Virus record (IMG/VR): IMGVR_UViG_2541047173_000020
From: a virus
Lineage: Duplodnaviria > Heunggongvirae > Uroviricota > Caudoviricetes
Reading direction: 5' to 3' (one strand)
Length of the DNA: 6,003 nucleotides
In this document: in pieces, positions 1-6,003 of the stretch
How the letters are laid out: the number at the start of each line of letters is the position of its first letter
Numbering within the stretch: position 1 is the first letter of the stretch
Notes under the pieces: generated by a model
Seen by the model: only the letters and a program-made list of their open reading frames with translations
What the model was told of the DNA's origin: nothing
The model's database searches: none
Position numbers and translations under genes: made by a program

Positions 1-763
1 CCGATACAACACGGCGGGAAGAATCAGTAATCTGTCGAACAATATCCCGGTGCTTGTTCAGCTCCCGCAGCGCGGCGCAGACTCGCTCCCACTTCTGAAC
101 ATCACTTTTCGCCCTGCGCAGCGCCAGGTTTGCCCTGCGAAGGGACGGAAAAATCAGCTCATCTGCTTGCGTTTCGGTAAACGATGGCAACGGCTGCACA
201 ATGTCCGCCACAGTTTCTGTTTTAATTTCTTCCTGTGTTGCGGCTTCCCGGACTGGTAACGCAGCACCTGCTGGCTGAGGAAAGGCCTTACCATCACTTT
301 CCGTTACCAGCGCGGCTTTCGGCTCTGCTGGTAAATTATCGCCCGGCATGCAGTAACGAAATTTACCGTTCTGATTAACGCGTGCCAGCCGCCCCGTTGC
401 GGTTACCACCGCCAGCGTGGAAGCAACCTTGCGAGTACTGACACCGAACTTACCCGCCAGTTCCTCACACGTTTTAGCCCCATCCTGACCGATAAACTCA
501 ATCATCATGTCTGCGGTAACTTTTTGTTCGACCTCCCCGGTCAGCATATCCTGTGCTTCAGATTTTACTGGCCGCTCTTCGGTTACCCGGGATTCACCTT
601 CGCCAGCCAGAAACCAGGTGTGACCAGTTTTATCAACGACGCCATTTATTTTGAGTTCCCACAGCTCGTTGACAGCCTCTTCACGACTGATTCCAAGGCG
701 AGCTGCCACCACATGTGAAGAGGCTTTTTTCAGTGCTTTCAGTGCGTCAGATACGGTTTCCAT
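1..763 (-). CDS. Hypothetical phage protein, 5' portion only (about 254 codons; continues past the left window edge)
   Basis: Hand translation of the reverse complement from ATG (plus 761-763) is open to position 2 with no stop (METVSDALKALKKASSHVVAARLGISREEAVNELWELKINGVV...). GGAGGA lies 8 nt upstream of the ATG. Start is 23 nt downstream of the DnaC-like stop, same strand. Absent from the ORF track because no stop lies in the window. Two internal segments resemble each other (ARLGISREEAVNEL and GKFGVSTRKVASTL), suggesting tandem HTH/winged-helix-like repeats. Function not recognised. Confidence 0.65.
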   Translation of the reverse strand, partial: METVSDALKALKKASSHVVAARLGISREEAVNELWELKINGVVDKTGHTWFLAGEGESRVTEERPVKSEAQDMLTGEVEQKVTADMMIEFIGQDGAKTCEELAGKFGVSTRKVASTLAVVTATGRLARVNQNGKFRYCMPGDNLPAEPKAALVTESDGKAFPQPAGAALPVREAATQEEIKTETVADIVQPLPSFTETQADELIFPSLRRANLALRRAKSDVQKWERVCAALRELNKHRDIVRQITDSSRRVVS

Positions 764-784
764 TAAAATTTCCTCCGGACAAAA

Positions 785-1531
785 TTACTTCACAACCCTC
801 ATATTGCTGACATTTGGACGCCAGCTATCCCAGTTAAACGTCACCCATCGACCACCGTTCATGGTCATGCGGTCCATAATCCTCTCACCAAGAAGTGTAC
901 TCATTGCGGCATGATTCAGGTTTGTTAACATCCCGACACTGCACAGTGATGCTGTCCGGCGATCAATTATCTGGTGTAATACCACCTGCTCGTTTTTCGT
1001 CTCCCGCTGAACGCCTATTTCATCCAGGACCAGCAAATCAACACTGCAAAGCTCCTGTAAAAATTTTTCCCCGGATTTGCCGTTGTCGTAGCTGTCATGC
1101 AACACGCTCATGACATCAGACACGGTGACGATAATCACGCTGCGCCCCTTCGCCATCAGCCGGTTACCCATCGCCGCTGCAAGGTGATTTTTCCCGGTGC
1201 CGGTTTTACCGCTGAACACAAAATTCGTGCACCCGGTCATCAGTTCGTCAGCTATGGATTTGGCCTGGCTCAGCGCGTATTTTTGCCCGTCGTTCTGCAC
1301 CTGATAATTCGCAAACGAGCATTTGCTGTGCAGAGGCTGGATGCCCGAACGATTCAGGATTTTTTCCACCCGCAACTGGTGATTCTGGCGGTTAATCTCC
1401 TCGCTGCGTTTTCGTCCTTCAGCAAGTTGCCATTCCCGCCACTCCTCCACCGTCCGGTACGGTGGAACCGACGCCTGTGGTGCAAGTCTGCGAATACGTT
1501 CAAGAACCCCGGCTGCCGCAATGTTTTTCAT
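785..1531 (-). CDS. DnaC-like replicative helicase loader (AAA+ ATPase, DnaC/IstB family), phage replication protein P analog
   Basis: 248-aa ORF with P-loop SGKTGTGKNHLAAA and Walker B LLVLDEIG; close resemblance to E. coli DnaC throughout as recalled from memory (NRSGI..., ...LTNLN...LGERIMDRM). ATG at 1529-1531 lies 6 nt after the stop of the upstream replication gene (1538-1540), indicating translational coupling. Confidence 0.9.
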   Translation of the reverse strand: MKNIAAAGVLERIRRLAPQASVPPYRTVEEWREWQLAEGRKRSEEINRQNHQLRVEKILNRSGIQPLHSKCSFANYQVQNDGQKYALSQAKSIADELMTGCTNFVFSGKTGTGKNHLAAAMGNRLMAKGRSVIIVTVSDVMSVLHDSYDNGKSGEKFLQELCSVDLLVLDEIGVQRETKNEQVVLHQIIDRRTASLCSVGMLTNLNHAAMSTLLGERIMDRMTMNGGRWVTFNWDSWRPNVSNMRVVK

Positions 1532-1537
1532 GCCACA

Positions 1538-2629
1538 TCACCCCCTGAATCCCGGCGGAATTTCGGTATCCGGTTCAGAAATATGATTCACACAACGCTG
1601 GTTGTTCGTGCCGCTTACCGGGAGCAACCAGGGGTTTTCAAAATTCCGGTCCGGCCCAAAAAACGTCGTCGCTCGCTGAACAAATTCCGTTCCCGCTTTC
1701 CCGGTCGCCGCCAGGTATCTCGCGTAACGCCTCACACCATCCAGCATGGTCTCTGGTGGCACCCCCTCGCGCAATCTGGCCTTCCAGGCACTGAAAGCGG
1801 ATTTCTTCGGGTTTGCCCCAGCACGCAACGGGTATTCCCGCCAGACCTGTTCGAACACATCCGGATAATCCACTCGTCCCACAGACTGCCCGGTGCTTTC
1901 CGGGACTACCCGATCGGCTTCCCGCTGAATGGCGGAATCGGCTTCAGGCTGCTGCAGTTGGTGTGATTGCTCCGACCCTGCGGTCATCACCTGCTGCACA
2001 GCGCCCGAATCGGCTTCCGGTGTCGTGCCTGCTGGCTGACCAGGATTGACGGTCTGAACATCCCCTGCCTGGTTCGTGGTGTTTTTTTTGCCATGAACCA
2101 TAGTGTTTTTGTCCTGTTCCTGTTCTTTCTCCTGCTCCTGTTCCTGTTCTTGGCTTCGAAGCCCCTTAAAAGCCCCTTCGAAGCCCCTTACCGAATTTCG
2201 GCTATTATTCCGCCTCACATCCAGATGGAAATCCGTTTTATATCTGTCGTAAAACACTGACAGAAAAGCGTTTTCAGGTAATGATGCATACTCATTCCTG
2301 ACACCTGCACAACGGTTATCGCCAGGCTTCAACGTTTCCCCAACCTGCCAGGCTGCCATTTCATGGACCCAGACCATCTCTGCATCATGGTCATAGCTAC
2401 AAAAACCAGCTTCAACAGCCCTTTTAAGCCCCTTTGAAGCCCCTTCCAGACCAAGCCCGGTTTCATGAGCAAGGTATAAAACTGGCAGGTAATACAAACC
2501 CAGCATATTTGCGTGAGGGGATGTCATCAGGTAAAAAGCAACAACTTGCGCTTCTGCACCCGCCTTTCTAAGTTCTCTCCCCGTTTCTCCCAGCCAGAAT
2601 CGCGGAGAAACTTTTGCGTAATCACGCAT
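1538..2629 (-). CDS. Phage replication initiation protein (lambda O analog), 363 aa from the internal ATG; start uncertain (alternative ATG at 2740 gives 400 aa)
   Basis: Long ORF immediately upstream of and coupled to the DnaC-like gene, the standard lambdoid initiator plus helicase-loader pair. ATG at 2627-2629 (MRDYAKVSPRFW...) has GAGGT 5 nt upstream; the track start at 2740 (MSLIKAF...) has no recognisable SD. Contains an acidic (QE)n linker and two clusters of AAGCCCCTT repeats. Family assigned from gene context, not from a recognised signature. Confidence 0.75.
   Translation of the reverse strand: MRDYAKVSPRFWLGETGRELRKAGAEAQVVAFYLMTSPHANMLGLYYLPVLYLAHETGLGLEGASKGLKRAVEAGFCSYDHDAEMVWVHEMAAWQVGETLKPGDNRCAGVRNEYASLPENAFLSVFYDRYKTDFHLDVRRNNSRNSVRGFEGAFKGLRSQEQEQEQEKEQEQDKNTMVHGKKNTTNQAGDVQTVNPGQPAGTTPEADSGAVQQVMTAGSEQSHQLQQPEADSAIQREADRVVPESTGQSVGRVDYPDVFEQVWREYPLRAGANPKKSAFSAWKARLREGVPPETMLDGVRRYARYLAATGKAGTEFVQRATTFFGPDRNFENPWLLPVSGTNNQRCVNHISEPDTEIPPGFRG
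2112..2150. repeat. Imperfect tandem hexamer repeat (TCCTGT-like, about 6-7 copies) inside the replication gene
   Basis: Plus strand tcctgt tcctgt tctttc tcctgc tcctgt tcctgt tcttg; on the coding (minus) strand this encodes QEQEQEQEKEQEQDK. Confidence 0.9.
2159..2189. repeat. Iteron-like direct repeats, cluster A: 3 copies of AAGCCCCTT at 11-bp period
   Basis: AAGCCCCTT at 2159-2167, 2170-2178 and 2181-2189, seen directly in the sequence. Confidence 0.85.
2417..2458. repeat. Iteron-like direct repeats, cluster B: 3-4 copies of AGCCC(C)TT at 10-11-bp period, same orientation as cluster A
   Basis: agccctttt (2417-2425), aagcccctttg (2426-2436), aagccccttcc (2437-2447), plus a partial aagccc at 2453-2458. 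Lies about 258 bp from cluster A with a moderately AT-rich segment between. Confidence 0.8.
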
Positions 2630-2846
2630 GGCTACCTCATCTGGTGCCGAACCTTCCTCCGGATATAATCTGTGGTTCCCAATCGACAGAACCAGAGGAG
2701 GTTCGACATGTATTTTTTGAAAAGCCTTTATCAGGCTCATGTATTAAATGTTGCAGCAACAAACCGCTGGTGTAACAGCCCCGAAATGCTCCCGGATTAC
2801 AGAGCCTGGCTGCGCGCCGAAACATACCTTCGTCTCGACATATTGA

Positions 2847-3356
2847 TTAGCGAACTTCAAAAAGAGACTGCATCCATTCATAACCTTCAGGGTATCGACG
2901 CTGTTCGCATTCTGGTATCGCGCCATAGTGCTCTCTCAATAATTGAAGTGCGTCATCTCTCTTTTTCTGAACTGATTTTCTTGCTTCAACCAGCTCTGGA
3001 ATCAGCGAATATCCCGCCGGAAGTGATCCAATACCCACCTCATGTTGACGAGCAGTTACAAGATGTGCCATACAACCAGCGTGCTGGATTGACTCCCTGC
3101 TCAGAGGCTGAATGGGATCACTCTCTGCTGAAGAAATACCAAGATTTGTATAATCCTCAATAAGCCCGGCACACGCTTCTGCATCAGCCAGCTTTATTCT
3201 GGTTTCCTTGCGCTGTTCTCTGGCTGACAAACGCCAGAGCAGCGCATTAGCTTTATGTATCAACCACTCTGCCAGCTCCACATCAGATAAACCGCCACGC
3301 CAGATGTGCGGACTGTTTTCGTAAACGCTCAGTGTCAATTTTTTGTCATTACTCAT
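2847..3356 (-). CDS. Hypothetical protein, 169 aa, function unknown (extra gene between the CII-like gene and the replication initiator)
   Basis: ATG at 3354-3356 (MSNDKKLTLSVYENSPHIW...) lies 13 nt after the ydaT-like stop (3370-3372), same strand, so likely co-transcribed; the track ORF (2847..3407, 186 aa) begins further upstream inside ydaT. By hand count, first-codon-position G is about 34% here against about 26% for the overlapping plus-strand ORF, favouring this strand. SD is weak. No family recognised. Confidence 0.6.
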   Translation of the reverse strand: MSNDKKLTLSVYENSPHIWRGGLSDVELAEWLIHKANALLWRLSAREQRKETRIKLADAEACAGLIEDYTNLGISSAESDPIQPLSRESIQHAGCMAHLVTARQHEVGIGSLPAGYSLIPELVEARKSVQKKRDDALQLLREHYGAIPECEQRRYPEGYEWMQSLFEVR

Positions 3357-3369
3357 ATTTATTACCCAA

Positions 3370-3795
3370 TTAATGCACAGCCAGAGTGTTTCCTGCCGGG
3401 CCACCACGATTCATCTGATCGAACAGAACGATCGCTGATGCAACGAAATCATCAATATCTTTCACCAGCCGTTCCTTCGTCTCTACCAACTCCCGAAAAT
3501 AAGCGGAACTGTGGCTGCGCATTCGGGCCACCAGCGGAGGCGGCATCGCTTTTTCGATCGCTGGTAACAACGCCTGAATTTTTTTAACCGCATCAGGAGT
3601 GTCTTTCTCCACCCAGCGGAAAATTTTCTGAGTATTGCGAGCCATGGCTTCCGGATGGCTGTCGTCATACAGTTCCGGGAACGTCATTCCCAGCTCGAAA
3701 TACGCTTTGGTAATTTTCGCAGCCGGTACTTTTTCGCCGTCCGGATGCGCCCAGACATTCATCGCCATGCGGATGTGTTCATGCTTGATTTTCAT
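3370..3795 (-). CDS. ydaT: YdaT-like protein (proposed CII functional analog of Rac/CP-933P-type prophages), 141 aa
   Basis: Start MKIKHEHI... matches my recollection of the YdaT family N-terminus; sits directly downstream of the Cro-like gene with an ATGA start/stop overlap (ATG 3793-3795, TGA 3792-3794). GGAG lies 7 nt upstream. Family call is from memory, not a search. Confidence 0.75.
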   Translation of the reverse strand: MKIKHEHIRMAMNVWAHPDGEKVPAAKITKAYFELGMTFPELYDDSHPEAMARNTQKIFRWVEKDTPDAVKKIQALLPAIEKAMPPPLVARMRSHSSAYFRELVETKERLVKDIDDFVASAIVLFDQMNRGGPAGNTLAVH

Positions 3796-4094
3796 GAATC
3801 AACTCCATCAGATAAGCATGCACTACAATCACCTTCAGCATGAACTACATGTGTTTGCCCCAAACGAATGCCGCTCGCATACTCAGGCCAAATAAGCTCC
3901 CAATCATGGGGTCGTAGCTCCGCCCTACTTACTTGGCCTTCCGTCGCAGATTCGATCATAAGGGCGCGGGTTGGAGATATAGCTGTTCGTCCAGACGCCA
4001 TTTGCGATAAGTAAGATGGCGATACACCAAGTCTGGCCGCGAATTTCTTAGCATCACCAACCCTTAATGATTTAATAAACTCTTTTAATGTCAT
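3792..4094 (-). CDS. ydaS: Cro-like HTH regulator (YdaS family), 100 aa
   Basis: N-terminal HTH-like segment AKKFAARLGVSPSYLSQMASGRTAIS; GAGGAAGG SD directly upstream of the ATG (4092-4094); first gene of the minus-strand operon, divergent from the repressor-like gene, which is the classic cro position. Confidence 0.85.
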   Translation of the reverse strand: MTLKEFIKSLRVGDAKKFAARLGVSPSYLSQMASGRTAISPTRALMIESATEGQVSRAELRPHDWELIWPEYASGIRLGQTHVVHAEGDCSACLSDGVDS

Positions 4095-4122
4095 ACCTTC
4101 CTCGGTTTAGTGTTTTTTTGCG

Positions 4123-4152
4123 AGTTTAGTGTTTAATAAACCATTAAGTCAA
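4123..4152 (-). promoter_or_regulatory. Putative pR-like promoter for the ydaS operon (TTGACT, 18-nt spacer, TAAACT) overlapping operator motifs
   Basis: On the minus strand the -35 TTGACT is plus 4147-4152 and the -10 TAAACT is plus 4123-4128. The perfect palindrome GTTTA-A-TAAAC (4131-4141) lies in the spacer. TTTAGTG motifs occur at 4106-4112 and 4125-4131. Inferred from consensus only. Confidence 0.4.
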
Positions 4153-4156
4153 GTAT

Positions 4157-4185
4157 TTGCTTGTTTAGTGATTACTAAAGATAAT
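4157..4185 (+). promoter_or_regulatory. Putative pRM-like promoter for paaR2 (TTGCTT, 17-nt spacer, GATAAT), predicted to give a leaderless or near-leaderless mRNA
   Basis: -35 TTGCTT at 4157-4162 and -10 GATAAT at 4180-4185; the ATG of the regulator is at 4192 with no SD upstream. The spacer contains the inverted repeat TTTAGT-gatt-ACTAAA (4164-4179). Confidence 0.45.
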
Positions 4186-4191
4186 TACCAC

Positions 4192-4563
4192 ATGCAAAAA
4201 AAAGAAATTCGCCGTTTACGTCTCAAGGAGTGGTTTAAAGATAAAACTCTGCCACCCAAAGAGAAGAGCTACCTATCTCAACTAATGAGTGGGAGAGCCT
4301 CGTTTGGAGAAAAGGCTGCCAGAAGAATAGAGCAAACATACGGGATGCCGGAAGGGTATCTGGATGCGGAATACGCAGAACAACCGGGGGGTTCTCCACC
4401 ACATGCAGGGTTAACGTCTAATCAACTGGAATTATTGCAGATTTTTTCAGCCTTCCCTGAGGATGAGCAACGCCAGATAATCAGCGAGTTAAAGCAGAAA
4501 AAAGAATCAATGGAAGATCTCATAGCGAGATGGATTGCGGCGCAAAAATGCCGCCGCGCCTGA
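4192..4563 (+). CDS. paaR2: CI-type HTH transcriptional regulator, PaaR2-like (first gene of the three-component TA operon; putative prophage repressor analog), 123 aa
   Basis: MQKKEIRRLRLKEWFKDKTLPPKEKSYLSQLMSGRASFGEKAARRIEQTYGMPEGYLD resembles a phage CI-repressor-type HTH domain with no S24 peptidase domain. Divergent from the cro-like gene and followed by antitoxin and ParE toxin genes. The track start at 4129 is a GTG inside the operator region and is judged unlikely. Confidence 0.8.
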   Translation: MQKKEIRRLRLKEWFKDKTLPPKEKSYLSQLMSGRASFGEKAARRIEQTYGMPEGYLDAEYAEQPGGSPPHAGLTSNQLELLQIFSAFPEDEQRQIISELKQKKESMEDLIARWIAAQKCRRA

Positions 4564-4583
4564 GTTATAAAACCGGAGGAAAC

Positions 4584-4775
4584 ATGAATAGAGCCCTTTC
4601 ACCAATGGTTTCTGAATTTGAAACCATTGAACAAGAAAACAGTTACAACGAATGGCTGCGTGCGAAAGTAGCAACGAGCCTTGCAGATCCGCGCCCAGCA
4701 ATTCCCCATGACGAAGTTGAGCGCAGAATGGCAGAACGCTTTGCTAAGATGCGCAAGGAACGGAGCAAGCAGTAA
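4584..4775 (+). CDS. paaA2: Antitoxin of a ParE-family toxin, PaaA2-like, 63 aa
   Basis: GGAGGA SD at 4575-4580, ATG at 4584; 63-aa charged product (MNRALSPMVSEFETIEQENSYNEWLRAKV...) directly upstream of and almost abutting the ParE-like gene (stop TAA 4773-4775, next ATG 4777). Size and gene order match the PaaA2 antitoxin as I recall it. Confidence 0.85.
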   Translation: MNRALSPMVSEFETIEQENSYNEWLRAKVATSLADPRPAIPHDEVERRMAERFAKMRKERSKQ

Positions 4776-4776
4776 A

Positions 4777-5055
4777 ATGTTACCCGTGTTATGGCTTGAA
4801 AGCGCAGATACCGACCTAGATGATATAACTAGTTATATTGCTCGTTTCGACATAGATGCGGCTGAACGCTTATGGCAGCGATTAAGGGGTTGTGTGCTGC
4901 CGTTATCCGAACATCCGTATTTATACCCACCAAGCGACAGAGTACCTGGCTTGCGTGAGATTGTAGCCCACCCTAACTATATAATTCTATACCGCGTAAC
5001 AACATCAAGCGTTGAAGTAGTAAACGTGATCCACGCAAGACGCCAGTTTCCCTAA
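4777..5055 (+). CDS. parE2: ParE/RelE-superfamily toxin, ParE2-like, 92 aa
   Basis: Product MLPVLWLESADTDLDDITSYIARF...REIVAHPNYIILYRVTTSSVEVVNVIHARRQFP has the size and layout of ParE toxins; starts 1 nt after the antitoxin stop. Confidence 0.85.
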   Translation: MLPVLWLESADTDLDDITSYIARFDIDAAERLWQRLRGCVLPLSEHPYLYPPSDRVPGLREIVAHPNYIILYRVTTSSVEVVNVIHARRQFP

Positions 5056-5073
5056 CTTTCACTACCAATAGAA

Positions 5074-5120
5074 ACATAACAACCGCAACGACTTTATCAA
5101 AAGCGTTGTGTTTGTTATGT
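5074..5120 (+). terminator. Imperfect hairpin downstream of parE2, possible terminator (tIMM analog) or protein-binding inverted repeat
   Basis: Arms 5074-5090 (acataacaaccgcaacg) and 5104-5120 (cgttgtgtttgttatgt) pair at 15 of 17 positions around a 13-nt loop; a T-rich run (tttagttttt, 5128-5137) follows about 8 nt later. The stem is AT-rich and not a textbook intrinsic terminator. Confidence 0.3.
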
Positions 5121-5139
5121 CCCGCGGTTTAGTTTTTAC

Positions 5140-5167
5140 TTGACTTAAGTTTAATGTTTATTAAACT
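5140..5167 (+). promoter_or_regulatory. Putative pL-like promoter (TTGACT, 16-nt spacer, TAAACT) with operator palindrome; an inverted copy of the pR block
   Basis: -35 TTGACT at 5140-5145 and -10 TAAACT at 5162-5167; palindrome GTTTA-T-TAAAC at 5156-5166. The reverse complement of 5135-5166 closely matches 4125-4153 (shared ...GTTTAATAAAC..ATTAA..TTAAGTCAAGTA). Confidence 0.4.
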
Positions 5168-5485
5168 AAAAATACCAACCCACCCCGCCCCACAGAACGC
5201 AGGGAAATACTTCGAGTTACCAAGCAGTGGTCAGGGGGTAAGTAGCCAGCCCGAGGCGTATGAACATGACGGCAGGGTTCAACTTTAATAACTATGCAGC
5301 AGTTTTTTGTTCCGCTACCCCGGCGTTAAGGGGAAACAGAGGGTTTCTCAGTGGGCGAAGTCAAACATCAGAATGGAAGGCATCCCGGGATCGGCAAAGA
5401 AGCAGCAATGGCGCTTTATATTGACATCAGCGCCATTGCAGGACAGGTAAGAGTTATCAGAGCGGTAACTAAGCGGTATGCGCCT

Positions 5486-5686
5486 TTACTTCAGAAAGTC
5501 TCTGGTGAGTGCACCGAAGATATTGTCAACGATTTCGTCATCGAACTGCGAGGACTCATCTTCAGTTACAAGGTGACCACAATTTTTGCAGATGGCTCCC
5601 GCGAAACTGTCAGAGCCCTGCGGCTTAAAGGATGTGTCAAAGACTTCGCCACCACATTCTGGGCAAGAAAACTTGATTGTATTCAT
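5486..5686 (-). CDS. Small zinc-ribbon protein, 66 aa from the ATG (two CxxCG knuckles: CPECGG and CKNCGH), function unknown
   Basis: ATG at 5684-5686 with GAGAGGAAA SD about 7 nt upstream; the track start at 5692 is a TTG. Cysteine pairs are spaced in a classic zinc-ribbon pattern and the C-terminus is acidic. An overlapping plus-strand ORF (5351/5408..5707) exists, so strand assignment is uncertain; second-codon-position composition (hand count A 22, T 18, C 14, G 12 of 66) mildly favours this strand. Confidence 0.5.
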   Translation of the reverse strand: MNTIKFSCPECGGEVFDTSFKPQGSDSFAGAICKNCGHLVTEDESSQFDDEIVDNIFGALTRDFLK

Positions 5687-5779
5687 AACCAATTTCCTCT
5701 CGAGTAACAGACCCCTCAGAGGATACCACCTCGCCTGACGTGGTTAAAAAGCAGGCAACGCTAACCACAAGGAGCCGAC

Positions 5780-5998
5780 ATGCAGAAACGAGACCCCGTC
5801 ATCATCGCGCCAGACTATACCGATGATGAACTTTATGAGTGGATGCACCAGAAAATTAAGGCGGTGCAGGACCTGAAATGGGCCAATGAAGCCAGGGCTA
5901 AGCAGGCTGAAAATCTGTCCGCTCTGGAGCAGGATATCACCAATCTGGAAAAAGCAGCGGCATTAAGCATTGCCAGAATGATTACATACCCACGTTAA
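5780..5998 (+). CDS. Hypothetical small phage protein, 72 aa (early-left operon candidate)
   Basis: AAGGAG SD at 5770-5775, 4 nt before the ATG at 5780; complete ORF with TAA at 5996-5998. Product MQKRDPVIIAPDYTDDELYEWMHQKIKAVQDLKWANEARAKQAENLSALEQDI... is predicted helical or coiled-coil-like. No family recognised. Confidence 0.7.
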   Translation: MQKRDPVIIAPDYTDDELYEWMHQKIKAVQDLKWANEARAKQAENLSALEQDITNLEKAAALSIARMITYPR

Positions 5999-6003
5999 TA
6001 GCT

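Follow-up and report, generated by a model that had tools for sequence, protein, structure and literature searches.

The stretch of DNA analysed here (6,003 nucleotides, hereafter the window) comes from a lambdoid prophage that is integrated beside yccA in E. coli O157:H7, and represents its early region. We consider it probable, with a chance of roughly seven in ten, that this region holds the replication origin of the prophage embedded in the gene of its own initiator, with iterons that are bound by the N-terminal domain of the encoded protein. The putative sites are copies of the 9-mer AAGCCCCTT, arranged in two clusters that both lie within the initiator gene. The comparison showed that these sites are real, that selection acts on them as DNA, that they occur in the initiator gene only and that they travel with the N-domain; as DNA signals they are maintained in hundreds of distantly related phages. 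The proposal of the earlier note, which had read the repeats as iterons of a phage origin inside the initiator gene, is supported by this comparative evidence. By analogy with lambda, they most likely represent the binding sites at which the initiator would start the replication of the phage.

Of 5426 complete E. coli genomes, 469 contain the segment 2100-2640; these are mostly of O157:H7, and the identity is mostly at least 99%. The genes on the minus strand are ordered as a cro/YdaS-like gene, a cII/YdaT-like gene, a small ORF, the initiator gene and the gene of a DnaC-like ATPase, the latter, a putative helicase loader, being located directly downstream of the initiator gene (Table 1). The start codon of the initiator is the ATG at 2629 and not the upstream ATG at 2740, as it is the one used by all homologs and by PGAP. 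Comparison with the PHROG collection connected the protein to the replication-initiator families phrog_1701 (E=1e-148), phrog_3729 and phrog_270 and, weakly, to PHROG 6251 'replisome organizer' (E=1.8e-4). A Pfam or NCBIfam family was not found for it at E<=0.01, and the same held for five of its relatives, for which none appeared at E<=0.1. PGAP lists a 'hypothetical protein', and the relatives in phage records appear as 'replication protein O', 'DNA-binding protein' or 'primosomal protein I'. The identification of the gene as a replication initiator, made in an earlier note on this DNA that was based on the letters and their open reading frames, is upheld by the PHROG replication families, the position in a cro/cII operon and the adjacent DnaC-like loader. 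Moreover, among 71 relatives the next gene downstream encodes a DnaB-like helicase in 23 cases, a loader of the DnaC/IstB type in 19 and lambda P in 2, and a primase-helicase is also found at this place; the initiator gene is always located within a phage replication (helicase or loader) module. Within the window, no DnaA box was present within one mismatch, and scans for promoters and terminators yielded no excess over the shuffled expectation.

Table 1. Features of the replication module (window coordinates unless another record is named)
Feature	Position	Strand	Remarks
cro/YdaS-like gene	3792-4094	-	
cII/YdaT-like gene	3370-3795	-	
Replication initiator gene, 363 aa	1538-2629	-	Predicted winged-helix N-module, disordered acidic linker, C-module
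DnaC-like helicase loader gene	785-1531	-	Pfam IstB_IS21; NCBIfam PRK12377, 509 bits; PHROG 50
Cluster A	2415-2445	+	Exact AAGCCCCTT at 2426-2434 and 2437-2445; degenerate copy at 2415-2423
Cluster B	2159-2189	+	Three exact AAGCCCCTT copies, starts 2159, 2170 and 2181, 11-bp period
Conserved half-site	2148-2156		Coding strand AAGCCAAGA; in 11-bp register past cluster B; includes the Ser159 codon
Lowest-GC segment of the module, candidate unwinding region	2200-2299		GC 0.40; between the clusters, adjoining cluster B
(GAACAG)n hexamer tract	2104-2149		Encodes the QEQEQE acidic linker; purine-rich coding strand; follows cluster B
Inverted repeat	2070-2100		12-pair stem, A8/T8 loop; directly after the linker tract
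Third motif cluster of Acinetobacter relatives	L004 1468-1487 = phage B1251 (L171) 5611-5630		Also in L017, L022, L031, L035, L037 and L054

Three further observations concern the neighbourhood of the module. The ORFs 2708-3163 (+) and 2847-3407 (-) overlap in antisense and each matches a curated family: the former, which is the one annotated by PGAP, belongs to NCBIfam NF033230 'ECs1072 family' (106 bits) and the latter, in the same orientation as the operon, to phrog_8304 (398 bits). It is likely that at most one of these annotations is right or that both strands code. In the immunity region, right after a repressor-like gene, 4584-5055 (+) encodes a RelB antitoxin (NCBIfam NF050103) and a RelE/ParE-family toxin. 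Finally, the genes at the cro and cII positions (3370-4094, minus strand) match Pfam 'YdaS_toxin' and 'YdaT_toxin', and the corresponding PHROGs describe a transcriptional repressor and a CII-like activator; judged from these matches, the toxin names look misleading in such a context.

The exact copies of the 9-mer are all read on the plus strand, and Tandem Repeats Finder reported a period of 11 in both clusters. The arrangement of two clusters of three repeats proposed in the earlier note stands for cluster B, with three exact copies, and has to be amended for cluster A, which has two exact copies and a degenerate one that reads AAGGGCTGT on the coding strand and is one G short; the AAGCCCGG at 2453-2460 that the note had included is out of the 11-bp register. 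The two clusters are indeed separated, where the distance measured in register is 256 bp rather than about 258 bp. The peptides GFEGAFKGL and LEGASKGL ascribed to the repeats are both present in the translation of the minus-strand ORF. Cluster A comprises codons 62-68 (EGASKGL) at the beginning of the predicted recognition helix, and cluster B codes for RGFEGAFKGL in a segment that is predicted to be disordered. In fact, structure prediction placed a helix at aa 60-73 and gave a pLDDT below 50 for aa 144-175. When the window was simulated 2000 times with a first-order Markov model, a triple of exact 9-mers at 11-bp period never arose, and one pair arose in 42 cases; with one mismatch allowed, the window has 6 motif matches, where 1.7 are expected. 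The sites have the form AAG-SSS-CTT, in which the arms are palindromic and the G/C core is asymmetric, so that a symmetric reader would be indifferent to their orientation. In addition, a conserved half-site follows cluster B. Its consensus AGCCAAGA is at least 90% conserved in 72 anchored loci, where the anchor pattern of the alignment fixes part of the consensus. The codon of Ser159, which is independent of that pattern, is AGC in 67 of 67 sequences, out of six possible codons.

To follow the motif beyond the window we used two sets of relatives: seven phages of Escherichia, Shigella, Klebsiella, Acinetobacter and Ralstonia, and 80 loci, one genome per species, with 46-79% protein identity and 36-68% GC, which derive mostly from Gamma- and Betaproteobacteria together with a few Acidobacteriota, Planctomycetota and Ignavibacteriales assemblies. 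A motif pair was defined as two 9-mers at 11-bp spacing with one mismatch allowed. The pair of cluster A is located at gene position +184/+195 in 70 of the 80 species-level relatives, and that of cluster B at about +428 to +462 in 67 of 77. About one in eight loci is without a recognisable pair at one of the clusters, and the most divergent locus (L085) has none at cluster A. The density of the motif is 9.5 per kb within the gene versus 0.23 per kb in the flanks. Exact copies outside the initiator gene are absent from the genomes of Acinetobacter phage B1251 (45 kb) and Escherichia phage Fraca (44 kb), and the same applies to the O157 prophage, of which 18.5 kb were examined. The distance between the clusters is 244, 256 or 267 bp in the relatives, and with this variation a conserved helical phasing between them was rejected. 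One Burkholderiales assembly (L078) contains a second, degraded copy of the initiator gene (975-1060 and 1268-1320), in which cluster A has grown to seven tandem 11-bp copies, the frame is broken and cluster B reads +---. This copy suggests that the repeats are prone to slippage.

The surroundings of the clusters provide further candidate elements of an origin. The moderately AT-rich stretch that the earlier note had described between the clusters was confirmed, with a GC content at its lowest segment (Table 1) that compares with about 0.5-0.6 nearby. This stretch is part of the coding sequence, and its AT-richness is only moderate. In 79 relatives, the part of the gene that immediately precedes cluster B (+360 to +420) has a GC content 0.09-0.11 below the locus mean, the window equivalent of this dip being about 2210-2270; part of the dip may result from the composition of the encoded amino acids. 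The hexamer tract that follows cluster B has the form (GARCAR)n in all relatives, where the choice between GAA and GAG and between CAG and CAA is free. Because these synonymous sites vary freely, the tract is constrained as a peptide or in its composition and not as an exact DNA site, and a role as sequence-specific element was ruled out. The tract is followed by an inverted repeat. Within the 50 nt past the linker, an inverted repeat score of at least 6 was obtained in 44% of 71 relatives versus 11% of the control windows (p=8e-10), and the sequences involved differ by lineage, which suggests that the structure is conserved and not the sequence. The lambda origin also has a palindrome. Viewed by analogy, the combination of sites, low-stability tract and palindrome is the classical lambda layout.

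The alternative that survives best, although we regard it as improbable, is that the initiator binds the sites for the purpose of autoregulation or copy control, for instance as a transcriptional roadblock or an operator within its own gene or close to it, or by handcuffing, and that unwinding and helicase loading take place elsewhere. Plasmid iterons commonly do both jobs, origin and autoregulation, and the AT-rich element beside the sites is weak. Moreover, the Acinetobacter relatives have a third motif cluster 16-38 bp upstream of the start codon of the initiator, a position that is suited to repression. Against this stands that the two complete phage genomes contain no other repeat cluster or motif copy that would mark a separate origin, and that the order of sites, linker tract and palindrome fits that of known origins. 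In any case, the roles in autoregulation and in origin function are not mutually exclusive.

The domain structure of the initiator was informative with respect to the protein that may read the sites. The N-module comprises about aa 1-143 (2201-2629) and the C-module 1540-2109, and for the N-terminal domain a winged-helix fold is predicted. In lambda O, the N-terminal domain sets the origin specificity and the C-terminal domain recruits the loader. The N-terminal part of about 175 residues, with both clusters, is common to phages that have differing C-halves and differing downstream partners. The family of the N-domain has 4083 representatives at E<=1e-3 among 1.84 billion, and in these it always forms the N-terminus of the protein. 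Conversely, the C-module shows 92% nucleotide identity with that of the phages Evi and Tritos, whose N-parts differ, the swap point relative to the Evi-type genes being located at about 2109, after the linker and outside the repeats. No AAGGGGCTT was found in phage Evi. At the equivalent place it has GTCACG four times (L168, 1154-1192) and five times (1414-1462), at a 10-bp period and 260 bp apart, followed by a TDKDTDKD linker. Thus, another N-domain comes with other repeats in front of the same C-domain, which implies that the repeats change with the N-domain, and the layout with two clusters recurs. Homology between the two N-domains was considered and is not supported, as hhalign aligned only the C-terminal tail of the initiator N-domain family and the Evi-type family. 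On basis of its association with the motif, we infer that the N-domain of the initiator is the binder of the sites.

A further observation concerns the Ignavibacteriales assembly (L085). Around 2940-3040 it has a different predicted recognition helix and lacks the motif of cluster A, and in its linker region a variant of the repeat, GAAGGGGTCC, forms two pairs with a spacing of 11 bp, the site variant being AAGGGGTCC. This may reflect a co-variation of the site and its reader.

The tail that is shared with the Evi-type proteins consists of the last 21 codons of the initiator gene (1541-1603, minus strand; NQRCVNHISEPDTEIPPGFRG) and is nearly a copy of residues 159-179 of E. coli DnaT. A sequence search of the PDB with the initiator resulted in a match to this tail only. 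The same DnaT-like tail also ends the otherwise unrelated Evi-type initiators, where it was aligned by hhalign, and its sharing suggests a docking peptide for the helicase-loading machinery. The annotations as 'primosomal protein I' find their explanation in this tail. An identity of the initiator with DnaT was discarded, as the match is restricted to the last 21 residues and the rest of the protein is without one.

Less probable still is that the 9-mers have a different reader, either a host factor or another phage protein, or that they act as junctions for the recombination of N- and C-modules in mosaic initiators. Throughout the Gamma- and Betaproteobacteria, and also in a few other phyla, the 9-mer hardly changes, whereas the iterons of the lambda family diverge with their initiators; a conserved binder other than the initiator is conceivable for that reason. 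In addition, cluster B and the invariant AAGCCAAGAACAGGA tract are located at the boundary between the N- and C-modules, where domains are swapped. Nevertheless, the N-domain is the only gene product that always accompanies the motif, while the neighbouring genes and the C-domains vary. With respect to recombination, cluster A is positioned deep in the N-module, far from the junctions, the Evi-type swap lies past the linker and not within the repeats, and an 11-bp register together with multiplicity is typical of protein-binding arrays.

Whether the motif is maintained as DNA or as peptide could be read from the codons. In an alignment of 69 genes the motif codons are nearly fixed (GAA 63/63, GGG 67/68, GCT 57/66, AAG 63/63, GGG 58/65 and CTT 60/67), and their normalised codon entropy is 0.14 versus 0.82 for 60 other conserved codons (Mann-Whitney p=3e-5). 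For the spacer codon and for those 60 codons, the amino acids of which are equally conserved, the synonymous choice is free. Moreover, as a period of 11 is not divisible by 3, the copies of cluster B fall into all three frames (RGF / EGAF / KGL). The orientation of cluster B provides a second line of evidence. It is '--' or '---' in 47 loci, '++' or '+++' in 6 and mixed in about 13. An inverted cluster B encodes EAPSKPL, QAPSKPL or EAPPKPL in place of EGASKGL, and yet the motif is retained at the DNA level, as are the 11-bp register and the invariant AAGCCAAGA half-site that follows. Read in this way, the codons and the inversions indicate that the repeats are selected as DNA and not as peptide. 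The earlier note had assumed a constraint at both levels, of which the DNA part holds, considering the frozen synonymous sites, and the peptide part does not, considering the flip of cluster B to EAPSKPL. It had also pointed to the conservation of the repeats in homologs as a check; the DNA repeats are kept even where the peptide changes. A peptide that is kept while the DNA repeat is lost had been set beforehand as the refuting outcome, and the reverse was seen. The same motif is kept and its peptide reading is flipped, which constitutes a clean separation of DNA-level from protein-level selection and a textbook case of overlapping codes. The explanation that the repeats are a by-product of a duplicated peptide EGAxKGL and have no cis-acting function, for which the strong conservation of EGASKGL in a predicted helix at cluster A could be put forward, can therefore be dismissed, as the 11-bp period spreads the copies over three frames, the synonymous freezing affects the motif codons only, the peptide at cluster B is replaced in most lineages while the motif stays, and that region is predicted to be disordered.

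The mechanism that we propose for the origin is modelled on that of known systems, from which the identity of the binder, the place of melting and the start of replication in this region are taken by analogy. The N-terminal winged-helix domain would bind the 9-bp pseudo-palindromic AAG-(G/C)3-CTT sites, one helical turn apart, at both clusters. Several protomers would be stacked on one face of the DNA at the two clusters and form an O-some-like complex, which would put stress on the nearby DNA of low stability. The candidates for melting are the low-GC stretch beside cluster B and the A-tract/palindrome just past the acidic-linker tract. The C-module with its DnaT-like tail would then bring in the host DnaB via the phage DnaC-like loader.

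A wider reading can be offered only tentatively. It is possible that the region represents a bipartite, self-referential origin of a very large and hitherto undescribed family of initiators and origins (about 4000 clusters at 50% identity), for which there is no Pfam model. One of the clusters would then be the DNA that encodes the very recognition helix by which it is read, and the other an orientation-indifferent cluster in the linker, such that the two could loop the DNA that codes for the N-domain. If that were true, the 9-mer would predict origins in thousands of prophages, including those of Shigella Stx, O157, Klebsiella and Acinetobacter.

The origin proposed here, if true, would supply a definition at the sequence level of the origin and the initiator sites for a widespread prophage replication module, the current names of which are uninformative ('hypothetical', 'DNA-binding protein') or misleading ('primosomal protein I'). 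The module is also present in the Shigella Stx phages 75/02 and POCJ13 and in prophages of Klebsiella and Acinetobacter. Since toxin production by Stx phages is coupled to their replication (PMC7466680), such a definition would be useful for annotation as well as for Stx-phage biology. We found no paper that describes this motif or origin in the non-subscription literature that was searched. The keyword searches returned background on lambda, Stx phages and SPP1 only, and the listed matches of a full-text search for the motif strings were eukaryotic, viral or plant, with none on phage replication.

Lambda is one of the known systems that come closest to the module. There, the iterons and an AT-rich tract are located in the middle of gene O (PMC7466680), and in lambda and the Stx phages 933W and P27 the repeated initiator sites lie in the coding part of the N-half, beside a low-stability tract (PMC7466680, PMC8508860). 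Two features of a lambda-type organisation were found in the module: repeated sites in the coding sequence of the initiator that are kept as DNA, and a two-module initiator followed by a helicase or loader gene. Like in lambda, the candidate origin is contained in the initiator gene and transcribed with the early rightward operon, and the helicase-loader gene is located directly downstream. Unlike lambda O, the initiator has no Pfam Phage_rep_O match, and a sequence relationship between the two is not detectable. Moreover, the sites are 9 bp long and recur every 11 bp within two clusters that are separated by 256 bp, whereas lambda has 4-6 inverted-repeat iterons of 19 bp in one array. The loader is of the DnaC/IstB type instead of P, the initiator has a DnaT-like tail and the sequence of the sites hardly varies within the family as a whole, in contrast to lambda.

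A similar arrangement is known from Bacillus phage SPP1. At oriL, its replisome organizer gp38 binds direct repeats that lie within its own gene 38 beside an AT-rich unwinding element, and it cooperates with a helicase loader and with a helicase of the DnaB type (PMC6316719). In SPP1 another origin, oriR, is located elsewhere, whereas the motif described here occurs in the initiator gene only, as far as the whole phage genomes that were checked are concerned. With regard to an SPP1-type organizer (Pfam Phage_rep_org_N), the N-domain gave no Pfam match and only the weak match to PHROG 6251, and the hhalign comparison with the 'replisome organizer' family of E. coli was limited to the C-terminal tail. 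The Evi/Tritos-type initiators of E. coli phages, which are named 'phage replisome organizer', share with the window the C-module, the DnaT-like tail, the acidic linker and two repeat clusters about 260 bp apart, and differ in an N-domain that is not detectably homologous and in the GTCACG repeats at 10-bp period. Plasmid iterons are about 17-22 bp in length with a spacing of about 22 bp and are usually found outside the rep gene. The initiator resembles the plasmid Reps (RepA, RepE, pi) in the winged-helix fold, which is predicted here, and is distinguished from them, the staphylococcal RepA_N proteins included, by sites of 9 bp at 11-bp period and by the lack of a Rep_3 or RepA_N match. Judged by this comparison, the function would be that of the lambda/SPP1 arrangement and the mechanism would still be the lambda paradigm, which makes the finding useful rather than surprising. 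What sets the module apart from the known systems, as far as the sequences tell, is the size and pitch of the sites, their division over two clusters, the indifference to orientation and the near-invariance of the site across distant hosts.

Follow-up and report, generated by a model that had tools for sequence, protein, structure and literature searches.

Between the YdaT/CII-like gene and the replication gene of the phage DNA analysed here (a stretch of 6,003 nt, called the window below), two long ORFs face each other on opposite strands, and existing annotations conflict as to which strand carries the gene: Sakai and PGAP annotations place it on the plus strand, EDL933 on the minus strand. 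The initial annotation of the window preferred the minus ORF and treated the plus ORF as a possible shadow. Is only one of these ORFs a gene, or are both? Sequence comparison points to both. Positions 2641-3356 probably represent a mobile prophage cassette of approximately 720 nt, with two convergent protein-coding genes that overlap antisense at their 3′ ends by 317 nt and with selection at the protein level on both frames. In Enterobacterales prophages, comparison showed that both the overlap and the relation of the frames are kept.

Coordinates of the features are listed in Table 1. Inspection of the sequence confirmed the plus ORF of 151 codons (ATG at 2708, TAA at 3161-3163), as well as the TATAAT hexamer and the GAGGAGG motif 6 nt 5′ of its ATG. 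For the minus ORF, the coordinates given initially held, with the ATG at 3356 and the stop codon at 2849-2847, but the length did not, as it encodes 169 aa plus a stop codon and not 170 aa. Within the overlap, codon position 1 of the plus gene faces position 1 of the minus gene, position 2 faces position 3, and position 3 faces position 2. The stop codon of the YdaT/CII-like gene is located 14 nt upstream of the minus-gene ATG on the same strand, and 12 nt separate the replication-gene start from the −35-like hexamer that precedes the plus gene. A longer replication ORF of 400 aa, starting at 2740, was rejected as an artefact: the PGAP and PHROG models both begin at M38 (position 2629 of the window). 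The extension up to 2740 is an antisense shadow of the conserved start region of the plus gene, and the long ORF is over-extended because this region is located there.

Table 1. Features of the cassette and of the flanking genes (positions in the window)
Feature	Position	Strand	Details
Replication (O/DnaD-like) gene	1538..2629	-	PGAP CDS start 2629; phrog_1701 aligns from residue 38
Promoter-like element of plus gene	2641..2669	+	-35-like CTGGTG 2641-2646, 17-nt spacer, TATAAT 2664-2669
Inverted repeat CGAACCTTCCTC / GAGGAGGTTCG	2648-2659 / 2695-2705	+	Brackets -10, contains Shine-Dalgarno
Shine-Dalgarno GAGGAGG of plus gene	2695..2701	+	6 nt before ATG
Plus gene, ECs1072 family phage-associated protein, 151 aa, predicted all-helical	2708..3163	+	NF033230
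Doubly coding segment	2847..3163	both	317 nt, ~105 codons per gene, 3′ ends antisense
Minus gene, 169 aa, phrog_8304	2847..3356	-	PHROG match E 4e-120
YdaT/CII-like gene	3370..3795	-	Pfam PF06254, phrog_163 matches

The statement that lambda and Rac have no gene between cII/ydaT and the replication gene agreed with established knowledge and with counts in E. coli genomes. Some part of an 851-nt query matched in 2962 E. coli genomes, whereas the cassette was found in only 455-512; among the matches listed, most cover the 3′ end of ydaT alone. These counts mark the cassette as inserted when compared with related prophages, which supports the proposed inserted accessory element between the CII-like and replication genes.

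The plus ORF is a member of the NCBIfam family NF033230. It matched this model with 105.7 bits (curated cutoff 70; E 2.1e-30), with residues 4-145 aligned to model positions 3-141 of 142; PGAP calls it a CDS, and the ECs1072 family name is given in many genomes. Its codons 1-46, located outside the overlap, showed substitution rates of approximately 0.33, 0.23 and 0.58 at codon positions 1, 2 and 3, and a pN/pS of 0.13-0.49 with saturated pS. An AlphaFold2 model built from only 8 sequences reached a pLDDT of 89.4 and a pTM of 0.86. The ORF was unbroken in all divergent lineages recovered, including two without the minus gene (L043/L044 and L058), so the gene pair is not obligatory. A premature stop was present in 2 of 19 near-identical E. 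coli alleles. The curated family, the intact ORF in divergent lineages, the confident fold and the conserved signals described below contradict the earlier suspicion that the plus ORF is a shadow. The view that the minus ORF is the only gene (as preferred initially and annotated in EDL933) and that the plus ORF is a shadow with fortuitous signals can draw on a hand count of codon-position composition, on the full-length phrog_8304 match of the minus ORF and on the two nonsense alleles. We assign it a negligible probability: it conflicts with the family match, the coding-like evolution of codons 1-46, the intact plus ORF where the minus gene is absent, a pLDDT of 89 from so few sequences, a promoter-like/Shine-Dalgarno block shared by several genera and a z-score of 5.5 in the reciprocal resampling reported below.

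The signals upstream of the plus gene had been considered unusually good for a shadow, and comparison agreed with this assessment. TATAAT and GAGGAGG are part of a putative promoter/5′-UTR block of ~70 nt that is conserved across genera. A (T/C)TGGTG - 17/18 nt - TAnnnT pattern, located 36-46 nt from the plus ATG, was kept in copies from E. coli, Salmonella, Klebsiella, Enterobacter and Izhakiella in differing genomic contexts, and the Shine-Dalgarno region, AGGAGGTTCGACATG, was nearly invariant across all lineages. In some related prophages, the promoter-like/5′-UTR/Shine-Dalgarno block also stands before unrelated genes. A consensus promoter scan of the window did not call the promoter-like element of the plus gene because its −35 hexamer is weak. 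We also considered GAGGAGG as an antisense by-product of 'EPPL' codons of the replication gene; this was rejected, since that part of the 400-aa ORF is non-coding and the motif is also kept at loci that lack a neighbouring replication gene.

An inverted repeat occupies the same region. In the window, RNA of positions 2648..2705 was predicted to fold with −26.3 kcal/mol (z −2.7), and similar folds were found in L038, L039 and L037 and were absent in L041 and L043. The repeat would mask the Shine-Dalgarno sequence only in transcripts begun upstream. A demonstrated riboswitch-like element that sequesters the Shine-Dalgarno sequence was rejected, because the fold is not found in all lineages and the likely transcription start lies inside the repeat. 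Downstream of the plus gene, a search of the plus strand from 3163 to 3370 detected no terminator-like site, the nearest candidate being a weak hairpin at 3533-3550 within ydaT.

Several lines of evidence indicate that the minus ORF is also a real gene, as initially proposed. It matched phrog_8304, a family of unknown function, over the full length (E 4.2e-120, residues 1-169 aligned to 1-169 of 169), and the same family was matched by remote Klebsiella and Salmonella homologs with E values of ~6e-21. In EDL933 its label is 'unknown protein encoded by cryptic prophage CP-933M'. A profile search with the minus protein yielded 22 clusters (50% identity). Entries labelled 'Rha family' and 'YdaT partial' in the cluster of the minus protein were YdaT fragments and were discarded as relatives. 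Codons 1-64, which are not overlapped by the plus gene, had position-specific rates of ~0.37, 0.25 and 0.55 and a pN/pS of 0.08-0.45, and conserved motifs occurred both within and outside the overlap. The minus gene has a conserved Shine-Dalgarno sequence only, with no conserved promoter of its own. Its AlphaFold2 model was poor (pLDDT 55); the protein has a conserved motif in its N-terminal region and a long helix, and its C-terminal part is poorly predicted.

These observations bear on the RefSeq/PGAP view that the plus ORF is the only gene and the minus ORF a long antisense shadow picked by some gene callers. PGAP annotates the plus ORF alone in this DNA, lineages with the plus gene alone exist, and two lineages carry a frameshift in the minus ORF. 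In addition, negative selection is generally absent from long antiparallel ORFs, as reported by Moshensky and Alexeevski (10.1101/724807). Against this view stand the coding-like evolution of minus codons 1-64 outside the plus gene, a minus family of 22 clusters, an intact minus ORF in all 19 E. coli alleles, and the resampling and BLOSUM tests below, which favour selection. We consider it very unlikely.

The overlap provides a more direct test of whether both frames are selected. Its substitution profile was flat across codon positions. Suppression of synonymous change had been suggested initially as a check, and it was detected: among 42 deep pairs, plus-frame pS in the overlap was 0.49 (range 0.30-0.62) as opposed to 0.80 in the flank, and it rose to 0.78 (0.70-0.87) when one partner was without the minus gene. 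Thus, synonymous change in the plus gene was suppressed only in lineages carrying the minus gene. A null was generated by synonymous resampling of the other frame's protein (for the minus test, 300 resamples for each of 133 pairs). Minus-frame identity in the overlap was 0.34 compared with 0.17 in this null (z 4.9), and 94% of the 133 pairs exceeded all 300 resamples; the controls gave z-scores of 0.5 (flank) and 0.1 (plus-only partners). In the reciprocal test, plus-frame identity was 0.39, and the null value was again 0.17 (z 5.5). Conservation of each frame is therefore approximately double what the other protein by itself explains (z ~5), and flanking segments and plus-only lineages showed no such excess. 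Substitutions altering both proteins were depleted in the overlap.

Stop codons were also counted in the antisense frame. Over ~104 codons, stops were absent in 7 of the 9 lineages counted, L039 had one, and L043, the sole plus-only lineage counted, had three. The non-overlapped part of the same frame contained 0-4 stops (mean ~1.8) per 46 codons. When the window was reshuffled synonymously with the plus protein held fixed, the minus frame stayed open in only 0.1-0.8% of trials; p-values were modest in some other lineages (up to 0.36 in L038) because the plus amino-acid sequence itself disfavours antisense stops, and for this reason we relied on the resampling and control-lineage tests. A shadow ORF has no conservation or stop avoidance beyond that caused by the sense gene, and neither frame behaves in this way. 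Instead, the locus combines a 317-nt overlap with selection beyond the other frame on both strands, as expected of an antisense overlapping pair. The initial picture of one real gene with a possible shadow thus gives way, on family-wide statistics for both frames, to one in which neither ORF is a shadow.

A further explanation is that both ORFs are translated but that function in the minus protein is confined to its N-terminal part (3356-3164). The 105 residues at its C-terminus would then be a tolerated read-through tail, and the extra conservation of the overlap would reflect RNA-level constraint such as sense/antisense pairing or mRNA structure. Minus-frame selection in the overlap is indeed weak among closely related pairs, in which 80 of 185 plus-changing substitutions were synonymous in the minus frame (69.5 expected, one-sided p ~0.06). 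The overlap-encoded part of the minus protein models poorly, and its C-terminal length varies, with proteins of 148-192 aa. In Shigella phage SfIV, a distant plus-like gene faces a short ORF (84 codons stop-to-stop, ~25 nt overlap) that resembles only the N-terminal domain of the minus protein. However, two motifs encoded in the overlap, YxxLGxSxxxSDPIxPLSxEAI and PxGYSxLPDLxEE, persist over the 22 clusters at 30-38% identity. Minus-frame mismatches were also more conservative than the null in the BLOSUM test (z 2.8), only where both lineages carry both genes, which RNA-level constraint does not predict, and stop avoidance was specific to this antisense frame and to lineages with the minus gene. 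We find this explanation unlikely, although less so than either single-gene view, and favour two genes with protein-level selection on both.

The distribution of the cassette is consistent with a mobile gene pair. Both ORFs, with an identical frame relation and an overlap of 257-389 nt in intact homologs, were found in ~20 lineages from Escherichia, Salmonella, Klebsiella/Raoultella, Enterobacter, Serratia and Izhakiella. All 20 remote loci with a minus protein had a plus-family ORF on the opposite strand; the minus ORF was intact in 19 of them, with an overlap of 257-323 nt in the same frame. The cassette occurred in varied prophage contexts. The minus gene was almost always located behind a cro-like, YdaT/CII-like or cox gene of the early lytic operon on the same strand, and the plus gene opposed this operon in orientation; this context rule is broken in L041/L042, where the cassette lies behind a cI-like repressor. 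Among sequenced phages, megablast and a tblastn search with the plus protein of the window gave no match, nor did tblastn with a remote Klebsiella protein of the minus family, and a distant plus-like gene (phrog_5286 type) was found only in SfIV-like phages. An initial scan of genome contigs detected no relatives, and in a metagenome scan all matches were near-identical copies from E. coli.

Decayed copies were observed in both directions. The minus ORF was frameshifted in L041/L042 and in L037, and nonsense alleles of the plus ORF were present in L091/L032 and L092. It had been argued initially that homologs with one ORF interrupted and the other conserved would speak against two genes; such cases do occur in individual decaying prophages, but the family-wide statistics show selection on both frames. 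Loss of either gene is tolerated by individual prophages.

Searches for function were less informative. Pfam, PADLOC (E up to 1) and NCBIfam gave no functional match for either protein, PDB sequence profiles gave no match, and Foldseek against BFVD gave none at E up to 0.001. The plus product is predicted to be an acidic helical protein without detectable structural relatives. An Rfam search of the window (E up to 1) returned nothing except a chance miRNA match. With no PADLOC or Pfam match, and with genes that are convergent and not co-directional, the pair does not resemble a known anti-phage defence or toxin-antitoxin system. The protein searches and structure prediction proposed in the initial annotation thus placed both products in families (NF033230 and phrog_8304) and gave a confident model for the plus protein (pLDDT 89), but they did not reveal a function, and the minus model stayed at a pLDDT of 55. 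ECs1072 is among the significantly changed genes in a microarray study of uninduced Sakai (PMC2241611). A literature search for ECs1072, neighbouring locus tags and EDL933 Z-numbers yielded one microarray table entry and no mention of the overlap, and the main text of the Zehentner preprint contained no ECs10xx tags; a prior description of the gene pair was not found in the literature searched.

The arrangement of the two genes suggests how they might be used. In a repressed prophage, only the plus gene would be transcribed, from its own promoter. After induction, transcription of the early operon from a pR-type promoter would read through the cassette, allowing synthesis of the minus protein, and continue into the replication genes. 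Such read-through would silence the plus gene via polymerase collision and antisense RNA. Convergent transcription would thus make expression of the two genes mutually exclusive between the lysogen and lytic growth, and the overlap would enforce co-inheritance of two proteins that probably share a process in the lysogeny/lytic transition. A more ambitious and tentative proposal, which we think could be correct but would not expect to be, is that the cassette is an ancient, mobile and doubly coding 'state switch' used by temperate phages of enterobacteria. Synthesis of the plus protein, from the portable promoter, would then be limited to the lysogen, and that of the minus protein, from the early lytic operon, to the time after induction. 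The overlap of ~100 codons would serve as a regulatory device that keeps the pair inseparable, and the proteins might be antagonistic, e.g., a plus protein that protects the lysogen or acts as an exclusion factor and a minus protein that neutralises it in the lytic phase.

These results define a widespread uncharacterised cassette between the cro/cII and replication genes, the site of the lysis-lysogeny decision. They also have consequences for annotation, as RefSeq omits the minus gene in hundreds of O157:H7 genomes and EDL933 omitted the plus gene. Long antisense overlaps of two real genes are widely seen as rare or as annotation errors in prokaryotes, according to two reports (PMC2478687, 10.1101/724807). 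Judged by sequence comparison, the cassette provides unusually good support for a single piece of DNA that encodes proteins on both of its strands: comparative evidence for each frame runs deep, natural controls exist in the form of plus-only lineages and non-overlapped flanks, and the frame relation is fixed across genera. It therefore offers a clean test bed for codon sharing and for a possible regulatory role of the overlap.

The cassette shares features with several known systems. The oop RNA of lambda, made from the pO promoter between cII and O, is non-coding, measures 77 nt and has a terminator of its own. As in lambda, a putative promoter opposed to pR is located between the cII-type and replication genes; RNA made from it would run antisense to the early-right operon. 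Unlike oop, which is a short non-coding antisense RNA, the opposing unit here is a conserved CDS of 151 aa that faces a second protein gene, and no terminator was found. Morons, a class of autonomous accessory gene in prophages, carry both a promoter and a terminator of their own. The cassette resembles them in being an insertion relative to related prophages, in its portable promoter-like block and in its varied contexts; it differs in that no intrinsic terminator follows the plus gene and that the plus gene has its 3′ end in common with a gene of the flanking operon. In the excludon of Listeria, a long antisense transcript represses one gene and serves as mRNA for its neighbour. The logic proposed here would be analogous, as transcription of one partner is necessarily antisense to the other and could lead to exclusive expression; in contrast to the untranslated antisense stretches of excludons, both strands appear to be coding in the cassette, as judged from sequence.

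The closest parallels are bacterial antisense overlapping pairs, which include nog1/citC, laoB, ano, asa and pop in E. coli O157:H7 and olg1/olg2 in Pseudomonas aeruginosa, as described in the respective reports (PMC5960689, PMC6294744, PMC8850804, PMC9927249). Like these pairs, the cassette has two coding frames on opposite strands, of which standard pipelines keep one. The pairs of the nog1/citC type are mostly young ORFs of narrow range inside an older gene, and they were found by expression data with modest evolutionary support. The evidence for the cassette is of the reverse kind and comes from sequence comparison. In addition, each partner here has a non-overlapping part, the overlap is convergent (3′-to-3′), and both partners are conserved at the family level across several genera.

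The window belongs to a lambdoid prophage of E. coli O157:H7. Many O157:H7 chromosomes were 100% identical to it across an 851-nt query, and at least 80% of this query was present in 455 of 5426 complete E. coli genomes. The two disputed ORFs, here named plus and minus genes for their strands, converge and share 317 nt (2847-3163); both ORFs, the TATAAT and the GAGGAGG were located where the initial annotation had placed them. Databases and reference annotations differ in their choice of strand. PGAP/RefSeq call the plus ORF an 'ECs1072 family phage-associated protein' (NCBIfam NF033230, 105.7 bits, cutoff 70), PHROGs has the minus ORF as phrog_8304 (E 4e-120), and in the original EDL933 annotation the minus ORF bears the label 'unknown protein encoded by cryptic prophage CP-933M'. 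The entries 'Rha family transcriptional regulator, partial' and 'YdaT, partial' in the minus protein's 90%-identity cluster are YdaT N-terminal fragments and thus a clustering or naming artefact, with no relationship to this protein.

Features of the locus and of its homologs (L-numbers are homologous loci)
Feature	Locus	Position	Strand	Remark
RelB/RelE-type pair	window	4530-5055	+	directly downstream of cI-like repressor gene (4129-4563)
Cro/YdaS-like gene	window	4094-3792	-	early-right operon
YdaT/CII-like gene	window	3795-3370	-	early-right operon; disputed stretch next
Minus ORF	window	3356-2847	-	169 aa
Plus ORF	window	2708-3163	+	151 codons
GAGGAGG	window	2695-2701	+	
TATAAT	window	2664-2669	+	
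Inverted repeat	window	2648-2659 / 2695-2705		CGAACCTTCCTC / GAGGAGGTTCG
Promoter/5'UTR/SD block	window	2641-2710	+	TGGTGCCGAAC...AGGAGGTTCGACATG
Replication initiator	window	after disputed stretch	-	phrog_1701/3729
DnaC-like loader	window	after replication initiator	-	early-right operon
Block copy	L043	3480-3556		before unrelated 151-aa ORF
Block copy	L058	1520-1595		before unrelated 77-aa ORF
Minus ORF full length	window, L033/L056, L038, L053/L054/L060, L057, L059			
Minus ORF about 20 codons shorter	L039/L061			
Minus ORF frameshifted	L041; L042 (same site)	3495-3505 (L041)		1-nt loss in A-run (CGTAAAAACC)
Minus ORF frameshifted	L037	about 3568		1-nt loss; 98%-identical relative L059 intact
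Minus ORF absent	L043/L044, L058			
Plus ORF premature stop	L091/L032	codon 34		
Plus ORF premature stop	L092	codon 98		
Minus-type motif gene	L060	1557-1910		
Minus-type motif gene	L053r	3055-3507		
Minus-type motif ORF	L116 (Shigella phage SfIV)	2910-3161	-	unannotated; HMM E 1.3e-3
Motif-like ORF	window	5780-5998		PVIIAPDYTDDELYEWM

Outside the overlap, the substitution patterns indicate that each gene is coding. Divergence by codon position was about 0.33/0.23/0.58 in plus codons 1-46 (2708-2846; pS saturated, pN/pS 0.13-0.49) and about 0.37/0.25/0.55 in minus codons 1-64 (3356-3165; pN/pS 0.08-0.45, with 0.14 and 0.08 in two close pairs). The initial annotation had favored the minus ORF and regarded the plus ORF as a possible shadow; these coding flanks, together with a doubly constrained overlap, replace one gene and its shadow with two real genes.

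Within the overlap, plus position 1 faces minus position 1, plus 2 faces minus 3 and plus 3 faces minus 2, so a synonymous third-position change in one gene always falls on codon position 2 of the other. The substitution profile over codon positions was flat here. Synonymous-site suppression, earlier suggested as a diagnostic in homologs, was found in the plus frame: pS was 0.49 in the overlap (0.30-0.62; 42 deep pairs) versus 0.80 in the plus-only flank, and 0.78 (0.70-0.87; 20 pairs) in the overlap segment when one partner lacked the minus gene, the two ranges being disjoint. When the synonymous codons of the plus gene were resampled 300 times in 133 deep pairs, minus-frame amino-acid identity was 0.34, compared with 0.17 under the null (mean z 4.9), and the observed value beat all 300 resamples in 94% of pairs; controls gave z 0.5 (same frame in the flank) and 0.1 (plus-only partner). 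Reciprocal resampling of the minus gene gave a plus-frame identity of 0.39 versus 0.17 (z 5.5; minus-only flank z 1.05). In addition, the relevant antisense frame had no stops in 7 of 9 lineages counted, one in L039 and three in L043, the sole plus-only lineage counted; the other two antisense frames had 3-11. These comparisons indicate that the overlap is doubly constrained.

Of the changes in five independent close pairs, 109 were synonymous only in plus and 80 only in minus, while 105 altered both proteins. From these counts, changes altering both were depleted (0.36 versus 0.45 expected, z about -3), and constraint was clear on the plus gene (z about 3.8) and marginal on the minus gene (one-sided p about 0.06). 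The latter value is the main support for the possibility that the C-terminal part of the minus protein matters little. However, minus-frame mismatches were more conservative substitutions than expected under the null (BLOSUM62 -0.82 versus -1.27, z 2.8). This was limited to the overlap, and to pairs with both genes in both lineages, and argues for constraint at the protein rather than the RNA level.

In protein searches, homologs at about 50% identity had both ORFs open, and the plus ORF was unbroken in every divergent lineage whose DNA was compared. Of 19 distinct near-identical E. coli alleles, all had an intact minus ORF and 17 an intact plus ORF. The inactivating mutations in the minus ORF (L041/L042, L037) or plus ORF (E. 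coli alleles) imply that individual decaying prophages lose either gene. Interruption of one ORF in homologs, initially considered as evidence against a gene pair, thus occurs in such prophages, but family-wide both frames are constrained.

Searching 1.84 billion representative proteins with the minus-family profile yielded 22 clusters at 50% identity. Conserved motifs were SPHIWxGGL..LAxWLxxKANAIL outside the overlap, and YxxLGxSxxxSDPIxPLSxEAI and PxGYSxLPDLxEE within it. A scan of viral contigs with the family alignment found 20 remote loci whose minus proteins are 34-45% identical to that of the window, all 20 with an opposite-strand plus-family ORF (E 1e-26 to 1e-67). Nineteen of these loci have an intact minus ORF, and there the two ORFs share 257-323 nt with an identical frame relation. 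Exact-sequence look-up assigned these loci to Klebsiella (several species), Raoultella, Enterobacter ludwigii, Serratia, Izhakiella and Salmonella, in whose records plus proteins are named ECs1072 family and minus proteins hypothetical.

The minus N-terminal motif PH[IV][WY]AGGL..EEL..W[LI] recurs in neighboring small genes and in a SfIV ORF, which converges on the distant plus-like gene gp36 and overlaps it by only about 25 nt; a window ORF also looks similar. This recurrence hints at an ancestral state in which the long overlap was absent.

A stretch of about 70 nt before the plus ATG was conserved across genera and unrelated flanks: (T/C)TGGTG is followed, after 17-18 nt, by a TAnnnT hexamer, which is TATAAT in the window, and further on by ...GAACC..AGGAGGTTCGACATG. 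Since this block also precedes unrelated genes in both plus-only prophages, in the place otherwise taken by the minus gene, it looks like a portable expression module. A simple consensus scan called no promoter in the block, because the -35 is weak, and detected no terminator downstream of the plus gene. The inverted repeat lies on both sides of the -10 element and contains the SD, which would be paired if transcribed (-26.3 kcal/mol as RNA, z -2.7); the fold is kept in several lineages, not all. Early-operon mRNA would form the same hairpin just before the replication gene. The 400-aa replication ORF overlapping the plus start is over-extended by 37 codons (2630-2740, minus strand), because PGAP starts this gene at 2629; phrog_1701 likewise gives 2629, not 2740, and the extra codons are the conserved start region of the plus gene read in antisense.

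Upstream of the minus gene only the SD was conserved, with nothing conserved farther upstream. This gene nearly always lies behind a same-strand gene of the early operon: YdaT/CII-like in the window, L033 and L115 (gap 14-32 nt), small Cro-like HTH proteins in Klebsiella-type loci (gap 26-83 nt; CII-like gene, phrog_101, beyond the cassette), or within cox operons in Salmonella loci. The one exception was L041/L042, where the cassette follows a cI-like repressor and the minus ORF is frameshifted. In Klebsiella-type L097, L100, L109, L111, L114 and L061, the cassette sits between the Cro-like and CII-like (182-185 aa) genes, the position of nutR/tR1 in lambda, which differs from its placement between the CII-like and replication genes in the window. 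The RelB/RelE-type toxin-antitoxin pair occupies the place of rexAB in lambda.

Both proteins are soluble and mostly acidic, and neither had a family, defence-system or PDB match giving function. The minus protein model was poor (pLDDT 55) except for a long helix at residues 25-72. The plus protein was basic (pI about 9) in both lineages without the minus gene (L043, L058) and acidic (pI 4.9-6.4) in almost all overlap lineages, the exception being L041 (pI 7.8), whose minus ORF is frameshifted.

Our analysis identified a mobile cassette whose two genes converge over a conserved 3' overlap that is coding on both strands. In the regulatory model that we infer, the plus gene would be driven by its own promoter, opposing the early lytic operon and probably active in the lysogen, and the minus gene would be expressed within that operon after induction; convergent transcription over shared DNA would make the two states mutually exclusive. 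No description of this gene pair was found in the searchable literature. The case stands out because a large survey came to the conclusion that long antiparallel ORFs are, as a rule, not under negative selection (10.1101/724807). The cassette resembles lambda oop/pO in position and orientation, and its inferred logic resembles that of an excludon; however, it differs from both by protein coding on both strands.

Follow-up and report, generated by a model that had tools for sequence, protein, structure and literature searches.

The immunity region of CP-933P, a cryptic prophage of E. coli O157:H7 (CP-933P/Sp12), was described in 2021 (Jurenas et al., mBio, PMC8630535). In that work, the starts of PR933P and PRM933P were mapped by 5'RACE, and the PRM933P mRNA was found to be leaderless by 5'RACE and N-terminal sequencing. 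The OR DNA was bound by both PaaR2 (CI-like) and YdaS (Cro-like), the latter binding and repressing; DNase I footprints on the 97-bp intergenic region, about 78 bp for PaaR2 and 27 + 32 bp for YdaS, covered both promoters. Four OR palindromes, each of 18 bp with the consensus GTTTAGTAA, were recognized, among which IR1 is a well-conserved palindrome over PRM933P, while IR2 and IR4 are each missing one half-site. A second repeat class of "pseudosymmetrical" operators was also described, and the exact PaaR2 and YdaS recognition sequences were left to determine (PMC8630535). At low levels, PaaR2 represses PR and PL and stimulates PRM about 4-fold, and at high levels, it shuts PRM; YdaS prefers the PRM side, and the outcome is a bistable switch (PMC8630535). 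Binding at OL, where the sites were named OL1-3, is known from reporter repression only, a PL933P-gfp fusion being repressed about 100-fold by PaaR2 or YdaS (PMC8630535).

This switch shares with OR/OL of lambda a divergent PR/PRM pair with several dyad operators, a second operator cluster on PL past the repressor operon, a leaderless repressor mRNA, and a weak PRM that low repressor levels activate and high levels repress. CI and PaaR2 both form octamers (for PaaR2 in solution, as cited in PMC8630535), and paaA2-parE2 takes the position of rexAB, i.e., cargo co-transcribed with the repressor. In contrast, the operators (GTTTAGT-N4-ACTAAAC, with four OR sites at 19-20 bp spacing) have no sequence relationship to those of lambda, OL and OR lie about 1.0 kb apart in the CP-933P-type locus, and PaaR2 is without the S24 motif (Peptidase_S24) and reportedly unresponsive to mitomycin C (PMC8630535). 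The CII analogue is YdaT, a POU-like tetramer, whose OM operator has been footprinted (PMC9986795). Rac (RacR-YdaS-YdaT) and Qin (DicA-DicC) of E. coli K-12 have the same gene order and partly homologous flanks: the PL leader at 5172-5334 of the DNA analyzed here and the sequence immediately following racR are 86.5% identical, and the C-terminus of PaaR2 weakly resembles that of DicA. However, the repressor DNA-binding domain and operators of Rac and Qin differ, and the Rac locus is without GTTTAGT dyads. Phage Evi has the same immunity region as CP-933P.

A CP-933P-type immunity region in the window

We analyzed a 6,003-nt stretch of a Caudoviricetes record (IMGVR_UViG_2541047173_000020), hereafter the window. 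An earlier note, made from the letters alone, had read two inverted blocks of roughly 30 bp on either side of an immunity module as OR/OL-like. The repeated blocks are real, and they are the already published OR/OL operator/promoter sites of CP-933P; the reading was thus correct and not new, the same DNA having been described in 2021. Positions 3646-5221, which include the ydaS-OR-paaR2-paaA2-parE2-OL segment, show 0 differences from the CP-933P-type prophage of O157:H7 strain TR01 (L001). When 19 primers from PMC8630535 were mapped onto the window, all 17 immunity-region primers matched exactly, and the two without a match were those at the ydaT 3' end or past ydaT. PR933P, PRM933P, PL933P, and the 18-bp palindromes with GTTTAGTAA half-sites are the same in both. 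Left of about 3646, by contrast, the window is a mosaic relative and not CP-933P itself: its ydaT differs from that of L001, with the differences clustered at 3373-3645, and its replication genes, further left, are also different (87.98% identity or no match). None of the complete E. coli genomes in the collection covered 80% of the whole window. Together, these results make it very probable that the region is an OR/OL immunity switch with 18-bp dyad operators of a CP-933P/Sp12-type prophage. The two blocks would then be its right and left operator/promoter regions, i.e., OR with PR and PRM, and OL with PL, in a lambdoid arrangement.

Every motif of the earlier note was found where it had been placed: GTTTAATAAAC at 4131-4141 and its reverse complement GTTTATTAAAC at 5156-5166; TTTAGTG at 4106-4112, 4125-4131, and 4164-4170, with TTTAGTT at 5128-5134; the inverted repeat TTTAGT-gatt-ACTAAA at 4164-4179; and the TTGACT -35 hexamers at 4152-4147 (- strand) and 5140-5145 (+ strand). 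Its proposal of lambda-like operators on two outward lytic promoters has been shown experimentally for the identical sequence, and its autoregulatory site on the maintenance promoter is IR1 over PRM933P (PMC8630535).

The genes and sites of the module are listed in the table. Residues 1-71 of PaaR2 match PDB entries 7nkv/8c3k/8c3l ("Phage repressor protein CI", E 5e-41), and a search of the literature citing 7NKV, 8C3K, or 8C3L, the PaaR2 N-terminal domain, returned nothing relevant. A Pfam search found no S24 domain in PaaR2, the feature by which LexA-like autocleavage was judged. In the proposed arrangement, paaA2-parE2 (4584..5055) would be toxin-antitoxin cargo within the repressor operon, without an operator of its own.

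Features of the immunity region in the window (scores are those of the two half-sites; published fragments placed by primer mapping, PMC8630535)
Feature	Coordinates	Strand	Remarks
ydaT, CII-like regulator	3370..3795	-	Pfam YdaT_toxin; 3' part diverges from CP-933P
YdaT OM operator TTGATTTTCATGAATCAA	3785..3802	.	ydaS/ydaT junction, beside PRE933P; perfect TTGATT-N6-AATCAA
ydaS, Cro-like regulator	3792..4094	-	Pfam YdaS_toxin 3.3e-12 + HTH_3
Published footprint probe	4053-4241		
Published EMSA fragment	4095-4191		
Half-operator GTTTAGTgtttttttgcg (published IR4)	4105..4122	.	Scores 7/2; one good half-site
Published PR/PRM reporter fragment	4119-4192		
PR933P: TTGACT (4152-4147), N18, TAAACT (4128-4123)	4123..4152	-	Promoter scan; drives ydaS-ydaT
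Dyad GTTTAGT-gttt-AATAAAC (published IR3)	4124..4141	.	Scores 7/7; over PR spacer and -10
Weak site ATTAAGTcaagtatttgc (probably published IR2)	4143..4160	.	Overlaps PR -35; coordinates inferred from spacing
PRM933P: TTGCTT (4157-4162), N17, GATAAT (4180-4185)	4157..4192	+	Direct reading
Dyad GTTTAGT-gatt-ACTAAAG (published IR1)	4163..4180	.	Scores 7/6; fills PRM spacer, autoregulatory
paaR2, CI-like repressor, 123 aa	4192..4563	+	No peptidase domain
paaA2	4584-4775	+	Pfam PF21217 PaaA2, 1e-19
parE2	4777-5055	+	Pfam PF05016 ParE_toxin, 1.9e-16
Published PL933P-gfp fragment	5056-5173		
Hairpin, 22-nt arms, 3-nt loop	5074..5120	+	Between parE2 stop and OL; repeat search
Second OL site GTTTAGT-tttt-ACTTGAC	5127..5144	.	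Scores 7/5; 22 bp upstream of main OL site
PL933P: TTGACT-N16-TAAACT	5140..5167	+	Promoter scan; directed away from parE2, towards ydfC/dicB
Main OL operator, perfect 7-4-7 dyad GTTTAAT-gttt-ATTAAAC	5149..5166	.	Scores 7/7; covers PL spacer and -10

Operators and promoters of the two blocks

At OR, paaR2 (start 4192, +) and ydaS (start 4094, -) form a divergent pair with 97 bp between them and back-to-back promoters, both of which are overlapped by several dyad operators (4124-4141 and 4163-4180, with weaker ones at 4105 and 4143). The predicted PR933P agrees with its 5'RACE start (PMC8630535). Both published probes, for EMSA and for footprinting, include the dyad at 4124-4141, which holds the 11-bp palindrome at 4131-4141; in the proposed mechanism, this strong dyad would sit over PR with its outer half, on the other strand, serving as the -10 TAAACT. 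The second dyad, at 4163-4180, would fill the spacer of the weak PRM, whose transcription begins at 4192 with the first base of the paaR2 ATG, so that the mRNA is leaderless; its TTTGCTTG block is invariant among the relatives described below. As for the weak OR sites, which would fall at 19-20 bp intervals, the half-operator at 4105-4122 lies 19 bp from 4124 and is not conserved in relatives, and the left half of 4143-4160, read directly, has 5/7 consensus positions, and the site as a whole falls below the cut-off of a low-threshold scan. The latter site is centered at about -40 from the PRM start, from where PRM activation may take place.

Past the repressor operon, a second operator cluster (dyads at 5127 and 5149) lies on a PL-type promoter, whose hexamers (TTGACT/TAAACT) are identical to those of PR. 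The perfect dyad 5149-5166 would supply the PL -10. The right half of 5127-5144 coincides with the PL -35, which this site would thus supply, and the corresponding GTTTAnTTTTTACTT(G/T)AC arrangement also occurs in Photorhabdus, Xenorhabdus, Massilia, and Burkholderia-phage loci. A low-threshold dyad scan of the window found no third OL site above background, though three are named in PMC8630535; the OL coordinates given here are our own. OL and OR may loop over about 1 kb via the PaaR2 octamer; our literature search found no report of such looping for the PaaR2 system.

The hairpin between parE2 and OL is probably the end of the paaR2 operon transcript, although it has no strong T-run and the terminator scan did not call it. 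When the entire window was scanned with Rfam (E<=1), the sole match was a chance miRNA similarity at this hairpin, and the PL leader had none. The conserved PL leader (5174-5345) folded no better than shuffled sequences (z = 0.54), so that this analysis gives no support to a put/nut-like structured RNA.

The binding unit in the window and in relatives

The recognition unit is an 18-bp dyad, GTTTAgT-N4-AcTAAAC, present at 4124-4141, 4163-4180, and 5149-5166 and in weaker form at 4105 and 5127. When modeled as 7-4-7 with half-sites GTTTA[G/A/T]T, it matched five times in the window against 0.17 expected, a count reached by 0/500 dinucleotide shuffles, and the enrichment persisted with shuffling confined to the two AT-rich non-coding segments. 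A repeat search recovered the same five positions (4105, 4124, 4163, 5127, and 5149) as a direct-repeat family, GTTTAGTGnTTAnT. On the proposed mechanism, two 7-bp half-sites GTTTA(G/T)T, 4 bp apart, would be bound, and the dyad would be read by the N-terminal HTH domain of PaaR2.

The comparison set comprised 27 PaaR2-homolog loci plus Burkholderia phage vB_E177. The 27 loci contain 93 dyad sites versus 6.3 expected. Relative to the repressor ATG, 26 of them have a dyad at -67/-68 and most have one at -29; in 23, a counterpart of the main OL site is found downstream, 445-2293 bp from the repressor start. A PL-like block is conserved in relatives. In these loci and the Burkholderia phage, OR has two dyads, and a PL-like promoter has one or two. 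The half-site consensus recomputed from 110 half-sites was GTTTAGTAA, equal to the published one. Conversely, Rac (L029) and a LexA-type cassette (L030), both heteroimmune with window-like flanks, had 0 dyad sites.

The earlier note had taken the 11-bp palindrome GTTTA-N-TAAAC as the unit; it would then be bound by a small dimer, with TTTAGTG as separate accessory sites. The palindrome is enriched in the window, since GTTTANTAAAC at <=1 mismatch has three matches (perfect at 4131-4141 and 5156-5166, one mismatch at 4070-4080) against 0.19 expected and 0/200 shuffles reach this count, while TTTAGTG alone is modestly enriched (3 versus 0.65 expected; 8/200 shuffles reach 3). However, conservation runs the other way: the palindrome is found at 11/28 PR, 0/28 PRM, and 4/23 OL sites of the compared loci, whereas the outer GTTTA...TAAAC, spanning 18 bp, hardly varies. 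At 4163-4180, the PRM site is part of the footprint although it is without the palindrome (PMC8630535). The shared blocks of about 30 bp also proved not to be collinear around it, since its distance from the -35 is 5 nt at PR and 10 nt at PL; they align with a 2-bp indel as -35 + N5/N3 + 18-bp dyad, the outer half being the -10 TAAACT. On its conservation and inconsistent spacing from the -35, we rejected the palindrome as the binding unit and consider this account very unlikely; it arises only where GTTT happens to form the central 4 bp of a dyad, as in two of them. It could also be asked whether the 18-bp dyads are chiefly YdaS sites, with PaaR2 reading the pseudosymmetrical class and the two overlapping without a shared recognition sequence. 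The published work describes two repeat classes and leaves the protein assignment open (PMC8630535), and YdaS homologs (49-63% identity) accompany the dyads in 22/27 relatives. We nevertheless find this division unlikely: four loci (L013, L018, L020, and L023) still have the dyads although no YdaS homolog could be detected beside their repressor gene; the dyads go together with the conserved PaaR2-type N-terminal domain (58 residues, 64-78% identical across relatives), whichever C-terminal domain follows it; and the continuous footprint of about 78 bp left by PaaR2 is equal to the stretch that the four dyads occupy (4105-4180).

Two further accounts would deny the blocks a role as repressor operators. 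The toxin-antitoxin genes lie between both repeat blocks and are co-transcribed with paaR2, as would suit type II autoregulation with a PaaA2-ParE2 complex on the palindromes. PaaA2, however, matched only the PF21217 PaaA2 "stability determinant" family and is without a DNA-binding domain, and the same operators persist in relatives in which the gap between repressor and OL is empty (65-106 bp) or holds unrelated cargo; on both grounds, we rejected this reading, whose probability is next to nil. The likeness of the blocks might instead be that of a duplicated sigma-70 promoter left by recombination, with PL devoid of operator function. The -35/-10 hexamers are indeed identical, a perfect 12-bp inverted repeat surrounds the -35 (TTAAGTCAAGTA at 4144-4155, TACTTGACTTAA at 5137-5148), and no footprint at PL has been published (PMC8630535). 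But the repression of the PL reporter by PaaR2 or YdaS (PMC8630535) speaks against it, as does the conservation in 23 relatives of dyad positions outside the hexamers, e.g., the inner half-site GTTTA at 5149-5153, and we regard it as highly improbable.

Operators shared with S24-type repressors

The dyads are kept with either a PaaR2-type or a Peptidase_S24 repressor tail, and with or without an intervening toxin-antitoxin pair. The S24-type CI repressors of Yersinia, Erwinia, and Mycoavidus prophages and of Burkholderia phage vB_E177 have the PaaR2-like N-terminal 58 residues at the same 64-78% identity but a Peptidase_S24 C-terminus in place of the short PaaR2 oligomerisation tail, and are therefore presumably RecA-inducible. 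Their loci have OR dyads at -67 and -29, although in Mycoavidus L021 and phage vB_E177 the -29 dyad scores too low to pass the scan threshold. Different cargo, or no cargo, separates the repressor gene from OL. A PL-like block is present in the Yersinia, Mycoavidus, and vB_E177 loci, but no clear one was seen in Erwinia L018 and L020.

We tentatively suggest, as a possibility short of an even chance, that the PaaR2-type DNA-binding domain and the GTTTAGT-N4-ACTAAAC operators form one widespread immunity specificity, in which the N-terminal domain is joined to either an SOS-cleavable S24 domain or a non-cleavable PaaR2/DicA-like tail, and the gap between repressor and OL is a cargo slot, filled by toxin-antitoxin genes here and by other genes or nothing elsewhere. 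The OR core of roughly 66 bp and the PL block of this specificity would be retained across both Enterobacterales (Escherichia, Yersinia, Photorhabdus, and Erwinia) and Burkholderiales (Massilia, Mycoavidus, and Burkholderia phage vB_E177).

Reading the sequence alone recovered a genuine phage switch and adds nothing beyond the 2021 publication on this DNA. The comparative extension is modestly valuable: it identifies the 18-bp dyad as the functional unit, presents the toxin-antitoxin pair as cargo within a conserved immunity cassette (about 3802-5171), and finds the same operator code with S24-type, presumably SOS-inducible, CI repressors in other genera and isolated phages. This common code suggests cross-immunity, as well as a route from an inducible repressor to a non-inducible cryptic-prophage repressor. 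If the specificity is truly shared, prophages of very different hosts would be cross-immune, and non-cleavable PaaR2 could dominantly repress incoming relatives of the S24 type in an SOS-proof manner.

Operators and promoters of the immunity module

The earlier note described two inverted promoter/operator blocks flanking the immunity module as an OR/OL-like switch, and all the motifs that it listed are where it placed them. The 11-bp palindrome GTTTA-N-TAAAC was found at 4131-4141 and in reverse complement at 5156-5166, a count matched by none of 200 shuffles; the TTTAGTG motifs are also present, but by themselves only weakly enriched (at least three matches in 8 of 200 shuffles). A repeat search recovered a perfect 12-bp inverted repeat (4144-4155/5137-5148) surrounding both TTGACT hexamers, as well as a direct family of five members beginning GTTTAGT, at 4105, 4124, 4163, 5127, and 5149. 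The promoter scan returned TTGACT-N18-TAAACT leftward (4152..4123) and TTGACT-N16-TAAACT rightward (5140..5167). The 5'-terminal part of ydaS contains a third, imperfect copy of this block (4063-4083; ATTTAATAAAC at 4070-4080), which pairs with 4128-4148 as a 21-nt inverted repeat (86%); only one of its half-sites fits the dyad model described below, so that it could be an auxiliary half-operator or a match by chance.

Between 3646 and 5221, the window is identical at every base to the CP-933P-type prophage carried by O157:H7 genome L001, and exactly this DNA was studied by Jurenas et al. (2021, mBio; PMC8630535), whose primers map perfectly on the window (Table). In that work, the divergent promoters PR933P (toward ydaS-ydaT) and PRM933P (toward paaR2) are consistent with 5'RACE starts, and the paaR2 mRNA is leaderless. 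Both the CI-like PaaR2 and the Cro-like YdaS bind OR, with YdaS favoring the PRM side; the PaaR2 footprint is continuous over about 78 bp, those of YdaS measure 27 and 32 bp, and both proteins cover both promoters. Of the four 18-bp palindromes described, IR1 (at PRM) and IR3 (at PR) show good conservation, and PL933P has a -35 and -10 identical to those of PR933P, together with three OL operators. Repression by either protein reaches up to 45-fold at PR and PRM and about 100-fold at PL; low PaaR2 stimulates PRM while repressing PR and PL, high PaaR2 represses PRM, and the locus is bistable (PMC8630535). Since the span of the four OR sites (4105-4180) equals the length of the published PaaR2 footprint, and footprints, 5'RACE, and reporters were all obtained on the same DNA, the switch interpretation is supported. 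The feature is genuine, and its interpretation was right apart from a small change in the unit; it has already been characterized experimentally and is not new.

Features of the window and mapped published fragments (PMC8630535)
Feature	Position	Strand	Detail
DnaC/IstB-like ATPase	1531-785	-	
O-like protein	2740-1538	-	400 aa
YdaT-family protein	3795-3370	-	
YdaS/Cro-like HTH protein	4094-3792	-	
PaaR2	4192-4563	+	123 aa; residues 1-71 match PDB 7nkv/8c3k/8c3l
PaaA2	4584-4775	+	PF21217
ParE	4777-5055	+	PF05016
Dyad	4124-4141		GTTTAGT-gttt-AATAAAC
Dyad	4163-4180		GTTTAGT-gatt-ACTAAAG
Perfect dyad	5149-5166		GTTTAAT-gttt-ATTAAAC
Partial dyad sites	4105-4122 and 5127-5144		
EMSA fragment	4095-4191		mapped primers
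Footprint probe	4053-4241		mapped primers
PR/PRM reporter	4119-4192		mapped primers
PL933P reporter	5056-5173		mapped primers
PRE reporter	3767-3886		mapped primers

An 18-bp dyad as the operator unit

Reading the five-member GTTTAGT family as dyads gives a better unit than the palindrome, namely an 18-bp dyad of 7-4-7 layout. The model has five matches in the window versus 0.17 expected, a number reached by none of 500 shuffles, and the enrichment persists within AT-rich non-coding segments alone. PR and PL alike then follow one frame, in which the -35 is followed by 3-5 nt and the dyad, whose outer half-site plus one base is the -10 TAAACT. The 11-bp palindrome is only a product of GTTT as the central four bases in two dyads; it lies unevenly from the -35 (5 nt at PR vs. 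10 nt at PL), and in relatives it occurs at only 11 of 28 PR sites, 4 of 23 OL sites, and none of 28 PRM sites.

A repressor bound at 4124-4141 or 5149-5166 would occlude the -10, since the outer half-site and this element coincide. Lambda CI at OR2 activates PRM from a position resembling that of the weak site 4143-4160, whose center precedes the PRM start by about 40 bp; this site may act likewise and could fill cooperatively from its strong neighbor at a distance of 19 bp. Negative autoregulation would follow from the dyad at 4163-4180, which occupies the spacer of PRM. PRM combines a poor -35 (TTGCTT) with a good -10 (GATAAT) 6 nt ahead of the ATG, consistent with its reported weak basal activity (PMC8630535). 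OR and OL lie 1025 bp apart, center to center, and looping through the reported PaaR2 octamer is plausible.

Cassette boundaries and surrounding genes

The window is a lambdoid early region (Table), in which the 123-aa protein was identified as PaaR2 by its match to chains labeled "Phage repressor protein CI" (E 5e-41). Homology with heteroimmune prophages ends on the left at about 3800, at the YdaT OM operator, and restarts on the right at 5172-5181, just past the PL -10; judged from these breaks, the exchangeable immunity cassette spans about 3802-5171 and has the operator blocks at its edges or close to them. The published high-affinity YdaT operator, TTGATTTTCATGAATCAA, is present in perfect copy at 3785-3802, where ydaS stops and ydaT starts, and coincides with the left edge. 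Directly after the PL -10, the untranslated stretch 5172-5336 shares about 87% identity with the DNA immediately following racR in K-12 Rac and occurs beside unrelated immunity cassettes in thousands of E. coli genomes; it has no annotation, Rfam match, or significant fold, and could represent a conserved early-left leader, nut/put-like or a recombination joint. A long hairpin after the parE2 stop and ahead of OL (5074-5120; 22-nt arms, 82% paired, 3-nt loop) has no clear T-run and drew no call from the terminator scan; it may end or stabilize the paaR2-paaA2-parE2 transcript.

At least 80% of 3700-5400 is carried by about 592 of 5426 complete E. coli genomes, and none in the collection searched reaches 80% coverage of the whole window. 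Relative to L001 the window is a mosaic, with other replication genes to the left of the stretch identical to CP-933P and a diverged 3' part of ydaT (51 differences in 3373-3645). On opposite strands, 2708-3163 (+) and 2847-3407 (-) form a pair of long overlapping ORFs: the first encodes an ECs1072-family phage protein (NCBIfam, 2.1e-30), and the second, of 186 aa, has no family match and is probably not a gene. Five perfect AAGCCCCTT repeats of 11-bp period within the O-like replication gene (2159-2189 and 2426-2445), a count reached by only 1 of 200 shuffles, adjoin a low-complexity coding stretch rich in Glu and Gln; these iteron-like repeats mark a candidate replication origin.

Conservation of the dyads and their probable reader

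When genomes were scanned, one for each species, 27 loci proved to encode PaaR2 relatives (43-76% identity), in hosts including Photorhabdus, Xenorhabdus, Yersinia, Erwinia, Raoultella, Enterobacter, Morganella, and Arsenophonus, as well as the betaproteobacterial Massilia, Mycoavidus, and Glomeribacter. Nearly all keep an OR core of roughly 66 bp, AGTTTAnnAAnnACTAAAC - 4-6 nt - GTCAAG - nATTTGCTTGTTTAGnnAnTACTAATCAnAAT, with dyads at -67/-68 and -29 relative to the start codon of the repressor gene. OL is kept in 23 of the 27, as one or two more dyads 445-2293 bp downstream in a PL-like block, GTTTAnTTTTTACTT(G/T)AC - 3-5 nt - dyad - T. Altogether, the loci hold 93 dyad sites versus 6.3 expected, and the consensus of 110 half-sites, GTTTAGTAA, is the same as published. 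Rac of K-12 and a LexA-type/Cro cassette, both with the window's flanks, contain no dyads. Escherichia phage Evi shares the window's immunity cassette and operators, and Burkholderia phage vB_E177 combines an S24-type homolog with the window's OR/OL layout.

The window's PR operator GTTTAGTGTTTAATAAAC (4124-4141) is the exact reverse complement of the relatives' commonest site, GTTTATTAAACACTAAAC (at -67 in L017, L018, L019, L020, L022, and L025), and equals their usual OL orientation, which suggests a dyad flip, or an OL-to-OR conversion, in the CP-933P lineage. In the Photorhabdus/Xenorhabdus loci L002-L008, L014, and L015, the repressor gene is not leaderless, with about 50-350 bp between the PRM-like -10 and the ATG; in L014 this stretch includes tandem repeats, each about 21 bp long.

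All relatives share the first 58 residues of PaaR2 at 64-78% identity. YdaS homologs are present at 22 of the 27 loci, and dyads are retained in four loci without a detectable one. Dyads are likewise retained whatever fills the gap between repressor gene and OL (nothing, over 65-106 bp; toxin-antitoxin genes; or unrelated ORFs). From this pattern we infer that the dyad is read primarily by the PaaR2-type HTH domain and that paaA2-parE2 is cargo. At the C terminus, the relatives carry a short PaaR2-type tail (proteins of 104-161 aa) or a Peptidase_S24 domain (207-222 aa). Since PaaR2 residues 72-119 weakly match the DicA C terminus (NF007257, E 1.4e-6, far below the family cutoff) and the same N-terminal domain is fused to Peptidase_S24 elsewhere, PaaR2 looks like a domain-swapped, non-cleavable CI. 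This observation and the comparative conservation are incremental additions to the published work.

Follow-up and report, generated by a model that had tools for sequence, protein, structure and literature searches.

The paaR2-paaA2-parE2 operon in the probable immunity region of a lambda-like Escherichia coli prophage

The original account of paaR2-paaA2-parE2 treats it as a three-part toxin-antitoxin operon (Hallez et al. 2010, cited in PMC9986795 and PMC8630535). In prophage CP-933P, 5' RACE, N-terminal sequencing and mass spectrometry showed that the paaR2 transcript is leaderless, its 5' end falling at the paaR2 ATG (Jurenas et al. 2021, PMC8630535). In the same study, EMSA and DNase I footprinting revealed that PaaR2 and YdaS bind the 97-bp intergenic region, with about 78 bp and 65 bp protected, respectively. 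Using gfp fusions, each of the two proteins was found to repress both PR and PRM up to 45-fold, while PaaR2 at low level stimulated PRM. Next to the operon lies a PL analogue with OL1-3, which PaaR2 and YdaS repressed about 100-fold, and a PRE-type promoter was activated by YdaT. The locus was bistable. In a plasmid reporter most cells were ydaST-on. Both switch states included transcription of the toxin-antitoxin genes, and neither activated the toxin. The region stabilised a mini-F plasmid as well as ccdAB did, with post-segregational killing. PaaA2, which has no DNA-binding domain, was unstable and degraded by ClpAP and ClpXP, and ParE2 caused an SOS response on overexpression and colocalised with the nucleoid. 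The authors reported no sequence similarity between PaaR2 and CI. They proposed PaaR2, YdaS and YdaT as the counterparts of CI, Cro and CII, and the toxin-antitoxin pair as an addiction module limiting rearrangement of the immunity region (PMC8630535). YdaT was subsequently described as a POU-type tetramer without the CII fold (Prolic-Kalinsek et al. 2023, PMC9986795). Paralogues of the paaR1-paaA1-parE1 type, in CP-933M and other E. coli prophages, have the same type of gene order.

The window analysed here is a stretch of 6,003 nucleotides from a tailed-phage record (IMGVR_UViG_2541047173_000020). Positions 4192-5055 are filled exactly by three co-oriented plus-strand ORFs. The first, paaR2 (4192-4563), runs from ATG 4192 to TGA 4563 and encodes a CI-analogue repressor of 123 aa. 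The second, paaA2 (4584-4775), encodes an antitoxin of 63 aa from ATG 4584 to TAA 4775 and is preceded by GGAGGA at 4574-4579, as read directly from the sequence. The third, parE2 (4777-5055), encodes a ParE/RelE-family toxin of 92 aa from ATG 4777 to TAA 5055, its ATG lying 1 nt past the paaA2 stop codon (4773-4775). The original prediction had placed a PaaR2-PaaA2-ParE2-like module here and had proposed a protein search as a check. In that search PaaA2 matched Pfam PF21217 (1e-19, 70.7 bits against a cut-off of 27) and PDB entries 3zbe/5cw7 (5.5e-37). ParE2 matched Pfam ParE_toxin PF05016 over all of its profile positions (1-89 of 89; 1.9e-16, 60.9 bits against a cut-off of 23) and PDB 5cw7_B over residues 1-92 (7e-60). 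No Pfam match was found for PaaR2, but its residues 1-66 are identical to PDB 7nkv/8c3k, an entry titled 'Phage repressor protein CI', and it also matches 8c3l as well as S24-type repressors. PaaR2 consists of an HTH domain at the N-terminus and a short, helical domain at the C-terminus, and it lacks an S24 peptidase domain.

A base-by-base comparison of 3801-5200 with E. coli O157:H7 strain TR01 gave 100% nucleotide identity, and the PaaR2, PaaA2, ParE2 and YdaS proteins are identical to the TR01 copies. In a megablast search with 3700-5400, 592 of 5,426 complete E. coli genomes matched at a coverage of at least 80%, O157:H7 strains being the best (99.8%). The predicted module was thus confirmed to the base, and its products are PaaR2, PaaA2 and ParE2 themselves, beyond being merely '-like'. 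Chance ORFs, or proteins that only resemble PaaR2, were ruled out by the identity to solved proteins. Positions 4192-5055 are therefore the paaR2-paaA2-parE2 operon already characterised in a lambda-like prophage of E. coli. The functional statements made below for the window are carried over from identical sequences, none of them coming from the window's own strain. RefSeq labels PaaR2 a 'hypothetical protein' and Pfam still calls YdaS and YdaT 'toxins', and both annotations call for correction.

The small antitoxin and toxin genes are adjacent, co-oriented and translationally coupled, as in type II toxin-antitoxin systems. However, a canonical type II antitoxin has a DNA-binding domain and autoregulates its operon, whereas PaaA2 matches only the 33-position PaaA2 profile. 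Regulation by the separate PaaR2 makes the operon the known non-canonical three-gene form. From the identical proteins, whose complex is solved (5cw7), ParE2 would be expected to arrest growth and PaaA2 to neutralise it by direct protein binding.

An OR-type operator/promoter block of 97 bp (4095-4191) precedes paaR2, as found by a promoter scan together with repeats and a palindrome at 4163-4180. This gap holds back-to-back promoters and three or four operator repeats. PR lies on the minus strand (TTGACT 4152-4147, an 18-nt spacer and TAAACT 4128-4123; promoter scan). PRM was read by eye on the plus strand (TTGCTT 4157-4162, a 17-nt spacer and GATAAT 4180-4185); it is weak, and its -10 hexamer ends six bases before the paaR2 ATG, which is also the predicted transcription start. 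This position agrees with the leaderless start mapped by 5' RACE (PMC8630535).

On the far side of the operon, a plus-strand OL-type operator block with a PL analogue (5127-5171) was identified by the promoter scan and by operator copies at 5127 and 5149. PL (TTGACT 5140-5145, a 16-nt spacer and TAAACT 5162-5167) is directed away from the operon and has the same hexamers as PR in the opposite orientation; 12 nt of its -35 region perfectly invert the PR stretch 4144-4155 (inverted repeat I4). A 14-nt GTTTAGT-based repeat has five copies within 4060-5200, found only at 4105, 4124, 4163, 5127 and 5149. GTTTAGTR occurs 3 times in the window against 0.2 expected. The window has 15 one-mismatch GTTTAGT sites, 12 of them in 4105-4180 and 5127-5171, the two intervals to which the repeats are confined. 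Both operator blocks are real and beyond chance, as had been claimed for 4100-4190 and 5125-5170. Binding by PaaR2 and repression of the early promoters have been shown for DNA and protein identical to those of the window (PMC8630535), and the same would be expected here. The original prediction had suggested that the regulator might double as the prophage repressor, which is borne out by the published intergenic binding and the repression of PR and PL. Base composition has a mild AT-rich dip at the operator blocks and gave no clear foreign-island signal for the toxin-antitoxin pair.

Between parE2 and the OL-type block lies a plus-strand hairpin (5074-5120) of about 20 pairs, found by folding and as inverted repeat I3. 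The folded stretch around it, 5050-5135, reached -24 kcal/mol (z = -4.4). The hairpin was not called by the terminator scan, because its T-run begins 7 nt past the stem, and the sites that were called were at chance level; it lacks a canonical U-tract. It occupies the same position as lambda tIMM and may be the operon terminator or an RNA end-stabiliser. In phage Evi, the hairpin has two unpaired changes at the stem base. When the full 6,003 nucleotides were compared with Rfam (E <= 1), the single match was a spurious miRNA on this hairpin, at 23 bits where the gathering score is 88, and the window contains no known RNA family. A nut/put-like structured element was considered for the PL leader (5174-5345) and was dropped after the fold was no more stable than shuffles (z = +0.5).

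To the left of the 97-bp block, ydaS and ydaT diverge from the operon on the minus strand. YdaS, the Cro analogue of 100 aa (3792-4094), matches Pfam YdaS PF15943 (3.3e-12) and HTH_3 (6e-7). YdaT, the CII analogue of 141 aa (3370-3795), matches Pfam YdaT_toxin PF06254 (1.2e-9) and PDB 8bt1/3c4r (about 1e-83). The YdaT operator OM, TTGATTTTCATGAATCAA, is located at the ydaS/ydaT junction in the PRE region (3785-3802) and is a mismatch-free copy of the published TTGATTN6AATCAA site (PMC9986795). YdaT differs from the O157 copy at 19 residues, all within residues 51-140, because the mosaic crossover falls there. Farther left are a 400-aa ORF without assignment, a gene for a DnaC/IstB-type ATPase and a DUF1627 gene. 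Together with ydaS and ydaT, these genes are a lambdoid early-right arm.

The lambda immunity region, PL/OL-rexB-rexA-cI-PRM/OR/PR-cro-cII, has its functional parts in the same order and orientation as the window. As in lambdoid immunity regions, divergent repressor and cro-type genes surround a short operator-bearing gap, and a second operator set is located at an outward PL on the far side of the repressor operon. The two systems also share a leaderless repressor mRNA, divergent promoters with common operators, passenger genes, partners of Cro and CII type, and bistability. A lambda-like gene order had been predicted from the sequence, with a divergent cro-like gene after the second promoter block. 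The layout proved real, but the cro-like gene, ydaS, diverges from the first block, and the predicted wording is right only in lambda map order. Several differences from lambda were also found. PaaR2 has no detected similarity to CI and no S24 domain. The operators here are four 18-bp inverted repeats with the half-site consensus GTTTAGTAA, whereas lambda has three palindromes. Moreover, the cargo is a ParE-type toxin-antitoxin pair that is unrelated to RexA/RexB: the only Pfam matches of the two downstream products were PaaA2 and ParE_toxin, and PADLOC gave none. The resemblance to RexA/RexB is therefore positional only. That paaA2-parE2 take the place of rexA-rexB, as the original prediction held, is stated in PMC9986795. 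The original prediction had regarded the module as a known family with an interesting placement; the family is indeed known, but the placement had already been published.

The best explanation, to which we assign a probability of about 93%, is that this part of the window is the immunity region of a lambdoid E. coli prophage of the CP-933P/Sp12 type, with PaaR2 as its repressor of CI type and the toxin-antitoxin genes as passengers. The paaR2 mRNA would start at its own ATG and be driven by the weak PRM. PaaR2 would occupy the GTTTAGT-type operators both in the 97-bp block common to the divergent PR and in the second block downstream of the operon. The bound repressor would shut PR, which serves ydaS, ydaT and the replication genes, as well as the outward PL towards ydfC/dicB, while a low level of PaaR2 would stimulate PRM. 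YdaS would compete for the PaaR2 sites, producing a bistable switch with two heritable states, and YdaT bound at 3785-3802 would activate a PRE-type promoter from which transcription also enters the operon. The genes paaA2 and parE2 would travel as passengers on the repressor transcript in the stead of rexA-rexB, and the hairpin would probably end or stabilise this transcript. ClpAP and ClpXP would degrade the unstable PaaA2, whose direct binding would otherwise neutralise ParE2. Loss of the cassette would free ParE2 and kill or arrest the cell, so that the cassette would be addictive. A toxin-based addiction or abortive-infection function was part of the original prediction; of the two, it is addiction, as post-segregational killing, that has been demonstrated (PMC8630535). 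Co-transcription of the pair with the repressor from the maintenance promoter had likewise been foreseen and is published (PMC8630535), although PRM is not the sole route, the YdaT-activated PRE being another. Since paaA2 and parE2 have transcripts in either state of the switch, co-transcription from PRM accounts for only part of their expression.

The operon, its regulation and its rexAB-like placement are thus already known and in print, and the present analysis carries little weight as a discovery, since module, regulation and placement have all been published. The outcome nevertheless validates the first-stage reading of the sequence. What is added here is modest and incremental: PaaR2 has an N-domain homologous to that of S24 repressors, the cargo slot behind such repressors varies, the window is mosaic, and an isolated phage carries the cassette.

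A search with PaaR2 found 156 relatives, which included two groups. Members of the first are about 123 aa long and 45-54% identical over the full length, and come from Photorhabdus, Xenorhabdus, Providencia, Serratia, Salmonella and others. Members of the second are about 212 aa long, carry Peptidase_S24 (PF00717) and have only the N-terminal domain in common with PaaR2. PaaR2 is 80% identical over residues 7-65 to one of these S24-family proteins (P0068, 211 aa, with PF00717), and the search listed up to 83% identity to S24-type repressors over a shorter aligned stretch. An alignment of the relatives (A2) has 22 invariant columns between residues 7 and 58, and in it PaaR2 ends where the S24 domain of the relatives starts. 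PaaR2 thus shares the N-terminal HTH of S24 repressors, whereas a C-terminal Peptidase_S24 domain is absent from its 123 aa. S24-peptidase repressors of the CI/LexA type are found in prophages of Serratia, Yersinia, Erwinia and Proteus: their N-terminal DNA-binding domain is like that of PaaR2, but they carry the autocleavage domain PF00717 where PaaR2 has a helical tail of about 45 aa. At one Serratia locus (L008) the PRM/operator stretch is nearly identical to that of the window and the YdaS-like neighbour is the same. Judged by sequence, PaaR2 has a bona fide CI/LexA-family DNA-binding domain on a different tail; it would work like CI, with only its N-domain being a family member. The published statement that PaaR2 has no similarity to CI is, in the light of this homology, true of lambda CI itself. 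Because the helical tail replaces PF00717, a response of PaaR2 to RecA is not expected, and without the S24 autocleavage domain PaaR2 lacks the step by which CI repressors are classically induced in the SOS response. PaaR2 may thus be viewed as a non-cleavable relative of the inducible S24 repressors, and the slot behind it as a cargo hotspot.

The neighbourhoods of these relatives bear on what PaaR2 is for. In all ten loci with gene calls, the repressor diverges from a YdaS-like gene and adjoins CII/YdaT and replication genes, and of 75 fetched loci containing a PaaR2 relative, 64 also had a relative of YdaS by tblastn. The only gene-called loci in which PaaA2 and ParE come after the repressor are L010 and L011, both close relatives from Escherichia and comparable with the paaR1-paaA1-parE1-type paralogues. 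There, a PaaR homologue with 75% and 66% identity, respectively, is followed by PaaA2-family and ParE genes and diverges from ydaS/ydaT; these are other repressor alleles, and L011 has extra downstream DUF6694 and Zn-ribbon genes. In 63 species-representative loci with a PaaR2 N-domain repressor, tblastn detected no PaaA2/ParE2 relative within 5 kb. Behind a single Providencia repressor sequence (P0013), two different cargos were found, either a SIR2 protein (PADLOC candidate PDC-S25, 2.8e-204) or an unknown 342-aa protein. HipA_2 and DUF3037 genes, which match PDC-M66A/B, occupy the slot in two loci, and other slots contain PDC-S42, HEC-04, OLD/AriA-like ATPases, a Panacea-domain protein, DUF4411 or nucleases. 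At four loci (L004, L005, L008 and L012), GTTTAGT clusters are present in the divergent intergenic region and again just past the cargo. Thus the cargo varies within a constant 'OR - repressor - cargo - OL' layout, which supports the analogy with the rexAB slot and argues against PaaR2 being a dedicated toxin-antitoxin regulator.

It has to be considered whether the operon is instead an autonomous three-component toxin-antitoxin system that landed in a prophage, with PaaR2 as a dedicated 'split antitoxin' regulator and not an immunity repressor. Such an origin would suit the original tripartite description (Hallez et al. 2010, as cited) and the want of a DNA-binding domain in PaaA2. However, operators of the PaaR2 type are also found on PL, outside the toxin-antitoxin operon, and PaaR2 represses ydaS-ydaT. 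In addition, S24-type CI repressors have an N-domain that matches that of PaaR2 at up to 80% identity, YdaS-like neighbours were called in the ten loci, the 63 species-representative loci lack a relative of the pair, and one and the same repressor protein can stand before two different cargo genes. Published data contradict the autonomous system as well, and we consider it very improbable. With PaaR2 as the immunity repressor, the toxin-antitoxin pair is probably lineage-specific cargo in a generally variable slot, outside the switch proper.

A different question is the purpose of this cargo. The pair might chiefly be a superinfection-exclusion or abortive-infection module, functionally equivalent to RexAB. 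If an incoming phage blocked host transcription or switched on proteolysis, PaaA2 would be depleted, ParE2 set free and the infection aborted. This proposal is compatible with the regulatory picture given above, since it concerns only what the cargo does. The pair sits in the rexAB position, the repressor operon expresses it when the switch is lysogenic, and the slot of homologous repressors holds candidate defence genes, including the SIR2 protein PDC-S25, PDC-M66A/B, PDC-S42, HEC-04 and the OLD/AriA-like genes. On the other hand, PaaR2, PaaA2 and ParE2 match no PADLOC model, none of the papers in the literature collection searched reports a phage challenge of PaaA2/ParE2, and abortive infection is unmentioned in PMC8630535, where post-segregational killing was demonstrated and the toxin was activated in neither state of the switch. 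An exclusion function is therefore unlikely to be the main one. Equally tentative is a broader proposal, in which the repressor-to-OL interval would be a general exchangeable toxin/defence slot of Gamma- and Betaproteobacterial prophages, and PaaA2-ParE2 would both exclude superinfecting phages as RexAB does and protect the immunity cassette at 3800-5183.

The closest described prophage, CP-933P of strain EDL933 (Sp12 of strain Sakai, both O157:H7), has the same operators, the same PR, PRM and PL, the same YdaT operator, and the same downstream Zn-ribbon ORF and ydfC. However, its left backbone differs from that of the window, which is on a different replication backbone, and so does its YdaT; on this comparison of sequences, the window is not CP-933P itself. 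Window positions 3370-6003 are 97.6% identical to the O157 prophage, and leftwards from within ydaT the match to O157 falls to 88% or is absent. Positions 1-3800 are instead 99.3% identical to a prophage (L002) of a pig E. coli isolate. The immunity cassette of that prophage differs and consists of Cro/CI, a LexA-family protein and ydfA-ydfB-ydfC, with no toxin-antitoxin pair, and the prophage rejoins the window at 5183-5336 and 5780-6003. From these breakpoints, about 3800-5183, from ydaS through OL/PL, behaves as a classical exchangeable 'imm' cassette that encloses the toxin-antitoxin pair. None of the complete E. coli genomes in the collection covers at least 80% of the window.

Escherichia phage Evi (LR597642) has the same cassette, intact and 98.3% identical, with no difference in ParE2. 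Evi is a coliphage isolated from infant faeces (PMC10910852), and its 40-kb genome has genes for head, tail and lysis as well as Q and replication genes. Hence the switch also occurs outside cryptic prophages, and Evi offers a tractable system for the role of the toxin-antitoxin pair in a living phage. The idea that the cassette is a plasmid module was rejected, since the only match in the plasmid collection was a 1.4-Mb record that is effectively chromosomal. The mosaic structure of the window indicates that the cassette at 3800-5183 moved intact between lambdoid backbones.

The window is a mosaic, matched by different prophages along its length. Its replication arm and most of ydaT (1-3800) are 99.3% identical to a prophage of pig E. 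coli (L002), whereas the immunity cassette of that prophage differs from the one in the window. From ydaS to OL/PL, the match is instead to the type found in CP-933P, a cryptic prophage of E. coli O157:H7 (L001; 3370-6003 compared), and homology with the pig prophage picks up again at 5183. This change of closest match and the return of pig prophage homology indicate that the immunity cassette is swapped as a unit, including its toxin-antitoxin pair.

The cassette is also present in Escherichia phage Evi (LR597642.1), an isolated lambdoid coliphage of 40 kb, in which ydaS-paaR2-paaA2-parE2-OL is intact at 20001-21389 with 98.3% identity. ParE2 of Evi is identical to that of the window, and its gene carries no annotation in LR597642.1. 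Evi thus provides a viable phage for studying a switch that has until now been analysed in a cryptic prophage only.

The DNA-binding domain of PaaR2 (residues 1-60; window 4192-4370) shares up to 80% identity with that of SOS-cleavable S24 repressors. The PRM/operator stretch is nearly identical in a Serratia locus with an S24-type repressor (L008, 3920-4000), as seen in CAAGCATTTGCTTGTTTAGTGATTGCTA versus CAAGTATTTGCTTGTTTAGTGATTACTA. Inducible and non-inducible repressors may have one specificity in common. The slot between homologous repressors and their OL operators holds varied cargo in loci of PaaR2-related repressors (L004, 4445-5473; L005, 2255-3868; L027, 5540-7095; L039, 5692-7253). 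Examples include a SIR2 protein (PADLOC PDC-S25) and HipA_2 with DUF3037 (PDC-M66A/B), and two alternative cargo genes were found behind one identical Providencia repressor.

Database names for several of these proteins are misleading. YdaS and YdaT, encoded at 3370-4094, are still "toxins" in Pfam; their roles as Cro and CII analogues have been shown experimentally (PMC8630535). In the RefSeq annotation of L001, PaaR2 is a "hypothetical protein" and PaaA2 a "RelB family antitoxin".

In the replication arm, (G/A)AAGCCCCTT occurs in five copies forming two clusters (2158-2189 and 2425-2445) with 11-bp spacing inside each; six matches were observed against 0.8 expected. Both clusters fall within a 400-aa ORF that also codes for a low-complexity run, EQEQEQEKEQEQ. 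As in lambda, the repeats could represent origin iterons within an O-like gene. The interval from the replication gene to ydaT contains two long, mutually overlapping ORFs, one on each strand (2672-3163, plus; 2847-3407, minus). Neither has a Pfam match, and the plus-strand ORF is named "ECs1072 family phage-associated protein" by RefSeq in a related prophage.

The 154 nt directly 3' of the PL analogue (5183-5336) are 95% conserved in the heteroimmune prophage of pig E. coli, and their counterpart there stands before ydfA. The RNA fold of this segment is not significant (z = +0.5), and Rfam gave no match. Further downstream, a 68-aa zinc-ribbon ORF with two CxxC motifs (5486-5692, minus strand; "ECs_2282 family putative zinc-binding protein" in RefSeq) is oriented opposite to the transcription predicted to start at the PL analogue, so that it would be antisense to that RNA. 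It occupies the position of ydfA-ydfB in related prophages.

Follow-up and report, generated by a model that had tools for sequence, protein, structure and literature searches.

The 6,003-nt window analyzed here, the whole stretch of DNA that was studied, is the immunity region of the cryptic prophage CP-933P/Sp12 of E. coli O157:H7, and on balance the comparative data lead us to read its positions 5408–5760 as a compact, mobile lambdoid cassette of two genes on opposite strands, whose expression would depend on the state of the prophage. Comparison of related loci shows that both reading frames carry signatures of purifying selection and stay open across genera, and that the orientation of the unit is fixed relative to the operon in which it lies. 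This suggests a rarely documented arrangement, an antisense nested pair in which both members are coding, and the nesting is its notable part.

Besides the cassette, the prophage carries the bistable PaaR2-PaaA2-ParE2 module and dicB, and PaaR2 has been described as the CI equivalent of CP-933P (PMC8630535). A promoter scan recovered the pL-like sigma-70 promoter proposed in an earlier note on this sequence (TTGACT-16-TAAACT, 5140–5167, plus strand), and the promoter is overlapped by an operator-like perfect palindrome, AGTTTAATgtttATTAAACT (AGTTTAAT-gttt-ATTAAACT, 5148–5167). A related copy of the palindrome with three mismatches is located at 4123–4142, in the paaR2/ydaS (repressor/cro) intergenic region, and as none of 200 shuffles gave two or more palindrome matches, the two occurrences make 5140–5167 a credible candidate for a repressor-controlled early-left promoter. 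The next gene of the early-left (dicB-type) operon after the cassette is ydfC (5780–5998, plus strand; YdfC is the name given by PGAP), which is nearly identical to ydfC of the Qin prophage in K-12, and a minus-strand ORF, ECs_5735, is found just past it.

The first ORF of the early-left operon would encode a 99-aa protein (5408–5707, plus strand) and matches PHROG 21318 with 224.5 bits (residues 1–99 against profile positions 1–99), and a zinc-ribbon ORF is nested within it on the opposite strand. The earlier note had described this forward ORF as lying in the shadow frame and running from GTG 5351 or ATG 5408 to 5707, which is how it is found, and the choice between the two starts falls on the latter. 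Starting from the GTG adds an N-terminal extension (5351–5407, plus strand; 118 aa in all) that has an AGAGGG Shine-Dalgarno sequence upstream and is used by RAST-type annotations. Homology with diverged relatives, which carry a GGAG-type Shine-Dalgarno sequence, begins at ATG 5408, and the Citrobacter, Klebsiella, and Enterobacter loci show no homology over 5351–5407. Among 29 E. coli haplotypes, the extension contains 11 polymorphic sites, 10 nonsynonymous and one synonymous. GTG 5351 was on these grounds rejected as a conserved start, and the extension is probably not conserved coding sequence.

Forward codons 2–26, i.e. the 25 codons outside the overlap, gave pS values of 0.5–0.8 and pN values of 0.13–0.35, and in this part pS was far above pN in two frames only, the forward one and the antisense one with the same wobble positions. 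Within E. coli, the signal in the forward frame is weak over the plus-only part (5 synonymous and 11 nonsynonymous changes), and over the overlap no purifying signal is seen (5 synonymous, 21 nonsynonymous). The forward family is narrow, comprising seven clusters at 50% identity among 1.84 billion proteins. Sequence profiles revealed no relative of the forward protein in Pfam or the PDB, PADLOC gave no match, and its AlphaFold2 model (pLDDT 67.6, from a 7-sequence alignment) had no Foldseek match in the PDB at E<0.1.

The zinc-ribbon ORF (5486–5686, minus strand) starts with an ATG at 5686, ends with a stop codon at 5486–5488, and encodes a 66-aa product, MNTIKFSCPECGGEVFDTSFKPQGSDSFAGAICKNCGHLVTEDESSQFDDEIVDNIFGALTRDFLK. 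The protein contains two CxxCG knuckles (C8-C11-G12 and C33-C36-G37, of the form CPEC...CKNC) followed by an acidic C-terminal helix, and an AGAGGA Shine-Dalgarno sequence (5695–5700, complement) is positioned 8 nt upstream of the ATG. The ORF with its two knuckles, its good Shine-Dalgarno sequence, and its direction against the pL-like promoter are all as the earlier note described them. By strand, length, and position in prophage Sp12 it corresponds to ECs_2282 of O157:H7 Sakai (NP_310309.2), and PGAP annotates it in O157 Sakai, EDL933, and TR01. The product matches the NCBIfam model NF047912 (ECs_2282_CxxC) with 57.3 bits (E=1e-15; curated cutoff 37 bits) over residues 4–59, corresponding to profile positions 1–56 of 60. 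The NF047912 entry holds a name only, ‘putative zinc-binding’, and its annotation says nothing of nesting inside a second conserved ORF; a literature search returned no paper mentioning ECs2282.

Homologs of the zinc protein were found at 60%, 48%, and down to ~29–34% identity, all retaining the four cysteines. C8, C11, C33, and C36 are present in every full-length family member examined except one with a garbled segment (P0002), and they are unchanged from E. coli to Klebsiella phages at ~29–34% identity. A Pfam search with the zinc protein gave generic zinc-ribbon models only, below cutoffs, sequence-profile searches of the PDB found no relative, and PADLOC returned nothing significant (best E=0.0019, 16.5 bits, for the candidate model PDC-M14A). 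The AlphaFold2 model is of low confidence (pLDDT 54.8), too poor for a fold search. The combination of a zinc ribbon with an acidic tail suggests a small protein that binds a partner, either nucleic acid or a protein of the host or phage.

The zinc ORF lies wholly inside the forward ORF, and the two frames are aligned codon for codon in antisense, with position 2 opposite position 2 and the minus-strand wobble position opposite position 1 of the plus-strand codon. In such a ‘shadow’ frame, every stop requires a TTA, CTA, or TCA codon on the other strand. Over the overlap, omega was 0.2–0.3 in the zinc frame as compared to 0.45–0.87 in the opposite frame, and 18 of 26 E. coli polymorphisms fall on the zinc-frame wobble position. 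The equivalent antisense frame over the plus-only sequence showed no comparably low omega (pS ≤ pN). Three of the four Cys codons alternate between TGC and TGT, and the plus-frame third base opposite them is never free; keeping the four Cys codons demands an A as the forward-frame third base at four Ala/Thr codons. Similar double use is seen at the triplet 5486–5488, which is both the TAA stop of the zinc ORF and the TTA codon for Leu27 of the forward ORF. In lineages with the H-type knuckle the plus-strand reading of this triplet is without exception TTA or CTA, giving TAA or TAG on the minus strand, and never the common CTG, and in one lineage (L109) the zinc stop is TGA, reading TCA on the plus strand. 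The match to NF047912, the distant homologs with four cysteines, and the low omega support the zinc-ribbon ORF as a real, conserved gene, and a pure shadow ORF was rejected on the grounds of the omega values, the antisense-frame comparison, and the reciprocal substitution test described below.

That test, by parsimony over a neighbor-joining tree of what are recombining prophage segments, considered the effect of changes that are synonymous in one frame on the protein encoded by the other. The 127 Zn-synonymous substitutions were milder on the forward protein than random ones (mean BLOSUM loss −3.89 vs −5.02, p<0.0002) and created no forward stops as compared to 5.9 expected. Reciprocally, forward-synonymous changes were likewise mild on the zinc frame (−3.98 vs −5.30). 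In both directions p was below 0.001, with no stops against 3–6 expected, while a control on the plus-only sequence gave no bias (p=0.82). The results were stable for kappa values of 1–5 and when limited to diverged lineages or to single-hit codons.

All eight lineages to which the zinc protein led furthermore have an open forward frame, the chance of which is 0.05–0.37 per lineage (product 1e-7 if the lineages are independent), and the zinc frame is open in both of the lineages found through the forward protein. Indels in the cassette are multiples of three. Taken as comparative evidence, these data favor protein-level purifying selection on both frames and hence two real proteins, and not just one of the two ORFs as the earlier note had thought probable. 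The same note had proposed that the zinc ORF would be refuted by a lack of homologs combined with conserved homologs of the plus-strand product: homologs of the zinc protein do exist, and the plus-strand product has conserved homologs as well, so the homolog search is unable to separate the two ORFs.

The unit of ~350 bp is found in prophages of E. coli, Citrobacter, Klebsiella, Enterobacter, and Serratia. Among 3012 matching records, 937 contain the full-length module, the others including short matches to approximately 5720–5757, and the segment is present more than once in O157 genomes, in several copies. In every context the long ORF runs in the direction of the early operon, either on the pL side or on the pR side after cro; in two relatives (L088 and L089) the cassette directly follows cro and would be read in the early-right operon. 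An Enterobacter locus (L093) has a SieB gene adjoining the zinc gene upstream on the same strand. A profile search with the zinc alignment yielded 80 near-identical E. coli loci among viral contigs, which were used for the polymorphism analysis, and among genome contigs only two spurious partial matches; searches of viral contigs with the distant forward proteins P0038 and P0039 gave nothing.

Upstream of the zinc gene, a promoter-like element was found on the minus strand at 5720–5747, consisting of a -35 hexamer TTAACC (5747–5742), a 16-nt spacer, and an extended -10, TGgTATCCT (5728–5720), which places the predicted transcription start near 5713. The element is below the threshold of a consensus scan because 8 of its 12 hexamer positions match. 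A minus-strand promoter that the scan did flag (5703–5676) was rejected, as it overlaps the ATG itself. Reading the alignment, the general form is TT(A/C)ACC-16-TGnTAnnnT: the -10 fits TAnnnT in 13 of 13 lineages, with only positions 4–5 varying, and TGn is present in 11 of 13. L088 and L089 retain TATxCT despite unrelated sequence further upstream. An AAGGA/AGGAG motif is found 7–9 nt before the zinc ATG in 12 of the 13 lineages, the one without it being L108, and in most relatives this Shine-Dalgarno sequence is outside the forward ORF. The conservation of 5720–5747 makes it a candidate promoter for the zinc gene.

The same region also contains two potential stems. An inverted repeat, TCCTCT...AGAGGA (5695–5723), lies just past the last sense codons of the forward ORF and overlaps the predicted zinc -10, and its arms vary among lineages and stay complementary: E. 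coli has TCCTCT/AGAGGA, most other lineages have TCTTGG/CCAAGA, L108 has TGCTGG/CCAGCA, and L088 and L089 have CGGTTCC/GGACCG. The covariation in this first stem was read by eye, the MAFFT alignment used for RNAalifold having misaligned it. A second conserved stem, GCCTG...CAGGC (5733–5756), with a paired change on both sides in one lineage (GCCGGG/CCCGGC in L098), falls within the 37-bp segment 5720–5757, which is common to many E. coli prophages, including ones that lack the cassette. A search of the whole window against Rfam at E≤1 returned nothing on the stems (5695–5756), its sole match being a chance-level microRNA at 5074–5120.

Three other accounts of the locus were weighed against the reading of two genes with state-dependent expression. 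Existing annotations each side with one of the ORFs, as RAST, Prokka, and DDBJ-style phage records call only the forward ORF and PGAP and NCBIfam only the zinc ORF. That the forward ORF, which has the direction of the operon, is the only gene and the zinc ORF a chance shadow is hardly credible and close to refuted by the comparative data, given the four Cys codons kept in every lineage at the cost of a forward third-base A, the low omega that the equivalent antisense frame over forward-only sequence does not reproduce, the conservative effect of forward-synonymous changes on the zinc frame, the zinc Shine-Dalgarno sequence conserved outside the forward ORF, and the NCBIfam match above its cutoff. 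The converse, in which only the zinc ORF is a gene, the forward ORF is a persistent shadow, and 5408–5485 belongs to the zinc gene as its 3' UTR or as a regulatory region, is rather unlikely but deserves more weight. It would agree with the NCBIfam and PGAP annotation, with the zinc frame having the lower omega and dominating the polymorphism in E. coli, with the forward protein lacking known relatives or a recognizable fold, and with the codon-aligned antisense frame being the one most prone to remain open; in a single exception (L102) the forward N-terminus is frameshifted and the zinc ORF intact. It is, however, difficult to reconcile with the excess of pS over pN in the forward frame across the 25 codons outside the overlap, or with a homology boundary that coincides exactly with the forward start codon and its Shine-Dalgarno sequence. 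Zn-synonymous changes moreover avoid forward stops and are conservative in the forward frame, with the control region unbiased, the forward frame is open in each of the zinc-ascertained lineages, and the forward ORF points along the early operon in every case, whether pL or pR.

A third possibility, which we regard as improbable, accepts both ORFs as coding and denies the overlap any regulatory meaning. The zinc gene would then be transcribed from a more distant minus-strand promoter, for instance in company with the small ORF located past ydfC on that strand or, as in L093, with sieB, and 5720–5757 would act in the plus-strand transcript, between the forward ORF and ydfC, as a structure for processing, stability, or antitermination. 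The two stems with compensatory changes fit this account, as do the occurrence of 5720–5757 in many prophages without the cassette and the presence of minus-strand genes in the right places, ECs_5735 past ydfC and sieB upstream of the zinc gene. Because of its overlap with the predicted -10 and start site, the first stem would be able to form in plus-sense RNA only, which also speaks for a role in the plus transcript. On the other hand, an invariant TAnnnT with positions 4–5 free and a TGn with a free n are what is expected of a functional extended -10, and its retention in L088 and L089, where the sequence further upstream is unrelated, again points to a promoter.

In the two-gene reading that we prefer, the forward gene would be read first in the repressor-controlled early-left operon, or in the early-right operon in the two relatives, and the reverse gene (5486–5686) would produce a C4 zinc ribbon with an acidic helix. 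Much like sieB, the zinc gene would have a promoter of its own and be transcribed from it as long as pL stays repressed, i.e. in the lysogen, and the forward gene would be made only after derepression. As the two mRNAs would be fully complementary and their transcription convergent, expression of one should depress the other, and a single DNA segment would yield two proteins in a mutually exclusive manner. Antisense regulation is plausible.

Several known systems resemble parts of this arrangement. One is sieB, a superinfection-exclusion gene of lambda and P22. In lambda, an ORF of the SieB family directly follows or abuts N on the strand opposite to pL, and sieB is expressed from the prophage. 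The likeness to the zinc gene is one of placement, each being a small accessory gene that sits beside the first pL gene within the early-left operon but on the other strand. A gene opposing pL is consequently not unusual, contrary to what the earlier note had supposed of a convergent gene within an early operon, since lambda sieB does likewise, as does sieB in L093. SieB shares no sequence similarity with the zinc protein, is a membrane protein of ~170–190 aa, and comes from a gene that is not nested; that the zinc protein too acts in exclusion would be only an analogy. Lambda OOP RNA, which like the transcript proposed here is convergent within a lambdoid early operon, is antisense to the cII 3' end and reduces cII expression by way of RNase III. 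The cassette in L088 and L089 occupies the slot held by cII-type genes in other phages. OOP is, however, a 77-nt non-coding RNA, whereas the antisense transcript here would encode a conserved protein. In the Qin prophage of K-12, ydfA-ydfB take the same slot between the dicB-operon promoter and ydfC, and the left junction (window 5300–5336) is common to the cassette and the region upstream of Qin ydfA, but the Qin sequence is unrelated and consists of two tandem small operon-strand ORFs with no antisense ORF.

The embedded antisense genes reported in bacteria are mostly young and lineage-restricted, lie inside well-known conserved genes, and are supported mainly by expression. Unlike those cases, the present pair is short, co-conserved in at least five genera to ~30% identity, carried on a mobile cassette, and supported by evolutionary evidence. 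The reported examples include nog1, asa, pop, and ano of EHEC and olg1/olg2 of Pseudomonas aeruginosa (PMC9927249, PMC7103648, PMC8850804), in which an ORF is likewise antisense-embedded in another and both are claimed to be translated or selected. The coordinates of the present locus are absent from the lists of expressed antisense embedded ORFs in a 2020 preprint, which lists just a BLAST match to a second, partial copy in EDL933 (1848616–1848723); this absence is uninformative because it is uncertain which ORF was taken as annotated and because O157 genomes hold several copies of the segment.

Annotation pipelines allow one gene per locus and disagree on which to keep at this one, so that each leaves out a protein that is probably real. 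For bacteria, claims of antisense overlapping genes remain contested because most rest on the expression of young ORFs, and the present pair offers the opposite kind of support, namely deep co-conservation and reciprocal selection signatures. Simple genetic tests are possible, as stops can be introduced in one frame that are silent in the other. A bolder view, advanced tentatively and as a possibility only, is that the cassette is an evolutionarily old unit, mobile by horizontal transfer, that gives ‘two proteins from one duplex’ and whose products are tied to opposite states of the prophage switch: the lysogen would make the zinc protein by way of the gene's own promoter, and the forward protein would come from pL or pR after derepression, with convergent transcription and full mRNA complementarity enforcing mutual exclusion. 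If true, this would represent a clearly conserved antisense nested pair and, for lambdoid immunity regions, an accessory toggle of a new kind. As the cassette heads the early-left operon of an O157:H7 prophage with PaaR2-PaaA2-ParE2 and dicB, its products may play into maintenance, exclusion, or induction of the prophage.

The window was found to correspond to the immunity region of CP-933P, as it is named in EDL933, or Sp12 in Sakai, a cryptic lambdoid prophage of E. coli O157:H7; window coordinate x equals x + 2338791 in EDL933 (CP008957.1). Its minus strand encodes a DnaC-like ATPase (785-1531), an O-like replication protein (1538-2740), a 186-aa ORF of PHROG 8304 without a Pfam match (2847-3407; 38-nt overlap with the 3' end of ydaT), YdaT (3370-3795) and the Cro-like YdaS (3792-4094), and the repressor PaaR2, antitoxin PaaA2 and toxin ParE2 are encoded on the plus strand (~4192-5055). 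PaaR2, YdaS and YdaT are the CP-933P equivalents of CI, Cro and CII, respectively (PMC8630535). The pL-like promoter proposed in the earlier note was recovered on the plus strand by a promoter scan (5140-5167) and is overlapped by a perfect palindrome (5148-5167), which has a related copy between paaR2 and ydaS. Operator-like repeats of the GTTTAGTG/AGTTTAAT type occur at 4105-4182, between paaR2 and ydaS, and at 5148-5167, over the promoter, and two palindrome matches were obtained in none of 200 shuffles. Given the palindrome, its related copy and this shuffling result, the element resembles an early-left promoter under repressor control, in keeping with the note's assumption, and the repeats would fit OR and OL sites of a single repressor.

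Past this promoter, a leader motif (GTAGCCAGCCCGAGGCGTATGAACATGACGG, 5232-5275) has similar counterparts in the equivalent leaders of two Logan metagenome contigs and a Serratia locus (e.g. GTAGCCGCCCGAGGCGCATGAAGATCGGGG), and may represent an RNA or regulatory element conserved in such early-left operons. A junction segment containing a small stem (CCCCGGCGTTAAGGGG, 5300-5336) is common to K-12 Qin just upstream of ydfA and also matches other E. coli genomes over a short stretch; it marks the left boundary for swapping in alternative cassettes, either ydfA-ydfB or the nested ORF pair described here.

This pair comprises a minus-strand zinc ORF (ATG 5686 to stop 5486-5488, 66 aa), whose knuckles read CPECG and CKNCG and whose ATG is preceded at 8 nt by an AGAGGA Shine-Dalgarno sequence, and a plus-strand forward ORF (GTG 5351 or ATG 5408 to 5707), followed by ydfC (5780-5998, plus). 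Both ORFs were thus present as previously described, including the shadow-frame overlap: the frames are codon-aligned antisense, and either gains a stop only where its partner reads TTA, CTA or TCA. The zinc ORF belongs to NCBIfam NF047912 (57.3 bits, cutoff 37) and the 99-aa version of the forward ORF to PHROG 21318 (224-bit match). In O157 genomes, Sakai and EDL933 among them, PGAP labels the minus ORF 'ECs_2282 family putative zinc-binding protein', and in RAST, DDBJ and Prokka-style phage records the plus ORF, not the zinc ORF, is annotated. A literature search for ECs2282 found no mention. In EDL933, a second, partial copy of the zinc ORF (residues 32-66, 100% identical) lies in another prophage (CP008957.1, 1848616-1848723), and a 2020 preprint (Table S12) includes it among embedded antisense ORFs; O157 genomes have 3-5 matches to this segment. 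In strain 2015C-3101 (NZ_CP027221.1, locus positions 3109-3410), the forward ORF is called a frameshifted pseudogene by PGAP and the zinc ORF is uncalled, an example of decay in a cryptic prophage.

Protein-database searches, as the note had proposed, returned homologs for both products. Those of the zinc protein are found in Citrobacter, Klebsiella and Enterobacter (60-70% identity), Serratia and metagenome contigs (48-56%), and Klebsiella and Enterobacter phages (~29-34%), and forward protein homologs occur at matching distances. In every fetched locus the zinc ORF lies opposite the early-operon strand, overlapped by a longer ORF that runs the same way as the operon. At the sequence level, the comparison shows a cassette of ~350 bp that is conserved across genera and whose long ORF always follows the direction of the early operon. 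In most loci the cassette lies just downstream of an S24-type repressor, i.e. on the pL side; in two (L088 and L089) it directly follows cro, on the pR side, and in another (L093) a SieB-family gene adjoins the zinc ORF on the same strand. The forward ORF is longer in Citrobacter freundii (174 aa; L090/L091 4995-5519) and in a single Enterobacter locus (126 aa; L094 5094-5474); the N-terminal extensions share a KTIK..TF motif, that of Enterobacter has its own CKSCG motif, and an internal Shine-Dalgarno sequence and ATG are kept at the usual start. A divergent copy on a 4-kb contig (L102 3095-3298), adjoining a molybdopterin oxidoreductase gene, has an intact zinc ORF and a frameshifted forward N-terminus, the only uncoupled case seen.

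The earlier note had held that one of the two ORFs was probably real. For the zinc frame, pairwise omega was 0.2-0.3 versus 0.45-0.87 in the opposite frame (seven diverged sequences, gapless alignment), and no full-length family member examined lacks any of the four cysteines. TGC/TGT switches at three of the four Cys codons amount to Ala/Thr changes in the forward frame, whose third base opposite the zinc Cys codons is always A. The overlap has 26 polymorphic sites across 29 haplotypes of the E. coli lineage, and 18 of these sites fall on the zinc-frame wobble position. The equivalent antisense frame over the forward-only segment showed pS ≤ pN, so the low omega is not inherited from the opposite strand. 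The AAGGA-type Shine-Dalgarno sequence is likewise conserved, and lies outside the forward ORF in most relatives. By these comparative measures the zinc frame is under selection, and the zinc ORF is almost certainly a real gene.

For the forward frame, cross-genus DNA homology begins at ATG 5408, and relatives have GGAG-type Shine-Dalgarno sequences. The 25 forward codons outside the overlap (5411-5485) gave pS of 0.5-0.8 and pN of 0.13-0.35, a pattern restricted to this frame and the antisense frame sharing its wobble positions (pS ≤ pN in the remaining four). Within the overlap, the forward frame is open throughout in 8 of 8 lineages found via the zinc protein, an ascertainment unbiased as to the forward ORF. 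Conditional on the respective zinc protein and local codon usage, such an open frame has a probability of 0.05-0.37 in the individual lineages and 1e-7 jointly if lineages are independent, or < ~0.003 for 3-4 effective lineages. In a tree-based Monte Carlo test on 33 haplotypes, comparing observed substitutions with random frame-silent mutations by BLOSUM loss, 127 zinc-silent substitutions affected the forward protein less severely than random ones did (mean -3.89 vs -5.02, p<0.0002) and created no forward stops (5.9 expected). The mirror test of forward-silent substitutions on the zinc frame gave -3.98 vs -5.30, with no stops (3.7 expected). In the forward-only control segment, forward-silent substitutions were unbiased with respect to the non-coding antisense frame (p=0.82). 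The results were robust to kappa of 1-5, diverged lineages alone and single-hit codons. Indels in the cassette are multiples of three, and wherever the knuckle is of the H type the zinc stop is TAA or TAG, never TGA, so that forward Leu27 is confined to the rare codons TTA and CTA. Against the forward frame stands, besides the frameshift in L102, its polymorphism within E. coli: no purifying signal was seen in the overlap (5 synonymous vs 21 nonsynonymous), and a weak one outside it (5 vs 11); the 5351-5407 extension looks unconstrained (1 vs 10). The forward protein represents a narrow family, with no relatives in Pfam, PDB or by fold and only 7 clusters, 2 of them distant, recovered by profile from 1.84 billion representative proteins; AlphaFold2 predicted three helices, a beta-hairpin and a final helix at moderate confidence (pLDDT 67.6). 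The forward frame is probably under selection, and a second real gene is a good likelihood. The features described in the note are confirmed; its interpretation finds partial support, with two genes more likely than the one it had expected.

Upstream of the zinc ATG, TT(A/C)ACC, 16 nt and TGnTAT(C/T/G)(C/T)T are common to 13 of 13 lineages (minus strand, 5747-5720). The fixed positions are those most important in an extended -10, and the variable ones the least important; the element matches 8 of 12 consensus positions, below a promoter-scan call. Transcription from it would begin near 5713 and give a 5' untranslated region of ~28 nt. Two stems between the forward ORF and ydfC (5695-5723 and 5733-5756) show compensatory arm changes, also in L088-L108, and a CACACA loop is kept in most non-E. 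coli lineages. With neither a T-run nor an Rfam match at 5695-5756, they do not form an intrinsic terminator, and since the first stem overlaps the predicted -10 and start, it could fold only in RNA of plus sense, or else act as an inverted repeat at the DNA level. Directly past ydfC, just beyond the right end of the window, Sakai carries minus-strand ECs_5735 (54 aa; NC_002695.2, 2250468-2250632), oriented against the early-left operon, which makes minus transcription via antisense ydfC into the zinc gene conceivable.

In the explanation that we favor, by a modest margin of belief that extends to the zinc gene's own promoter and its expression in the lysogen, the forward gene would be expressed from pL or pR upon derepression, and the zinc-ribbon gene from its predicted promoter in the repressed prophage, in a sieB-like manner. 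The zinc ribbon and acidic helix suggest a small binding or inhibitor protein. As the two transcripts would be convergent and fully complementary, they could interfere mutually; mutual antisense control of the genes is nevertheless a tentative and rather doubtful proposal.

Antisense transcripts in early operons are classical, e.g. OOP. Nor is a gene against the early operon unusual, as had been supposed: in lambda, a SieB-family ORF abuts N on the other strand, the same placement opposing pL. Published bacterial antisense overlapping genes are, according to their abstracts, mostly young ORFs backed by expression data, whereas here the support is comparative and both partners are conserved together in at least five genera, for which those abstracts offered no precedent. 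A gene opposing pL and an antisense transcript in an early operon are thus already known, and the co-conserved nested pair is the part that seems new.
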